A stretch of DNA of 64,000 nucleotides from Desulfobacterales bacterium (GCA_963674755.2 CAXXVS010000003.1:2720001-2784000), one strand, 5' to 3'. Positions 1 through 64,000 are shown, counted from the stretch's first letter. Numbers and translations are program-made. Notes: generated by a model from the sequence alone, not told the origin.

Positions 1-111
1 GCCGTGCACATCGCGTTCGATGCCCAGAATGCCTCCCAAAAGGGCCGCCGCGAAAATGCGGAAAATAAGGTTCCACGGTTCCTGTGATAGTAGATCCAAA
101 GCCATTTGCAT
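1..111 (-). CDS. MgtC/SapB family membrane protein, N-terminal part (runs off the window start)
   Basis: Manual translation MQMALDLLSQEPWNLIFRIFAAALLGGILGIERDVHG matches the MgtC N-terminal LGGxxGxER motif; start could be 105. Confidence 0.7.
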   Translation of the reverse strand, partial: MQMALDLLSQEPWNLIFRIFAAALLGGILGIERDVHG

Positions 112-251
112 TCCATCCCCACTGATTTCGATCGGGGCGTATGGGGGCCGCTAGATTTGCGGCGCGAACCTGCATGTCAAAGGTTTCGTTCAAGTAATAA
201 GCATGCTTATATTAACAGCAATCAACTTAAAAGATTTTGGAAGGTATGACA

Positions 252-470
252 ATGATCCCGTCTGAACCGGTTTGCTATTGCTTCGGGTACACGGCCGAGG
301 ATATCCGCAGGGACTATGCGGAACATGGGTATTCAACCCTTCTGGAGAGGATCAAAGCGGAGAAGAAAAGGGGGAATTGCCAGTGCGGGATCAAAAACCC
401 CAAAGGCCGTTGATGCCTGGCGGATGTTCGCCAGGTGGTGAACCGGATTGTCACGGATCAAATAAACTGA
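252..470 (+). CDS. Small CopZ/BFD-like (2Fe-2S)-binding metallochaperone-like selenoprotein (Csac_0668-like); UGA at 411-413 read as Sec
   Basis: Manual translation MIPSEPVCYCFGYTAEDIRRDYAEHGYSTLLERIKAEKKRGNCQCGIKNPKGR-U-CLADVRQVVNRIVTDQIN; the family motif CYCF...CxC..NPxGxCC has UGA at the first Cys of CC; GGAAGG RBS at 239-244. Confidence 0.8.
426..443 (+). promoter_or_regulatory. Putative bacterial SECIS element
   Basis: GTTCGCC-AGGT-GGTGAAC stem-loop (one G-U pair) starting 12 nt after the UGA at 411-413, with G and GU in the apical loop. Confidence 0.6.
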
Positions 471-545
471 ATGTTTGCCTTTTCCCTTCTCGCCTTTATT
501 CCGATCCATGCATGAATAGTTGGCGTCCTAAAAAGTTCCTGAGCC

Positions 546-614
546 GTCACGCCCGCGAAGTCGGGAGTCCAAAACTATTGAACTAACGGGTTTCCCGTCT
601 TCACGGAAAATGAC
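546..614. repeat. Degenerate REP-like doublet (GTCATTCCCGCGAAGGCGGGAATCCA type)
   Basis: gtcacgcccgcgaagtcgggagtcca ... gggtttcccgtcttcacggaaaatgac, two inverted imperfect palindromes between convergent genes. Confidence 0.55.
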
Positions 615-708
615 AAGCCGATGCTTTCAGGCGTTTTTTAAAAGTGCATTAAGCATGGAACGATAGGTCCTTCTAATTGCACCCGGCAGCCTGTCGCGGT
701 TCTATCCA

Positions 709-1170
709 CTATCCCGGGTCGACGGCTTCAAACGCCTTGTGACGGTATTTCACGAAGGCTATCTTTTTATCGCGGGCAAACCCCAGGCGGGAGAAGAACT
801 CATGAGCCGCGCTGCGGAAAACGCTGCTGGACAGCATGATCTTGGTGCAGTGCTGCCGCCAGCAGACGGCTTCGATTTCCTGAACCAGAAAGCGGCCCCA
901 CCCGCCGCCGCGCCGAACAGGGTCCACCACCAGGTTTTCGAGCACGGCATAGGGGAGGGTGCCGTACATGGGATCCAGGCACAGGGTGAGGAAAGCGGTG
1001 GCCCATACGCCGCCGTCTTCTTCTCCGACAAACAGAAAATTGTGGGGGTCGGCAGCGATTTGTGCGACCCGCTCCGGGGTCACGGCCAGATGACGGTCTC
1101 CAGGCGCCAGGATGCGATAGAGCCGCAAAATAGCCGCTGCATCGGCCGCAACCGCTTCGCGCAGAATCAT
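709..1170 (-). CDS. GNAT family N-acetyltransferase
   Basis: ENLVVDPVRRGGGWGR acetyl-CoA motif A; AHEFFSRLGF; start MILREA after a GGAGGGG RBS. Confidence 0.85.
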   Translation of the reverse strand: MILREAVAADAAAILRLYRILAPGDRHLAVTPERVAQIAADPHNFLFVGEEDGGVWATAFLTLCLDPMYGTLPYAVLENLVVDPVRRGGGWGRFLVQEIEAVCWRQHCTKIMLSSSVFRSAAHEFFSRLGFARDKKIAFVKYRHKAFEAVDPG

Positions 1171-1411
1171 AGGCCCTCCCCTCCGGTCGCATGGCGATCG
1201 TGGTGTCCATAAGGTGAAACAGCGTCCACGACCATAGCAATACCATTCTCCGGATTCAAGCAAACCGATGGATTGCAGCCTTTTCAGACACGCAAGGACC
1301 TGTCGGCGCTAAAACTAAATCTTGCATAGGCTGCCGATCCGGGCTATCAAAAGCACTCTCGCCGGCGAACCAACCTCATAAGCAGCCACAGCTGCACGGA
1401 GACGACCCACG

Positions 1412-2587
1412 ATGAAAATCATTGTGCTGGGTGGACTCGGATACCAGGGCAGGGCCGCACTCATCGATCTGATGCGCAGTGCGGAGGTAACCGAAGTGGT
1501 CTGCGCCGACGCGCAAACCGACGGCCTGGCGGCCCTGGCCGGTTTCGAGGGCTTTGCCAAAGTGCGGGCGGTAGCGGTGAACGCCGCCTCGCCGGACACT
1601 TTGGCCGCCCTGCTGGAAGAGGGGGCGGATGCGGCCATCGACCTGCTGCCCATCCAGTTTATGCCGGCGGCGTTCGAGGCTGCCGTCGCCGCGCGCGTGC
1701 CCCTGGTGAGCACCAACTATGCGAAAGATTTGCGCCATCTGGATCAGCCCGCCCGGGAACGGGGGGTCACCCTCATGCCCGAATGCGGCCTGGATCCGGG
1801 CATCGATCTGGTCATCATCGGGGGCGCGGTGCCGCGCTTCGACCGCCTGACCCGGCTGGATTCTTATTGCGGCGGCATTCCCGAAAAGAGCGCCTGCGAC
1901 AATCCGCTCAACTACAAGATCAGCTGGAACTGGGAGATGGTCCTCACCAGCCAGATGCGTCCGTCGCGCTTTATCCGTGACGGCCGGACGCTCGATGTGC
2001 CGGCCGCCGACCAGCATGCCTGCGGGATGAACCACGAGGTGGACTTTCCCAGCCTGGGCCGGCTGGAAGCCATCCCCAACGGCGACGCCGTGGCCTATAT
2101 CGAACGACTCGGGTTGTCGGAAACCATCCGGGACGCCGGCCGCTATTCCCTGCGCTGGCCGGGCTGGCGTGCTTTCTGGCAGACCCTGAAACTGTTGGGG
2201 TTTTTGGAGGAAGCGCCGGTGCCCGGCCTCCCCGGGGGGGTGTCGCCCAAGCAATTTATGGTGAAGCACCTGGAGCCCCGGCTGCAATACGGGCCGCAAG
2301 AAAAGGACCTGACGCCCATGGTCAATGTCTTCGAAGGCGAAAAGGACGGGCGCCGCCTGCGCCTGACCACCCGTCTGCTCATCGCGCGCGACCTGACAAG
2401 CGGTCTGCTGGGCATGAGCCTGGGCGTGGGCTGGACGGCCAGCCTGGTGGCCCAGATGATCGCCCGGGGCGAGATCGCAACCCCCGGGCTGCTCTCGCCC
2501 GTGCAGGATATTCCTTACGGCCGTTTCATGGCCGAGCTGGCGAACCGGGGGATTAACGTCAAGGAAGACATCGAGTGGCTGGGGTGA
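1412..2587 (+). CDS. Saccharopine dehydrogenase / lysine 6-dehydrogenase family protein
   Basis: N-terminal GGLGYQG Rossmann motif; ECGLDPGID, SYCGGIP, NPLNYKISW motifs. Confidence 0.85.
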   Translation: MKIIVLGGLGYQGRAALIDLMRSAEVTEVVCADAQTDGLAALAGFEGFAKVRAVAVNAASPDTLAALLEEGADAAIDLLPIQFMPAAFEAAVAARVPLVSTNYAKDLRHLDQPARERGVTLMPECGLDPGIDLVIIGGAVPRFDRLTRLDSYCGGIPEKSACDNPLNYKISWNWEMVLTSQMRPSRFIRDGRTLDVPAADQHACGMNHEVDFPSLGRLEAIPNGDAVAYIERLGLSETIRDAGRYSLRWPGWRAFWQTLKLLGFLEEAPVPGLPGGVSPKQFMVKHLEPRLQYGPQEKDLTPMVNVFEGEKDGRRLRLTTRLLIARDLTSGLLGMSLGVGWTASLVAQMIARGEIATPGLLSPVQDIPYGRFMAELANRGINVKEDIEWLG

Positions 2588-2652
2588 CCGACAATGAGCG
2601 GCCGCCCGTGCATAGACGTTTTTGTAACAACCCTCATAAAAGGAGAAAAGTG

Positions 2653-3450
2653 ATGCGTATGGCAAAAATCGGTCGAATCCTTTTACTGCTGGTCTTCGTA
2701 GTGGGGCTGGCCGCGGCGGCCCAGGCCGACGCCCTGGAGGACATCCTCCAGCGCGGCGAACTGCGGGTGGCCGTCCAGACCCAGGGCCCTCCTTTCAGCT
2801 TCGTGGACAAGAACGGCGAGCGGACCGGCAGCTCGGTGGAATTCTGCAAGCTGATGGCCCAGGAGATGGGGGTCAAGGTCGTCTTCCTGGATTATGACTG
2901 GGACGGCCTGATTCCGGCCCTGCTGTCCAAGAAGGCGGACATTTTGGCGGCCGACATGACCGCCAAGCTGAGCCGGGCCCTGAAAGTTTCCTTCACCAAA
3001 CCGTTCTACACCACCGGCCAGGTGATGTACGTGAAGGCCGGCTCGCCCATCAAGTCGGCGGCCGACGCCAACAAGCCGGACATCACGGTGGCCACCCTGC
3101 TGGGTTCCAGCTACACGGACACCGCCAAGAAGTTCATGCCCAAGGCCACCATCAAGGAGTACAAGGGCGGCGGCAACATCGCCATGAACGCCGTGGTGGC
3201 GGGCCATGCCGACGTGGGCGTGGCCGATCTGAGCTCGGTGAACGCCATGGCGGCCACCTATCCGCCGGGCACCCTGACCATTCTGCCGGCCATGCTGTCC
3301 TATGAACCCCTGAGCTTTGCGGTGCGACCCGAAGACCGCCACCTGCTGGAGTGGGTCAACCTGTTCTTCGACTGGATCCGCGCCGACGGCCGCTACGATG
3401 CCAACATGGAGTATTGGGTGGAGACCACGGACTGGAAGGCCGACCATTAG
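2653..3450 (+). CDS. Polar amino acid ABC transporter substrate-binding protein
   Basis: Signal peptide; RGELRVA, WDGLIPAL, SFTKPF; AGGAG RBS upstream. Confidence 0.9.
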   Translation: MRMAKIGRILLLLVFVVGLAAAAQADALEDILQRGELRVAVQTQGPPFSFVDKNGERTGSSVEFCKLMAQEMGVKVVFLDYDWDGLIPALLSKKADILAADMTAKLSRALKVSFTKPFYTTGQVMYVKAGSPIKSAADANKPDITVATLLGSSYTDTAKKFMPKATIKEYKGGGNIAMNAVVAGHADVGVADLSSVNAMAATYPPGTLTILPAMLSYEPLSFAVRPEDRHLLEWVNLFFDWIRADGRYDANMEYWVETTDWKADH

Positions 3451-3594
3451 AAACCGTCTTGGAAAAGTCTTTTGATCCCATATCGGCGTTGGATGCTTCT
3501 TTCGCCTCCTCGAAATACCGATGTATTCCTGCGGGGCGAAAGGCGCATCCGCCTTGATCTGGGATCAAAATCCAGATTTCAAGACGGTTTCTAA
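3447..3594. mobile_element. MITE-like 148 bp long palindrome
   Basis: Perfect 15 bp terminal inverted repeats TTAGAAACCGTCTTG / CAAGACGGTTTCTAA with nested internal IRs (3470-3480/3560-3570; 3499-3506/3535-3542); TA at both ends. Confidence 0.7.
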
Positions 3595-3694
3595 AAGCGT
3601 TTCTGCTTGGAATCGGTGGCTGAGGGGTTTGGTACCGGCCGCCGATACGTTATTGAATTGGATCCAAACCGCTTGATCCACAAGGTGCGGCCGC

Positions 3695-4369
3695 ATGCTG
3701 GAAACCTTCAATTTCCGCGTTATCTGGGCCACCATGCCCCAGTTCCTGCACGGGTTGGGCGCTACGGCCTGGATCTCGCTGGTGGCCCTGGTGGGGGCCA
3801 TGCTGGTGGGCATCCTGGCCTGTGTGATGCGGCTTTCGGGACGGCGCCTGCTTGCCCTGCCGGCCGTGGTCTTCATTGAAGTCATCCGTTCGACCCCGCT
3901 CCTGGCGCAGCTCTATTTCTTCTATTTCGGCCTGCCGGGGCTGGGGTTGCGGTTTTCCGAAACCCAGACCGGGATCGTGGCCCTTTCCCTCAACAGCGGG
4001 GCCTATGTGGCCGAGATCATCCGGGCCGGAGTGATGTCGATTCCCCGGGGACAGACCGAGGCCGCGGCGGCCTCCGGGCTGAACCTCTACCAGCGCCTGC
4101 GCTATATCATCCTGCCCCAGGCCATCGGCGTCACCATTCCGGCCCTGCTGGGGCAGATGATCGTGCTGGTCAAGGACAGCGCCCTGCTGGCCCTCATCTC
4201 GGTGTTCGAACTGACCCGGGCCGGGCAACTGATGGCCTCGGAGCGTTTCATGCCGGCCGAAGGCTTTTTCACCACGGCTGTCTTCTATCTCCTGATCTAC
4301 TTCGTGCTGAAATATGCTTCCGGTCAATGGCAGAAGCGGCTGATTTTCCGGCCGGCGGGAGGGGTCTGA
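3695..4369 (+). CDS. Amino acid ABC transporter permease (HisM/GlnP type)
   Basis: RSTPLLAQL; EIIRAG...GQTEAAAASG EAA loop; LVKDSAL. Confidence 0.9.
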   Translation: MLETFNFRVIWATMPQFLHGLGATAWISLVALVGAMLVGILACVMRLSGRRLLALPAVVFIEVIRSTPLLAQLYFFYFGLPGLGLRFSETQTGIVALSLNSGAYVAEIIRAGVMSIPRGQTEAAAASGLNLYQRLRYIILPQAIGVTIPALLGQMIVLVKDSALLALISVFELTRAGQLMASERFMPAEGFFTTAVFYLLIYFVLKYASGQWQKRLIFRPAGGV

Positions 4370-4372
4370 GCC

Positions 4373-5041
4373 ATGTGGGGCTTTTATCTCCAGAATCTGC
4401 TCGATTCACTGCCCTTTTTCTTCAAGGGCCTCTGGGTGACGGTCCAGGTGGCGGGCCTGAGCCTGGCCATCGGTACGGTCTGCGGCTTCATGCTGGGCAT
4501 CGCCCGTGCGGGTCGGGTCCGCGCCCTGAACTTTGTCCTGGCCGTCTATGTGGACCTGATCCGCGGCACCCCGTTCCTGGTGCAGATTTTCATCGTGTTC
4601 TTCATCCTGCCCGAGTGGGGCATCCAGTTGGAAGCCTTCAGTTCGGCGGTGTTGAGCCTCTCGATCTACGGCACGGCCTACATCTGCGAAATCGTCTGCG
4701 GCGCCGTCCAGGGCGTACCCAATGGACAGCGCGAAGCCGCGGCGGCCAGCGGGTTGAACTGGATCCAGCAGATGCGCTATGTGGTGGTGCCCCAGGCCCT
4801 GCGGCCGATCCTGCCGCCCCTGGTGGGACAATATGTGCTGTTGATCAAGGACACGGCCGTGGTCTCGGTGATCGGATTGACGGACGTGACCCGCGTGGGC
4901 TGGCTCACCGTGCAACGTATTCCCAACGGTATCCTGGTGTTCGGCCTGGTGGGCCTGCTGTACTTTTCGATCTGCTACCCCCTGGTTTGGTTTTCCAACC
5001 GGCTGGAAGGCCGGCTGACAGTGGAGGACAACACGCTCTAA
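4373..5041 (+). CDS. Amino acid ABC transporter permease
   Basis: IRGTPFLVQ; GQREAAAASG; LIKDTA. Confidence 0.9.
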   Translation: MWGFYLQNLLDSLPFFFKGLWVTVQVAGLSLAIGTVCGFMLGIARAGRVRALNFVLAVYVDLIRGTPFLVQIFIVFFILPEWGIQLEAFSSAVLSLSIYGTAYICEIVCGAVQGVPNGQREAAAASGLNWIQQMRYVVVPQALRPILPPLVGQYVLLIKDTAVVSVIGLTDVTRVGWLTVQRIPNGILVFGLVGLLYFSICYPLVWFSNRLEGRLTVEDNTL

Positions 5042-5107
5042 CAGGCCATGGATAAACGGCGCCAAAGGCCGAAATGCAGCGTGACAATAAGCGGAGAACG
5101 AGCGCGC

Positions 5108-5836
5108 ATGATTCGCTTCAACAAGGTGAACAAGTACTTCGGCGACCTGCACGTGCTGCAGGATATCGACCTCAACATCGCCCCTAGTGAGGTGGCCGTG
5201 GTCTGCGGCCCCAGCGGTTCAGGCAAGAGTACCCTGATCCGCTGCATCAACCGCCTGGAGACGATCCAGTCCGGCGAAATTTTCGTGGACGACCTCGCGG
5301 TCCACGACCGCGCCACGGATCTCATCCGCCTGCGGACCGAGGTGGGCTTCGTCTTCCAGCAGTTCAACCTTTACCCCCACATGACGGCCCTGGAAAACGT
5401 GACCCTGGCGCCCATGAAGGTGCGTAAGACTCCACCGACCCAGGCCCGGGAACTCGGTCTGGACCTGTTGGCCAAGGTGGGCATCCACGAGAAGGCCGAT
5501 GCCTACCCGGCCCAGCTTTCGGGCGGCCAGCAGCAGCGGGTGGCCATTGCCCGGGGCCTGGCCATGGAGCCCCAAATCATGCTCTTCGACGAGCCCACGT
5601 CCGCCCTGGACCCGGAGATGATCAACGAGGTCCTGGAGGTCATGATCCAGCTTGCCAAGGACGGCATGACCATGGTGGTGGTGACCCACGAGATGGGCTT
5701 TGCCCGGGAAGTGGGCCACAAAGTCGTCTTCATGGACATGGGCCAGATTGTCGAAACTGCCTCGCCCGACAAATTCTTCACCAACGCCCAAAACGAGCGC
5801 ACCCTGCTGTTCCTGAGCAAGATCTTAAGCCACTGA
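5108..5836 (+). CDS. Amino acid ABC transporter ATP-binding protein (GlnQ type)
   Basis: GPSGSGKS, LSGGQQQR, LFDEPTSALDPE, VVTHEMGFA. Confidence 0.95.
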   Translation: MIRFNKVNKYFGDLHVLQDIDLNIAPSEVAVVCGPSGSGKSTLIRCINRLETIQSGEIFVDDLAVHDRATDLIRLRTEVGFVFQQFNLYPHMTALENVTLAPMKVRKTPPTQARELGLDLLAKVGIHEKADAYPAQLSGGQQQRVAIARGLAMEPQIMLFDEPTSALDPEMINEVLEVMIQLAKDGMTMVVVTHEMGFAREVGHKVVFMDMGQIVETASPDKFFTNAQNERTLLFLSKILSH

Positions 5837-5870
5837 AATGCCCTTTGCGGCGGTTCTTCGCGGGAGACGC

Positions 5871-7019
5871 ATGCCCCGATCCGAGGACAATTCGAAAACA
5901 CTTTTTGCCGACGCCGAAGACCTGTCCGGTCCCTGGATCGAAGTGGATCTGGCCGCCATCGCACGCAATGCCGAACGGATTCACCGTTGGTGCGGCCGGC
6001 CCCTGATGCCGGTGATCAAGGCCAATGCCTATGGTCATGGAATCGTAGCGGTGGCGCGCCGGCTGGCGTGCACGGAAGGCGTTTACGGACTGTGCGTCGG
6101 CAATGTGCGCGAGGCCCGATCCCTGCGGGAGGCCGGGCTCACCCTTCCGGTTCTGAACCTGGGACCTTTTTCCCTGTCCGAAGCCGAAGACATTGTTTCC
6201 AAGGACATCATCCAATCGGTCTATTCGGAGGCCGTCACCCTGCTGGACCGGGCCGCGGCCGCCCAGGGCCGCACGGCCGCCGTGCACATCAAGATCGACA
6301 CCGGTCTGGGCCGCACCGGTGTGTCCTATGACCGAGCCGCCGCATTCATCGCTACCGTTTCCCGCTTGAAGAACGTTCGCATCGCCGGCGTTTTCACCGC
6401 CCTTAGCGAAGATCCGGAATTCGATGCGGTCCAATTGCAGCGTTTTACGGCCGCCCTGGACCCGGCGGCCGCGGAAGGCATCGATGTAGGCCTGCGCCAT
6501 GCCGCCTCCAGCGCCGCCATTTTGGACCGTCCGGCCCCGGCTCTGGACCTGGTGCGCCCCGGCATCATGATTCTGGGGCACTATCCGTCGGCGGCCGAAC
6601 ACCAGCGCCGTCGCATCGAACTGGAGCCGGCCCTGGCCCTCAAGGCCCGGGTGGCCCTGGTCAAGCGCCTCGAGGCCGGTGATCCGGTGGGCTACCACCG
6701 GGCCTACCACGCGCCGGCCGACGAGACCTTTATCACCGGCGCCATCGGCTACAGCGACGGCTATCCGGTGCAGCTCGCCGATCGGGCTCCGTGCCTCATC
6801 GGCGGCCGTCGCCACCCGCTGGTGGCCGCGGTCAGCGCCAATCACATCTTCGTGCGCAGTACGGGCGGAGAAGTCCGGCCCGGCGACGAGATCGTGCTCT
6901 ACGGCCGCCAGGGCGAAGCCTTTATCGACCTGCAGGAGATCGCCGGCCTGGCCGGGCGCTCGGTCTACAACCTGCTGGCCCGTCTCAATCCGGAATTGCC
7001 ACGCTTTTACCGGGATTGA
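5871..7019 (+). CDS. alr: Alanine racemase family protein (divergent)
   Basis: VIKANAYGHG PLP-lysine motif; HIKIDTGLGR; VGY; GYSDGY. Confidence 0.8.
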   Translation: MPRSEDNSKTLFADAEDLSGPWIEVDLAAIARNAERIHRWCGRPLMPVIKANAYGHGIVAVARRLACTEGVYGLCVGNVREARSLREAGLTLPVLNLGPFSLSEAEDIVSKDIIQSVYSEAVTLLDRAAAAQGRTAAVHIKIDTGLGRTGVSYDRAAAFIATVSRLKNVRIAGVFTALSEDPEFDAVQLQRFTAALDPAAAEGIDVGLRHAASSAAILDRPAPALDLVRPGIMILGHYPSAAEHQRRRIELEPALALKARVALVKRLEAGDPVGYHRAYHAPADETFITGAIGYSDGYPVQLADRAPCLIGGRRHPLVAAVSANHIFVRSTGGEVRPGDEIVLYGRQGEAFIDLQEIAGLAGRSVYNLLARLNPELPRFYRD

Positions 7020-7062
7020 GGTCCGCGGCCAGCCGGGTGAGGGTTAAGGCACAAGCGATCAC

Positions 7063-7087
7063 CACGAAGGTCACGAAGAACACGAAG
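7063..7087 (+). repeat. Short tandem repeat CACGAAG x3 with 9 bp period
   Basis: cacgaaggt cacgaagaa cacgaag. Confidence 0.6.
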
Positions 7088-7165
7088 GGGGTTGCGTTTT
7101 GATCTAAACGCGCCACCTCTGGTGGAGGATGTGGAGAGGTCTTACCGATCAGGTTTTATCCTGAT

Positions 7166-7197
7166 GTTACTTTTCTTCCGCGTGGCAGAAAAGTAAC
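7166..7197. repeat. REP-like hairpin GTTACTTTTCT...AGAAAAGTAAC
   Basis: Perfect 11 bp stem with 10 nt loop, intergenic. Confidence 0.6.
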
Positions 7198-7446
7198 CAA
7201 TAACGCCTCCGCGTGACAGGTCTCAGACGCCCGTGTCCCGCTTGATCCTGCGCGTCGTCGGCTCGGGACAAAGGGAAACCGGAAAACCAAAAATCGAAAC
7301 ATTATTTTATAACCTCCTTTGAGGGGACTACTTGAAGCCTCCTGGTCTGCTAAAGGAGCCTCACTTATAAATCCTGTCGCCGGGAACTTTTTAGAGCATT
7401 ATTCTGATAAGATCTCGGATAAGGCATTAAAGGAGATCCAACAACG

Positions 7447-8496
7447 ATGACCGTCCAACCGAGCACTTCTTATATCGAACGTATCGATGCCCTGGCCCCG
7501 CCGCGCTTGGCGCTGGCCCATCTGCCCACCCCGCTGCAGCCCCTGGAGCGGCTCGGGCGGGAGCTGGGCGTGGATCTATGGGTCAAGCGTGACGACTACA
7601 CCGGCGCCGAACTCAGCGGCAACAAGATCCGCAAGCTGGAATACGTCCTGGCCGAGGCCCGCGCCCGGGGCGCCGACACGGTGCTGACCTGCGGCGGGGT
7701 CCAGTCCAACCACTGTCGGGCCACGGCCCTGGCGGCCGCCCGTATGGGGCTAAACTGCACCCTGTTGCTGCGCATTGCCGATCCTGCGTCGCCGCCGCCC
7801 CTGACGGCCAACAGCCTGCTCGACCGGCTGGCCGGGGCCCGCATCGTCTGGGTGTCGCCGGAGGAATACCGCCACCGGGAAGATGTCTTTGAGCAGGAGG
7901 CCGAGGCCCTGCGGAGGGCCGGCCGCCACCCTTACATCATTCCCGAGGGGGCTTCGGACGCCTTAGGTGCCTGGGGCTACATGCGCGCCATGGCCGAGCT
8001 GGCCACCGACATTGCCCGTCTGGACGACGCCGGTCCGAAGCCCACCACGGTGGTCCACGCCACCGGTTCGGGGGGCACCGGCGCCGGTCTCGTGCTTGGG
8101 AAATTGGTTCTCGGCCTGGACCTGCGGGTAGTGAGCGTCAATGTGTGCGACGACCGGGACTATTTTATCCGGGTGTCGGGCGCGATTTGCCGGGAGGCCA
8201 TTGACCGCTACGGCCTTGACGTGGCGTTCGATGCCGAGCGCGATCTGGAGATTGTGGACGGTTATGTGGGCGTCGGCTACGCCCTGTCGCGTCCCGAAGA
8301 GCTGGAGCTGATCACCCATGTGTGCCGCCGGGAAGGCCTTGTGCTGGATCCGGTATACACCGGCAAGGCCTTCTTCGGCCTGGTGGATCAGCTCCGGAAG
8401 AATCCGCGAATTTTCGGGGAGCGCATCATCTTCCTGCACACCGGCGGTCTCTTCGGCCTTTTCCCCAAGGCGGAAGAACTGGCGTCCCTGCTTTGA
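7447..8496 (+). CDS. D-cysteine desulfhydrase / ACC deaminase family PLP enzyme
   Basis: KRDD...SGNKIRKLEY, GGVQSNHCR, GSGGT, LDPVYTGKA, FLHTGG. Confidence 0.9.
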   Translation: MTVQPSTSYIERIDALAPPRLALAHLPTPLQPLERLGRELGVDLWVKRDDYTGAELSGNKIRKLEYVLAEARARGADTVLTCGGVQSNHCRATALAAARMGLNCTLLLRIADPASPPPLTANSLLDRLAGARIVWVSPEEYRHREDVFEQEAEALRRAGRHPYIIPEGASDALGAWGYMRAMAELATDIARLDDAGPKPTTVVHATGSGGTGAGLVLGKLVLGLDLRVVSVNVCDDRDYFIRVSGAICREAIDRYGLDVAFDAERDLEIVDGYVGVGYALSRPEELELITHVCRREGLVLDPVYTGKAFFGLVDQLRKNPRIFGERIIFLHTGGLFGLFPKAEELASLL

Positions 8497-8628
8497 GCGG
8501 ACGGATTGATAGAGATCAACGTCGGGAATGGGTTTTCTGATTTGCTAAATCCCTAAAAAGAACCCTCTGAGATCTCCGGCTCTGCGGGAGGAGATTTGCT
8601 CAACCGAAATAAAGGGAGACATTTTTGC

Positions 8629-9111
8629 ATGGGACGGCGCATGATCGCATTGGCGGCGATGCTGGTGCTGGCCGCCTGTATGGCGGGCGGCCCCGGGGTT
8701 TCCCACGAGATCACCTATACGGCCAAGGGGACCCGCTCCGAGGCCCGGCACGGGCACCTGTTCGTGGACGGGCGCGAAGTGCCCTGGGTTTTTTCGCGGG
8801 TGGCCTGCGGAGAGAGCTCCTACCGTCTGCGGTTTCGCAGCAACCTTTGGGGCGATGACGGTTACTGGCCCGAGGTGCCGGCATATGCACCGCCGGAGGA
8901 GGGGACGTTCCTGCCGGCGGCAAGTCTAAAAGAGGGTTATTTCCGATCTCTCGGACGTCCGGCAGGCACCCCCGCCGACTGGATCTGGGTGCAGTGGGGG
9001 AAGGGGCAGGCCGCCGTTGTGGCTCCGGACCGGATTGAACAGCTGATCGAAGCCGAGAAGATCCCCGGGCCGACGACCGGCTTCCCCGAGTTTCACCGCC
9101 GACCGGAGTAG
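8629..9111 (+). CDS. Hypothetical lipoprotein
   Basis: Lipobox-like LAAC after a basic/hydrophobic N-terminus; GGGAG RBS. Confidence 0.55.
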   Translation: MGRRMIALAAMLVLAACMAGGPGVSHEITYTAKGTRSEARHGHLFVDGREVPWVFSRVACGESSYRLRFRSNLWGDDGYWPEVPAYAPPEEGTFLPAASLKEGYFRSLGRPAGTPADWIWVQWGKGQAAVVAPDRIEQLIEAEKIPGPTTGFPEFHRRPE

Positions 9112-9132
9112 TTCATGGCTGCCGGCGGGCGG

Positions 9133-10497
9133 TCATCCGTCGGGTGTGCCCTGCGCCAGCGCTACTGCTTCGGCCCGCCGGGGATCGGCCTGCCAGGGCG
9201 CCCAGCTCAACCCTCCGAAATACGATCGCAGGGAACGGTCCAGGCCGGTCAGGGGGCTGCGGTCGATTTTCTTCAACAGGTCGGCCACTTTCCGCCGCTC
9301 CGTGATGATGGCTTCCCGTTTGGCCTCGCAATGGCCTGCGAGCTCTTCGAGGGCGCGTTTCTTGCGGAACTGGTCGTTCAGGATGCCGGCATCTTTACTG
9401 CCTTCCTCGACCCACCCCGTAAAGCCGCGCGGCAGGTCGGCCAGGCCGGTGAGGGTGGAATAGCCGGAAAGGCCCGAAACCACGTCCGTGGGAATGGAAT
9501 TGGACCAGCTGATGTAGTTCTTGAGGATGGACTTGAACACGTTGGCCGAGAGCACATTGCTCAGATCCGCCAGTTCGCCCTGGGCTTTGGCCAGGGCATC
9601 GTTGGTGATGACATATTCTTCCTTCCACTTGCCCATCATGAACTGCAGCCACAGGCGGCGCAGCATGGCATCGTCCGAAGGCAGCCCCCGGAAGGTGATT
9701 TGGGTGGCGCCCTGGCCCTCGTCTACGGTCCGGTGAAGATCTTCGATCTCGGCACGCACCGTGGCGATCTGCCGCCGGGCCAGATCGTATTTCCCGTTTA
9801 GAAGATTGTCGCCGACCTCCACCATATAACGGTCCAGACGTTCGAGGGCGTTGCGCAGGCGGAAGGTTTCGACGCCCGAAGCCAGGATGTAGCGGGAGTC
9901 GAACCAACCCTCGGCGGGCAGGGGGATCCAGTAGTCCAGGACCGCCGGGGCCTCCTTGGGCGGCGGCCGATCGATCCAACGGCATACGGCCGGCTCACCT
10001 TCAAATCCTGGCTGGCAGGTCAGCACCTTCTGCCCGGTGGGGGTGGTCGTCACCCGGGCCTTGATCCGGCCGTCGGGCTGCAGCCGCCCCTCGATCACGC
10101 CTTTGTAAAAGATCCGGACTACCGGTCCTCCGGGAAAATCCTCGCCATAGCCTCCCGGTGGTTCGATGTGGGCCATTTCCGAGATCTGTTCGCCTTTGAA
10201 GATGCCGTTGCGGAAGGTGCCTGTCATTTCGGTGGTCATGACCTGCTGGAGGTTGCCGGCGCCTGAAACGGAAGGCACAACGACCGTCCGTTTCCAGCGG
10301 GCACGGACCTGTCCGCCGTCGAAGCGGTAGATGATCGGCTCCTGTTCCACCTGGGCTGTGTGGACGGCTGGGAAGAGCTCCACGTCAAACTGCTGCGGCA
10401 GCCCGTTTCCGGACGCGGCGGGAATCCAACTTCCCGCAACGCTCCACACCAGAAGCAGGCCGACGATGGCGGGGGTCGGGCTGTGGCGCCATGCCAT
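9133..10497 (-). CDS. Hypothetical exported protein
   Basis: 454 aa ORF with AAGGAG RBS, signal-peptide-like N-terminus, helical C-terminal half; no family recognised. Confidence 0.6.
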   Translation of the reverse strand: MAWRHSPTPAIVGLLLVWSVAGSWIPAASGNGLPQQFDVELFPAVHTAQVEQEPIIYRFDGGQVRARWKRTVVVPSVSGAGNLQQVMTTEMTGTFRNGIFKGEQISEMAHIEPPGGYGEDFPGGPVVRIFYKGVIEGRLQPDGRIKARVTTTPTGQKVLTCQPGFEGEPAVCRWIDRPPPKEAPAVLDYWIPLPAEGWFDSRYILASGVETFRLRNALERLDRYMVEVGDNLLNGKYDLARRQIATVRAEIEDLHRTVDEGQGATQITFRGLPSDDAMLRRLWLQFMMGKWKEEYVITNDALAKAQGELADLSNVLSANVFKSILKNYISWSNSIPTDVVSGLSGYSTLTGLADLPRGFTGWVEEGSKDAGILNDQFRKKRALEELAGHCEAKREAIITERRKVADLLKKIDRSPLTGLDRSLRSYFGGLSWAPWQADPRRAEAVALAQGTPDG

Positions 10498-10761
10498 GGG
10501 CGACTCCTTTCAAAGGGTTATCGTCTATCAGGGCGAAGCTCTTTTTAGTCAAAGAACCCGGGGGCGTCAAGGCAGCGCGTGTTGCTCTCGTCCCAAGCCC
10601 ATTCTGACAATAGGCGTCGGCGGCTGTCGGTGGCCAATCCAATATACACGGTTCATTGGGGTAAAAGTAATGCAAGACCCCATTACAATTATTCCCCTCT
10701 ATTTTAGATCTACTCCGTATCCGCCAGGCGGGGATTTGACCACTGCGGCCTGCCCTGGTGC

Positions 10762-10836
10762 GCGTTTGATGCCGGCCCGTCCATAGCCGGCGGTGTGCCT
10801 CGCACGCCGGACGGGCCGGCATCAAACGCACTTTTT
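10762..10836 (+). terminator. Strong hairpin plus T-tract upstream of cyoA (terminator or attenuator)
   Basis: Perfect 21 bp arms 10762-10782 / 10809-10829 followed by ACTTTTT. Confidence 0.55.
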
Positions 10837-10904
10837 CAGCTTTGGACCGGTCCGCGCAGGGCGGAGCGGTTATGATCAACGGCCATTTCCAACGGAGACA
10901 TCAG

Positions 10905-11867
10905 GTGAAGAACACGTTGCAGCGCATCCGGAACGGACTCGGGGGGCTTGGGGCGGCCGTTTTTATGACCGGCTGCCGCCAAATGCCCCTGCTCGATCCG
11001 AAAGGCCCCATCGGCGAAGCGCAGCGCCATCTCATCATCACAACCTTCGCGCTCATGCTGATCGTGGTCGTGCCCGTTTTCGTCCTGGTATTTTGGTTCA
11101 CACGGAAATACCGGGCCTCCAACAGCAAGGCCACCTACGCGCCGCAATGGGCGTATTCCGCCCCAATCGATAGCGTGATCTGGCTGGTGCCCGTGGTCAT
11201 CGTGATCGCCCTCTCCTATTTCACGTGGACCGGCACCTTTCGGCTGGACCCTTACAAGCCGATCGCGGCGGCGCACGAGCCGCTTCCCATCGAGGTGGTA
11301 TCCCTGGACTGGAAGTGGCTCTTTATCTATCCCGAACAGAATATCGCCGTCGTCAACCAGCTCGTTTTCCCGGCCAACGTGCCGCTGCGGTTCAAGCTTA
11401 CCTCGGACTCGGTGATGACGTCCTTTTTCATCCCCCGGCTGGGCAGCCAGATGTACGCCATGGCGGGGATGCAGACCCAGCTGAATCTCATGGCCGACGA
11501 ACCGGGGGTCTATACCGGGCATAACCAGGAATTCAGCGGCCGCGGTTATGCGGACATGCATTTCAAGGCCATCGCCGCCACACCCGGGGAATTCCAGGCC
11601 TGGCTGGCGAAGGTCCGGCAGTCGTCCGACGTTCTGGATACGGCGCGTTTCGCCCAACTGCGAAAACCCACCACCGCCAACCCGGTCGCCTTTTTCTCCT
11701 CGGTCGAGCCGGCATTGTTCCAACGGATTGTGAGGACCTACAGGGGATGGATGGGACCGATGACCGCCCCGGACCGGCCGGGCACCATGGGCCACGATTC
11801 CGGCCCGATGCCCCCCCAGGCGGCCGATGCCGATCACCCGTCACCTGCGAAGCGGAAGGAAGGCTGA
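10905..11867 (+). CDS. cyoA: Cytochrome bo3 ubiquinol oxidase subunit II
   Basis: Lipobox [40 protein letters not shown]; no CuA cysteines; GTG start after GGAG. Confidence 0.93.
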
Positions 11868-11868
11868 G

Positions 11869-13875
11869 ATGTTCGGAAAGTTGACCCTTGCGGCAATCCC
11901 CTATGACCAGCCCATCGTAATGGGTGCGGTGGGCGGCGCCCTGCTGTTGGCCCTGATCATTCTGGGCCTGATTACCTACTACCGGCAATGGCCCTATCTC
12001 TGGCGCGAGTGGCTGACCAGCCTCGACCACAAGAAGATCGGAATCATGTACATCATCCTGGCGCTGATCATGCTCCTCAGGGGGTTTTCCGATGCCATCC
12101 TGATGCGCTCCCAGCAGGCCCTGGCGGTCGGCGCGTCCCAGGGGTACCTGCCGCCCCAGCATTTTGATCAGATCTTCGGGGCCCACGGTACGATCATGAT
12201 CGTGTTCATGGCCATGCCTTTTTTGACCGGCCTGATGAATATCATCGTGCCCCAGCAGATCGGGGCTCGCGACGTGGCCTTTCCGTTCCTGAACGCCGTC
12301 AGCCTCTGGCTCAGCGTGGCCGGCGCGCTGCTGGTGATGGTGTCCCTGGGGGTGGGTGAATTTTCAAGGACCGGCTGGTCCGGCATCGCCCCGCTTTTCG
12401 AAACCCAATACAATCCGGGTACCGGGGTCGACTACTGGATGTGGGCCTTCCAGGTGGCCGGCATCGGTTCCACCCTGACCGGCATCAATTTCCTCGTCAC
12501 CATTCTGAAGCTGCGTGCGCCGGGCATGACCCTGATGCGCATGCCGCTGTTCGTCTGGACCGCCCTGACCACCAATGTCCTCATGATCCTGGCCTTCCCC
12601 CCCCTGACCGTGGCCTTTGCCCTGCTGGCGCTGGATCGCTACCTGGGCATGCATTTCTTCACCAACGCCCTGGGGGGCAACATGATGATGTGGAACAATC
12701 TCTTCTGGATCTGGGGCCACCCCGAGGTCTACATCGTGATCCTGCCCGCCTTCGGGATTTTCTCGGAGGTGGTGGCCACTTTCTCGGGCAAGCGGCTTTT
12801 CGGTTACGAGTCCCTGGTCTATGCCACGGCGGCGATCATGATTCTGTCCTTTACCGTCTGGCTGCATCATTTTTTCACCATGGGCAACTCGCCCGGCGTG
12901 AATACTTTTTTCGGCATCACCACCATGATGATCGCCATCCCCACCGGGGTGAAGGTCTACGACTGGCTCTTTACCATGTACCGCGGCCGCATCCGCTTCA
13001 CCACCCCCATGTACTGGACCCTGGGGTTTCTCACGACCTTTGTCATCGGCGGCATGACCGGTGTGCTGATGGCGCTGCCCCCGGCCGACTATGTGGTCCA
13101 CAACAGCCTTTTTCTCATCGCCCATTTCCACAACATGCTGATTCCGGGGGCCGTGTTCGGCTATTTCGCGGGCTATGCCTACTGGTTTCCCAAGGCGGTC
13201 GGATTCCGCCTGGACGAAACCTGGGGCAAGCGCGCCTTCTGGTGCTGGTTCATCGGCTTCTACCTGGCCTTTGCGCCCCTTTACATCCTAGGGTTCATGG
13301 GCATGCCGCGACGCATGGAACACTATTGGAATCCGGCCTGGCAACCGTATCTGATCATCGCGGCGGCCGGCACCGCCCTGATCCTGGCGGGCATCGTCAT
13401 GCAGGGCATTCAGTTGGTGGTGAGCATCCGCCACCGGCACGCCAACCGGGACCTGACCGGCGACCCCTGGGACGGGCGCACTCTGGAGTGGACCACGGCC
13501 TCGCCCCCGGCGGTCTACAATTTCGCCGTGCTGCCCCGGGTGGAAGACATCGATGCCTTGACGCACATGAAAGCTACCGGCCGGGCCAACACGCTGCCCG
13601 AGCGGTTCGAAGACATTCCGATACCGAACAACAGCGCCGTCGGCTTTTTCATCGGCATCCTGGCCTTTTTGTTCGGATTCGCGATGGTCTGGTATATCTG
13701 GTGGCTGACCATGGCCAGTGCCCTGGGCATCCTATTGTTGATCATCATCCGCTCGGTGGACGACGATACCGAAACCGTCATCCCCGCCAGCGAGGTGCAA
13801 CGCATGGAAGCCGTGCGCCATCGGCAGGCGAGGCCGGCGCTGCGGCCGTTGCCGGCTGGCGGAACGATGTCCTAA
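11869..13875 (+). CDS. cyoB: Cytochrome bo3 ubiquinol oxidase subunit I
   Basis: DHKKIG, WGHPEVY, VWLHHFF, AHFH; quinol-site residues LLRGFSD...HFDQ. Confidence 0.97.
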
Positions 13876-13896
13876 TCAATACCGGAGACGACTATC

Positions 13897-14508
13897 ATGA
13901 CCGCCCAGGCCCTCCGCCACGCTGTTCCGCTCGAAGTCGCGGAAAACCACCATGCCGTAGAACTCCAGACCTTCGGTTTCTGGATCTACCTCATGAGCGA
14001 CCTGGTTCTTTTTGCGACCCTCTTCGCGACCTTCGGCGTCATCGGACCGAACACCGCCGGCGGCCCTACGGGAAAAGAGCTGTTCGATCTGCCTTATCTG
14101 TTCGGCGAAACCCTATTTCTGCTGTTCAGCAGCGGCACCTATGGCATGGCGGTCCTGGCCCTGCACGATGATAAGCGGGGTCAGGTGCTCCTGTGGCTGG
14201 GCATCACCTTTTTGCTGGGTCTGGGATTCGTGTCCATGGAGATCAATGAATTCCACGGCCTGATCGCGGCGGGCCACGGACCCCAGCGCAGCGGCTTTCT
14301 GTCGGCCTTTTTTACCCTGGTGGGAACCCACGGCGCCCATGTGACCAGCGGTCTGATCTGGATGGCGGTCATGATCGGCCAGGTCCTCACCAAAGGCCTG
14401 ACGACACCGGTCCGTTCGCGGCTGATGCGTCTGAGCATGTTCTGGCACTTTTTGGATATCGTCTGGATCGGGGTCTTCTCCTTGGTCTATCTGATGGGAG
14501 TCGTGTAA
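13897..14508 (+). CDS. cyoC: Cytochrome bo3 ubiquinol oxidase subunit III
   Basis: [27 protein letters not shown]. Confidence 0.95.
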
Positions 14509-14838
14509 ATGAAGCAGGCACATACCGACAGCACCACCGGCGCCGACCAGGGCAGCCTCAAAAGTTACGGCACCGGATTCATTCTGGCCATCGTATTGAC
14601 GGTGATCCCCTTTGCGCTGGTCATGAGCGGCGTCGTGTCCCGCAGCGTCGCCATTGGGGGGATCTGCGCCGCGGGCGTCGTACAGATTGTGGTTCACCTG
14701 CACTACTTCCTGCATCTGGACACCTCTTCGGAAGAGCGCTGGAACGTAATGGCGCTGCTGTTCACCCTGTTGATCATGGCCATTTTTGTCGTCGGCACCC
14801 TTTGGGTCATGGTTACCTTGAACAGCCGCATGATGTGA
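14509..14838 (+). CDS. cyoD: Cytochrome bo3 ubiquinol oxidase subunit IV
   Basis: [25 protein letters not shown]. Confidence 0.93.
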
Positions 14839-14840
14839 CC

Positions 14841-15710
14841 ATGAACGAGACGCTGGGAAATTTCTGGCGCGTTGCCAAACCGGGAATCGTTTTGGGAAAT
14901 CTGGTTTCCGCTGCGGGCGGTTTCTGCCTGGCATCCCGGGGACGTATCGACGCTGCGCTTTTACTGGCCACCCTGACCGGCATCGCCCTTACGGTGGCGG
15001 CCGGTTGCGTCCTGAACAATTGCATCGATCGCAACCTGGACCGGAAGATGTCCCGCACCTGCGGCCGTGCTCTCGCCCGGGGGACGCTATCCCTGCCAAG
15101 CGCCGTCGGCTACGCCCTGCTGCTGGCCGTCGCCGGGATCGCCCTGCTGGGGGCCGTCACGAACCCGTTATGCAGCGGCCTGGTGCTGGCCGGGTTGACG
15201 ATCTATGTGGGCGTGTACAGTCTTTACCTGAAACGGCGTTCCCTCTACGCCGCCTTGATCGGCAGTCTGGCCGGGGCGGCGCCTCCGCTGGCCGGCTATT
15301 GCGCCATCACCAACCGGTTCGATCCGGGCGCCGGGATCCTGCTGCTGATGTTTGTGTTGTGGCAAATGCCCCATTGTTACGCCTTGGCGATTTTTCGCCT
15401 GGAGGATTACGCCGCCGCCGGAATCCCGGTGGCGCCGGTGCGGTTGGGGGTTCCGGCCACCAAACGGCATATTGTCGGTTATATCGCCGCCTTTGTGGTG
15501 GCCACATGGCTGCTGACCTTCGGCGGCTACACCGGTTACGGCTATCTGGGGGTCGCCGTGGTTTTGGGCGCCGGCTGGCTGAGCCTGGCCTGGTGGGGTT
15601 TCAAGGCGGCCGACGACGGCCGCTGGGCCAGGCGCTTGTTTGTCTTCTCATTTGTCTGCATCGCAGCCCTGAGCGTCATGATGGCGATCGATCCGGCCAT
15701 GCCCGTTTAG
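14841..15710 (+). CDS. cyoE: Protoheme IX farnesyltransferase (heme o synthase)
   Basis: [25 protein letters not shown]. Confidence 0.93.
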
Positions 15711-15770
15711 GATCGGATCAGATGGGGCGGATGGAGCGGGATGCCGGCACATGACGATCGGACCATCGCG

Positions 15771-15791
15771 GATGAAACGGTGATGAAACGG
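15771..15791 (+). promoter_or_regulatory. Direct repeat GATGAAACGG x2 (11 bp period), candidate regulator site upstream of the P-type ATPase
   Basis: gatgaaacgg t gatgaaacgg. Confidence 0.35.
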
Positions 15792-15893
15792 AAATGCCTT
15801 AGGACCGGCTTCATCATGCGGTCACGCCGACCCACAGGCGGTGCTACGAATGGCGAATGAATCTTCGGAATACGCGATAAAAGGAGAATGACA

Positions 15894-18422
15894 ATGGCGA
15901 TGTCTCAAACGGTCGATTCGCCATCCGGCGCGGACGCACCGGATTGGGCCAGCGTCAGCCTGGAGGAGGCCCTGACCAAGCTGGATAGCGCGATGGAGGG
16001 GCTCGACCCGGCGGAAGCCCGCCGGCGCTTGCAGCAGCATGGCCCCAATGCCCTGGCGGAAAAGAAAGTAAACCCCCTCGGACAGTTTTTCTCCTACTTC
16101 TGGGGGCCGATTCCGTGGATGATCGAGATCGCCGCCATCCTCTCGGCTCTGGTTAAGCACTGGCCCGATCTGGTGATCATCCTTCTGCTGCTGCTGTTCA
16201 ATGCGGCGGTGGGCTTCTGGCAGGAACACCAGGCGGCCAACGCGGTGGAGGCCCTGAAGAAGCAGCTTGCCCTGAAAGCCCGGGTCCGGCGCGGGGGACA
16301 ATGGGATGAAGCCGAGGCCGTCGATCTGGTCCCGGGGGATATCATCCGTCTGCGCCTGGGAGACATCATCCCGGCCGACGTCAAGCTGGCCGAAGGCGAG
16401 TATCTGAGCGTGGACCAGTCGGCCCTGACCGGCGAGTCCCTGCCGGTCAACAAGAAGACCGGCGATGTGGCCTATTCCGGTTCGGTGGCCAAGCAGGGCG
16501 AGATGGTCGCCCTGGTCACGGCCACCGGGGCCGAGACCTTTTTCGGCAAGACCGCCGAGCTGGTCTCGGAAGCCCAATCCGTATCGCATTTCCAGAAAGC
16601 GGTGCTGCACATCGGCGACTACCTGATCTATCTGAGCCTGGGGCTGGCCGCGATCCTGCTCCTGGTACAGCTTTTCCGGGGGCTGCCGATCCTCACCCTG
16701 GTCCAGTTCACCCTGATCCTGGTGGTGGCCGCCATTCCGGTGGCCATGCCGGCGGTGCTCTCCGTGACCATGGCGATCGGCGCCCGGGCCCTGGCCCGGA
16801 GGAAGGCCATCGTGACCCGTCTGGAGTCCATCGAAGAGATGGCCGGCATGGACATTTTGTGCTCGGACAAGACCGGCACCCTGACCCAGAACAAATTGCG
16901 GCTGGGTGAGGCGGTGCTCTTCAGCGCCCCGGACGCCCAGGCGGTCATTCGGGCCGCCGCCCTGGCTTCCAAGGCCGAGGACCGGGATGCCATCGACCTG
17001 GCGGTGCTGGGCGGGCTGCCGGGCCAACAGGACCTGGCCGATTTCCGCCAGGAGAAGTTTATCCCCTTCGATCCCATCGGCAAACGCACCGAAGCATGGA
17101 TCGCCGATGGCCAGGGTCGCACCTTCCGGGTGACCAAAGGCGCTCCCCAGGTGGTGATGGGAATGAGCGGCCTTACGCCCGAAGACCAGGCACGGGCCGA
17201 AACAGCGGTCAACGACCTGGCGGCCAAAGGCTACCGAACCCTGGGGGTGGCCCGCTCCGAGGACGGCGACACCTGGCAGTTCCTGGGGATTCTGCCGCTC
17301 TTCGATCCCCCCCGGGAAGATTCGGCCGAGACCATCAAACAGGCCGGCGCGCATGGCGTGCGCGTCAAAATGGTCACCGGCGACAACACGGCCATCGCCG
17401 CGGAGATTGCCGGCCAGCTCGGCCTGGGCAAGCATATCCAGCCGGCCGAGGCGTTTTTCGGGGACCAGGCCGGTCCGCAGCCCGCCTTGGCCCAGACCAT
17501 GGCCATCGAGGCGGCGGACGGCTTCGCCCAGGTCTTCCCGGAACACAAGTATAAGATTGTCAAAGCCCTGCAGTCCGAGGGCCACATCGTCGGTATGACC
17601 GGCGACGGGGTCAACGACGCCCCGGCCCTCAAACAGGCCGATACCGGCATCGCGGTCAGCGGGGCCACGGACGCCGCCCGGGCCGCCGCGGACCTCGTTC
17701 TCACCGAGCCCGGTCTGTCGGTCATCGTGCGGGCCGTGGAAGAGGCGCGCAAGATCTTCGAGCGGATGAACAGCTACGCCATCTATCGCATCACCGAAAC
17801 CATCCGCATCATGTTCTTCGTGGTGCTGGCGATGATCGTGTTCGATTTCTACCCCATCACCGCCATCATGATTATCTTGCTGGCCTTCTTCAACGATGTC
17901 CCGATCATGGCCATCGCCTACGACAACACCTGGCTGGACCCCGAACCGGTGCGCTGGGATATGCACCGCGTCTTCACCGTCTCCACCGTGCTGGGCCTGA
18001 TCGGGGTCTTCGAGACCTTCGGCCTTTTGCTGATCGCCCGGATGTGGCTCAAACTGGACGACAGCCAGATTCAGACCTTTATCTTCCTCAAACTAGCGGT
18101 CGCCGGCCACCTGACCCTGTTTGTCGCCCGCACCCGGCGGTCCTTCCTGACCCGTCCCTTTCCGGCCGGGGTGTTGTTGTGGTCTGCGATTATCACCAAG
18201 CTGCTGGCCACCCTGCTGGTCGCCTACGGACTGGGGCTGGTAGCGCCCATTTCCTGGGCCAACATCGGGTTGATCTGGGGCTACTGCCTGGTCTGGGTCT
18301 TCATCGAGGACTGGGCCAAACTGAACGTTTATTGCCACCTGAACTTGAGCCATCCGCGGCATCAGTCATTCTTGCAGCGCGTCAAGACGACCGTGATGCC
18401 CCGCGGATGCGGTCGCGGATAG
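15894..18422 (+). CDS. Plasma-membrane proton-efflux P-type ATPase (type IIIA, Pma1-like)
   Basis: FWGPIPWMIE, TGES, IPVAMP, CSDKTGTLT, GDGVNDAPALK, YRITETIR, NDVPIMAIAYD. Confidence 0.92.
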   Translation: MAMSQTVDSPSGADAPDWASVSLEEALTKLDSAMEGLDPAEARRRLQQHGPNALAEKKVNPLGQFFSYFWGPIPWMIEIAAILSALVKHWPDLVIILLLLLFNAAVGFWQEHQAANAVEALKKQLALKARVRRGGQWDEAEAVDLVPGDIIRLRLGDIIPADVKLAEGEYLSVDQSALTGESLPVNKKTGDVAYSGSVAKQGEMVALVTATGAETFFGKTAELVSEAQSVSHFQKAVLHIGDYLIYLSLGLAAILLLVQLFRGLPILTLVQFTLILVVAAIPVAMPAVLSVTMAIGARALARRKAIVTRLESIEEMAGMDILCSDKTGTLTQNKLRLGEAVLFSAPDAQAVIRAAALASKAEDRDAIDLAVLGGLPGQQDLADFRQEKFIPFDPIGKRTEAWIADGQGRTFRVTKGAPQVVMGMSGLTPEDQARAETAVNDLAAKGYRTLGVARSEDGDTWQFLGILPLFDPPREDSAETIKQAGAHGVRVKMVTGDNTAIAAEIAGQLGLGKHIQPAEAFFGDQAGPQPALAQTMAIEAADGFAQVFPEHKYKIVKALQSEGHIVGMTGDGVNDAPALKQADTGIAVSGATDAARAAADLVLTEPGLSVIVRAVEEARKIFERMNSYAIYRITETIRIMFFVVLAMIVFDFYPITAIMIILLAFFNDVPIMAIAYDNTWLDPEPVRWDMHRVFTVSTVLGLIGVFETFGLLLIARMWLKLDDSQIQTFIFLKLAVAGHLTLFVARTRRSFLTRPFPAGVLLWSAIITKLLATLLVAYGLGLVAPISWANIGLIWGYCLVWVFIEDWAKLNVYCHLNLSHPRHQSFLQRVKTTVMPRGCGRG

Positions 18423-18458
18423 GGGCCGGTACGCCCTATCGGCCGGGAAAGGAAGGTC

Positions 18459-18647
18459 GTGATGGTATCGAATTGCGAACAACGGCTGCGGGGTCGAAAA
18501 CCCGGGGCTGTGTTGGGCCTGATCATCGTGGCCGGTTTTCTCTTTCTTCTCTTGGCGAATTGCGCCACCTGGCGGGAACACGAGACGCTTCAGACGGAAC
18601 GCCTACTGTCCGCGGCGGGCTTCCAGCCGCGGTTGGCCGAATGTTGA
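18459..18647 (+). CDS. Small hypothetical lipoprotein-like ORF, possibly truncated
   Basis: Hydrophobic stretch with LANC lipobox-like motif, then TERLLSAAGF; ends abruptly. Confidence 0.35.
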   Translation: MMVSNCEQRLRGRKPGAVLGLIIVAGFLFLLLANCATWREHETLQTERLLSAAGFQPRLAEC

Positions 18648-18699
18648 GGGGCCAATAAGGCTGTAAAAGCGTCCTGCTGTATCGAAAGGAATTACCGAA

Positions 18700-19995
18700 A
18701 TGCGTACGACCATTAGCAAATTGCAGGCTCGTGAAATCCTTGATTCGCGCGGCAATCCCACCGTGGAGGTGGAGTGCCGTCTGACGGATGGAACCTGGGC
18801 CCGCGCAGCCGTCCCCTCGGGGGCGTCAACAGGTGTTCACGAGGCCGTGGAGTTGCGCGATGGCGACCCGCAGCGTTTCGGCGGCAAGGGGGTGCGACAG
18901 GCGGTGCGCAATGTCACCGAGCGCATCGCGCCGGTGGTCTGCGGCATGGACGCCCGCCGGCAGTCCGCCGTCGATCAGGCCATGATCGATCTGGACGGCA
19001 CCCTCAACAAAGCCGCTCTGGGCGCCAATGCCATCCTCGGGGTTTCGCTGGCCGTTGCCCGAGCTGCGGCCGCCGCGGCCGACCTGCCGTTATACCAGTA
19101 TCTTGGTGGGCCGGGGGCCGTGCGTCTGCCGGTGCCGCTGATGAACATTTTAAACGGCGGAGTGCATGCCCACTGGCAGGGCGCTGATTTTCAAGAATAC
19201 ATGATCGCCCCTTACGGGGCGGACAGCTTTCGTCAGGCCCTGCAATGGGGTAGTGAAATTTACCATGCCCTGCAGTCCCTGCTGCGGGAAAAAGGCTACC
19301 GGATCGGGGTGGGGGACGAGGGCGGCTTCGCCCCGGAGGTCGCTTCCAACGAGGAACCGCTGACTTTGATCATCCGTGGCATCGAGACGGCCGGACTAAA
19401 GCCCGGAACGGATGTCGGTCTGGGCATGGATCCGGCCTCCAGCGGCTTTTTCGAAAACGGCCGCTACCATTTGCGTACCGAAAAGCGGGACCTCACGGCC
19501 GAAGAAATGACAGATTACTACCGGCAGTTGGTCAAGAACTATCCGCTGGTTTTGTTGGAGGACGGGCTGGCCGAGGACGACTGGGAGGGCTGGCGCCATC
19601 TCAATGCGACCATCGGGGAGGGGATCGAACTGGTGGGCGATGATATTTTCGTAACGAATGTGACGCGCATCCAGCGGGGCATCGAGGAACATTCGGCCAA
19701 CAGCGTGCTGATCAAACTCAACCAGATCGGCACCCTGAGCGAAACCGTGGCCGCCGTTCGGCTGGCCCGCAACGCCGGCTGGGGCGCGTTTGTTTCCCAC
19801 CGCAGCGGTGAAACCGTGGACAGTTTTATTGCCGACATGACCGTGGCTTTGGATACCGGTCATCTTAAGACCGGGGCCCCCTGCCGCGGCGAGCGGGTGG
19901 AGAAATATAACCAGCTGTTGCGTATCGAAGAATCCCTGGGGGATGCCGCCGTTTACGCCGGGCGCCAGGCTTTTGTCCGCCCGGTGCGATTTTGA
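18700..19995 (+). CDS. eno: Enolase
   Basis: [36 protein letters not shown]. Confidence 0.97.
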
Positions 19996-20089
19996 AAACA
20001 GATTTTCCCATCGGGAATGTCAATGAGATGCATGCGTTCGCCTTGCCCGGGGCGGATTGATCGCATGGCGTAAACAAAGGAAAATAGCG

Positions 20090-22609
20090 ATGCATGAGCC
20101 GGAAGAACGACAACCAGGATCCATCGATAACCTCTGTGTGAATACCCTCCGTTTTTTGGCCGTCGATATGGTGCAGCAGGCCAACTCCGGGCACCCCGGT
20201 TTGCCGATGGGGGCCGCGGCCACGGCCTACACCCTGTGGGACCGTTTTCTGCGGTTCAACCCCCGGGACCCGGCCTGGCCGGACCGGGATCGTTTCGTAT
20301 TGTCGGCGGGGCACGGGTCCGCCCTGCTGTATGCCCTGCTGCATTTGACCGGCTTCGACCTGCCGCTGGAGGAACTGCAACGCTTCCGCCAATGGGGCAG
20401 CCGCACCCCGGGGCACCCGGAGCACGGCCTGACGGCCGGCGTCGAGGCCACCACCGGTCCCCTGGGACAGGGCTTGTCCAATGCCGTGGGCATGGCGATT
20501 GCCGAAACCGCCCTGGGGGCGCGCTTCAATCGCCCCGGTCACACGGTGGTCGACCACCATACCTATGCCCTGGCCAGCGACGGCGACCTGATGGAAGGGG
20601 TGGCCTCCGAGGCGGCTTCCCTGGCCGGGCATCTGGCGCTGGGCAAGCTGATCGTTCTCTACGACGACAATCATATTTCCATCGAAGGCCAAACGACGCT
20701 GGCCTTCACCGAGGATCGCAAGGCCCGTTTCGCAGCTTATGGATGGCACGTCCAGCAGGTCGACGACGGCAATGACATGGCTGCCGTGGCGGCGGCCATC
20801 CGGACGGCCCGGGAGGAGACGGCCCGTCCTTCCTTCATCGCCATACGGACGCATATCGGCTACGGCAGCCCTCACAAACAGGATACGGCCGCAGCCCACG
20901 GCGAGCCCCTGGGGGAGGAAGAGGTGCGCCTGGCCAAAGAGAACCTGGGCTGGCCCACGGAACCGCCGTTTCTCGTCCCCCCGGAAGCCCGGGACCATTT
21001 TTGCCGGGCGCTGGACCGTGGAAAAGAGCGGCAGGCGGAATGGAACGCCCGCTTTCAGGCCTATGCCGAAGCCCACCCCGCGCTGGCCGCCGAGTTCAGC
21101 CGGGTCATCCGGGGCGCGCTGCCCGACGGCTGGGATGCCAACCTGCCCGTATTCGCTGCCGACCAGGGTGACGTGGCCACGCGGGTGGCCAACGGCAAGG
21201 CCATCAATGCCATTGCCGAACATCTTCCCGAACTGATGGGCGGGGCGGCCGACCTGGCGCCCAGCACCCACACCCTGATAACGTCCGCCGAGGGTTTCGC
21301 GCCGGAGCACCGCGAGGGACGGAACATGCATTTCGGCATCCGCGAGCACGCCATGGGCGCCATTCTCAACGGCATGGCCCTGCACGGCGGGCTGCGGCCC
21401 TACGGGGCCACCTTCCTGATCTTCAGCGATTATATGCGGCCGCCGATGCGGCTGGCGGCCATGAACGGCCTGCCGGTGATCTACGTCTTTACCCATGACA
21501 GCATTGCCCTGGGGGAGGATGGCCCCACCCACCAGCCGGTGGAACAGCTCCTGGGGCTGCGTTCCATCCACGGCCTGACCGTCCTCCGGCCGGCGGATGC
21601 CAACGAAACCGTTGCTGCCTGGCGGTGGGCCGCGGCCCACCGCACAGGACCGGTGGCTCTGATCCTGACGCGTCAGAAACTGCCGATCCTGGCCCCTGCC
21701 GGTGAGCACGACGTCGCAGCCGGTGTGCGCGCCGGCGGCTATATCCTGACGCCCGCTGCCAAGGGCGCCAAACCCGACATCATCCTGGTCGCGACGGGCT
21801 CGGAGGTCCATCTGGCCCTGGCGGCATGGCAGAAGCTGGCCGACGAAGGGGTGGCGGCGCGGGTCGTCAGCATGCCCAGCATCGAATTGTTTCAGCAGCA
21901 ACCGGCCAGCTACCGCAATCGGGTATTGCCGCCGGGGGTGCCCCTGCTGGCCGTGGAGGCCGGTCTGCCCCTGGGCTGGCAGCCCTATTTGGGGCCCTGC
22001 AGCCGGGCGATCGGGGTCAAACGTTTCGGCGCCTCGGCTCCGGGGGCGGAGGTGATGCAGGCCTATGGCCTTACGGTGGACCATGTCTGCCAACAGGCCC
22101 GGGCCCTGCGGCAAAGCCCGGCCGATCTGGGCAATCATTTGCTGGTGGCCATGAACGACGATCAGGACAGTCTGGACCTGGTGCGCCGTGTGGCCCAATG
22201 CCTGCCGGACCCGGCGGAAACGGAGATCACCCTGATCCATTACCTGGCGCCTATGGTTTGGGCCACCGGTGTCGGTGATATCAACGACGCACTGTTGGCC
22301 TATGATTGGGACGAGATCGCCAAGCTGGAAAAGATGGAAGCCGACATCACCGAAGAGATCTTTGCCCAGGCCCGGGAAGTCCTCCAGGAAGCGGGAGTTG
22401 CCACGGTTCACATTCACGCCAAAACCACGCCGGTTCCCTATCCCAGCGTGACACGAGAGGTTTTGGAAGCGTTGGAAGAGGGGCTTTATTCGGCGGTGGT
22501 GGTGGGACGCCACCATCATAACGCCCTGACCCGGCTGTTGCGCCGCGATCCGGGTGCCGCTATAAGCAAGCGGGCCCGGGGGGTGACCGTTTGGGTTGTC
22601 GAACAATAG
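20090..22609 (+). CDS. tkt: Transketolase with a C-terminal universal stress protein (USP) domain
   Basis: [27 protein letters not shown]; ~160 extra C-terminal residues (NHLLVAMND...VVVGR...VTVWVVE). Confidence 0.92.
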
Positions 22610-22725
22610 CCTCACCTGCGCCCTATAGGGCGGGGGAAGAAGACCGTTGTGAATTCATGGGACGACCGGCCGGCACCCTTCGCGGCCCGGGACCGTTCCG
22701 TCAACGCTTAAAGGGAGAACCATCA

Positions 22726-24372
22726 ATGGAGACCATACGACCCGCACTTACCCGTACCAAAGCCTGGCAGGCGCTGCAGGCCCACGGCCGGGACATCCAG
22801 GCGCTTCACCTGCGGGAGTTGTTCCGGGGCGATCCCGGACGGGCAGCGCGGTTTACGGTGGCGGCGGCGGGGTTTTATCTGGATTATGCCAAGCAGCGCG
22901 TCACGGAAGAGACCCTGGGGCTGCTCGTGGATCTGGCCGTTGAGTGCGGCCTGCCGGAACGGCGGGCCGCCATGTTCGAGGGGGAGAAGATCAATGCCAC
23001 CGAAAAGCGGGCGGTGCTGCACACCGCCCTGCGGGCCCGGCGGGATGCCCGCATCGTCGTGGACGGCCGGGATGTCGTGCCTGACGTGCACGCCGTTCTG
23101 GACAAGATGGCGGATTTCGCCGAGCGTGTCCGCAGCGGGGCCTGGCAGGGCTACACCGGCCGACCCATCAAAAATGTCATCAATATCGGTATCGGCGGTT
23201 CGGACCTGGGACCGGTCATGGCCTACGAAGCCCTGCGATTCTATGCCCGCCGCGACATGACCTTCCGTTTCGTTTCCAATGTGGACGGGACTGATTTCGC
23301 CGAGGCCACCCATGGCCTGGAGGCCGCCGAGACCCTATTCATCGTTTCTTCCAAGACTTTCACCACCCTGGAGACGATGACCAACGCCCACACGGCCCGG
23401 GCCTGGCTCCTGGAACGCCTGGGGGACGAGGCGGCCGTGGCCCGCCACTTCGTCGCCGTGTCCACCAACCAGGAGGCGGTGGCGAAATTCGGCATCGACA
23501 CCGCCAATATGTTCGGATTCTGGGATTGGGTCGGTGGGCGCTACTCCATGGATTCGGCCATCGGCCTGTCCACCATGATCGCCGTGGGTCCGGAGGCCTT
23601 CGGGGCCATGCTGTCCGGCTTCCGTGGCATGGACGAGCATTTCCGCAACGCCCCGCTGGATCGCAACCTGCCGGTCCTGATGGGGCTCCTGGCGGTCTGG
23701 AACACCAATTTCCTGGGCGCCCGGACCATCGCCGTGCTGCCCTACGACCAATACCTGCACCGTTTTCCGGCCTATCTCCAGCAATTGACCATGGAGAGCA
23801 ACGGCAAGCACGTCACCCTGGACGGCAGCCGGGTGGACTACAGCACCGGCCCGGTCTACTGGGGCGAGCCGGGCACCAACGGGCAGCATTCCTTCTACCA
23901 GCTCATTCACCAGGGGACCGACCTCATCCCCTGTGATTTTATCGCCTTCCGCCAACCGCTGAACCCCCTGGGCAAGCATCACGACCTGCTGATCGCCAAT
24001 GTCATCGCCCAGGGCGAGGCCCTGGCTTTCGGCAAAACCACCGAAGAAGTCCGGGCCGAAGGCATTCCGGACGAGTTGGCCGTCCATCGCACTTTCGAGG
24101 GCAACCGGCCCTCCACGACCCTTTTTACGGAGAAGCTCACCCCGGAAACGCTTGGTGCACTGGTGGCGCTCTATGAACACAGCGTTTTTACCCAGGGCGT
24201 CGTCTGGGGGATCGATTCCTTCGACCAGTGGGGGGTGGAGCTGGGCAAAGTGCTGGCCACGCGTATCGTGCAGGAGATCGACGGATCGGATTCCGGCGTC
24301 CGTCACGACAGTTCCACCGAAGCCCTTATCCGCTACTACCGGACCGGTGCCCCGCCGAAGTCCGGTCAATGA
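22726..24372 (+). CDS. pgi: Glucose-6-phosphate isomerase
   Basis: [40 protein letters not shown]. Confidence 0.97.
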
Positions 24373-24492
24373 ACACAGTGGGCCGGCCGGCCGCCGAGAC
24401 GTTCCGGATCGAAGATCCCGGGGACGGGGCGGCGGTTTGGATGACAGGGCAGGAAACGCCAGCGTATCGGCTTTCAAAAGTTGGAGACCGTG

Positions 24493-27024
24493 ATGGCTCA
24501 AAAGGGAAAAGCGATCAACGCGCCGGTTCTCAGCGCTGAACTCGACGCGTTGATGGAGATTGCCTGTGACTTGCGCTGGTCCTGGGACCACCGCGCCGAT
24601 GATATCTGGCATGCCCTGGATGCGGATCTATGGGATTCCACCCGGAATCCCAAGCTGATCCTGCAGTCCGTCGCAACCGAGAAAGTGGCCCGCCTGGCCA
24701 ATGATGCCGCCTTCCGGGAACGGGTGCAGAAGCTGACCCGCGCGCTGCGGGCCGAGCGCAAGGCCTCCCTCTGGTTTCAGCAAAGGCACTCGGACGCGCC
24801 CCTGACAGCCATTGCCTACTTCAGCATGGAATTCATGCTGGGCGAAGCCCTGCCCATTTATTCGGGCGGCCTGGGCAACGTGGCCGGGGACCAGCTCAAG
24901 GCCGCCAGTGATCTGGGGGTCCCCGTCGTGGGGGTGGGCCTGCTGTACCAGCAGGGCTATTTTCGCCAGATGATCACCGCGGACGGCGTCCAGGAAGCGC
25001 TCTATCCCATCAACGATCCGGGACAGCTGCCGATCACTCCGGCGCGGGACGGGGAGGGACGATGGGTGCGCTTCCAGGTGCCGTTTCCCCACTATCCGAT
25101 CTGGGTGCGGGCCTGGCAGGCCCAGGTGGGGCGCCTGCAGCTTTACCTGCTGGACAGCAACGATCTCGCCAACCCGCCCCTGGAAAGCGGCCTCACGGCC
25201 CAGCTCTACGGGGGCGGAACGGAAACCCGCATCGCCCAGGAATTCATCCTGGGCATCGGCGGCTGGCGGCTGTTGCAGCTGCTGGGATTGCAGCCCGAGG
25301 TGTGCCACCTGAACGAGGGCCACGCGGCCTTCGTGATCCTGGAAAGGGCCGCCGCCTTCATGGAAGCCGTCGGCGGCAACTTCCCGGTGGCCCTGCAGGC
25401 CACCCGCGCCGGCAATCTGTTCACCACCCACACACCCGTCGCCGCAGGGTTCGACTGTTTTGCACGGGATCTCATGCAGCGTTATTTCGATGGATACAGC
25501 CGGGATCGTCTCGGTATCCCCCTATCCGATTTGATGGCCCTGGGCCGGCAAAACCCGGCCGATGAGAACGAACCCTTCAACATGGCCTATCTGGCGGTGC
25601 GCGGCAGCGGCGCCGTGAACGGCGTCAGCCGCCTGCACGGCGAGGTCAGCCGGGCGATTTTCGAAAGACTGTTTCCGCGCTGGCCGCGCCACGAAGTCCC
25701 GGTGGGGCATGTGACCAACGGCATTCATGTGGGCACCTGGGATTCCGAGGCCTCCGACGACCTCTGGACGCGCTATGGGGGCCGCACGCGCTGGCTGGGC
25801 GAGACCGATACGCTGGCGGAAGCGATCAGACAGGTGCCGGCCAAGGCCTTGTGGAAAATGCGCAGGGACTCCCGCCATGCCCTGGTGGCCTTTGTGCGGG
25901 CCCGTTATGCGCGCCAGGTCGCCATATGGGGCGCCAGCGCCGAAGCGGTGCAGCAGGCCCGGCAGGTGCTGGACCCCGACGCATTGACCCTGGGCTTTGC
26001 CCGGCGCTTTGCGACCTACAAGCGGCCGACGCTGTTGCTAAGGGATCCGGCGCGCCTGCTGCGCCTGGTGACCGATCCCGAGCGTCCCGTGCAGCTCATC
26101 GTGGCCGGCAAGGCCCATCCGGCCGACCAAGCCGGTCAGGACATGATCCGGCAGTGGATCGACTTCGCCCGCCGTCCGGAGGTTGGCAACCGTGTGATTT
26201 TCCTGAGCGACTACGACATGCTGCTGACCGAACAGCTCGTGTGCGGGGTGGATGTCTGGGTCAATACGCCGCGCCGGCCGTGGGAGGCCTGCGGTACCAG
26301 CGGGATGAAGGTTCTGGCCAATGGCGGCCTCAATCTGTCGGAGCGCGACGGCTGGTGGGCCGAAGCCTATACGCCCCGGGTCGGCTGGGCGATCGGCGAG
26401 GGAAGCGGGCCGGGCGGCGACGGCGCCCGGGATGCGGCCGACGCCGAAACCCTCTACACCCTGCTGGAGCAGGAAGTCGTGCCGCAGTTCTACCAGCGCG
26501 ATGCCGCAGGGATTCCGACCCGGTGGCTGGAGAAGGTGCGGGAAAGCATGGTAACCCTCACGGCCCGCTTTTCGAGCAACCGCGCCGTGCGCGAATATAC
26601 GGAGAGCTACTACCTGCCCGCTGCCGAAGCCTACCGGCGGCGCAGCGCGGACAAGGGCCGTCTGAGCCGCCAGCTCGTGGACTGGCAGACCGCCCTCCGC
26701 CGGCACTGGTCCGAATTGCGATTCGGCGAGGTCCAGGTCCTCAGCCGCGGGGGCTTCCATGCCTTCCGGGTGCCGGTCTTTCTGGGCGGGCTGGCGCCGG
26801 CGGCCGTTGCCGTGCAATTGTACGCCGAACCCCAGGCCGCCGGTGCGCCGTCGATCTGGCCGATGCGCTGCGAGAAGGCCCCATCCGATGGAAAGGAGGG
26901 GCTGCTTTACCAGGCTCGGGTCCCCGACCAACGTCCGGCATCCGACTATACCGCCCGGATCGTCCCGGCCCATCCGGCGGCCGTCCTGCCGCTGGAAACG
27001 GAATTGATCTTCTGGCAGCACTGA
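24493..27024 (+). CDS. glgP: Alpha-glucan (glycogen) phosphorylase
   Basis: YFSMEF, YSGGLG, HLNEGH, ARRFATYKR, EACGTSGMK PLP site. Confidence 0.95.
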   Translation: MAQKGKAINAPVLSAELDALMEIACDLRWSWDHRADDIWHALDADLWDSTRNPKLILQSVATEKVARLANDAAFRERVQKLTRALRAERKASLWFQQRHSDAPLTAIAYFSMEFMLGEALPIYSGGLGNVAGDQLKAASDLGVPVVGVGLLYQQGYFRQMITADGVQEALYPINDPGQLPITPARDGEGRWVRFQVPFPHYPIWVRAWQAQVGRLQLYLLDSNDLANPPLESGLTAQLYGGGTETRIAQEFILGIGGWRLLQLLGLQPEVCHLNEGHAAFVILERAAAFMEAVGGNFPVALQATRAGNLFTTHTPVAAGFDCFARDLMQRYFDGYSRDRLGIPLSDLMALGRQNPADENEPFNMAYLAVRGSGAVNGVSRLHGEVSRAIFERLFPRWPRHEVPVGHVTNGIHVGTWDSEASDDLWTRYGGRTRWLGETDTLAEAIRQVPAKALWKMRRDSRHALVAFVRARYARQVAIWGASAEAVQQARQVLDPDALTLGFARRFATYKRPTLLLRDPARLLRLVTDPERPVQLIVAGKAHPADQAGQDMIRQWIDFARRPEVGNRVIFLSDYDMLLTEQLVCGVDVWVNTPRRPWEACGTSGMKVLANGGLNLSERDGWWAEAYTPRVGWAIGEGSGPGGDGARDAADAETLYTLLEQEVVPQFYQRDAAGIPTRWLEKVRESMVTLTARFSSNRAVREYTESYYLPAAEAYRRRSADKGRLSRQLVDWQTALRRHWSELRFGEVQVLSRGGFHAFRVPVFLGGLAPAAVAVQLYAEPQAAGAPSIWPMRCEKAPSDGKEGLLYQARVPDQRPASDYTARIVPAHPAAVLPLETELIFWQH

Positions 27025-27173
27025 CGGCGGCGGCGCCCGATTCTAAGGGGCCATCATGATTCCATAGGATGCGGTGGCCTAAGCATTTGGGCTTCGTCCG
27101 CATCGGCAGGTTAATCCCACCGATCCGCTTATCTTGGGTGCGTTGGGGCAGGCCGGTTGTATCGGGTATACGC

Positions 27174-27485
27174 CTACTTTTTTACGAAATCGATGACGTC
27201 GAACGTCCGGCGGATTATCTCGCCCTTAAACCGGAGGGAGCGCTTGGAATCCTCGGCCGCGGCCGCGCGCTCCGGGGAGCCGAGGGCGGCCTCCATTTCC
27301 GTGCGGTTGTCAAAATACAGCTCGGTAATCTGGTAAAGGCCTTCCTCGGGCTGCCCCTTGCTGATCACAATGCGTTTGATCCCGGGGAAGCGCGTGACCA
27401 TGGGGAGGTGATGGTCCCAGTAGTGTTTATCGAAGGCGGCGGAATCTTCGGGGTTACCGTAGTAGAAAACACAGAACTTGACCAT
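27174..27485 (-). CDS. EthD family protein
   Basis: FDKHYWDHHLPM, ELYFD...AALGSPE; AGGAGG RBS. Confidence 0.8.
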   Translation of the reverse strand: MVKFCVFYYGNPEDSAAFDKHYWDHHLPMVTRFPGIKRIVISKGQPEEGLYQITELYFDNRTEMEAALGSPERAAAAEDSKRSLRFKGEIIRRTFDVIDFVKK

Positions 27486-27607
27486 TTGGCTCCTCCTCAT
27501 TCAGAGATGGCGGCACGGGCGTCGCGCTTGGGATGTCGACCGTCCGGTGCGCCTCACCCAGATCCGGACGCGTAAATTTTTCCGTTTCCGGATTTTCGAT
27601 CATGCAA

Positions 27608-28600
27608 TCAATTGTTGGCTTTGCCCGCTTTTATTCGTTCTTCCGACCGATCGGTTGCCGATGGAGGGGTAGGTGACATCTCCGCTATGGCATCATAAAG
27701 CTGATCGGTCAGGTCGATGTCTACGGACCGTAGGGAATCTTCGAGTTGCGCGACACTGCGGGCCCCGATAATCGGTGCGGTGACGGCGTCGTTTCGGCCG
27801 ACCCAGGCGACGGCCAGGCTGACAGGGTGATACCCGGCTTTCACGGCGAACGCGCAAAACTGCCTTGCGGTGTCAAACATCCAGCGATCATGGTAGCGCT
27901 TTTGATACTTGCCGCTGGTGGTCAGTCGGCCGTTGCCCGTCGTATGGTCCGTGCCGTATTTTCCAGCCAACAGTCCGGCGCCAAGGGGATTATAGGTTAT
28001 GGCACCGATGTTTTCCGACTTCGCCATCGGCAAAATCTCAACTTCGGCCTGGCGCTTGACCAGGTTGTACATGGGCTGGATGCAGTCCACCGGGACCCAG
28101 TCGTGCAGGGTGCTTATTCCGCGGGCTTTCATGACTTGCCAAGCGGAGAAGTTGCTGACGCCGATGTAGCGTACCTTGCCCTGTCCAACCATATCATTCA
28201 GCGCGCGAAGAGAAACCTCCAACGGTGTAAATGGATCGAATTTGTGCAGAAAATAAATATCGATATAATCGGTTCCGAGCCGCTTTAGGCTGGCCTCAAG
28301 GGATGCCATAATGTTGCGCCGGGAGCCACCCTGCGCATTCATCTCGGACCCGAATGGTGACCCGCATTTCGAAGTGACGATGAGGTGCTGCCGATGGCCC
28401 GCTATCAGTTTCCCCAAAATCGTTTCGGCGATTCCGTCTCCGTAGACATTGGCGCAATCAAAAAAATTGATGCCGCTGTCCAGACAGCGCCTGAAAATCG
28501 CTTCCGATGCAGCTTCGTCGGCTTCATTGCCAAACGTCATCGTCCCCATACAAAGTTGCGAAACCCGAAGGCCTGTGTTGCCCAAAAATCTATAATTCAT
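27608..28600 (-). CDS. Aldo/keto reductase
   Basis: LGNTGLRVSQLCMGTMTFG, FFDCANVY, RLGTDYID, YIGVSN. Confidence 0.92.
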   Translation of the reverse strand: MNYRFLGNTGLRVSQLCMGTMTFGNEADEAASEAIFRRCLDSGINFFDCANVYGDGIAETILGKLIAGHRQHLIVTSKCGSPFGSEMNAQGGSRRNIMASLEASLKRLGTDYIDIYFLHKFDPFTPLEVSLRALNDMVGQGKVRYIGVSNFSAWQVMKARGISTLHDWVPVDCIQPMYNLVKRQAEVEILPMAKSENIGAITYNPLGAGLLAGKYGTDHTTGNGRLTTSGKYQKRYHDRWMFDTARQFCAFAVKAGYHPVSLAVAWVGRNDAVTAPIIGARSVAQLEDSLRSVDIDLTDQLYDAIAEMSPTPPSATDRSEERIKAGKANN

Positions 28601-28802
28601 GGTGTCCGCCTTTGCCATCGAATCGGCCGTATTCCCGAAAGGCCGCCTGTGCCAACCGCATGGCTTGTTCGACCTCTGTGACCGTTGCCGCGGCAAACGT
28701 TTCCGGAAGGGCACGGCCGGCCGCCGGATTGACCGCCTGCAGTCGATCCCTGCCTTGGGCGGATCGGGCAACCCCAATGACGTTTTCTCCTGTAATCGGC
28801 AA
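28590..28802 (-). pseudogene. N-terminal fragment of an NADP+ aldehyde dehydrogenase (KGSADH-like)
   Basis: AAGGAG RBS then TTG start: LPITGENVIG...QAVNPAAG...EVEQAMRLAQAAFREY; stops after ~70 codons at the AKR start. Confidence 0.7.
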
Positions 28803-28899
28803 TTCCCTCTCCTTGTGGTTTCCTCTCGCGGGATGGAACGACAAGCTTTGTGCGGCAGGCAGCGTCTACCAAGCGCCGCTCATGCCTGTTCGGCAATCT

Positions 28900-30078
28900 T
28901 CACAACAGCCCCCGCGAGGCCAGGTTGCGCATCAGCTGAATGACCCCAAAACGCCAGGGGGGGATTTCGTGGCATAACCCCACCCGGTTGATCAACGCGC
29001 CCAGCCGGGGACTCGCAATTTGGACCACGTCCCCTGTTTTGTGGGTAAACCCTTCACCGGCCCGGCCGCGGTCTTGGGTGGGCGAGAACAAGGTGCCTGT
29101 GTAGAGCATCAAACCGTCGGGGTATTGGTGGTGTCTGTCAATGGTCTGGCAAACCAACGCTTCAATATCACGGCTTATTTGGGCCATATTGCTCCGGTCC
29201 TGTAAAACGAATCCGTCGCTGCCGCGTACTTCGACGGTCACCGTGGCCCGCCGTAGGTCGTCGATCGTAAAATGCTCATCAAAAAGCCTGATAAAGGGCC
29301 CTATAACGCTGGACCCGTTGTTGTCCTTGGCTTTGCCCAGAAGCAGGGCGCTGCGCCCTTCAAAATCGCGCAGGTTGACGTCGTTGCCCAAAGCGGCACC
29401 GACGATGGCCCCCCGATCCGTCACGGCCAGCACCACCTCGGGCTCCGGATTGGTCCAGTGTGAGTCGTCGCGTATGCCGAGGGTTTCACCGGTTCCGAGG
29501 CTGGCCATGGGCGGCGCTTTGCTGAACACTTCGGCATCCGGGCCGATGCCTACCTCCAGATATTGGGACCACAGCCCCTTTTTGACGAGGACCGCCTTGA
29601 TGGCCGTTGCCGCCGCGCTACCCGGTTTTATCGCGGCAAGGTCGAATTGCAGCTCTTGGCTCAGTTCCTCGCGGAACGTCTTGGCGGCCTGGGGGTCACC
29701 CTTGGCCTGTTCTTCCACCAGCCGCTCGATCATGGAGCTTGCAAAGGTGACGCCGCAGGCCTTCACGGTTTGCAGGTCGCAAGGGGCCAGAAAATACGGG
29801 CGGGATAGATCGCGCACCGCGGGGTCGCTGTTGGCCAGAATATCCTGAACGTCACCGAGTTCTTCACGTTGATACCCCGCCAAGCGGGCGGTCAGGTCGG
29901 GGAGGTTGCAGAGCTCGGCCATGATCGGACAGGACCGGCTGATATCGTAAACATGACCCTCCCCGATGATCACCACACTGGGGCCGGCCACCGGACCTGG
30001 CCGCCAAACGCGGCCCAGGAGCAGGGCCTGTTCCCAATCTTCGGGAAGACAGGCCCGCATGTCGATTTGAGACCTCAT
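28900..30078 (-). CDS. Fumarylacetoacetate hydrolase family protein (XylX / 2-keto-3-deoxy-pentonate dehydratase-like)
   Basis: APCDLQTVKACGVTF, WSQYLEVGIGPDAEVF, NPEPE, GNDVNLRDFEGRSALLLGKAKDNN. Confidence 0.88.
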   Translation of the reverse strand: MRSQIDMRACLPEDWEQALLLGRVWRPGPVAGPSVVIIGEGHVYDISRSCPIMAELCNLPDLTARLAGYQREELGDVQDILANSDPAVRDLSRPYFLAPCDLQTVKACGVTFASSMIERLVEEQAKGDPQAAKTFREELSQELQFDLAAIKPGSAAATAIKAVLVKKGLWSQYLEVGIGPDAEVFSKAPPMASLGTGETLGIRDDSHWTNPEPEVVLAVTDRGAIVGAALGNDVNLRDFEGRSALLLGKAKDNNGSSVIGPFIRLFDEHFTIDDLRRATVTVEVRGSDGFVLQDRSNMAQISRDIEALVCQTIDRHHQYPDGLMLYTGTLFSPTQDRGRAGEGFTHKTGDVVQIASPRLGALINRVGLCHEIPPWRFGVIQLMRNLASRGLL

Positions 30079-30126
30079 TTTACCCCTCGATTTGAATTCA
30101 CAGGTTGAGCACCGGCCTCACAGGTG

Positions 30127-30756
30127 TCAGACTTTTTCCATCATGGCTTCGATTCGCTTTTGGGCGCGGTCGGTGTTGAAGATGCCGCATTGGCAGGGCC
30201 GGAACAGGCGCTCGCTGGCTTCCGCCAGGGACATGGCGCCCCGTTTCACCTGATCCAAGGTATCGAGTATCAGATCGACGGATACCATCCCATGGCCGCA
30301 CATGGACTGGATTTCCATCACTTCCGTGGCGGGAAGTTTGTGGGTGGCCCCCCAACGTCCTAAAGAGGTATTCACCGTATGGACTTTTTGGCCGGCGGCA
30401 TGGCAGCATTCCTTTACGCGATCAAACAGACCGCTGACCACGATGGACATGCCGAAGTCGCCGGCCTTGATGGCTTTCAGCGCATTCACCAACTTGTCTT
30501 GGTCGTTGAAGACCGCCGTCACCACGGCGCGGTCCTCAATGTTCCGGATCATGGTCTCCAGTCCGCCCTGATGGTATTCATTGCCCAGGCGGGCGTCGCC
30601 TGCTTTTACAGCACCCTCTTTCAGGCAGATGCGGATGATCTCCTGCAGTTTGGGACCGCTGCCTTCATGGTTGATATCTTTACTGGGCATGGCCAGTACA
30701 ACGAAATCTTCGCGCAGGTTTTCGTCGCTGCCCACCCGATGCAGAGTATGAGTCAT
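30127..30756 (-). CDS. Uncharacterised Cys/His-motif protein, partner of the 4Fe-4S protein (copy 1)
   Basis: MTHTLHR start, MCGHG, CQCGIFN motifs; paralog at 47815-48447. Confidence 0.85.
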   Translation of the reverse strand: MTHTLHRVGSDENLREDFVVLAMPSKDINHEGSGPKLQEIIRICLKEGAVKAGDARLGNEYHQGGLETMIRNIEDRAVVTAVFNDQDKLVNALKAIKAGDFGMSIVVSGLFDRVKECCHAAGQKVHTVNTSLGRWGATHKLPATEVMEIQSMCGHGMVSVDLILDTLDQVKRGAMSLAEASERLFRPCQCGIFNTDRAQKRIEAMMEKV

Positions 30757-30760
30757 TGTT

Positions 30761-31483
30761 TTAAGCCTCCTTGGCCAGGGGACGTCCCAGGCCGATATTG
30801 GTCTTGCCGTTGGGCGCATACCACACACCGGCTTTGTCCAGATATTGATACGACGCTATATTTTCGTTTTCATCGGCCTTGCAGGCCACGCAAACCGTAA
30901 AGACGCTGTCTACCTTTCCGGCGACATCCTTCAGGGCATCAAGCACATCGGGCAGGGCTTCCTGGGGAACGCAGAACTCCAGGATCGCCGAGAGCACCTT
31001 CTCGTTCAGCAGTTCGTCCTTGAACTTGCCGGTGGCCGGATCGGACATCAGCGACGTCGTGGGGTTACAGACCTCGAATTGAACGCCGAAGGCCGCCATG
31101 GCCTGGGCGATCTTTTCGACATCCACAAACCGCGTCCCGGTTACCGGTCGACCAACCTCGATACCGATTCCGACCTGACCTTCCCTGAAGCGTGCGGTTA
31201 CCTCGTTGGTCTTCATCTCCTCGGTGCCGCGACCGCTGATACCGGATTCGGTGGCAATGGTCAATGGATCGCTGAGAATGCTGCGCACGGTGCGGGGGTA
31301 CACCATTTCCTGCTGGTATAGGGCATCCACCGGGCAATCCGCGCAGCGTAAACAACATCCGCATTCGGCACATTCATCCAGGTCGATCACCGCCGTATCA
31401 TCCAGTGATATCGCCCCCACCGGACAATAGGGCACGCACTGGCCGCATCCGACGCATAACTCCTGATCAATCTGCATTGTCAT
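30761..31483 (-). CDS. 2x[4Fe-4S] ferredoxin-domain protein with uncharacterised C-terminal domain (copy 1)
   Basis: CVGCGQCVPYCP and CAECGCC...CP; GRGTEEMKTNEVT; paralog at 47057-47818. Confidence 0.88.
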   Translation of the reverse strand: MTMQIDQELCVGCGQCVPYCPVGAISLDDTAVIDLDECAECGCCLRCADCPVDALYQQEMVYPRTVRSILSDPLTIATESGISGRGTEEMKTNEVTARFREGQVGIGIEVGRPVTGTRFVDVEKIAQAMAAFGVQFEVCNPTTSLMSDPATGKFKDELLNEKVLSAILEFCVPQEALPDVLDALKDVAGKVDSVFTVCVACKADENENIASYQYLDKAGVWYAPNGKTNIGLGRPLAKEA

Positions 31484-31551
31484 CCTCCTTGACGATTAAC
31501 TTTAAGCTGTGGTCTAAACCCAGCCCCATTTCACCATGTTTCGCTCTTGGG

Positions 31552-32427
31552 TCATCTCTCGATCATGCGTTGCAGAACGCCCTGCAAAAGGGCCGAATCC
31601 TCGTTCGCCAATCCCTGACTCACCGCCATGTTGAAGTACTGGGCGGCAGCATTCGCCACGAGAAGCGGCAAGTTGTGTTCGCGGGAAGAGGTAACGACAA
31701 TGTTGACGTCTTTCCAGAGCTGGCCCATACCGCCCGGCGAAGCCGATTGATCCAGAATTGCTTTTGACAAGAGGCGGAAATAGTCGTTGCCACCGATACC
31801 GCTGCCCACAACCTCGCAAACCTGCTTGGGGTCGGCGCCTGTCTTTTCGGCCAGCGCAATCAGTTCGATGGTGGCGGCGTGAATGGCACAGACCAGGAGC
31901 TGGTTGCAATGTTTGACCGCCTGGGCCATTCCGGGCATCGCCCCTGCGTTGGTAATCTTGCCGATCACTTCAAGATACGGGCGGGCCCGTTCCATGACGG
32001 CGGGTTGAGCGGCGCAGATGAGGGTCAGGGTGCCGTTGGCCACACGGGCCGGACCGCCCGTGAAGGGGCTGTCCACAAAGTCCACCTTCTTGGCGGTGCA
32101 GCGGTCATGGATTTCCTGCAAATTACGCCGGTTGATCGTGCTCATGCAGATAACCAGATCGCCGGGCTTGGCACGCTGCAGGATGCCCTCAGGGCCACTG
32201 ACAACCTCGAAGACCTGCTCATCGTTCAATACGATCACAATGACCACATTGGCCTTTTCAGCCACCTCTTGGGGGCTGGCGACGTGCAGGCCGCCCAGTT
32301 TTTCGAAAGCCGTGATGACCTCCGGCCGGCGCGCGTAGCCAATCACTTCATATCCGGCCTTGAGGAATCCTGCCGCGGCCGGCATACCGCAGCGTCCCAA
32401 TCCGATGATCCCGATACGTTTCGTCAT
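31552..32427 (-). CDS. Beta-hydroxyacid dehydrogenase (3-hydroxyisobutyrate dehydrogenase / tartronate semialdehyde reductase family)
   Basis: IGIIGLGRCG, DSPFTGG, catalytic K in VKHCNQ, KDV. Confidence 0.85.
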   Translation of the reverse strand: MTKRIGIIGLGRCGMPAAAGFLKAGYEVIGYARRPEVITAFEKLGGLHVASPQEVAEKANVVIVIVLNDEQVFEVVSGPEGILQRAKPGDLVICMSTINRRNLQEIHDRCTAKKVDFVDSPFTGGPARVANGTLTLICAAQPAVMERARPYLEVIGKITNAGAMPGMAQAVKHCNQLLVCAIHAATIELIALAEKTGADPKQVCEVVGSGIGGNDYFRLLSKAILDQSASPGGMGQLWKDVNIVVTSSREHNLPLLVANAAAQYFNMAVSQGLANEDSALLQGVLQRMIER

Positions 32428-32514
32428 TTTTTTCTCCTTTGGCCCGCAGTATCCCGGGCGAAACCTGGTCGGCAATCGCATGCGGGCCTGCGGTTTTGGT
32501 AACGATTGATTTGT

Positions 32515-33690
32515 CTAAGACCGTGAAGGGGCGGCCTTGACGACCCGGCCGCCTTGAATCACGGTTTGAACCTGACGCAACGCGGACACGTCCTGCAGCG
32601 GATCGCCTTCCACGCCGATGACATCGGCCAGTTTGCCCTTTGCCAGGCGTCCGATGTCTTCTGCCAAACCGCAGAGCTCGGCCGCCCGTGTCGTTACACC
32701 GGCGATGGCATCGGCGGGCTTGGCCCCAAAGCCGACGACATGCGCCACCTCGACGGCCAATTGGCCATGCATACCGTCCGTGCCGATGGCCCAGCGGATG
32801 TCAGCGTTTGCGACCTGTGCCATAACGGAAGCGACTTCGCTCCGTTGTTCGAGGTGAAGCTCCTGCAGGTTGCCGTGCAGGGTTTCCAAGCGCGCATCCG
32901 TGAAAAAGATGCTCGGGGTCAGTACCAGCCAAGCCGGACCGCCGGCCATGACCGCGATCTGCTGCGGTGTCATGAAGTAGCCGTGCTCGATGACGTCAAT
33001 GCCGCACGTGAGCGCCAGGTCCAGGCCGGGACCGCCGATACAGTGGGTGGCCACGGGAACGCCGGCGCGGTGGGCCTCGGCCACCAGCATTTTGACCTCG
33101 GCCTCCGAAAAGGTGCAGGGAAGGCCCTTGGGCCCTTTCAAGGAGCCGGTCAAATAGATTTTGATCAAGTCCGCGCCGGCCAGCAAGTTTTCGCGCACGA
33201 CCGTCCGCAATTTCTCGGGCCCGTCAAAGGCATACCCCACAAAGCCATGGCCGTGCAGCGCGCGGATGCCCCGCGTGGCGACTTTCAGCCGTGGTCCTGA
33301 AAGTCGGCCCTCCTCCTGTGCCTTCCGGCAATGCACGTCCAGAAAGGCCTTGTCGCCCAGACAACGGGAGGTGGTCACCCCGCTCATCAGGTCCATTTCC
33401 ATCGTTTGGACCGCCCGCAGGGTGAGTTCCGGCAGGGGGTCGTTCATGCCGAGAAGATAATTCGGCAGCTCGGGATCCAGGGAAAGATGGTTGTGGCAGT
33501 CGATCATGCCGGGCATCAGCGTCTGGCCCGGGCAGTCGATCACGTTTACGTCCGCGTCGGCCGCCGCCAGCGCTTCCCGCCCCAAACAAAGGATGCGCTC
33601 CCCGGCGATCAAAAGGGCGGCCGGCTCATCCCTCAGGTATTGCTCCCCGTCGTATAACGACTGGCCACGAATCAGCGTATGGTCCATCAT
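32515..33690 (-). CDS. Metal-dependent amidohydrolase
   Basis: PGMIDCHNH, IKIY, ATHC, IEHG, GTD metal ligands. Confidence 0.88.
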   Translation of the reverse strand: MMDHTLIRGQSLYDGEQYLRDEPAALLIAGERILCLGREALAAADADVNVIDCPGQTLMPGMIDCHNHLSLDPELPNYLLGMNDPLPELTLRAVQTMEMDLMSGVTTSRCLGDKAFLDVHCRKAQEEGRLSGPRLKVATRGIRALHGHGFVGYAFDGPEKLRTVVRENLLAGADLIKIYLTGSLKGPKGLPCTFSEAEVKMLVAEAHRAGVPVATHCIGGPGLDLALTCGIDVIEHGYFMTPQQIAVMAGGPAWLVLTPSIFFTDARLETLHGNLQELHLEQRSEVASVMAQVANADIRWAIGTDGMHGQLAVEVAHVVGFGAKPADAIAGVTTRAAELCGLAEDIGRLAKGKLADVIGVEGDPLQDVSALRQVQTVIQGGRVVKAAPSRS

Positions 33691-33733
33691 TCTCCTCTTC
33701 CTTCAGGCGGCCTTGGCCACCCATCTTTTCAAC

Positions 33734-35011
33734 TTATAGACCGGCCGGCCACATGGTCATGTGAGGAAAAAAGATGACCGCCAGGACAACGAGTACGATG
33801 GCGATCAGAAACCAGATAATGTCGCGGCTGACTTGCTCGATGGGCGTTTCCGCGATCAGGGCGGATATATACAACGTCTGCCCCACCGGCGGCGTGAACA
33901 GCCCCACGGCCAGCACCATGACGATGACCACACCCAGTTGGACCGGATTCACCCCGAATTTCAGCGCCAGGGGATAGAGGATAGGCGTGAAGATCAGCAG
34001 GGAGGGGGCCAAATCCAAAAAACAGCCGGTAATCATCAGGACGCCGGCGATCGCCAGCAGAGCCACTGTACCATTCGGTAAAATGGCCTGTAATTCATTG
34101 CTGAGGACCACCGGAACCCGGCTGATCATAATCAGGTAGGTGAGCATGAAGGAGGTGGCGATGAGAAACAGCACGACCCCGGTCATTTTGGCCGAGTCCA
34201 CGATAATGCGATACAGCTGACCCAGGCTAATCCCCTTGTAGATAAAAAGCTCAATCAAAATCACGTACAACGCCCCAAAGATCGCGGCTTCCGTGGTGGT
34301 GTAAACACCGCCCAGGATGCCGCCCATTACGAGGATTGGCGTAATCAGGGCAGGAATACTTTTGATGAACTGACGGAAGATCTCCTGGCGGCAAGGACGT
34401 TCGGCGATATAATACTTGCGCTTGTAGCCCAGCCAGGCCGCGATCGCCATTTGCAGCCCCCCCACCAGGATTCCCGGGATGAGACCTGCCAGAAACATGT
34501 CGCGAATGGACACCTCGGTAATCCAGCCATAAAGAATCATGGGGATGCTGGGGGGGATGATGATGCCGATCGTGGAGGAAGCCGCATTAACCGCGGCGGC
34601 ATAGCCTTTCCCATAGCCCCGTCGCGTCATTTCGGGAATGAGCACGGTACCGACACTGGAGGCGTCGGCTACGGCCGACCCGGAACAGCCACCGAAGAAC
34701 ATGCTGACCACGATGGATACCGAGGCCAGACCGCCCCATATGGAGCCAACCAGGGAGTTTGCCAGGTCCATCAGGTTTTTGCCCGAGCGCCCCTGATTGA
34801 GCGCGTTGCCCATCAGCACGAAAAAGGGCACGGCCATGATGGGCCAGGACTCCGTTGCCAGCGTCATACGATGCACCATGGCCTGTATGGGGATGCTCCC
34901 GCTGATGAGTCCGTAAAACAAGGCACACATACCCACCGCAAAGGCCACGGGAATCCGCAAAAACATGGCAAAGAAGATAAAGCTGACGCCACAGATGATC
35001 ACCACGTCCAT
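33734..35011 (-). CDS. dctM: TRAP transporter large permease
   Basis: SGSAVAD, IIPPSIP, GLFTPPVG. Confidence 0.92.
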   Translation of the reverse strand: MDVVIICGVSFIFFAMFLRIPVAFAVGMCALFYGLISGSIPIQAMVHRMTLATESWPIMAVPFFVLMGNALNQGRSGKNLMDLANSLVGSIWGGLASVSIVVSMFFGGCSGSAVADASSVGTVLIPEMTRRGYGKGYAAAVNAASSTIGIIIPPSIPMILYGWITEVSIRDMFLAGLIPGILVGGLQMAIAAWLGYKRKYYIAERPCRQEIFRQFIKSIPALITPILVMGGILGGVYTTTEAAIFGALYVILIELFIYKGISLGQLYRIIVDSAKMTGVVLFLIATSFMLTYLIMISRVPVVLSNELQAILPNGTVALLAIAGVLMITGCFLDLAPSLLIFTPILYPLALKFGVNPVQLGVVIVMVLAVGLFTPPVGQTLYISALIAETPIEQVSRDIIWFLIAIVLVVLAVIFFPHMTMWPAGL

Positions 35012-35068
35012 AGTTTCAATACCTATCTATTTCGACCGAAACGGTTGGCGGTTAGAATTGATCTGCTT

Positions 35069-35593
35069 TCAGAGACTTTCCTGGCCCGGCATTTGATCTC
35101 GCCCATCTTCGGGGAGCTTCGGGTTTTTGGTCATTATCTTCTCGATGATAAAAAGGGCGAACAGGATGCATGAAACCGGTATGCCTACATAACAGCTTGC
35201 CTTGGAAACCTTCATGACCACAAAGGTGCTGTTGCGTGCCGCCAAGGTCATCAGTCCTTCATAGTAGCCAAGGGTCAATACGAACCCCAAAGACAGGACC
35301 AGATTGATGTAATAGATCGCAAACCGCACTTTTTTGGGAAAAAGGGCTACGATAAAATCCACGCTAAGATGGCTTCCGTCGCGATAGGCAATGGCCGCTG
35401 CCAGAAAGCTGACCCACAGGAACAAAAATATGGGCAACTCCTCACCCCAGCCAAATGCGAGGTTGAAGAAATACCGCGCAATGACCTGAACGGTTACGCT
35501 TAAACAAAGCAGGATAAACAAGATGGCGGTTAATAGTTCGGCAAGTTTGTAAACGATGTCGAAGGTACTTTTCCGTTTGCTTTGGGTTTCCAT
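35069..35593 (-). CDS. dctQ: TRAP transporter small permease
   Basis: QVIARY, WGEEL, HLSVD; four TM segments. Confidence 0.9.
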   Translation of the reverse strand: METQSKRKSTFDIVYKLAELLTAILFILLCLSVTVQVIARYFFNLAFGWGEELPIFLFLWVSFLAAAIAYRDGSHLSVDFIVALFPKKVRFAIYYINLVLSLGFVLTLGYYEGLMTLAARNSTFVVMKVSKASCYVGIPVSCILFALFIIEKIMTKNPKLPEDGRDQMPGQESL

Positions 35594-35762
35594 CGGTTGT
35601 CCTATGCCATGGACTGCTGGCCGGAAGGGATTTTCAGAGGCGAGACGCTATCGTCTCGATCTCCTCACGGGCCCCGATCCGGGAGAACCAGGGCCCGTCA
35701 AGCGGGCTTTGTGTTTACGTCGCCGATAAAACCAATTGAACGCTGAGTATTTGAATTCGGAA

Positions 35763-36818
35763 TTACTGGGCTTCGATGCCGATATAAGAACCTTCTTCGG
35801 GATATTGTTTTCGAACGGTTTCCACTCTTTTCAAGATATCATCCACCTTATCGGTGCCCCATTTGTCACGGGCCCAGGTATAGACCTGCTGAACGGATTC
35901 TCGGAAGGGGGTCAGATCAGGGATATCGTTGATTTGCATGCCGGCTTCTTCCATCGCGGCCCGCTGATTGCCCTCGTTGGCCAAAACCTTCTTACGCATG
36001 AAAGCCGCGGTTTCCAAGGCAACCTGCTTGATGGCTTTACGCTGCTCTTCGTTCAATGTCTGCCACCGCTGCTCACTGAAGATGAGGGGCAGGGTGCTGT
36101 ACTGGTGCTTGGTTAAGGACATGTACTTCTGCACTTCATAAAACTTGGAAGCGTAGATATTCATGAAAGGATTCTCCTGGCCGTCCACCACGCCCGACCC
36201 CAAGGCGGTGTAAAGCTCGGAATACGCCATCGGCACGGCGTTGGCCCCCATGGCGGATATGATCTTGATCGACATCTCGGATTTGACCACACGCACCTTG
36301 AGTCCCTTCATGTCTTGTACGGTGAAGATGGGGCGCTTGGAGTTGGTCATGTGGCGGAAACCATTATCCCATGTGGCCAGATAGCGGATACCCTTTGCCT
36401 GCAGAGGCTTGTATATTTGGGCGACGAAATCGGAGTCCATGAAAGCATAGGCTTGCGCATAGTTGTCAAACAGGTAGGGCAGTTCGATCAATTCCTGTGT
36501 TCGATTATCGTCGAAAACCGACACTAAACCAGCGGTCGTAGGATAAATATCCAGCGCCCCCGTTGCGACCATCTCCTGGCATTGCGTGTGCGTGCCCATC
36601 TGGCCGGCGGGGTATACTTCCACCTTGAGATCGCCATTGGTAAGCTTCTCCAACCGTTCCGCGAAATACAGGGCGGCCTCGTGCCGAATGTTGGTGGTGG
36701 ACTCTGAATGGGCGAACCTGAGGGTGGTGGCCGCTTGCGACGGCTGGACCATTGCCAGCATCCCCAACAGAATGATCCCGCCAACAGCGAATACCGCAAT
36801 GCCTTTCAATCCTCTCAT
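35763..36818 (-). CDS. dctP: TRAP transporter substrate-binding protein
   Basis: Signal peptide; DNGFR, GLKVR, ELYTAL..GVVDGQEN. Confidence 0.92.
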   Translation of the reverse strand: MRGLKGIAVFAVGGIILLGMLAMVQPSQAATTLRFAHSESTTNIRHEAALYFAERLEKLTNGDLKVEVYPAGQMGTHTQCQEMVATGALDIYPTTAGLVSVFDDNRTQELIELPYLFDNYAQAYAFMDSDFVAQIYKPLQAKGIRYLATWDNGFRHMTNSKRPIFTVQDMKGLKVRVVKSEMSIKIISAMGANAVPMAYSELYTALGSGVVDGQENPFMNIYASKFYEVQKYMSLTKHQYSTLPLIFSEQRWQTLNEEQRKAIKQVALETAAFMRKKVLANEGNQRAAMEEAGMQINDIPDLTPFRESVQQVYTWARDKWGTDKVDDILKRVETVRKQYPEEGSYIGIEAQ

Positions 36819-36931
36819 TTTCCAATCCTCCCTATTTGATTGAGTGAGTTGGGCACCGAATGAGCGCAACTTTAGACAAAACGTCAGATAAAACATCAAA
36901 AATTATTTGCGCTCATGTGTTACGGTATTCG

Positions 36932-36961
36932 TGTATACATAGCTGGCAGCGGCAAAGTCAA
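36932..36961 (-). promoter_or_regulatory. Putative dctP promoter (TTGACT -35) with TGTATACA GntR-type operator over the -10
   Basis: agtcaa at 36956-36961; tgtataca at 36932-36939. Confidence 0.5.
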
Positions 36962-37376
36962 GAGGAAACTAGCCGGGCGATACCCTCCGGCAAACCCGGC
37001 TAATCCCCTCAGAAGTATCATTCGATCAGATCGACGCTGACACGACGGTCAGGCCCGTTTTGTTGTTCCCAGGGCCTCTCGATTCGTTGCCGCAATTCAC
37101 GTTTTGTATTTGCGCCGGAATCATCGATATGAGGGCGCATGGCCAATTCCGTGCATCACGAACGGAATTCGACGTTGAACGGGCCATCCCGTCAGATCCA
37201 TGGGGGCCCGTTGCCCTCGCATTAAACCATCAGATCGCTTGACCAGAGGGAGGGCCTTATGTATATGTGTATTCATAAAAACAATGCCAACGCATGATGC
37301 CCCTTTGTTCCGGCGCATCCCGGCGTCCATGAAGGGGATACCCAAAACCTTAACCAATTTTGAGTAATATCAGGAA

Positions 37377-38072
37377 ATGATAACCAATAAAAATGCCCTT
37401 CCCATAATGCCTTCCCGTTCCATTGCGGATCAGATCTACGAGCGCACCAAGCGCGATATCCTCAACGGCGTTATCAAACCCGGCCAGCGGCTGCATGAGG
37501 TTGATGTCGCCAATGCCGTCTCGGCCAGCCGCACGCCGGTTCGGGAGGCCTTCCGTCGACTGGAGCAGGAAAATCTGGTGGAGCGGGTGGCCCGGGGTGG
37601 CGTGCGTGTCATCCAGTTGGAATGGGAGGCGGTAAAGGATCTGTACGATCTGCGAACCGTCCTGGAGACGTATGCCATTAAACTGGCTTGTGAAAAAATC
37701 ACTTCTGAACAAATCGTCACCCTTAAACAGATCAAGGCCCAGGCCATGGAGTTGCTAAGCTCTCCGGAACTTAGCAGCGACTACGTGTTCAGTCGTTTTA
37801 TGGATCTTAACGCCCAGTTCCACGAAACCATCTATCAAGCCACCGGTTCGCATTTTCTGATGGTCATTATCAATCAATTAAGGGGCATCGTTCAAGTCAT
37901 GCGGTCCATGAGCCTGCAGGTCGAACAATCATCCACCCGTGCCTGGGCAGAACACAACCGCCTGATCCAATACCTGGAAAAACACGATGTCCAATCCGCT
38001 CAGGATCTGATTCAACAGCACGTGCAGAACGCCGCCCAGGAAGTTCTTTCGGTCATGAAACGCAAAACATGA
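37377..38072 (+). CDS. GntR family regulator (FCD domain)
   Basis: PGQRL, SRTPVREAF wHTH; NAQFH, EH. Confidence 0.92.
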   Translation: MITNKNALPIMPSRSIADQIYERTKRDILNGVIKPGQRLHEVDVANAVSASRTPVREAFRRLEQENLVERVARGGVRVIQLEWEAVKDLYDLRTVLETYAIKLACEKITSEQIVTLKQIKAQAMELLSSPELSSDYVFSRFMDLNAQFHETIYQATGSHFLMVIINQLRGIVQVMRSMSLQVEQSSTRAWAEHNRLIQYLEKHDVQSAQDLIQQHVQNAAQEVLSVMKRKT

Positions 38073-38398
38073 TCAAGCGCCAAAACACCATAATCTGATT
38101 CGCGCCACTCCCCTCGAACCGAAAAATCCCCCCGGTACCTACCCAAGGTCAGCGGAATGAAAAGCGTCTGGTTATGCATCCGCTGACACCCAGGCCGGCG
38201 TCTCACCGGACGACGAACCCTGTCGTCACGTCCGATGCCGCCCGCCCGATGAAGCTTCCAAGACAGCCGGCGAGCCCTCCCCTGAGTTCCCTAAGACATC
38301 TGTAACGGACACGGACGAAGACAACGACGCAATGAACGTTTGAATGCTCCGCCCAAAGAGCATTACCGGTCGATGTGCTGCCGTGGGTCAAAAAATGA

Positions 38399-38439
38399 TT
38401 GACAGGGATTTGGATTCCTGTATTCTTGTATACAAGAAT
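38399..38439 (+). promoter_or_regulatory. Sigma70-type promoter (TTGACA...TATTCT) overlapped by the perfect 18 bp palindrome ATTCTTGTATACAAGAAT
   Basis: TTGACA 38399-38404; palindrome 38422-38439 contains the FadR/GntR-type core TTGTATACAA. Confidence 0.75.
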
Positions 38440-38476
38440 GCTGAATATCGATTTCATCATCTGAAATCAGCGGGCC

Positions 38477-39199
38477 ATGGGGGTTGAAATGATCGGGAGA
38501 ACCGGAAGAAAGATCTATTCGATTGAAGTTCCGCGATCCATGTCGGACCAGGTTTATCAAATCCTTCGCGACGCGATAATGGCCAACGAATTCAGGCCTG
38601 GAGACCGTTTGGTGGAACTGCAGCTGGCCGAGCTCTTAAAAGCCAGCCGTACCCCGATTCGGGAAGCGATCCGACGACTGGAACATGATGGCCTGGTCGA
38701 GCGTCTGCCTCAGGGAGGCGTCCGAGTGAAACCGGTGACCATCGAATCGGTGCGACAGGTCTATGGGTTGCGAGGGGTGCTGGAGGCTTACGCGGTCATC
38801 CAGGCCTGCGACCGGATCACCGAGGAGGATTTTTCCGCGCTGGACCAGATCCGGAATCAAGCCCTTGAATTGATGAAAAACAAAACGATGGACAGCGTCG
38901 AAAAAACACACAGGATTTTGGCCCTCAACACGGACTTTCATGACACGCTGAATCAGCTCTGTGAAGATGCCTACCTGCTCAAGATGCTGGATGTGGTGCA
39001 TCAGGAAGTGGTTCGTATGAGAGGCTTGGCCCTTCAGGACAAAGCCAACTGGGAAGAGGTTTGGGATCAACATAAGGAACTGCTGAAGCTAATGCGGACC
39101 GGCGAGAAGAAAAAACTGGATGAATTCGTGAAATATCATGCCGCCAGGGGCGCGGAATACGTCATGAATGCCCTTAAGAAGACCCACAAAACGGATTAG
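38477..39199 (+). CDS. GntR family regulator (FCD domain)
   Basis: PGDRL, SRTPIREAI wHTH; NTDFH, QH. Confidence 0.92.
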   Translation: MGVEMIGRTGRKIYSIEVPRSMSDQVYQILRDAIMANEFRPGDRLVELQLAELLKASRTPIREAIRRLEHDGLVERLPQGGVRVKPVTIESVRQVYGLRGVLEAYAVIQACDRITEEDFSALDQIRNQALELMKNKTMDSVEKTHRILALNTDFHDTLNQLCEDAYLLKMLDVVHQEVVRMRGLALQDKANWEEVWDQHKELLKLMRTGEKKKLDEFVKYHAARGAEYVMNALKKTHKTD

Positions 39200-39264
39200 C
39201 GCTCGCGGCGGGCATGGGCACGACGCTGAAGCCGGTACCTTCATCAACCACAAGGAGGAACACA

Positions 39265-40242
39265 ATGGACCGAAGACACGCTTGGATCTGGATCGCAACG
39301 CTGATTGCCCTCTTCTGCCTGGCAGGGTGGACGACTGTGTCGGCCGGACAATGGCCGACGGAAACACTCGAAATCGTTGTCCCCTGGAAGGCCGGCGGCG
39401 GAAGCGACACCATGGCCCGTTTTATCGCCAAATCCATCAAGGACAACAATCTCTGTGCAGAACCTGTCGTTGTGGTCAACAAACCGGGCGGAAACGCCCA
39501 AATCGGCTCAGCTTACGTGATGAGCAAGACCGGTGATCCCAATATTTGGATGACGCTTTCTTCCGCGCAGATTCTCAGCCCCATCGCCGGCATGGGAACG
39601 ATCAAGGCTTCGGATCTGACCCCCCTGGCCCAAATGGCAGCGGACAGCTTCATTCTGGTGGTCAAGGCCGACTCCAAGTACAAGACCGTCGACGATGTGG
39701 TGGCCGCCGCCAAAGCCAATCCGGGCAGTATCAACATTGGCGGGACCGGTCGTGGCGCCGACGATCATCTGTGTACATTTCTCCTGGAGAGCGCTGCCGG
39801 GATCAAGCTGAACTATATCGCCTTTAGCGGCGGCGGGGAGGTCATGAGCAACCTGCTGGGCGGTCATATCGACATGGCCTGGGCCAACCCGAACGAATGC
39901 CTCAGCCAGGTCGAAGGCGGTCTGGTGCGGACGATTGCCGTCACCACGCAAGAGCGTCTGGGCGGTACTATGGACTGCCCCACATTCCAGGAAGCCGGAT
40001 ACGATGTGGTCTTCATCGGTGTCCGTGGTATCCAGGGGCCACCGAATATGCCGGAAGCGGCCGTTAAGGCCAGCATCGATTTGCTGCGCAAGGCCAGCGC
40101 AACGGCGGAATGGCAAAAAGGCTACATCGAGGCCAAATATCTGCAGCCCAAATTTATTGCCGGCGAGGATTATCGGAAGGTCATCGAACGCAATGAGGAG
40201 ATTGCCAAGAAAGCCCTGAAAGAGATGGGCATTATTAAATAA
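39265..40242 (+). CDS. tctC: Tripartite tricarboxylate transporter substrate-binding protein
   Basis: VPWKAGGGSDTMAR, NKPGG, GGGE...LLGGHID; AGGAGG RBS. Confidence 0.9.
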   Translation: MDRRHAWIWIATLIALFCLAGWTTVSAGQWPTETLEIVVPWKAGGGSDTMARFIAKSIKDNNLCAEPVVVVNKPGGNAQIGSAYVMSKTGDPNIWMTLSSAQILSPIAGMGTIKASDLTPLAQMAADSFILVVKADSKYKTVDDVVAAAKANPGSINIGGTGRGADDHLCTFLLESAAGIKLNYIAFSGGGEVMSNLLGGHIDMAWANPNECLSQVEGGLVRTIAVTTQERLGGTMDCPTFQEAGYDVVFIGVRGIQGPPNMPEAAVKASIDLLRKASATAEWQKGYIEAKYLQPKFIAGEDYRKVIERNEEIAKKALKEMGIIK

Positions 40243-40250
40243 GTTTTATT

Positions 40251-40288
40251 AGAAACGGCCGGACGGGAATAGTCCTCCGGCCGTTTCT
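40251..40288 (+). terminator. Intergenic hairpin after tctC
   Basis: AGAAACGGCCGGA / TCCGGCCGTTTCT 13 bp stem. Confidence 0.6.
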
Positions 40289-40310
40289 CTTCTACCAAAA
40301 GGATTGCATC

Positions 40311-40763
40311 ATGCGGCGCGCTGAAATCATCGGTGCCATTGTCAGTACAATCGTCGGCTTGGCAATCGTTAGCCAGGCCGCACAACTGGAATACTGGATG
40401 CCCCTGGGGCCCGGGCCGGGCTTCGTTCCCCTATGGGCCGGAATCACCATCGCCCTGGCCGGGATCGTTCTCCTTATCCAGGTGCTGCGGTCTCCGCGCA
40501 GCCCTGAGGAGCCGCCACCTGAGAAGGGCCGTTCCGGTATGGTTTGGGTTGCCGCTGCCCTGACGGTGCTCGCTGCCCTGGGCATGAATTTCATCGGCTT
40601 TTCAGCGACGTCCTTTCTATTTATGGCGGTTCTGATCGGGATCAGCGGCAGTCATCGCTGGACAACGACGATCGGTATCGCCGCAGTCGCCACCGTTGTC
40701 TTTTTATTGGTCTTCAAATGGGGACTCCAGGTCCCGTTGCCCACTGGTGTTATCGGTATCTAA
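40311..40763 (+). CDS. tctB: Tripartite tricarboxylate transporter small subunit
   Basis: GPGPGFVP, LQVPLPTG; four TM segments. Confidence 0.88.
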   Translation: MRRAEIIGAIVSTIVGLAIVSQAAQLEYWMPLGPGPGFVPLWAGITIALAGIVLLIQVLRSPRSPEEPPPEKGRSGMVWVAAALTVLAALGMNFIGFSATSFLFMAVLIGISGSHRWTTTIGIAAVATVVFLLVFKWGLQVPLPTGVIGI

Positions 40764-40802
40764 GCATTCGAAATGCCGATAAACACGGCAGAAAGATGAC
40801 AA

Positions 40803-42347
40803 ATGGACTTCTTCTCCTCCCTGTTCTCAAATCTTGGCATGGGGTTCGGCGTGGCACTCAGTCCGATGAACCTCCTTTTTTGCGGTCTGGGGGTCACGCT
40901 GGGCACCTTGCTGGGTGCTCTGCCGGGAATCGGTGCGGTCACGGGCGTTGCCATTCTCTTGCCGCTCACTTTCGGCATGGACCCCACCACAGCCATCATC
41001 ATGTTGGCCGGAATCTATTACGGCGTCATGTACGGCGCCACCATCAGTTCCATCCTGTTGAACACCCCCGGAGACGCCGCGGTCGTCATCAGCGCCATCG
41101 AAGGATATCCCATGGCCAAGGCTGGCCGTGCCGGGGCGGCCTTTTCGATGAACGCTATCGCTTCCTTTATCGGCGGAACCTTCGGGGCGGTGATGCTGAA
41201 CATCGGCGCCCCTGTGGTCGCCATGGCCGCATTGAAGTTCGGACCGCCGGAATATTTCTCACTGATGATCATGGCCATGCTGTCGCTGGCCGGCTTGGCG
41301 GGGGATGCACCCGCCAAAGGCATCATCATGGGCGCCCTTGGGGTGTTTCTGGCGACGATCGGCGTGGATGTCGTGCATGGTGCCTTGCGATTTACTTACG
41401 GCAGCATCGCCATGATGAACGGGATCGATTTTCTCCCGGTCGCGATCGGTGTATTCGGGGTTGGCGAAGTCCTGGTGCAGTTTGAAACCCTGCGCGAACA
41501 AAATGCCCTGAACGTCAATTTGAAACTCAGGGAATTGCTTCCGACCAGCGCGGATTGGGTCCGCTCCCGGTTCGCCATCCTGCGCGGTTCCATCATCGGC
41601 TTCGTGATCGGGGTCCTGCCGGGCGCCGGCGCCACCCTGGCATCCTTCCTTTCCTACGCCACGGAGAGCAAGCTGACCTGCCACAAGGACGAATTGGGCA
41701 AAGGGGCCATCGAAGGGCTGGCCGGTCCCGAGGCGGCCAACAACGCCGCCGCCGCCGGTTCCCTGGTGCCGATGATGACGCTGGGCGTACCGGGCTCCGG
41801 CACTACGGCAGTCCTCCTGGGCGCCTTCATGATGTACGGCATACAGCCCGGTCCGTTGCTCTTCCAGAATCAGCCCAAACTGGCCTGGGGCGTGATCGCC
41901 AGCATGTATATCGGCAATGTGATGCTCGTCGTGTTGAACACGGTGTTTATCCCGGCATTTGTCCGGGTGATGAAGGTGCCCACGACCTTGTTGCTGCCGA
42001 TCATCCTGGTGCTGTCCGTCGTGGGAGCCTACAGCCTGCAGAACTCCATGGTGGATGTCTGGATCATGATCGCGGCCGGTATCGGCGGCTACTTCATCAA
42101 GAAGTATAAATACCCCGCCGCGACCCTGATTCTCGGGCTGGTGCTGGGGCCGCTGGCCGAAGTCAACTTCGTCCGGTCGTTGAGTATATCGCACGGCGAG
42201 CTATCGATTTTTTTCACCCGGCCGATTTCGATGATTTTACTGGCAGTTGGTGTGCTGAGCATTTTCGCACCGTCGCTCAAGAGTGCCGCCATGAAATGCT
42301 GGGACCGTGCGGTCGAGAAATTGGCCCGGCCCGACAGCTGCGCCTGA
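40803..42347 (+). CDS. tctA: Tripartite tricarboxylate transporter large permease
   Basis: [34 protein letters not shown]. Confidence 0.93.
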
Positions 42348-42422
42348 GCGCATCGGATTAACAGTGCAATGAATGGTGGGAATGTCTTGGATTCCCGCTG
42401 AAGCGTAAAAGGAGAAGGTACG

Positions 42423-43415
42423 TTGAAAACGAGAAGTGTCTGCCTGACCGGCATCGAGCAGGTGGGGATCCAAACGCGGGATCTGGACATCGCCGAAGAT
42501 GAAGTCCTCGTCAAAAGCCATATGAGCGGTATTTGCGGCTCGGACAAAAACCTGTATCAGGGGATCGTTCCGCCCGGCGGTGGATTGAATACGGAAATGC
42601 GCAAAGCCTTCGTGTATCCGTTCTTCATCGGCCACGAGGGCGCCGGGGAAGTGGTTGCCGTTGGAAAAGCGGTGCGGAAGCTGTCCGTCGGTGACCGGGT
42701 CATGTCCTTTGGATGGATCGAAACCTGCTCCGAGTATTTCAAGGCCCTGGAGGAAGACCTGGAAATCGTGCCCGGCGGATTGGACATGGACCTGGCCAGC
42801 CTGGGAGAGCCGACGGCCTGTGCGGTGTTTTCGGCCCTCAACTCGGGGGTGCAATTGGGCGATGTGGTGGCCGTCGTGGGAATGGGTTTTGCCGGGCAGA
42901 TCATTGCCCAGGCGGCGAAGAAAAAGGGCGCTTACCAGACCATCGGGGTCGATGTCGTGGACGGGAAACTGGAACTGGCACGCTCCCTCGGGCTAGACCA
43001 TGCGATCAACGCCGCCAAGGACGATCCCCTGGCGGCTATTCTGGACATCACGGACGGCAAGGGCGCGGACGTTGTCGTTGAAGCGGCCGGTACCCAGGAC
43101 GCCGTCAATCTCTGCTCTACCGCCGTTCGCCACAACGGAACCATCGTGTTCTACAGCTGGATTACGCAGGACATCACGGTCAATATTTCGCGCTGGCACA
43201 ACAACAGCCTGACCGTGGTCAACACCGGCCTCGTCCATCACGGCATCCGCCAGCGCAGCATCTGGACGCCCTCGGCCTTGCGGCCCGTCCTTCAAGCGCA
43301 ACTTAATATTGATGCCCTGATCACGCATCGGTTCCCCCTGAGTCAGGCCCAGGAGGCCTTTCGAACGGCAGCCGAGGATTCGTCGGCCATCAAGGTCATG
43401 GTGGTTCCCGACTGA
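42423..43415 (+). CDS. Zn-dependent medium-chain dehydrogenase (sorbitol/threonine dehydrogenase-like)
   Basis: SGICGSD, GHEGAG, EP, GMGFAG; lacks the structural-Zn Cys lobe; TTG start after AGGAG. Confidence 0.88.
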   Translation: MKTRSVCLTGIEQVGIQTRDLDIAEDEVLVKSHMSGICGSDKNLYQGIVPPGGGLNTEMRKAFVYPFFIGHEGAGEVVAVGKAVRKLSVGDRVMSFGWIETCSEYFKALEEDLEIVPGGLDMDLASLGEPTACAVFSALNSGVQLGDVVAVVGMGFAGQIIAQAAKKKGAYQTIGVDVVDGKLELARSLGLDHAINAAKDDPLAAILDITDGKGADVVVEAAGTQDAVNLCSTAVRHNGTIVFYSWITQDITVNISRWHNNSLTVVNTGLVHHGIRQRSIWTPSALRPVLQAQLNIDALITHRFPLSQAQEAFRTAAEDSSAIKVMVVPD

Positions 43416-43569
43416 GCCCGCTTAGAAAAACCGTACGCCAATGATCGGTTCGTGCAGGACATCGGGAGGTGCCCTGGGCACGAACCTTCAGACCACACGC
43501 CCAAGGGCTTCACAGCGTCCGTGTTCGCCGAGCGCCTTCGGCGGCAACGGTGGCGGAATCCACTCATAA

Positions 43570-44583
43570 ATGAAATCAAGGCCCTCATATTTGCCGGACT
43601 GGATCGTTCGGTACTGGTTTTTTCTGGGCATCGCCCTGGTGGTGCCGGCGGCGCTTGCGATTCCCGAGGCCGGCACCTGGCTGCGACGCTGGCATATTCT
43701 GCAGATCGGCATATTCAGCGTATTTTTGATCACCGGATTGACCATCGAGTTTTCACTCGCCAAGGGCGCCGGGAAGCACTTGACAGCCGTAACGGCTTCG
43801 CTCTTCTCTTCGCTGGTGATGTTTCCCGCGCTGACATGGCTGCTGTCCCGGGGCTTCTTCGCCGGCATGTCCGATTTCATGGTGGGTGCCCTGATCCTGG
43901 CCGTCGCGCCGGCGACCATCGCCTCCGGGGCGGTGATGACCGGCCTCGCCGGCGGCAACATTCCCCTGAGCCTGTTTATCTGCATTGCGGGCAATATCGC
44001 CGCCATCTTCACGGTACCGGTTTCGCTCGATATCCTGATCCATGGGCAAGCGGCGGTTGCCCTGCCGGTGGTCCGGATGATCAGCAATCTGTTCATGATC
44101 ATCATTGTGCCCATCGCCATCGGGCAGGTTCTGCGGATGCGCCTGAAAGATTCGCTGGCCCCTTTTCGGAAGGGCTTTTCGGTCTTCTCCCAGTTGGTCG
44201 TCCTGATGATCATTTTCAATGCGGTGACCAGTTCGGCGGCGCGCCTGGGCTCGGCAGGCGCCCAACTTGGATCGCTACTGGCATTTGTGGTTTTGCTGCA
44301 TGGGATGGTCCTGGCATTGAATTTTGGAATCTCGCGCTTGATTGGCCTGGACCGTCCGGCCACAGCGGCATTCACCATCCAAACCTCACAAAAGACGCTG
44401 ACCGTTTCCTACCTCGTGTGGGCCGGCTATTTTGCCGTCGACTATCCCATGGCGGTGATACCCGCTATCGGCTACCATTTGACTCAGATGGTGGCCGATA
44501 CGCTCCTGGCCCATCGTTTGCGAAGTTGGATTGGCAGCCGAGGTACGTCCGCGAACAGCCGCCTGCCGGCGGATACCCGGTAA
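43570..44583 (+). CDS. Bile acid:sodium symporter (BASS) family transporter
   Basis: PATIASG, AGGN, SQKTL, YHLTQ; multiple TM segments. Confidence 0.85.
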   Translation: MKSRPSYLPDWIVRYWFFLGIALVVPAALAIPEAGTWLRRWHILQIGIFSVFLITGLTIEFSLAKGAGKHLTAVTASLFSSLVMFPALTWLLSRGFFAGMSDFMVGALILAVAPATIASGAVMTGLAGGNIPLSLFICIAGNIAAIFTVPVSLDILIHGQAAVALPVVRMISNLFMIIIVPIAIGQVLRMRLKDSLAPFRKGFSVFSQLVVLMIIFNAVTSSAARLGSAGAQLGSLLAFVVLLHGMVLALNFGISRLIGLDRPATAAFTIQTSQKTLTVSYLVWAGYFAVDYPMAVIPAIGYHLTQMVADTLLAHRLRSWIGSRGTSANSRLPADTR

Positions 44584-44644
44584 CGCTGTGGCCCGTCCGA
44601 GGATTTTAGGTAAAGCAGGGTCGGGAAAAAGGGATTGGAAGAAA

Positions 44645-46003
44645 ATGACCGAACCTTGGGGAAAAAAGACCGGCGATCAGTTGCAGCGACTGCGCGCGCA
44701 TGCACGATTCATTTTCGAGGCCGGCCTCGAAGCAGTGAATCCCCGCACCTGTGTTGAACGCGCGTTGCAGCCGACGATGGCGGTCGGCTTGCAGGCCGCC
44801 ATGGCCGAAGCGGCCGCGCGCGGTCGAATCTTCGTGGTCGGCGGAGGGAAAGCATCGGCCCTCATGGCACAGGCGATCGAAGAGCGGTTCGGCAACGGCA
44901 TCGCCGGCGGTGCGGTGGTGGTCAAGTACGGCCACGGCGTGCCGCTCAAGCATATCCAGGTGATCGAGGCCGCGCACCCGGTACCTGACCGCGCGGGGCT
45001 GGGCGGCGCCGAAGCGGTGCTGGATATGGCATATCGGGCGGCGGCCGGTGACCTGCTACTGTGTCTGATATCGGGCGGTGCATCGGCGTTGCTGCCGCTG
45101 CCCGCCAGTGGCATCACGCTGGCGGACAAACAGAAGACGACCTCGCTCCTGCTGGCTGCCGGCAGCACCATCCATGAAATCAATGCCATCCGCAAGCACC
45201 TCTCGCGCATCAAAGGCGGCGGCCTTGCCCTGGCAGCGGCCCCGGCCCGGGTGCTGTCCCTCATCCTGTCGGATGTGGTCGGCGACGATCTCGACGTGAT
45301 CGGGTCGGGCCTGACCGTGCCGGACCGTACCACCTTTGCCGACGGACTCCGGATTCTGGACAAATACGCGCTCCGCGACGCGGTCCCGCCGCCGGTCCGG
45401 GAGCGGTTCGTGCAAGGCGCTGCCGGACGGATCCCCGATACTCCCAAGCCGGGCGCCCCGGATTTTGCAAACGTGGTCAATCAGATCATTGGCAGCAATT
45501 TTCTTGCCCTGGAGGCCGCCGCCGCCAAAGCGGAAGAACTGGGCTATCGCCCGTTGATTCTGTCGTCCATGATCGAGGGCGATGCGCGTCAGGCAGCCCT
45601 TTTTATCAGTCGCATCGCCCGCGAGGTCCGGCGTTCGAGAAACCCGGTCGCGCCTCCGGCCTGCATTTTATGCGGCGGCGAAACCACCGTGAATGTGCAA
45701 GGCGGCGGCCTGGGTGGGCGCTGCACGGAAATGGCCCTGGCGGCGGCCCTGGATCTGGCCGGTCTGGCCGGAACTGTCATGCTTTGTGCCGGGACCGACG
45801 GTACGGACGGGCCCACCGATGCGGCCGGGGCGTTCGTCGACGGCGCGACCGTCGAACGGGCGGCTGGCCTGGAAATGCGGCCGGCGCCGTATCTGGCCGA
45901 CAACGACGCTTATCGGTTCTTTCATCGGCTGGAAGACCTGCTCGTCACCGGCCCGACACGTACCAATGTCATGGACCTCCAGATCGTGCTCGTCGATGCC
46001 TGA
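44645..46003 (+). CDS. Glycerate kinase type 2 (MOFRL / TtuD family)
   Basis: GGGKAS, AAHPVPD, ISGGASAL, RKHLSRIKGG, GGETTV, GTDGTDG, TGPTRTNVMD. Confidence 0.92.
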   Translation: MTEPWGKKTGDQLQRLRAHARFIFEAGLEAVNPRTCVERALQPTMAVGLQAAMAEAAARGRIFVVGGGKASALMAQAIEERFGNGIAGGAVVVKYGHGVPLKHIQVIEAAHPVPDRAGLGGAEAVLDMAYRAAAGDLLLCLISGGASALLPLPASGITLADKQKTTSLLLAAGSTIHEINAIRKHLSRIKGGGLALAAAPARVLSLILSDVVGDDLDVIGSGLTVPDRTTFADGLRILDKYALRDAVPPPVRERFVQGAAGRIPDTPKPGAPDFANVVNQIIGSNFLALEAAAAKAEELGYRPLILSSMIEGDARQAALFISRIAREVRRSRNPVAPPACILCGGETTVNVQGGGLGGRCTEMALAAALDLAGLAGTVMLCAGTDGTDGPTDAAGAFVDGATVERAAGLEMRPAPYLADNDAYRFFHRLEDLLVTGPTRTNVMDLQIVLVDA

Positions 46004-46147
46004 TGGCCGCGCCCGCGCGGCTGCAGGCCACCGCCCATGAAGTGATCATGACCGATCTGCACATGTTTGTGTATGGCATTATTGACTCTGTTTGTGTTTG
46101 CTTTGCCGTTCTGTGGAAGAGGGGCTGAACAATTTGGAAAATTGATT

Positions 46148-46157
46148 TTGTAAACAA
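46148..46157. promoter_or_regulatory. TTGTAAACAA, near match to the GntR operator core upstream of panB
   Basis: One mismatch from TTGTATACAA at 38426-38435. Confidence 0.45.
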
Positions 46158-46185
46158 TCGACTCAACAAGCGAAAGGATCGAAGA

Positions 46186-47043
46186 ATGAAGCAAAAGAAA
46201 TTGACCCGTTTCGACCTCCAGTCCATGAAGGAAAAGGGCGAACCTGTCGCCTGGCTCACCGCCTATGACTTTCCGACGGCGCAACTTGCGGAAGCGGCCG
46301 GCCTCGATATGCTCCTGGTCGGGGATTCCCTTGGCATGTGCGTCTATGGGTATCCGGGAACGGTCGGCGTAACCATGGACCAATGCCTGTGCCATTGCGA
46401 GGCGGTACGGCGCGCCGCGCCGAACACCTTTATTATCGGCGACATGCCTTTTCTTTCCTACCAGACCAGTGTTCCCGATGCCGTGACCAACGCCGGCATG
46501 TTTCATAAAAAGGCCAACGTCGATGCCATCAAACTCGAAGGTGGGCGCCGGGTTTGCCCCCAGATTCAGGCCATTTCAGACGGCGGCATGCTCGTTATGG
46601 GGCATATTGGGCTCACGCCCCAGAGTTCCGGGCAATTGGGCGGATTCAAAGCCCAGGGGAGAACCATGGAGACCGCCCGGGAACTGATCGAGGATGCCAA
46701 GGCCATCCAGTCGGCCGGCGCATTTGCCCTGCTGGTGGAGGCGGTGCCGCCGGAAGTCTGCCGCATCATTCGGGACACCCTCACCATACCGGTCTACAGT
46801 ATCGGCGCCGGCGTGGAAGCGGACGGACAATTGATGATCGTCAGCGATCTTCTGGGGGTATTCCAGGCCTTCACTCCCAAATTCGTTAAAAAATACGCGG
46901 ATGTCGCCGGTGTGATGACCGATGCTTTTGCGGCGTATGTCAAAGATGTCCGCGATCGCTCGTTTCCCGCGGCCGAACACACCTACCGAATGGTGGCGGG
47001 TGAACTGGAGAAACTCGATTCCTGCCTGAAAACGAATCAATAG
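46186..47043 (+). CDS. panB: 3-methyl-2-oxobutanoate hydroxymethyltransferase (PanB family)
   Basis: LTAYD, LVGDSLGM, GDMPFLSY, KLEGG, GHIGLTPQ, IGAG. Confidence 0.92.
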   Translation: MKQKKLTRFDLQSMKEKGEPVAWLTAYDFPTAQLAEAAGLDMLLVGDSLGMCVYGYPGTVGVTMDQCLCHCEAVRRAAPNTFIIGDMPFLSYQTSVPDAVTNAGMFHKKANVDAIKLEGGRRVCPQIQAISDGGMLVMGHIGLTPQSSGQLGGFKAQGRTMETARELIEDAKAIQSAGAFALLVEAVPPEVCRIIRDTLTIPVYSIGAGVEADGQLMIVSDLLGVFQAFTPKFVKKYADVAGVMTDAFAAYVKDVRDRSFPAAEHTYRMVAGELEKLDSCLKTNQ

Positions 47044-47056
47044 AAAGGTACGATTA

Positions 47057-47818
47057 ATGTTAATTGACGCAGAAAAGTGCATTGGCTGTGGCAATTGTGT
47101 TGCCTATTGTCCGGTTGAAGCGATCAGCCTCAGCAAGCGACCTGAGCCGCAAAGCGCAAAAGGGAAGGATCGCCTGGCGGTCATCGATCTTGAAGAATGC
47201 GCTGAATGCGGCGTCTGCCTGCGGTCCGCCAAATGTCCGACCGACGCCATCTACCAGCAACCGCTGGTCTATCCGCGAACCGTCCGCAGCCTGATGAGCG
47301 ACGTGTTGACCATTGCCGAGGAGTCTCAGATTTCCGGCCGGGGCACCGAAGAGATGAAGACCAATGAGGTGACCGGCCGGTTCAAGCCCGGAATCGTCGG
47401 TGTGGCCATCGAGGTCGGACGACCCATAACGGGCACACGCATGGTCGACGTGGAAAAGATCGCCATGGCGGTCTGCGCCCTGAATGTCGATTTTGAGTCG
47501 TGCAATCCGGTGACCAGCATGATGACCGATCCCCGGCGCGGAAAGTTCAGGGACGATCTGCTCAATGAGAAGGTGCTCTCCGCCATCCTTGAGTTTGCCG
47601 TGAAGCTGGAACAGCTGCCCGAATTGTTTTCAATCTTGAAAAAAGTGGAAAAGGAGATCGATTCGGTCTTCAGTCTCGATCTTGCCTGCCGGCTGGATGC
47701 GGACGGCTCCAATCCCACGCGGCCTTATATCGCAGACGCCGGACTCTGGGTCGCGCCGAATGGGAAAACCAATGTCGGTCTGGGACGGCCGCTACTCGTG
47801 GAGGATGAACAGAGATGA
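47057..47818 (+). CDS. 2x[4Fe-4S] ferredoxin-domain protein with uncharacterised C-terminal domain (copy 2)
   Basis: CIGCGNCVAYCP, CAECGVC...CP; GRGTEEMKTNEVT, EKVLSAILEF, NGKTNVGLGRP. Confidence 0.88.
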   Translation: MLIDAEKCIGCGNCVAYCPVEAISLSKRPEPQSAKGKDRLAVIDLEECAECGVCLRSAKCPTDAIYQQPLVYPRTVRSLMSDVLTIAEESQISGRGTEEMKTNEVTGRFKPGIVGVAIEVGRPITGTRMVDVEKIAMAVCALNVDFESCNPVTSMMTDPRRGKFRDDLLNEKVLSAILEFAVKLEQLPELFSILKKVEKEIDSVFSLDLACRLDADGSNPTRPYIADAGLWVAPNGKTNVGLGRPLLVEDEQR

Positions 47819-48447
47819 CCCATACACTGCATCGATTGGGCACGGATGAAAGTATACTGAAACAAGACTTTGTAATGCTGGCGATGCCGTCCAAGGATAT
47901 CAACCATGTCGGATCCGCGCCGAAACTGAGACGCTTTTTTGAAATTGCCTTGGAAGCGGGTGCGATAAAAATAGGCGATTGTCGTAGCGGCAATGAGTAC
48001 TATCAGGGCGGTGTCGATAAGATTCTGGAAAATGTCGAAGACCGTGCCGTCATCCACGCTGTTTTCAAGGACAAAGACGCGGTTATTGCCGCGTTGAAGC
48101 AGTTGAAAAAAGAAGATCTGGGAATGTCGATCGTGGTTTCCGGACTTTTCAGTGAGGTCGACACGATCTGCCAATGCGCCGACCTAAAGCCGCACACGAT
48201 TAACCAGTCGCTGGGGCGCTGGGGCAAAACGGATAAACTGCCCCAAACCGAGATCGTTGAAATTCAAACGATGTGCGGCCATGGAATGGTTTCGGTCAAT
48301 CTTATCAACAAGGCCGTGGATCGGATCAAGGCCGGTAAGACAACGCCTGAAAAAGCGGCCGAAACGCTTTTCAAACCCTGCATGTGCGGCATTTTCAATC
48401 CCCACCGGGCCGCATTGTTGCTCCGGTCGCTCGCTTCGGGGGAATGA
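47815..48447 (+). CDS. Uncharacterised Cys/His-motif partner protein (copy 2)
   Basis: MTHTLHR, MCGHG, CMCGIFN; ATGA overlap with the upstream gene. Confidence 0.85.
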   Translation: MTHTLHRLGTDESILKQDFVMLAMPSKDINHVGSAPKLRRFFEIALEAGAIKIGDCRSGNEYYQGGVDKILENVEDRAVIHAVFKDKDAVIAALKQLKKEDLGMSIVVSGLFSEVDTICQCADLKPHTINQSLGRWGKTDKLPQTEIVEIQTMCGHGMVSVNLINKAVDRIKAGKTTPEKAAETLFKPCMCGIFNPHRAALLLRSLASGE

Positions 48448-48579
48448 GAAGAACATTTTGCCGTCGTAGCATGTAACGCTAAAATCTGACCTCGAATTTT
48501 GCTCCCGCTGCTTGCCGCGGCGGGATCAGAATTCCGCTGATCCGTGCAAAGCGCCAGGCAGAGGCTGGAGGTCGGAGCC

Positions 48580-48624
48580 GGAATTCCTAAGTCCCCGGCA
48601 GCTTGCTGCCGGGATTGGAATTCC
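48580..48624. repeat. REP-like palindrome CCCGGCAGC-TT-GCTGCCGGG flanked by GGAATTCC
   Basis: Direct reading of the sequence. Confidence 0.5.
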
Positions 48625-48709
48625 AGTGTTTTGCTGCTTTAGTCGTCGCGCGGACCCCCCGCCGGATCCCCTAAGCGCTTTATCCTCAACGTTAAATTAC
48701 CGACAACCA

Positions 48710-48848
48710 GTCGCAAAACTTGTCGACCCCCTTTGTCAGGATTTTCTGCCAAACCCTTCCCGGATGATAACCGCCTAAAAAAGCGGCCACCCCTTGAGGT
48801 GTACCGCTTTGTTGTTAAACTTGATGGAGGGTTGGAGCGAGCGGATTT
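48710..48848. repeat. Degenerate copy of the tRNA-Pro 3' end and downstream flank (att-like islet boundary)
   Basis: 48777-48801 is identical (25 bp) to 53323-53347; 48830-48848 matches tRNA 3' end 53374-53392 at 16/19; weaker similarity extends ~70 bp further. Confidence 0.75.
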
Positions 48849-48885
48849 CGCTTGCTGAACGGTCGTTTAACGATGGAGGTCTTTC

Positions 48886-50064
48886 ATGAATGCTGCCTCA
48901 TCAACGGTAATTGAAACCAAAATCAATGCCTTTCAGAAAATCCATGCCGAGTTTAAAGACATTTTAAAGCACGAGAAGTGTCGTACCTGTTCATGCCTGC
49001 ATGCCGACGTGCTGAATATTCTTCTCGAAAAGATCAGGACATTTCGAAAAAGCGAAGCGGATCGTCGTTTGGTCGTGATCGAAAATGATTTCGAGCGCTG
49101 GGCCAATGATGCCGACATGTTGAAGATGCATGGCTGACTGGGGTGCCGCCCCTGTCTGCCGGTTCCGGCATACAACACCTTCAACGCGCTATTTGATGGC
49201 CTCAATGGGGAAGCTTATGCGCCCGCTCCGCCCTTGCGGACCGAGCGAATCCGGCCGGATGAATTTGCGGCCGATAACTGGCCGGTGCAGCCCGGGGATT
49301 ATGTCGTGTTAAATCCCAAAAAATCGGCGGCCATAGCTGTATTGGGAGGCGTCGATTTCGATGGGCCGGCATCGGGCTTGGTTGGATCCGAGATCGCCAT
49401 CATGGGCGGCATCACCACGGAAAACCTGGGTGTGGAGCACCTTGTCAAAAACATCATCGCGAATCCCTTCATCCGCCATCTGGTGATATGGGGCGAGGAT
49501 GTGGACGGTCATCGGCCCGGCGATGCGCTGCTTTGCTTGTCACACAACGGCATTGATAAGCCCGGGAGAATCATCGGTGCCCATGGGGCCAGGCCGGTCT
49601 TGAAGAACATCACGGACCAAGAGGTTGCCCATTTCAGGCGGCAGATTACGATTGTTGATTTGATCGGCAGGAAAGAAGTGGACGACCTGACCGGACAGTT
49701 TGCCGCGTTGCGGCGCCGGCCGGTCCAACCTTACGAGGCCGGCCTCAAAGTCGACTCGGTCGAGATCCGGAGGGCCGCGCCCGCCCGGCGCCTGAAACTC
49801 GATCCGAACGGCTATTTTGTCGTCATGGTGATGAAGAACAGGGAACATCCTTTGCTGGTGGAACATTACGGCAACGACGGCATTCTCCGAAACCTGATCG
49901 AAGGCAAGGATGCCGCGAGTATCTGTGCCACATTGATTGAGAAGAACCTTCTCTCCCAACTGGACCATGCGGCTTACCTGGGCCGGGAGCTGGCCAAAGC
50001 CGAGCTGTCCATCCACATGCAATCCCGCTATACGCAGGACCGGGCGCAGGGCGAATTGCTTTAA
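48886..50064 (+). CDS. Putative selenoprotein (392 aa, Sec84): Cys/Sec-rich N-terminal domain + MtrA-like corrinoid-binding domain + DUF4346-like C-terminus
   Basis: ORFs 48886-49137 and 49234-50064 are in frame with only the UGA at 49135-49137 between them, giving HG-U-LGCRPCLP; MtrA motifs TENLG...NP.IR.L...GH..G...GRIIGA.GA.P; DPNGYF and QLDHAAYLGRELAKAE...YTQD. Confidence 0.8.
49153..49174 (+). promoter_or_regulatory. Putative bacterial SECIS element
   Basis: TGTCTGCCG-GTTC-CGGCATACA hairpin; apical loop begins with GU, 24 nt after the UGA; extendable by GGTG 49142-49145 / CACC 49176-49179. Confidence 0.7.
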
Positions 50065-50213
50065 GTTGCCCGACCACAACGCAGGACAAGTAAGCAAGGC
50101 GTCAATAATCTTGTCGGCATAGTTTTGACAACCCCCTGAATAATTGCTTAAATGCCCAAGATGTTCGGCCATCCGACGATCCACATCGCCCACCTCATAT
50201 CAGGGTGCCCGCT

Positions 50214-50360
50214 GTGGACAAAAAGCAGATGTCAGAGCAGGACATATGCTCCAAGTTCATCCCCCAGCCATTTCCGACGCCGGCTGGGACCTCCAGACCC
50301 AAATCCGTGAGGAAGTCACCTTCACCCAGGGCCTCATCATTGTCCGGGGTAAATTTATAG
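50214..50360 (+). pseudogene. hsdR: Frameshifted, truncated 5' remnant of an EcoAI-like type I restriction subunit hsdR
   Basis: GTG start: MDKKQMSEQDICSKFI [1 nt frameshift] PAISDAGWDLQTQIREEVTFTQGLIIVRGK, matching the EcoAI-family HsdR N-terminus as I recall it. Confidence 0.7.
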
Positions 50361-50372
50361 AAGGAGTCCATC

Positions 50373-51260
50373 ATGCCTGAAATCACCCGCCAGAGAGTTG
50401 GAGAGCTTGTCAGAGGCGTTTTCCAGATTCTGATGGAAAATCCTGAGGGTCTGAAGGCGAAAGAGGTTATTCAAAAGCTCGAAGCCCTTGTCCCACCAAC
50501 CCCATTCGAAGACTCGGTCTATCCGAACAACCCGTCAGTCAGACGCCGTGATAAGATCGTCCGCTTTTCGACAATTAATCCGGTGAAGGCAGGATGGATG
50601 ACGAAAGATAGGGGGCTTTGGTCCATCACCGAGGACGGCATAAAGGCCTTTGATGAATTCACTGTCCCTGAGACATTCGCAAGGGAAGCGGGGCGCCTGT
50701 ACAAGAAATGGAAGGATCAACAGCCCGATGAGGAAGAGGTCCCAGATCCCGACGAAGGTGAAACCGGCGCCGCACTGACGCTTGAGGAAGCCGAGGAAGC
50801 CGCCTGGAGCGAGATTGAAGCGCATCTGAGCGAAATGAACCCATATGAGTTTCAGGATTTGGTGGCCGGTCTACTAAGGGCAATGGGGTACCATGTTGCT
50901 TGGGTTTCACCACCAGGACCGGACAAAGGGCTGGACATTCTCGCCCATACGGACCCGCTTGGGATTGCCGGAGCAAGGATAAAGGTTCAGGTAAAACGCC
51001 ATGCTGACCGTGCTCCTGTCCAAGATATACGCTCATTCATGGCCATCTTGGGTGACGGTGATGTGGGTATTTTCGTTTGCAGCGGCGGTTTCACCAAGGA
51101 CGCTGAGCAGGAAGCACGGGGGCAGGAAAGGCGCCGAATCATGCTTTTGGATGCCCGCCGACTATTTGACCTGTGGGTTGAGCATTACGAGAAGATCCCA
51201 GAGCGGCAGCGGCGCCTTATGCCTTTGAGACCGATCTATTTTCTTGCGCCTGATGAATGA
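50373..51260 (+). CDS. mrr: Mrr-family type IV restriction endonuclease
   Basis: N-terminal wHTH-like region (VKAGWM...GLWSITEDG); PYEFQDLV, GPDKGLDI, IKVQVKR, GGFTKDA. Confidence 0.88.
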   Translation: MPEITRQRVGELVRGVFQILMENPEGLKAKEVIQKLEALVPPTPFEDSVYPNNPSVRRRDKIVRFSTINPVKAGWMTKDRGLWSITEDGIKAFDEFTVPETFAREAGRLYKKWKDQQPDEEEVPDPDEGETGAALTLEEAEEAAWSEIEAHLSEMNPYEFQDLVAGLLRAMGYHVAWVSPPGPDKGLDILAHTDPLGIAGARIKVQVKRHADRAPVQDIRSFMAILGDGDVGIFVCSGGFTKDAEQEARGQERRRIMLLDARRLFDLWVEHYEKIPERQRRLMPLRPIYFLAPDE

Positions 51261-51324
51261 GACGGCTGTTTACATTCACTCTTAAATAGTCTCCTATTAA
51301 ACGAATGGGAAAAAGGAAGAAAGC

Positions 51325-52596
51325 ATGATCACACGGATCCAAGCATTAAATTATCGATGCTTAAAGTACGTAGACCAAGCTTTGGGTCCGTTTCATGTCC
51401 TTGTCGGCCCCAATGCTACGGGTAAGACTACATTTCTTGATGTGGTTGGGCTTCTTCATGATGTTGTAAATAATGGCCCAGCCCAGGCTCTCAACGAGCG
51501 AACAAGAGACTATAAAGATTTGCTATTTGGTGGCACTGGCAATTGTTTCGAATTAGCTGTTGAAGCTCAAATTCCAGAAGATCGTAGAAGGAAAATAGAG
51601 AAGCCTGAATTAGATACAGCTCGATATGAACTCTCTTTGGGATTTTCTGAGGGTTCGGAGGAGGCATCAATTCTCGCTGAGAAACTGCTGATCCTCAAGT
51701 CAAAGCCAAAAGAAAGAGTTTGTCAAACCGAACTTTTTCCATGTTCAGTTGATCCACCTAAAACCATCATATCTCCTAAAACCGTTATTGGGGCCAAGAC
51801 TATTCTGAATAAGATGCCGGGAGGAAATGATAATTTTCAACCAGAAACAGAAAGTGCAAAAGGCAAACGATGGGTCTATTCTTTTAAGCTCGGCCCAGGC
51901 AAATCATCGCTTGGTAATTTACCAGAAGATGAAGAGAAGTTCCCTGTCGCAACTTGGTTTAGAGACCTTCTTGGTGAAGGCGTGCAGCGCTTCATTCTTA
52001 ATAGTACCTTAATGAAGAAGGCCAGCCCTCCAAGCAAAACGAAGGGTTTTCTTACCGATGGTTCAAATTTGCCTTGGGTAATTGCCAGGTTAAAGTCGAG
52101 ATCACCCGAGCTTTATAAGGACTGGATAAGCCATTTACAAACTGCTTTACCTGATTTGGAAGGGATCAAAACGATAGAACGAGAAGATGATAGACACTGC
52201 TATTTGGTGTTTAAATATAAGGGTGGATTTCAAGTTCCATCTTGGGTCGCATCAGATGGTACTTTGCGACTATTGGCCCTCACCTTGCCAGCATATATGG
52301 GCAACTTCAGAGGTGTGTATCTTATTGAAGAGCCCGAAAATGGTATACATCCAAAGGCTGCAGAAACTGTATTTCAGTCCCTTTCATCTGTTTACGACGC
52401 CCAAATTTTGCTTGCTACACATTCACCGGTCATCCTTAGCCTTATTGACAAAGATGAGGTGAAGAAAGTGCTCTGTTTTGCAAAGACACCCCAAGGGGCA
52501 ACCGACATTGTTACAGGTGATAAACATCCAAAGCTTAGAGATTGGACCGGTGATCCAAATATCTCTCTGCTATTTGCCGGCGGAGTACTCGGATAA
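51325..52596 (+). CDS. AAA_15/AAA_21-type ABC ATPase, resembling MADS protein MAD3
   Basis: GPNATGKT, SDGTLR, LIEEPENGIHP, ATHSP; AT-rich codon usage. Confidence 0.8.
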   Translation: MITRIQALNYRCLKYVDQALGPFHVLVGPNATGKTTFLDVVGLLHDVVNNGPAQALNERTRDYKDLLFGGTGNCFELAVEAQIPEDRRRKIEKPELDTARYELSLGFSEGSEEASILAEKLLILKSKPKERVCQTELFPCSVDPPKTIISPKTVIGAKTILNKMPGGNDNFQPETESAKGKRWVYSFKLGPGKSSLGNLPEDEEKFPVATWFRDLLGEGVQRFILNSTLMKKASPPSKTKGFLTDGSNLPWVIARLKSRSPELYKDWISHLQTALPDLEGIKTIEREDDRHCYLVFKYKGGFQVPSWVASDGTLRLLALTLPAYMGNFRGVYLIEEPENGIHPKAAETVFQSLSSVYDAQILLATHSPVILSLIDKDEVKKVLCFAKTPQGATDIVTGDKHPKLRDWTGDPNISLLFAGGVLG

Positions 52597-53219
52597 TGGA
52601 TCTTGTGGCTCTCGTGCCTGATCAAGATTATGAGAAAGCTCTTGAGGGATTATTTCTGAGGCATCAGGCTCTTGGGATACGGCCTATTACCTTTACCTAC
52701 TATCGCCATCCCAATCGTGATGCGGGATGCAGAGCTAAGTGTACCTCCTTTCTTCGGCCTTTTATAGATCAATTTGATTATGCTCTCGTTATGTTCGACT
52801 TTGAAGGTTCAGGGGCTGAAAACCATGCTCGGGAACACATTGAAATTGGCATCGAAACTGACTTAGCCCGTAATGGTTGGGCTGAACGCTCTGCAGTCAT
52901 TGTTGTTGAGCCAGAAATAGAGGCTTGGGTATGGAGTGACTCCTGTTCTGTCGACGAAATCTTGAATTGGCGAGGGCACCAGCCAGAAATTCGGACAATG
53001 ATAAAGGATCGAACTGCTTACTGGACAGACGAGAACCCGAAGCCTCACAGACCGAAAGAGGCGCTGAGATGGGCATTGCGGCATGCTGAAAGACCAAAGC
53101 CTTTTTCGTCTGCAATATTCAAGGACTTGGCCACAAAGGTGAGTTTCAATCGTTGTATTGATCCTTCATTTGACAAGTTAAGGACCACTCTGACAGCTTG
53201 GTTTGGAAATGAGGTGTAA
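52596..53219 (+). CDS. TOPRIM/RloB-like partner protein, resembling MADS protein MAD4
   Basis: DLVALVPD, LGIRPI, HPNRDAGC, MFDFEGSG, PEIEAWVWSD, DPSFDKL; TAATG coupling to the ATPase. Confidence 0.7.
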   Translation: MDLVALVPDQDYEKALEGLFLRHQALGIRPITFTYYRHPNRDAGCRAKCTSFLRPFIDQFDYALVMFDFEGSGAENHAREHIEIGIETDLARNGWAERSAVIVVEPEIEAWVWSDSCSVDEILNWRGHQPEIRTMIKDRTAYWTDENPKPHRPKEALRWALRHAERPKPFSSAIFKDLATKVSFNRCIDPSFDKLRTTLTAWFGNEV

Positions 53220-53322
53220 ATATAGGGGTACTAAAAAATCCCGGCGGTACACGTCGACAAAATGTCGGCCTATTTGTCAAGTTTCAAGACAAACCACGCC
53301 CGGACCTGAAGAACCCACAAAC

Positions 53323-53355
53323 AAAAAAGCGGCCACCCCTTGAGGTGAGCCGCTT
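53323..53355 (-). terminator. Intrinsic terminator downstream of tRNA-Pro
   Basis: AAGCGG...CACC-loop-GGTG...CCGCTT hairpin; the A-run is a U-tract on the minus strand. Confidence 0.7.
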
Positions 53356-53371
53356 ATTTGTTTAAACTGAA

Positions 53372-53449
<78 letters not shown>

Positions 53450-53461
53450 ACGCAAAGAGGC

Positions 53462-53490
53462 CATTTAGCACTTCGACCTATGGCTGTCAA
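53462..53490 (-). promoter_or_regulatory. Putative tRNA promoter TTGACA-17-TAAATG with extended TG
   Basis: tgtcaa at 53485-53490; catttagca at 53462-53470. Confidence 0.55.
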
Positions 53491-53500
53491 CCGGAGAATC

Positions 53501-54433
53501 ATGCCATTCAAATCGCAGACCGATAACCTGAATCACCCCGTCCTGCCGCCGCGCCTGAAAGCCGGCGACACCATCGGCATCGCGGCGCCTTCCGGCCCTT
53601 TTGACAAATCGCTTTTTGAAAAGGGCATGGACGTCTTGCGGGGCATGGGCTTCAAGGTCCATGTGCCGGAGGCGGTATACCAGCGGGAGGGCTTTTTGGC
53701 CGGACCGGACGAGGTGCGGGCCAAAGTGCTCAACGCCCTTTTTGCCGACCCGTCCATCCAGGGGATCGTGTGCGCCCGGGGGGGCTACGGCGCGACACGC
53801 GTGCTGCCTCATCTGGACTGGGAAACCATCCGCCGTCACCCGAAAGTGTTTGTGGGATTCAGCGACATCACGGTGCTGCACTGGGCCTTGCGGGCGCGGG
53901 CCGGGCTGGTGACTTTCCACGGTCCCATGGGCACCACCCTGGGGAAGACGCCGGAACACTACCGCGTCCTCCTGCGACAGGCCCTCATGTTCGATGCGCC
54001 GGTGGACCTGGCCCCTCCCAAAGTGACGGTGCTGAACCACGGCAAGGCGGCAGGGCCGGTGGTGGGGGGCAATCTGACTCTGCTCAGCCATTTGGTGGGA
54101 ACGCCCTATCCGCCGCGTTTTGATGGAAGCCTGCTGTTCATCGAGGATGTCAGCGAAGCGCCCTACCGTCTGGATCGCATGCTGGTGCAGATGACCCTGG
54201 CGGGCTGCTTCGAAGGGGTGGCCGGGCTCGTGCTGGGGAAGTTCCGGGATTGCGGTGCGGACGCGGAAATTCACGATGTCTTCATGCGGACCTTCGGCCC
54301 CCTGGGCATTCCGGTGGTGGCCGGGTTCCCCATCGGGCACGGGGAGAACAATGCGACCCTGCCCATGGGGCTGATCGCCCGTCTCACCACCCGGCCGGCG
54401 CGGCTGGCCTATCAGGAGGCGGCGACGGTGTAA
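53501..54433 (+). CDS. LD-carboxypeptidase (peptidase S66)
   Basis: RGGYG, GFSDIT, GGNL, FIEDVSE, GHG. Confidence 0.92.
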   Translation: MPFKSQTDNLNHPVLPPRLKAGDTIGIAAPSGPFDKSLFEKGMDVLRGMGFKVHVPEAVYQREGFLAGPDEVRAKVLNALFADPSIQGIVCARGGYGATRVLPHLDWETIRRHPKVFVGFSDITVLHWALRARAGLVTFHGPMGTTLGKTPEHYRVLLRQALMFDAPVDLAPPKVTVLNHGKAAGPVVGGNLTLLSHLVGTPYPPRFDGSLLFIEDVSEAPYRLDRMLVQMTLAGCFEGVAGLVLGKFRDCGADAEIHDVFMRTFGPLGIPVVAGFPIGHGENNATLPMGLIARLTTRPARLAYQEAATV

Positions 54434-54559
54434 GCAAGGGGTCAAGGATTCGAGGATTCAAGTGAACCGATTAAAAGATATACGGACCATAGGCGTAAGG
54501 TGATGAAGCGCCTAAAGCCGCAAAACTCTGACACCATAAAACGCTAAAACTTTCTTCCC

Positions 54560-55663
54560 ATGCCCCATTCCCTCCCACCCGATAAAAACGCCGTCCGAGG
54601 ATTGATGCGCCAGGCCATCGCCGACGGGATCTTTCCGGGGGCTGTGCTCCTGGTGGCCCGCGACGAAGAGATCCTTTTGCACGAGGCCTGGGGGACAGCC
54701 GACCTTTCCGCGGGGCGGGCGGTCACCGTGGAAACCGTCTTCGATCTGGCCTCCCTTACCAAACCCCTGGCCACCACGCTGGCCGTGATGCGACTGGTCC
54801 GACAGGGCTTGCTGGAACTGGAAACGCCCCTGGCGACCGTGCTGCCCGTCATGGCGGGCACCGCTAAGGCCGGGGTGACCGTGCGCCAGTTGCTGAGCCA
54901 CGCTTCGGGCTGGCCGGCCTGGCAGCCCTATTTCGAGCGGCTGCGCGCGCTGCCGGAAGGAGAGCGCCGTGCGCGGCTGGCCCGCTACCTGGCCGAAGAG
55001 CCCCTGGCGGCGGCGCCGGGAGAGGTTTTTTTGTACAGCGATCTTGACTTCCTCGCGTTGGGCCTGATGGTGGAGGCCTGCAGCGGCATGCGTCTGGATC
55101 GTTTTGTCCGGCAGGCGGTTTACCGGCCATTGGGCATTGACGACCTTTTCTTCAATCCGCTGGACGAAGCGCCGGCCGCGCGGCGTTATGCCGCCACCGA
55201 GCAATGCCCCTGGCGGGGCCGGGTGCTGAGCGGCGCCGTGCACGACGACAACGCCTATACCCTCAACGGCGTGGCCGGCCATGCCGGTCTTTTCGGAACA
55301 GCCGCGGCTGTCTGGAGCCTGCTGCAGGCGCTGCTGCGCATCTATCGTGGCGAGGACGATGCCGCCTGGATTCCCCGATCCCTGGTGCAGACCATGTGGA
55401 CACGGATGGACCGTTCCGACTGGGCTCTGGGATTCGATACCCCCGCGGCGCACGGCTCGAGCAGCGGCCGCCATTTTTCATCCCGCAGCGTGGGGCATCT
55501 GGGGTTTACCGGGACCTCCTTCTGGCTGGATCTCGACCGCAGAATTGCCGTAATGCTCCTGACCAACCGGGTGCACCCCTCCCGCGCGAACGTGCGGATC
55601 AGGGAATTCCGTCCCCGCATCCATGATGCTATTATGGAATGGTTGTTGCAGCTTGCTCCCTGA
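54560..55663 (+). CDS. Serine hydrolase, beta-lactamase-like family
   Basis: FDLASLTK (SxxK), LLSHASG, YSD, VHDDNA, GHAGLFG, GHLGFTG. Confidence 0.9.
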   Translation: MPHSLPPDKNAVRGLMRQAIADGIFPGAVLLVARDEEILLHEAWGTADLSAGRAVTVETVFDLASLTKPLATTLAVMRLVRQGLLELETPLATVLPVMAGTAKAGVTVRQLLSHASGWPAWQPYFERLRALPEGERRARLARYLAEEPLAAAPGEVFLYSDLDFLALGLMVEACSGMRLDRFVRQAVYRPLGIDDLFFNPLDEAPAARRYAATEQCPWRGRVLSGAVHDDNAYTLNGVAGHAGLFGTAAAVWSLLQALLRIYRGEDDAAWIPRSLVQTMWTRMDRSDWALGFDTPAAHGSSSGRHFSSRSVGHLGFTGTSFWLDLDRRIAVMLLTNRVHPSRANVRIREFRPRIHDAIMEWLLQLAP

Positions 55664-55993
55664 CATTGTCGGAAATACCAGCTTGAACGCCTCGTGGGAC
55701 AGGTGGGGCAGGGCGTGCCGGGTTCTTGCTAATCAGGCCTCAGGCGCGATCAAGATAACCCCCAATCCTTTGCGGAAGTTCTAAGCGAGCGTCATTCCAT
55801 TGACCTTTGGTGCGGCGATTCTGACACGATAATAAGTGTTGTAACCCCGGATAATTTTTGCTATCAATTCAGGGTTATATTATGATTTTATATAAAAAAG
55901 TATACGGCGTTAGACAGCCATGCGGCCGCGCAGGCCGCCTTAACCTTTGAGCGTTTCCGGCCGCCACCATCGGCGCGGCGGCCCGAAAGGTGA

Positions 55994-57040
<1,047 letters not shown>

Positions 57041-57045
57041 CTTTC

Positions 57046-57879
57046 ATGTTTTCAAAAAAGACGGTGGTGATCATCGGCGTTTTTTTTCTGATCATCGCCA
57101 ACATCCTGATTCTGTCCATTATCGGTCAGCGCTACCCGACGTCCGGTCCCGGTGGTTTTACCATTTCCCTGCTGGCGCCCTTCCAGGAGGCGATCGCCAG
57201 TTCTTCCCGTTTTATCAAAGGCATCTGGCGGCATTACTTTAGTCTCGTTCAGGCTTCGGAAGAAAACGACCGGCTCAAAAAGCAGCTCAACCGGGCCGAG
57301 GAAATGAAAAACGCGTGGGTCGAAGCCCGCCTGGCCAACGACCGCCTGCGACGGCTGATGGGCATGGGCCAGGCCTTTGCCCAGCAGGTGGTCTACGCCG
57401 AAGTCATCGGCCGGGATCCCACGGCCTGGTTTAAAACCATCATCATCGACAAGGGCGCCAAGGACAATGTGGCCGTGGGCATGCCGGTGGCGGTGCCCGA
57501 AGGGATTGTCGGCCAGATCGTGGATGTTTCCGGCCATTATGCCAAAGTGCTCCTGATCGTGGATCAGAACAGCGCCGTGGACGCCCTGGTGCAGCGCACC
57601 CGGGCGCGGGGGATCCTCAAGGGCGAGTTTGCGGATCAATGCCGGCTGGAGTATGTGCTGCGCAAGGAAGACGTGCGGATGGGAGACGTGATCGTCACGT
57701 CGGGTCTGGACGACGTCTTCCCCAAAGGGCTGCGCATCGGGGAGATCAAGGATATTTCCGGCGCGCCCACGGAAATGTTTTACACGATCACGGTGGCGCC
57801 CTTCGTGGATTTCGAGAAGCTGGAGGATTTGTTGATCCTGCCGGCACCCGAAAAGATGGTTCCGGGGGACAACAAGTGA
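57046..57879 (+). CDS. mreC: Rod shape-determining protein MreC
   Basis: TM + coiled coil, IIDKG, VTSGLD.VFPKG; synteny. Confidence 0.93.
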   Translation: MFSKKTVVIIGVFFLIIANILILSIIGQRYPTSGPGGFTISLLAPFQEAIASSSRFIKGIWRHYFSLVQASEENDRLKKQLNRAEEMKNAWVEARLANDRLRRLMGMGQAFAQQVVYAEVIGRDPTAWFKTIIIDKGAKDNVAVGMPVAVPEGIVGQIVDVSGHYAKVLLIVDQNSAVDALVQRTRARGILKGEFADQCRLEYVLRKEDVRMGDVIVTSGLDDVFPKGLRIGEIKDISGAPTEMFYTITVAPFVDFEKLEDLLILPAPEKMVPGDNK

Positions 57880-58406
57880 CCTACCTGTTCCATATCGGGG
57901 TCTGTCTGATGCTGGTCATTTTCCAGACGGCCGTTAAGCCCCAGATCCTTCTGCTGGCCGGTTTCTATGATGTCTTGACGGCCTATGTCATCTACCTGGG
58001 GCTGTTCCACCGGGTGCGGGAGGTTTGGCCGATCATCCTGATATCGGGCCTGGTCATGGACACCATCTCGGGAGGTCCCATGGGCTTGTTCCTGACCTCC
58101 TATCTCTGGATATTTTTGTTGACGCGCTGGACCACCCGCCTTCTCCATCAGGATAATCTGGTCCTGCATATTTTTATCGTGGCGGCGGGTGTCGTTTTCC
58201 AGACCGGGGTCTATGTGGGCACGACCTTTCTCCTGGACAAGGCGACCCTTTTTGCGGCCCCGACGCTGGATGTCGCCCTGACCCAGGTCCTGTGGGCGCT
58301 GGGGACCGGCGCGATTTTGTTACAGCTTTTTCGTCGCTCCCACCGTGTGTGGGAGCAGTTTTTGAATGCCTATTTCGTACGCGAATCGGCCCAGGGGAGC
58401 GGATGA
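57876..58406 (+). CDS. mreD: Rod shape-determining protein MreD
   Basis: GTG start overlapping the mreC stop; hydrophobic; GLVMDTISGGPMG; synteny. Confidence 0.82.
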   Translation: MTYLFHIGVCLMLVIFQTAVKPQILLLAGFYDVLTAYVIYLGLFHRVREVWPIILISGLVMDTISGGPMGLFLTSYLWIFLLTRWTTRLLHQDNLVLHIFIVAAGVVFQTGVYVGTTFLLDKATLFAAPTLDVALTQVLWALGTGAILLQLFRRSHRVWEQFLNAYFVRESAQGSG

Positions 58407-58460
58407 GCCCCCGGATAGCACCATCAGCCATCGGCAGCGCGAGCGGAGGCTGCGATAGCC

Positions 58461-60329
58461 ATGTCCAAATATCTTAAAACCGTCGACAGCGAGTGGTTTC
58501 GACAACGCCTGACCCGGGTCATGCTGTGCGTCAGCCTGGCCGCCCTGATTTTGGTGCTGCGATTGATCTACCTGCAGATCATCAAGGGGCAGGAATACCG
58601 TCGCATGTCGGTCAACAACAGTATTCGACTGCAGAGCATCGATGCGCCGCGCGGCCTCATTTTCGACCGGCAGGGCAACCTGCTGGTCGAAAATCGGCCG
58701 TCCTTCGACCTTTACATCAGCCTCAAGGATGCCCGCCCGGTGGGCCAGACCCTTGACCGCCTGGCCGTGCATGCCGCCTTGCCGGTGGACGAACTGGCCG
58801 CCCAGGTGAGCGGCGTGCGGGGGGCGGCCTATTACCAGCCCCAACTCCTCAAGCGCGACATCGGCCGCGACAAACTGGCGGTGGTGGCCTCCCGCCGTTA
58901 CGATCTGCCCGGTATCGACATCCAGATTCAGCGGCTGCGCAATTACATTCACAGCGGCCTGGCGGCCCATCTGTTGGGCTACATCGGTGAGATCAGCACC
59001 AAAGAGCTTCAGCGCGGCGTCTATGCCGGCTGCCGGGCCGGCGACCTGATCGGGAAATTCGGTGTTGAAAAATCCCTGGGATCCTACCTGCGGGGTGAGC
59101 GCGGGGGGCGCCAGGTGGAGGTAAACGCCAACGGCCAGGTCGTGCAGGTGCTCCGGACGGTGCCCGCCCGCAACGGCCACAATGTTTTCCTCACCATCGA
59201 CAGCCGCCTGCAGCAGCGGGCGGAAGAGCTGCTGAAGGACAGCGCCGGCGCGGCCGTGGCCCTGGACCCCAACACGGGCGAAGTCCTGGCCCTGGCCAGC
59301 AGCCCGGCCTTCGACCAGAACGATTTCATCACCGGCCTCAGCCGCGACAAGTGGAATGCGCTTGTCAACAATCCTCTGCGTCCGTTGGAAAACAAGGCCA
59401 TCCAGGGGGAATATCCACCAGCCTCGACCTATAAGATCCTCGTGGCCATGGCCGGGCTCCAGGAGGGGGTCATCGCCGCCAATGACATTCTTTTCTGCCC
59501 CGGCTATTATCATTTCGGCAACCGTAATTACCGCTGCTGGCGACGCGGCGGCCACGGCTCGGTGGACCTGAACAAGGCCATTGCGCAATCTTGCGACGTT
59601 TACTTCTACCAGGTCGGTCAACGCCTCGGTATCGACCGGCTGGCTTGGTATGCCAAGGCTGCCGGCCTGGGGTCGAAGACCGGTATCGAACTCGATCATG
59701 AGGGCAACGGCCTGGTGCCTACGGCGGCCTGGAAGAAGAAGCGCACCGGCATAGCGTGGCAGCCCGGGGAGACCTTGTCCGTGGCCATCGGACAGGGCTT
59801 CAATCTGGTCACCCCGCTCCAGATGGCGGTTTTTTCGGCGGCCGTGGCCAATGGCGGGGTGCGCTACCGACCGACCCTGGTCAAGCGCGTGGTGTCCTGG
59901 GACGGTCAGACGGTTTTGGAAAATGCCCCCCGGGTGGCCGGCCGTCTGCCCGTATCGGCGGCGAACCTCAATCTGGTGAAGCAGGGGATGTGGGAGGTGG
60001 TGCAGGGCGACCGCGGCACGGCCCGTATTGCTCGGCTGAAAGGAATCGATGTCAGCGGTAAAACCGGCACGGCTCAGGTGGTGAACAGGGAGACGGCCGA
60101 AGAGAGCGAAGGTGGTGAGAAAGTCCGCAAATACCTGGATCATGCCTGGTTTATCGCCTACGCCCCCTCTGAAAAGCCCCAGATTGCGATCGCGGTCATC
60201 GTGGAGCACGGCGAACACGGCTCCAGTGCGGCCGCCCCCGTGGCACGGGAGCTGATCAAAACCTATCTCGAAGAAGGACCCGCAGCGCCGGTGGTGGCCG
60301 GTGGCGCAGGGAAACCGAACCATGGTTGA
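58461..60329 (+). CDS. mrdA: Penicillin-binding protein 2
   Basis: APRGLIFDR, STYK, SCD, KTGTAQ. Confidence 0.95.
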   Translation: MSKYLKTVDSEWFRQRLTRVMLCVSLAALILVLRLIYLQIIKGQEYRRMSVNNSIRLQSIDAPRGLIFDRQGNLLVENRPSFDLYISLKDARPVGQTLDRLAVHAALPVDELAAQVSGVRGAAYYQPQLLKRDIGRDKLAVVASRRYDLPGIDIQIQRLRNYIHSGLAAHLLGYIGEISTKELQRGVYAGCRAGDLIGKFGVEKSLGSYLRGERGGRQVEVNANGQVVQVLRTVPARNGHNVFLTIDSRLQQRAEELLKDSAGAAVALDPNTGEVLALASSPAFDQNDFITGLSRDKWNALVNNPLRPLENKAIQGEYPPASTYKILVAMAGLQEGVIAANDILFCPGYYHFGNRNYRCWRRGGHGSVDLNKAIAQSCDVYFYQVGQRLGIDRLAWYAKAAGLGSKTGIELDHEGNGLVPTAAWKKKRTGIAWQPGETLSVAIGQGFNLVTPLQMAVFSAAVANGGVRYRPTLVKRVVSWDGQTVLENAPRVAGRLPVSAANLNLVKQGMWEVVQGDRGTARIARLKGIDVSGKTGTAQVVNRETAEESEGGEKVRKYLDHAWFIAYAPSEKPQIAIAVIVEHGEHGSSAAAPVARELIKTYLEEGPAAPVVAGGAGKPNHG

Positions 60330-61428
60330 TCGTCGTTATCTGACCTATTTTGACTGGGGCCTGCTGGCCCTGACCTTTCTGCTGGCCACCTTCGGGTTGA
60401 TCACCCTCTACAGTGCGGTGATGGCCGGGGTTCCGACCCCCCAGGAAGCGCTTTTTAGCAAGCAGCTCATATGGTACGGCATCGGGCTGGTGGTGATGCT
60501 CGTGTGCGTGATTTTCAACTATAAACTGATGGAACGCTATGCCTGGCTGATATACAGCGGTGCGGTGGGGCTCCTCCTGTGGGTCATGTTTTTCGGCCGG
60601 TATGTCAGCGGGTCCCAGCGCTGGATTGTCCTCGGGCCGTTGTCGCTGCAACCTTCGGAATTGGCCAAGATCGCCGTGATTATTATCCTGGCCCGCCACT
60701 ATGCCAAATTCGTGTCCGGCCGCGGCTTTTCGTTGAAAGGTCTGCTCGTCCCGGTCCTCATGACCATGGTGCCCTTCCTGCTCATCGTCCGTCAGCCCGA
60801 TTTGGGCACGGCCGGATTGATCGGCCTGATCGCGGCCTCCATGACCCTGTTTGTGAAGATCGAAAGGCGCTCCCTGATGGTCATTGTCGGCAGCGGCATT
60901 GCCATGGCGCTGCCCATGTGGTTCTTTTTTCTGAAAGAGTACCAGCGCCAGCGCATCCTTACCTTTATAAATCCCGATCGGGATCCCCTGGGAGCCGGCT
61001 ACCATATCATCCAGTCCAAGATTGCCATCGGATCCGGTTTTTTAACTGGGAAGGGGTTTCTGCAGGGCACCCAGAATGCCCTGTCTTTCCTGCCTGAACA
61101 GCACACCGATTTCATTTTTTCCGTGCTGGCTGAGGAGTGGGGCTTCATGGGCGCCATGATCCTCATTTTGGCGTTCCTGGCATTCATCTTCTGGAGTTTG
61201 AACATTGCTTACAGCTGCCGTGATCCCTTTGGGACGATCCTGGCGGTTGGCATTACCGCGATGCTTGCCTGGCAGGCGGTGATCAATATGGGCATGGTGA
61301 TGGGGCTGATGCCGGTGGTGGGGGTGCCGCTGCCGTTTATCAGCTATGGCGGCTCGTCGCTGCTGACGACGATGATTTGTGTCGGGATTTTATTGAACAT
61401 CAGCATGCGCCGGTTTATGATTGAATAA
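60322..61428 (+). CDS. rodA: Rod shape-determining protein RodA
   Basis: QPSELAK, QPDLGT, LPEQHTDF, LPFISYGGS. Confidence 0.95.
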   Translation: MVDRRYLTYFDWGLLALTFLLATFGLITLYSAVMAGVPTPQEALFSKQLIWYGIGLVVMLVCVIFNYKLMERYAWLIYSGAVGLLLWVMFFGRYVSGSQRWIVLGPLSLQPSELAKIAVIIILARHYAKFVSGRGFSLKGLLVPVLMTMVPFLLIVRQPDLGTAGLIGLIAASMTLFVKIERRSLMVIVGSGIAMALPMWFFFLKEYQRQRILTFINPDRDPLGAGYHIIQSKIAIGSGFLTGKGFLQGTQNALSFLPEQHTDFIFSVLAEEWGFMGAMILILAFLAFIFWSLNIAYSCRDPFGTILAVGITAMLAWQAVINMGMVMGLMPVVGVPLPFISYGGSSLLTTMICVGILLNISMRRFMIE

Positions 61429-61473
61429 TTTTTTGGGGGTTCGTCAGGCGGACGCCAATCTGGAGAGCGAGTC

Positions 61474-61899
61474 ATGAAGAAACGGACGGAAAAAGAACGA
61501 CATGCGGATTCGATCACCACGCTGCTCGGGGAAGATGCCCGAATCGAAGGCCATCTCGATTTTGGGGGCACGCTGCGGCTGGACGGTAAACTGGAGGGGA
61601 CGCTGTCCGGGCGCAACGGTACGCTCATCGTCGGTGAAAAAGCCGTTTTGAAAGCGCAGATTACGGTCAAAAATGCCATTGTGATGGGCACCGTGACCGG
61701 GTCGGTGGAAGCGCTCGAAAAAATCGAGCTCTATCCGCCGGGCAAGGTCGACGGGGACATAACGGCTCCCAAAGTGACCATTGAGTCCGGGGCGATTCTC
61801 AACGGAAAATGCCTCATGAAGGCACCGGATATCCACAAGGAGAAGCCCGCCCTGAAGGTGGCGGCGGAGGGCAAAGGTGCGCCTGCGAACGGCCGTTGA
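61474..61899 (+). CDS. Bactofilin (polymer-forming cytoskeletal protein)
   Basis: Beta-helix repeats IEGHL, LRLDG, VTGSV, IESGAILNG. Confidence 0.88.
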   Translation: MKKRTEKERHADSITTLLGEDARIEGHLDFGGTLRLDGKLEGTLSGRNGTLIVGEKAVLKAQITVKNAIVMGTVTGSVEALEKIELYPPGKVDGDITAPKVTIESGAILNGKCLMKAPDIHKEKPALKVAAEGKGAPANGR

Positions 61900-61913
61900 G
61901 GCCAAAAAAACTT

Positions 61914-61943
61914 TTGACATTCCGCGATGACTGATGCTATAGG
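61914..61943 (+). promoter_or_regulatory. Putative atp operon promoter TTGACA...TGCTATAGG
   Basis: -35 at 61914-61919; extended -10 at 61935-61943. Confidence 0.5.
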
Positions 61944-62017
61944 ACGCCGGAGTAAAAATTGCGCATGGAGGAGAATCACAAGATAGCGTAACCGTAAGAA
62001 ATTCATAAATATCTGCT

Positions 62018-62560
62018 ATGGAGGGGCTCGATATGATTTGTTCTGGTTTATACCGGAAACGTTTTGCTGTGCCTGCACTATCCCTATCCTTCCTTTTTCT
62101 TGCCTTTAGCGGCGAGGCCTTCGCCGCCGGTATTACGGTCATTCCCAATTGGACGACATTCATCCAAGCCGCAAACTTCATCGTTTTAGTATTCATTCTT
62201 AATATCGTTCTTTATCGTCCGATCCGGAATATCCTTATTCAACGCAAGGAAAAGATTGAAGGTCTCGAACAGACGGTCGAGAATGCCACCGGTGATTTAG
62301 CCGAAAAGGAAGCGACTTATGCCTCCGGCATCCGGGAAGCGCGTAAAAAGGGTTTGCAAGAAAAAGACGCCCTCGTCAATGCAGCCTCCGAGGAGGAAAA
62401 AGCCATCATTGATCGAATCAATGCCGAGGCTCTGGCCGAATTGAACACCGTAAAAGCAAAAGTGGCCAAGGAAGTCGATGTGGCAAGGAGCGCCTTGCTG
62501 AAAGAAGTCGACAGCTTTGCCAATGAGATCGGTGTAAAAATATTAGGGAGGGCTGTTTGA
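62018..62560 (+). CDS. ATP synthase F0 subunit b'
   Basis: TFIQAANFIVLVFILNIVLYRPI followed by coiled coil; start uncertain. Confidence 0.85.
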   Translation: MEGLDMICSGLYRKRFAVPALSLSFLFLAFSGEAFAAGITVIPNWTTFIQAANFIVLVFILNIVLYRPIRNILIQRKEKIEGLEQTVENATGDLAEKEATYASGIREARKKGLQEKDALVNAASEEEKAIIDRINAEALAELNTVKAKVAKEVDVARSALLKEVDSFANEIGVKILGRAV

Positions 62561-63246
62561 TGAAGATTCTTTGTTTTAGCAGTCGGCACCGCAGGCCGGC
62601 GATGCATCTCATTCTGGCGCTCGTGGTGGCGATGCTTCTGGTTTTTTCGGTCGGTACGGCCATCAGCAGCGCCTCCGGCGAGCAGGAGAGCGTAGAGGAA
62701 GCCGTTCATGACAGCGCCGCGGTAGCCGAGCAGGCCGTCGAACACGCCGAGGGCGGCGCCCACGGCAAGGGTTGGGTGTCAACCGATACCTTTCGGTTGC
62801 TGCACTTTATCGTGCTGGCGGGGGTGCTCTTTTTTCTGTTGAAAAAACCAGTTGCCCAGGCGCTTGGTACCAGGGTCAAAGGCATCGAGGCGCAACTGGG
62901 GGATTTGGAACGGCAGAAAAAGGAAGCCGAACAGAAGCTGGCTGAATACAACCGGAAGTTCGCGCAGCTCGAAAAAGAGTCTGCATCCATTGTGGCGGAA
63001 TATGTGCGGCAGGGAGAGGACGCCAAGGTCCGCATCCTCAAGGAAGCTGAATCGGCCGCTGAAAAGATGAAGGTTCAGGCTCAGAAGAATATCGAAAGCG
63101 AGATTCAGCGTGCCAAGGCCAAGCTGCAGGAGGAAATCCTCGATCAGGCCCTCGCCAAAGCGGAAGCGCTCATCAAAGAGAAGATAAACACTGACGACCA
63201 GGAACAACTTGTAGATGAATATCTAGCGAAGGTGGTGGCATCGTGA
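62560..63246 (+). CDS. atpF: ATP synthase F0 subunit b
   Basis: FRLLHFIVLAGVLFFLLKKP + coiled coil, DQEQLVDEYL. Confidence 0.88.
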   Translation: MKILCFSSRHRRPAMHLILALVVAMLLVFSVGTAISSASGEQESVEEAVHDSAAVAEQAVEHAEGGAHGKGWVSTDTFRLLHFIVLAGVLFFLLKKPVAQALGTRVKGIEAQLGDLERQKKEAEQKLAEYNRKFAQLEKESASIVAEYVRQGEDAKVRILKEAESAAEKMKVQAQKNIESEIQRAKAKLQEEILDQALAKAEALIKEKINTDDQEQLVDEYLAKVVAS

Positions 63247-63794
63247 AGAATCTCTCAATCGCAAGGCGTTATGCCAAAGCACTTCTGCTTATCGGGAAGG
63301 AAGACGGCCAAGCGGAAACCTACCGCCAGGAACTCGACGGCCTGTCCCGGATGATCACTGAACAGCCGGAACTGGGACTTGCCATCAACAATCCATTATA
63401 CAATGCCGCTGACCGGCGCAAGGTGCTGGAGGCGGTTATCGAGAAGATCAGGCTCTCCAAAACGATGCAATCCTTCCTGCTCCTGCTGTTCGAGAAGGGA
63501 CGGTTCGGATTCCTGGAGAGCGTCAACGACTTCTACCAAAAGCTGGCCGACGAATTGAAGGGGATCGCCCGCGCCAGCCTGGTATCAGCGACCCAACTCG
63601 GGGATGATACCGTCGAAAAGATCCGCGCAGCCCTGTCCCAGCGGACAGGTAAGGATATCATTCTGGAGGTGGAGCAGAATCCCGCGCTGATCGGAGGGAT
63701 TGTGACCAAGATCGGCGACCTCGTACTGGACGGCAGCATTAAGACGCAATTGGTCAATATGCGAGAATCTTTAAAAAGGGGTGAGAGTGTCTGA
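63243..63794 (+). CDS. atpH: ATP synthase F1 subunit delta
   Basis: [13 protein letters not shown]...[11 protein letters not shown]. Confidence 0.95.
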
Positions 63795-64000
63795 TGGAAC
63801 TAAAAGCGGAAGAAATAAGCCAAATTATCAAAGAGCAGATCAAGGACTATGACAAACAGGTCGAACTGAGCGAAACGGGTATCGTGCTGTCGGTCGGTGA
63901 CGGTATCGCCCGTGTTTACGGCCTGGAAAAAGCCATGGCACTGGAACTGGTGGAATTTCCCGGCGGCATTCTCGGCCTGGTCCTCAACCTGGAAGAGGAC
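63794..64000 (+). CDS. atpA: ATP synthase F1 subunit alpha, N-terminal part (runs off the window end)
   Basis: [16 protein letters not shown]...[18 protein letters not shown]...LNLEED. Confidence 0.95.

Follow-up and report, generated by a model that had tools for sequence, protein, structure and literature searches.

A selenocysteine very probably encoded by UGA in a predicted soluble MtrA-type corrinoid protein with a DUF4346 domain from a Desulfobacterales bacterium

The window analysed here is the whole stretch of 64,000 nucleotides from a Desulfobacterales bacterium (GCA_963674755.2, CAXXVS010000003.1:2720001-2784000). Under translation table 11 it shows two ORFs, 48886-49137 (83 aa) and 49234-50064 (276 aa), which an earlier reading made from the DNA alone (hereafter the sequence-only reading) had taken for one frame broken by UGA 49135-49137 only. 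Translation with TGA read as U bears this out: positions 48886..50064 of the plus strand form a single frame of 392 codons in which U84, at 49135-49137, is the sole recoded step. The read-through translation contains KCRTCSC (residues 31-37), HG-U-LGCRPCLP (82-92) and DGHRPG (207-212); its Cys/Sec motifs are C32-x2-C35-x-C37 and U84-x2-C87-x2-C90, and the UGA is the first member of the second motif, as had been noticed. The NCBIfam model NF002128 aligns to residues 11-390, thus spanning the TGA, with an E-value of 2e-87 and 294 bits. The sole sigma-70-like candidate site lies about 400 nt upstream of the gene and is at chance level. The features of the locus are as follows.

48777..48848, no strand assigned: left island boundary, a repeat consisting of a copy of the tRNA-Pro downstream hairpin and a decayed tRNA 3' piece
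48875-48879, plus strand: GGAGG ribosome-binding site upstream of the read-through gene
48886..50064, plus strand: read-through gene, 392 aa (NF002128 match across the TGA; structural model with pLDDT 93.4)
48886..49203, plus strand: N-terminal helical domain with six Cys/Sec positions (invariant in 44/44 alignment rows)
49135..49137, plus strand: in-frame TGA, inferred Sec84 (TGA in 22 loci, Cys codon in 69)
49153..49174, plus strand: SECIS-type hairpin (upper stem 49157-49161 with 49166-49170; GUUC loop 49162-49165)
49267..49716, plus strand: MtrA-type cobalamin-binding domain, residues 128-277 (PF04208, E 5e-36; PDB 5LAA, Z 23.2)
49510-49512, plus strand: predicted cobalt ligand His209, together with Glu179 (mapped from MtrA residues)
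49798..50040, plus strand: DUF4346 (Pfam PterinBD-DUF4346), residues 305-385 (PF14251, E 8e-22)
50373..53219, plus strand: island cargo unrelated to the gene, namely an Mrr-type nuclease (50373-51260), a MAD3 ATPase (51325-52596) and MAD4 (52596-53219)
53323..53449, minus strand: right island boundary, repeat 53323-53392 and intact tRNA-Pro(GGG) 53373-53449

The gene lies on a tRNA-linked islet, as the sequence-only reading had it. The left repeat, 48777-48848, lies 37 nt upstream of the start codon, contains a decayed 3' piece of tRNA-Pro and matches 53323-53392 at 81% identity; between the repeats the GC content drops to 42-46%. A congener (G404) carries repeat and gene together three times, at 84% nucleotide identity; one of these copies is some 5 kb from the same tRNA, with different cargo between. 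A contig of another study agrees with the window over 48712-50068 and diverges beyond that point. A shared operon with the Mrr, MAD3 and MAD4 genes was rejected given this variation in cargo. Searches located the gene in 3 of 13 genomes of its genus, in 2 of 401 of a class sample, in 7 of 301 genomes in the class of a second carrier (G220) and in 13 of 401 of a phylum sample, the last count including shorter relatives. From the patchy spread and the variable cargo we conclude that the gene is fixed at the far edge of a tRNA-Pro island whose defence genes are unrelated to it. Some side observations belong here. The three G404 copies (L124:8921-10096, L125:5492-6613 and L126:49-1122) comprise one that is intact, one that is frameshifted and one cut close to its 3' end by a transposase-like gene. 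MAD3 and MAD4 both score above cut-off and accompany the Mrr-type nuclease, the rest of that defence system being absent from the islet. Elsewhere in the window, 47057-48447 (plus) and 30127-31483 (minus) hold paralogous pairs of a 4Fe-4S dicluster protein and a 210-aa protein with CGHG and CxCG motifs; the copy that was scanned had no Pfam or NCBIfam match.

The meaning of codon 84 was examined by comparison with relatives. In an alignment of the query, its U written as C, with 43 full-length homologues picked for coverage of the N-terminus, the six Cys positions are invariant in 44/44 rows, all 43 homologues having Cys at column 84, and so are E179, H209, D306, E326, H361, Y364, E368 and Q384. 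At the nucleotide level, the codon-84 column of 93 loci from genomes and metagenomes reads TGA in 14 and TGC or TGT in 69, the motif being absent from the other 10. Six further genomes and two of the G404 copies bring the total to 22 TGA loci, a count that excludes G766, an apparent duplicate of L002, and the frameshifted third G404 copy; as the TGA and Cys loci are kin and several are near-copies, these counts are not independent. TGA loci come from two classes and at least two lineages. Within the main clade the TGA persists at protein identities as low as 44%, and it recurs at 32-37% identity in a separate lineage. No motif-bearing locus has TAA, TAG or a frame change at this column. Homologues therefore carry Cys or an in-frame UGA at residue 84, which is what the sequence-only reading had proposed to look for. 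Since the TGA is common to 22 loci, sequencing error or a private nonsense mutation was rejected; the contig of another study also spans the codon, with no difference among the matches listed. Among the best 120 database matches, 119 start after residue 84, and P0034 alone is full length, with Cys there.

Downstream of the UGA, hairpin 49153-49174 refolds as first described, with a GUUC loop that starts 24 nt after the UGA. The bacterial SECIS consensus, as given in the accessible part of PMC13188914, has a hairpin 16-37 nt downstream of the UGA with a G early in the loop. We implemented this consensus model as a script of our own rather than using bSECISearch. It was satisfied by 19 of 22 TGA loci (14/14 of the first set, then 5/8) versus 10 of 69 Cys loci, and by 357 of 2346 (15%) host TGA codons that end long ORFs, taken as a true-stop control; three of the six newly found TGA loci failed the folding test. 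One of the host's own two selD genes fails as well, so the script is an imperfect test, and because a genome-wide screen of the host for UGA, CxxC and hairpin returned 52 mostly spurious-looking matches, the model by itself is weak. Hairpin stability was discarded as stand-alone evidence, the hairpin being no more stable than shuffles (z from -0.8 to -1.8 in three short windows, +0.2 in the longest). A lone hairpin of such unremarkable stability is weak evidence, and the strong evidence is its conservation across loci.

This conservation is also visible in codon usage. L85, V93, P94 and A95, all within 12 codons after the UGA, use a single codon each in 10/10 clade members, while of the comparable invariant degenerate residues further on 0/50 have a single codon in all clade members. 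The stem is invariant across the main clade and yielded no compensatory pair when searched for covariation. In comparison with G404, residues 10-83 show a dN of 0.099 and a dS of 0.878 (0.114 and 0.373 for residues 98-390), and the low dN/dS of the first segment identifies the region before the UGA as selected coding sequence. In a quick tree of 87 rows, the Sec/Cys label needs three changes, at least two of which are forced by well-supported branches; there is a main TGA clade of 12, with the Cys-bearing P0034 inside, and a separate pair, L054 and L078. This pair likely represents an independent gain of Sec at the same residue, judging from the tree. As an observation on the pair itself, L054:32 and L078:1044 form a second Sec lineage among Cys forms and have a distinct hairpin of 7 bp with a CGGC loop.

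The host has the machinery that decoding would require. A check for selA, selB, selC and selD, suggested beforehand, found them all: one selA, two selB, two selD, each with a TGA, and two tRNA-Sec. The positions noted for this set, duplicated but for its single selA, are C1:776949, C1:790172-791365, C2:1226048, C2:1902839 and C3:2083622 of the host genome (G000). Among other TGA genomes tested, 10 of 11 have selA, which was not found in G919 (93% complete); as 5/5 Cys-form genomes tested also have it, selA does not discriminate Sec from Cys forms. A strict search for selB was passed in 3 of 5 genomes. The host's selB-tRNA-Sec locus has a counterpart in G404; in G412, a genome of the host's genus that is 70% complete, no selB was detected.

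With the bacterial selenoproteins that have an in-frame SECIS, as described in the available portion of PMC13188914, the query shares the UGA, the hairpin, Cys homologues, sel genes and a UxxC-type motif. By every computational criterion tested, covariation excepted, it is a selenoprotein, and UGA84 very probably encodes selenocysteine on these comparative grounds. None of the findings that the sequence-only reading had listed as fatal to selenocysteine was encountered; close relatives keep both the TGA and the hairpin. That the TGA is instead a real stop, arising by nonsense mutation or separating two genes, is very improbable: gene callers do annotate a downstream protein of 240-324 aa and TTG/ATG start codons are available after the TGA, but the same TGA recurs in 22 loci of two classes and at least two lineages, is never exchanged for TAA, TAG or a frame change where the motif is present, maps to an invariant Cys within a C-x2-C-x2-C motif, and precedes a hairpin in which synonymous codons are frozen.

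The read-through protein was modelled with AlphaFold2 on 109 sequences (pLDDT 93.4, pTM 0.85). The model has a helical N-terminal domain with helices at 3-26, 36-56, 60-78 and 92-106, a Rossmann-type middle domain and a small alpha/beta C-terminal domain. A fold search matched the N-terminal domain to generic helical bundles only, with Z at most 8.4. The middle domain, in which MtrA motifs including the His of DGHRPG had been recognised beforehand, coincides with Pfam MtrA at 128-277, contains the invariant His209, and superposes on MtrA (PDB 5LAA) with Z 23.2 and an rmsd of 1.9 A over 157 residues, the next match having Z 8.4. The residues of MtrA named as binding cobalamin in the accessible part of PMC4915002 include the His84/Glu54 linkage and nucleotide-tail residues. 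Of those so named, D17, Y18, T53, E54, N55, G57, N64 and H84 are identical in the query by alignment, while K52, V61, I111 and residue 82 differ; in addition, the MtrA consensus GAIPF/Y is replaced by GARPV.

The C-terminal domain, likewise proposed from the DNA to resemble DUF4346, is assigned to Pfam PterinBD-DUF4346 at 305-385 and had no sequence match in the PDB; the label 'pterin-binding' is no more than the name used by Pfam. MtrA and DUF4346 occur together in 44/44 representatives scanned, out of 150 listed and mostly chosen for absence of the Cys domain, and three are fused to thymidylate synthase. Further attachments to the pair are an ICMT-like domain, ArsR and an intein. This co-occurrence, together with the varied add-ons, indicates that MtrA plus DUF4346 is a portable core to which the six-Cys/Sec domain is one attachment. 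Examples are P0208, P0244, P0260, P0218 and P0204, which comprise thymidylate synthase fusions in two domain orders, the ICMT-like fusion and an intein immediately before the TENLG motif. Many Cys forms bear extra Cys-rich linkers. Other genomes of the phylum encode short MtrA-like proteins (L014-L018) with neither Cys domain nor DUF4346. In the host, a single match to the protein and a single DUF4346 were found.

Fold and ligand residues support the view that this is a soluble, stand-alone MtrA-type corrinoid protein, predicted from sequence and model to bind cobalamin, as had been proposed. The sequence-only reading had also seen no other mtr genes nearby, and indeed the neighbours are the Mrr and MAD genes; no match to MtrH was found in the host genome, which is 97% complete, and MtrH was matched in 2 of 14 other carriers. 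With MtrA and the cytoplasmic MtrA homologues of methanogens (PF04208; 5LAA, 5L8X; PMC4915002, accessible part) the query shares the fold, the His/Glu linkage and nucleotide-tail residues; unlike MtrA, it has no membrane anchor and its host no MtrH, and it adds the six-Cys/Sec domain and DUF4346. MtrA homologues in bacteria are noted in the same text, with no function assigned in the part available. Curated NCBIfam cut-offs were missed by the query, at 118 versus 249 for TIGR01111, 119 versus 161 for NF002126 and 294 versus 568 for NF002128. An identity as the MtrA subunit of the Mtr complex was rejected, given the DUF4346 C-terminus, the absence of an mtr operon around the gene and of an MtrH match in the host, and the scores below curated cut-offs. 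NF002128 (PRK00964.1-6; 390 positions), named 'tetrahydromethanopterin S-methyltransferase subunit A', does have the same full-length architecture as the query, and four Cys-form relatives score 300-542 bits against it. Its model output carries no Sec annotation, and its name refers to the Mtr complex, to which these proteins do not belong.

Neighbourhoods of the homologues were surveyed, as had been suggested, by clustering 1597 neighbour ORFs and then counting partners with HMMs built from the same Cys loci. An ArsR/CadC-type regulator and a Cys-Cys membrane protein proved to be recurrent in Cys forms. The recurrent layout starts with an ArsR/SmtB gene followed by the MtrA-DUF4346 gene and ends either with an exported OB-fold-like Cys protein and a membrane protein with GCCGSP, or with a thioredoxin-like protein and a DsbD/ArsG-like protein with NPCC. 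Within 2 kb and on the same strand, an ArsR-family gene is found at 44 of 69 Cys loci and the Cys-Cys membrane partner at 42 of 69; at least one partner is present in 33 of the 38 Cys loci with enough flank. The TGA loci differ in this respect (membrane partner 0/22, ArsR 1/22; either in 0/12 with enough flank), a comparison in which HMMs built from Cys loci could miss diverged partners. At the query locus itself both the metal-sensing regulator and the Cys-Cys membrane carrier are absent, and one query for the MerT-like partner found none in the host. The metal function of the Sec form is thus carried over from relatives of about 35% identity, because the Sec loci have no such operon.

CadC responds to Cd, Pb and Zn, and ArsR to As(III). 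Among 39 regulators encoded upstream, the CxC of ArsR/CadC occurs in 22, of which 14 also have an N-terminal Cys; most of those without CxC have a C-terminal Cys pair. One regulator finds its best PDB match in CadC (E 5e-21). Since there are at least three types of regulator, no single metal is indicated. The GCCGSP family gave no family in Pfam or PDB profile searches. In HHalign it matches nine MerT sequences with a probability of 95.3, Cys-Cys falling on Cys-Cys, in a pairwise profile comparison for which MerT was chosen after the Cys-Cys motif was seen; seven other membrane alignments reach at most 3.7 and 40 column shuffles at most 2.6, and with all Cys masked the probability is 49. The DsbD-like partner was rejected as MerT-like, with a probability of 1.1. 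Direct fusions exist to ArsR (P0177) and to the MerT-like protein (P0137, P0133, P0147). On the Planococcus plasmid pA30H1, the genes for ArsR, a small cation transporter and a heavy-metal P-type ATPase precede an MtrA-DUF4346 gene whose product keeps all six Cys and the His. L114 (the plasmid locus, 4345-8729) and L115 represent a Cys form of aerobic Planococcus that has a long linker rich in Cys and is encoded downstream of a metal ATPase. For the Sec forms there are weaker links to metals. L005 is preceded by a CadC-type regulator and an SO_0444 Cu/Zn transporter, the G220 copy by an ArsM-like methyltransferase, and L003 and L004 have an ArsR-ArsP-DGC cluster 3 kb away.

Cys relatives thus resemble mer operons (MerR/MerP/MerT/MerA/MerB) and cad and ars operons in sharing a repressor, an exported Cys protein, a MerT-like protein and a cytoplasmic enzyme. 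They differ from mer in that the regulator is of the ArsR/SmtB family (CadC, ArsR or a third type) and not MerR, the exported partner is OB-fold or thioredoxin-like and the enzyme is unrelated to MerA/MerB; the query locus has none of these partners. Among the neighbour clusters that were annotated, neither merA nor merB was recognised. The earlier guess of metal(loid) chemistry receives independent backing from the operons around Cys relatives, a context that the Sec forms lack.

A second known system, HgcA/HgcB (NF040863/NF040864), had been invoked for its likeness to the protein. HgcA has a fold of the CFeSP type. The likeness holds as a functional analogy, in that both would combine a corrinoid with Cys/Sec ligands and soft-metal chemistry in anaerobic Desulfobacterota, and fails for fold, membrane domain and hgcB, all of which differ: the query is of MtrA fold, soluble and without a membrane domain, and its Sec lies in a separate domain and not at the cobalt. 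The HgcA model NF040863 has no match to the query at E 0.1 and no ferredoxin gene (hgcB) follows, so that with a soluble three-domain model HgcA identity was rejected. All HgcA-model matches in the host are below cut-off; one of them, L117 (G000 C3:2492357-2493022), is a 594-codon frame with 149 bits, distinct from the other CFeSP-like match. HgcA and HgcB are both listed as selenoproteins in the part of PMC13188914 available.

We tentatively favour, at somewhat less than an even chance, the reading that the protein is a soluble cobalamin enzyme relaying methyl between cobalt and a soft metal(loid) bound by Cys/Sec. SelB would recode UGA84 through hairpin 49153-49174, and cobalamin would be bound base-off with His209 as lower ligand, as in MtrA. 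C32/C35/C37 and U84/C87/C90 may together bind the substrate, whether Hg, Cd, Pb, an As(III)-like or an organometal species, the selenolate being expected to hold such soft ions more tightly than a thiolate. DUF4346 would bind a folate or pterin as methyl source or sink, giving a self-contained pterin-cobalt-metal relay in which methyl could pass either way between metal and cobalt. In Cys-form operons a periplasmic Cys protein and a MerT-like carrier would stand before the protein, which would serve as the converting enzyme, as MerA/MerB do in mer operons, and the Sec form may be a detached, unregulated version for trace levels. This relay is favoured by the identity of the MtrA ligand residues and the Z 23.2 fold match, by ArsR (44/69) and the Cys-Cys membrane partner (42/69) at Cys loci with fusions to both, and, for a link to C1 metabolism, by the pairing of MtrA with DUF4346 in 44/44 representatives and three thymidylate synthase fusions. 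Against it stand the lack of an operon at Sec loci (membrane partner 0/22, ArsR 1/22), the missing MtrH loader in the 97% complete host and its presence in only 2/14 other carriers, regulators of at least three types and the GARPV that replaces GAIPF/Y.

The absent loader is one point in favour of a second reading, in which the selenoprotein would be a cob(I)alamin reductase or lyase, with Co(I) reducing an ion or cleaving a carbon bond, the Cys/Sec domain holding a metal or Fe-S cluster, and the whole acting as a MerA/MerB stand-in for anaerobes. Reductive B12 enzymes exist, the alternative partner pair of thioredoxin-like and DsbD-like proteins is of electron-relay type, and the thymidylate synthase fusions may just as well point to pterin reduction. 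Against this reading, the 45 neighbour clusters listed include no recurrent ferredoxin or flavoprotein, and MtrA, the one fold relative to have been characterised, is a methyl carrier according to the accessible part of PMC4915002; we regard this alternative as unlikely, if the strongest of its kind. Somewhat less likely still is a selenoprotein corrinoid methyltransferase acting on a thiol or other C1 acceptor, its six ligands holding Zn or Fe-S for activation or reduction, in metal-induced repair or bypass of metal damage. Zn-thiolate activation is standard in MtaA/MetE, the same two-domain core occurs in C1 enzymes and the Sec forms are detached from metal operons, but linkage and fusion to the MerT-like carrier and ArsR fit metal handling better than repair. 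Metal sequestration, in which the Cys/Sec domain would bind toxic ions and MtrA-DUF4346 serve as a non-catalytic scaffold or sensor, would agree with six soft ligands and the extra Cys-rich linkers of many Cys forms, and is improbable because His209, Glu179 and six polar DUF4346 residues, invariant in 44/44 rows, would be needless for a mere sink.

The methyl relay can be drawn out into a mer-like system, a speculative and rather improbable extension, in which an organometal would be imported by the MerT-like carrier and held by Cys/Sec, its methyl passing to cobalamin and on to folate. This would make a merB-independent demethylase of methylmercury or methyl-metals, for which Sec would have been recruited at least twice in anaerobes. 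Oxidative demethylation is a pathway described as not experimentally validated in the part of PMC10114901 available, and the demethylase reading, if true, would provide a gene-level candidate for it.

As for novelty, the sequence-only reading had not recognised a described selenoprotein family, and the protein is indeed missing from the 2026 table of 119 prokaryotic selenoprotein families, where neither MtrA nor DUF4346 appears in the accessible part of PMC13188914; the only corrinoid enzyme in that table is HgcA, other entries named for cobalamin being BtuF and a CobW-related protein. A term search of BSepDB (PMC13326102; accessible text and part or all of one supplement) gave 0 matches, and in the accessible part of the deep-Sep supplement (PMC12013277) the lone 'mtra' lies inside a sequence. 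A search of openly readable papers found no description of the protein family and 0 papers on DUF4346. Very probably, then, this is a selenoprotein family so far uncatalogued, plausibly attached to an undescribed B12 route of metal handling.

The family would add to the prokaryotic selenoproteome a member that gene callers halve, 119 of the best 120 matches being without the first 84 residues, and would be the second corrinoid enzyme beside HgcA in the 2026 table (accessible part of PMC13188914). Its Sec marks a likely working residue of a widespread uncharacterised protein, whose present name, that of a methanogen Mtr subunit, is a misnomer that can mislead metagenome studies. With Cys relatives in mer-like operons led by ArsR/CadC and on plasmids, it becomes possible to test whether toxic metals are methylated, demethylated or reduced by a B12-dependent route outside HgcAB, ArsM and MerAB.
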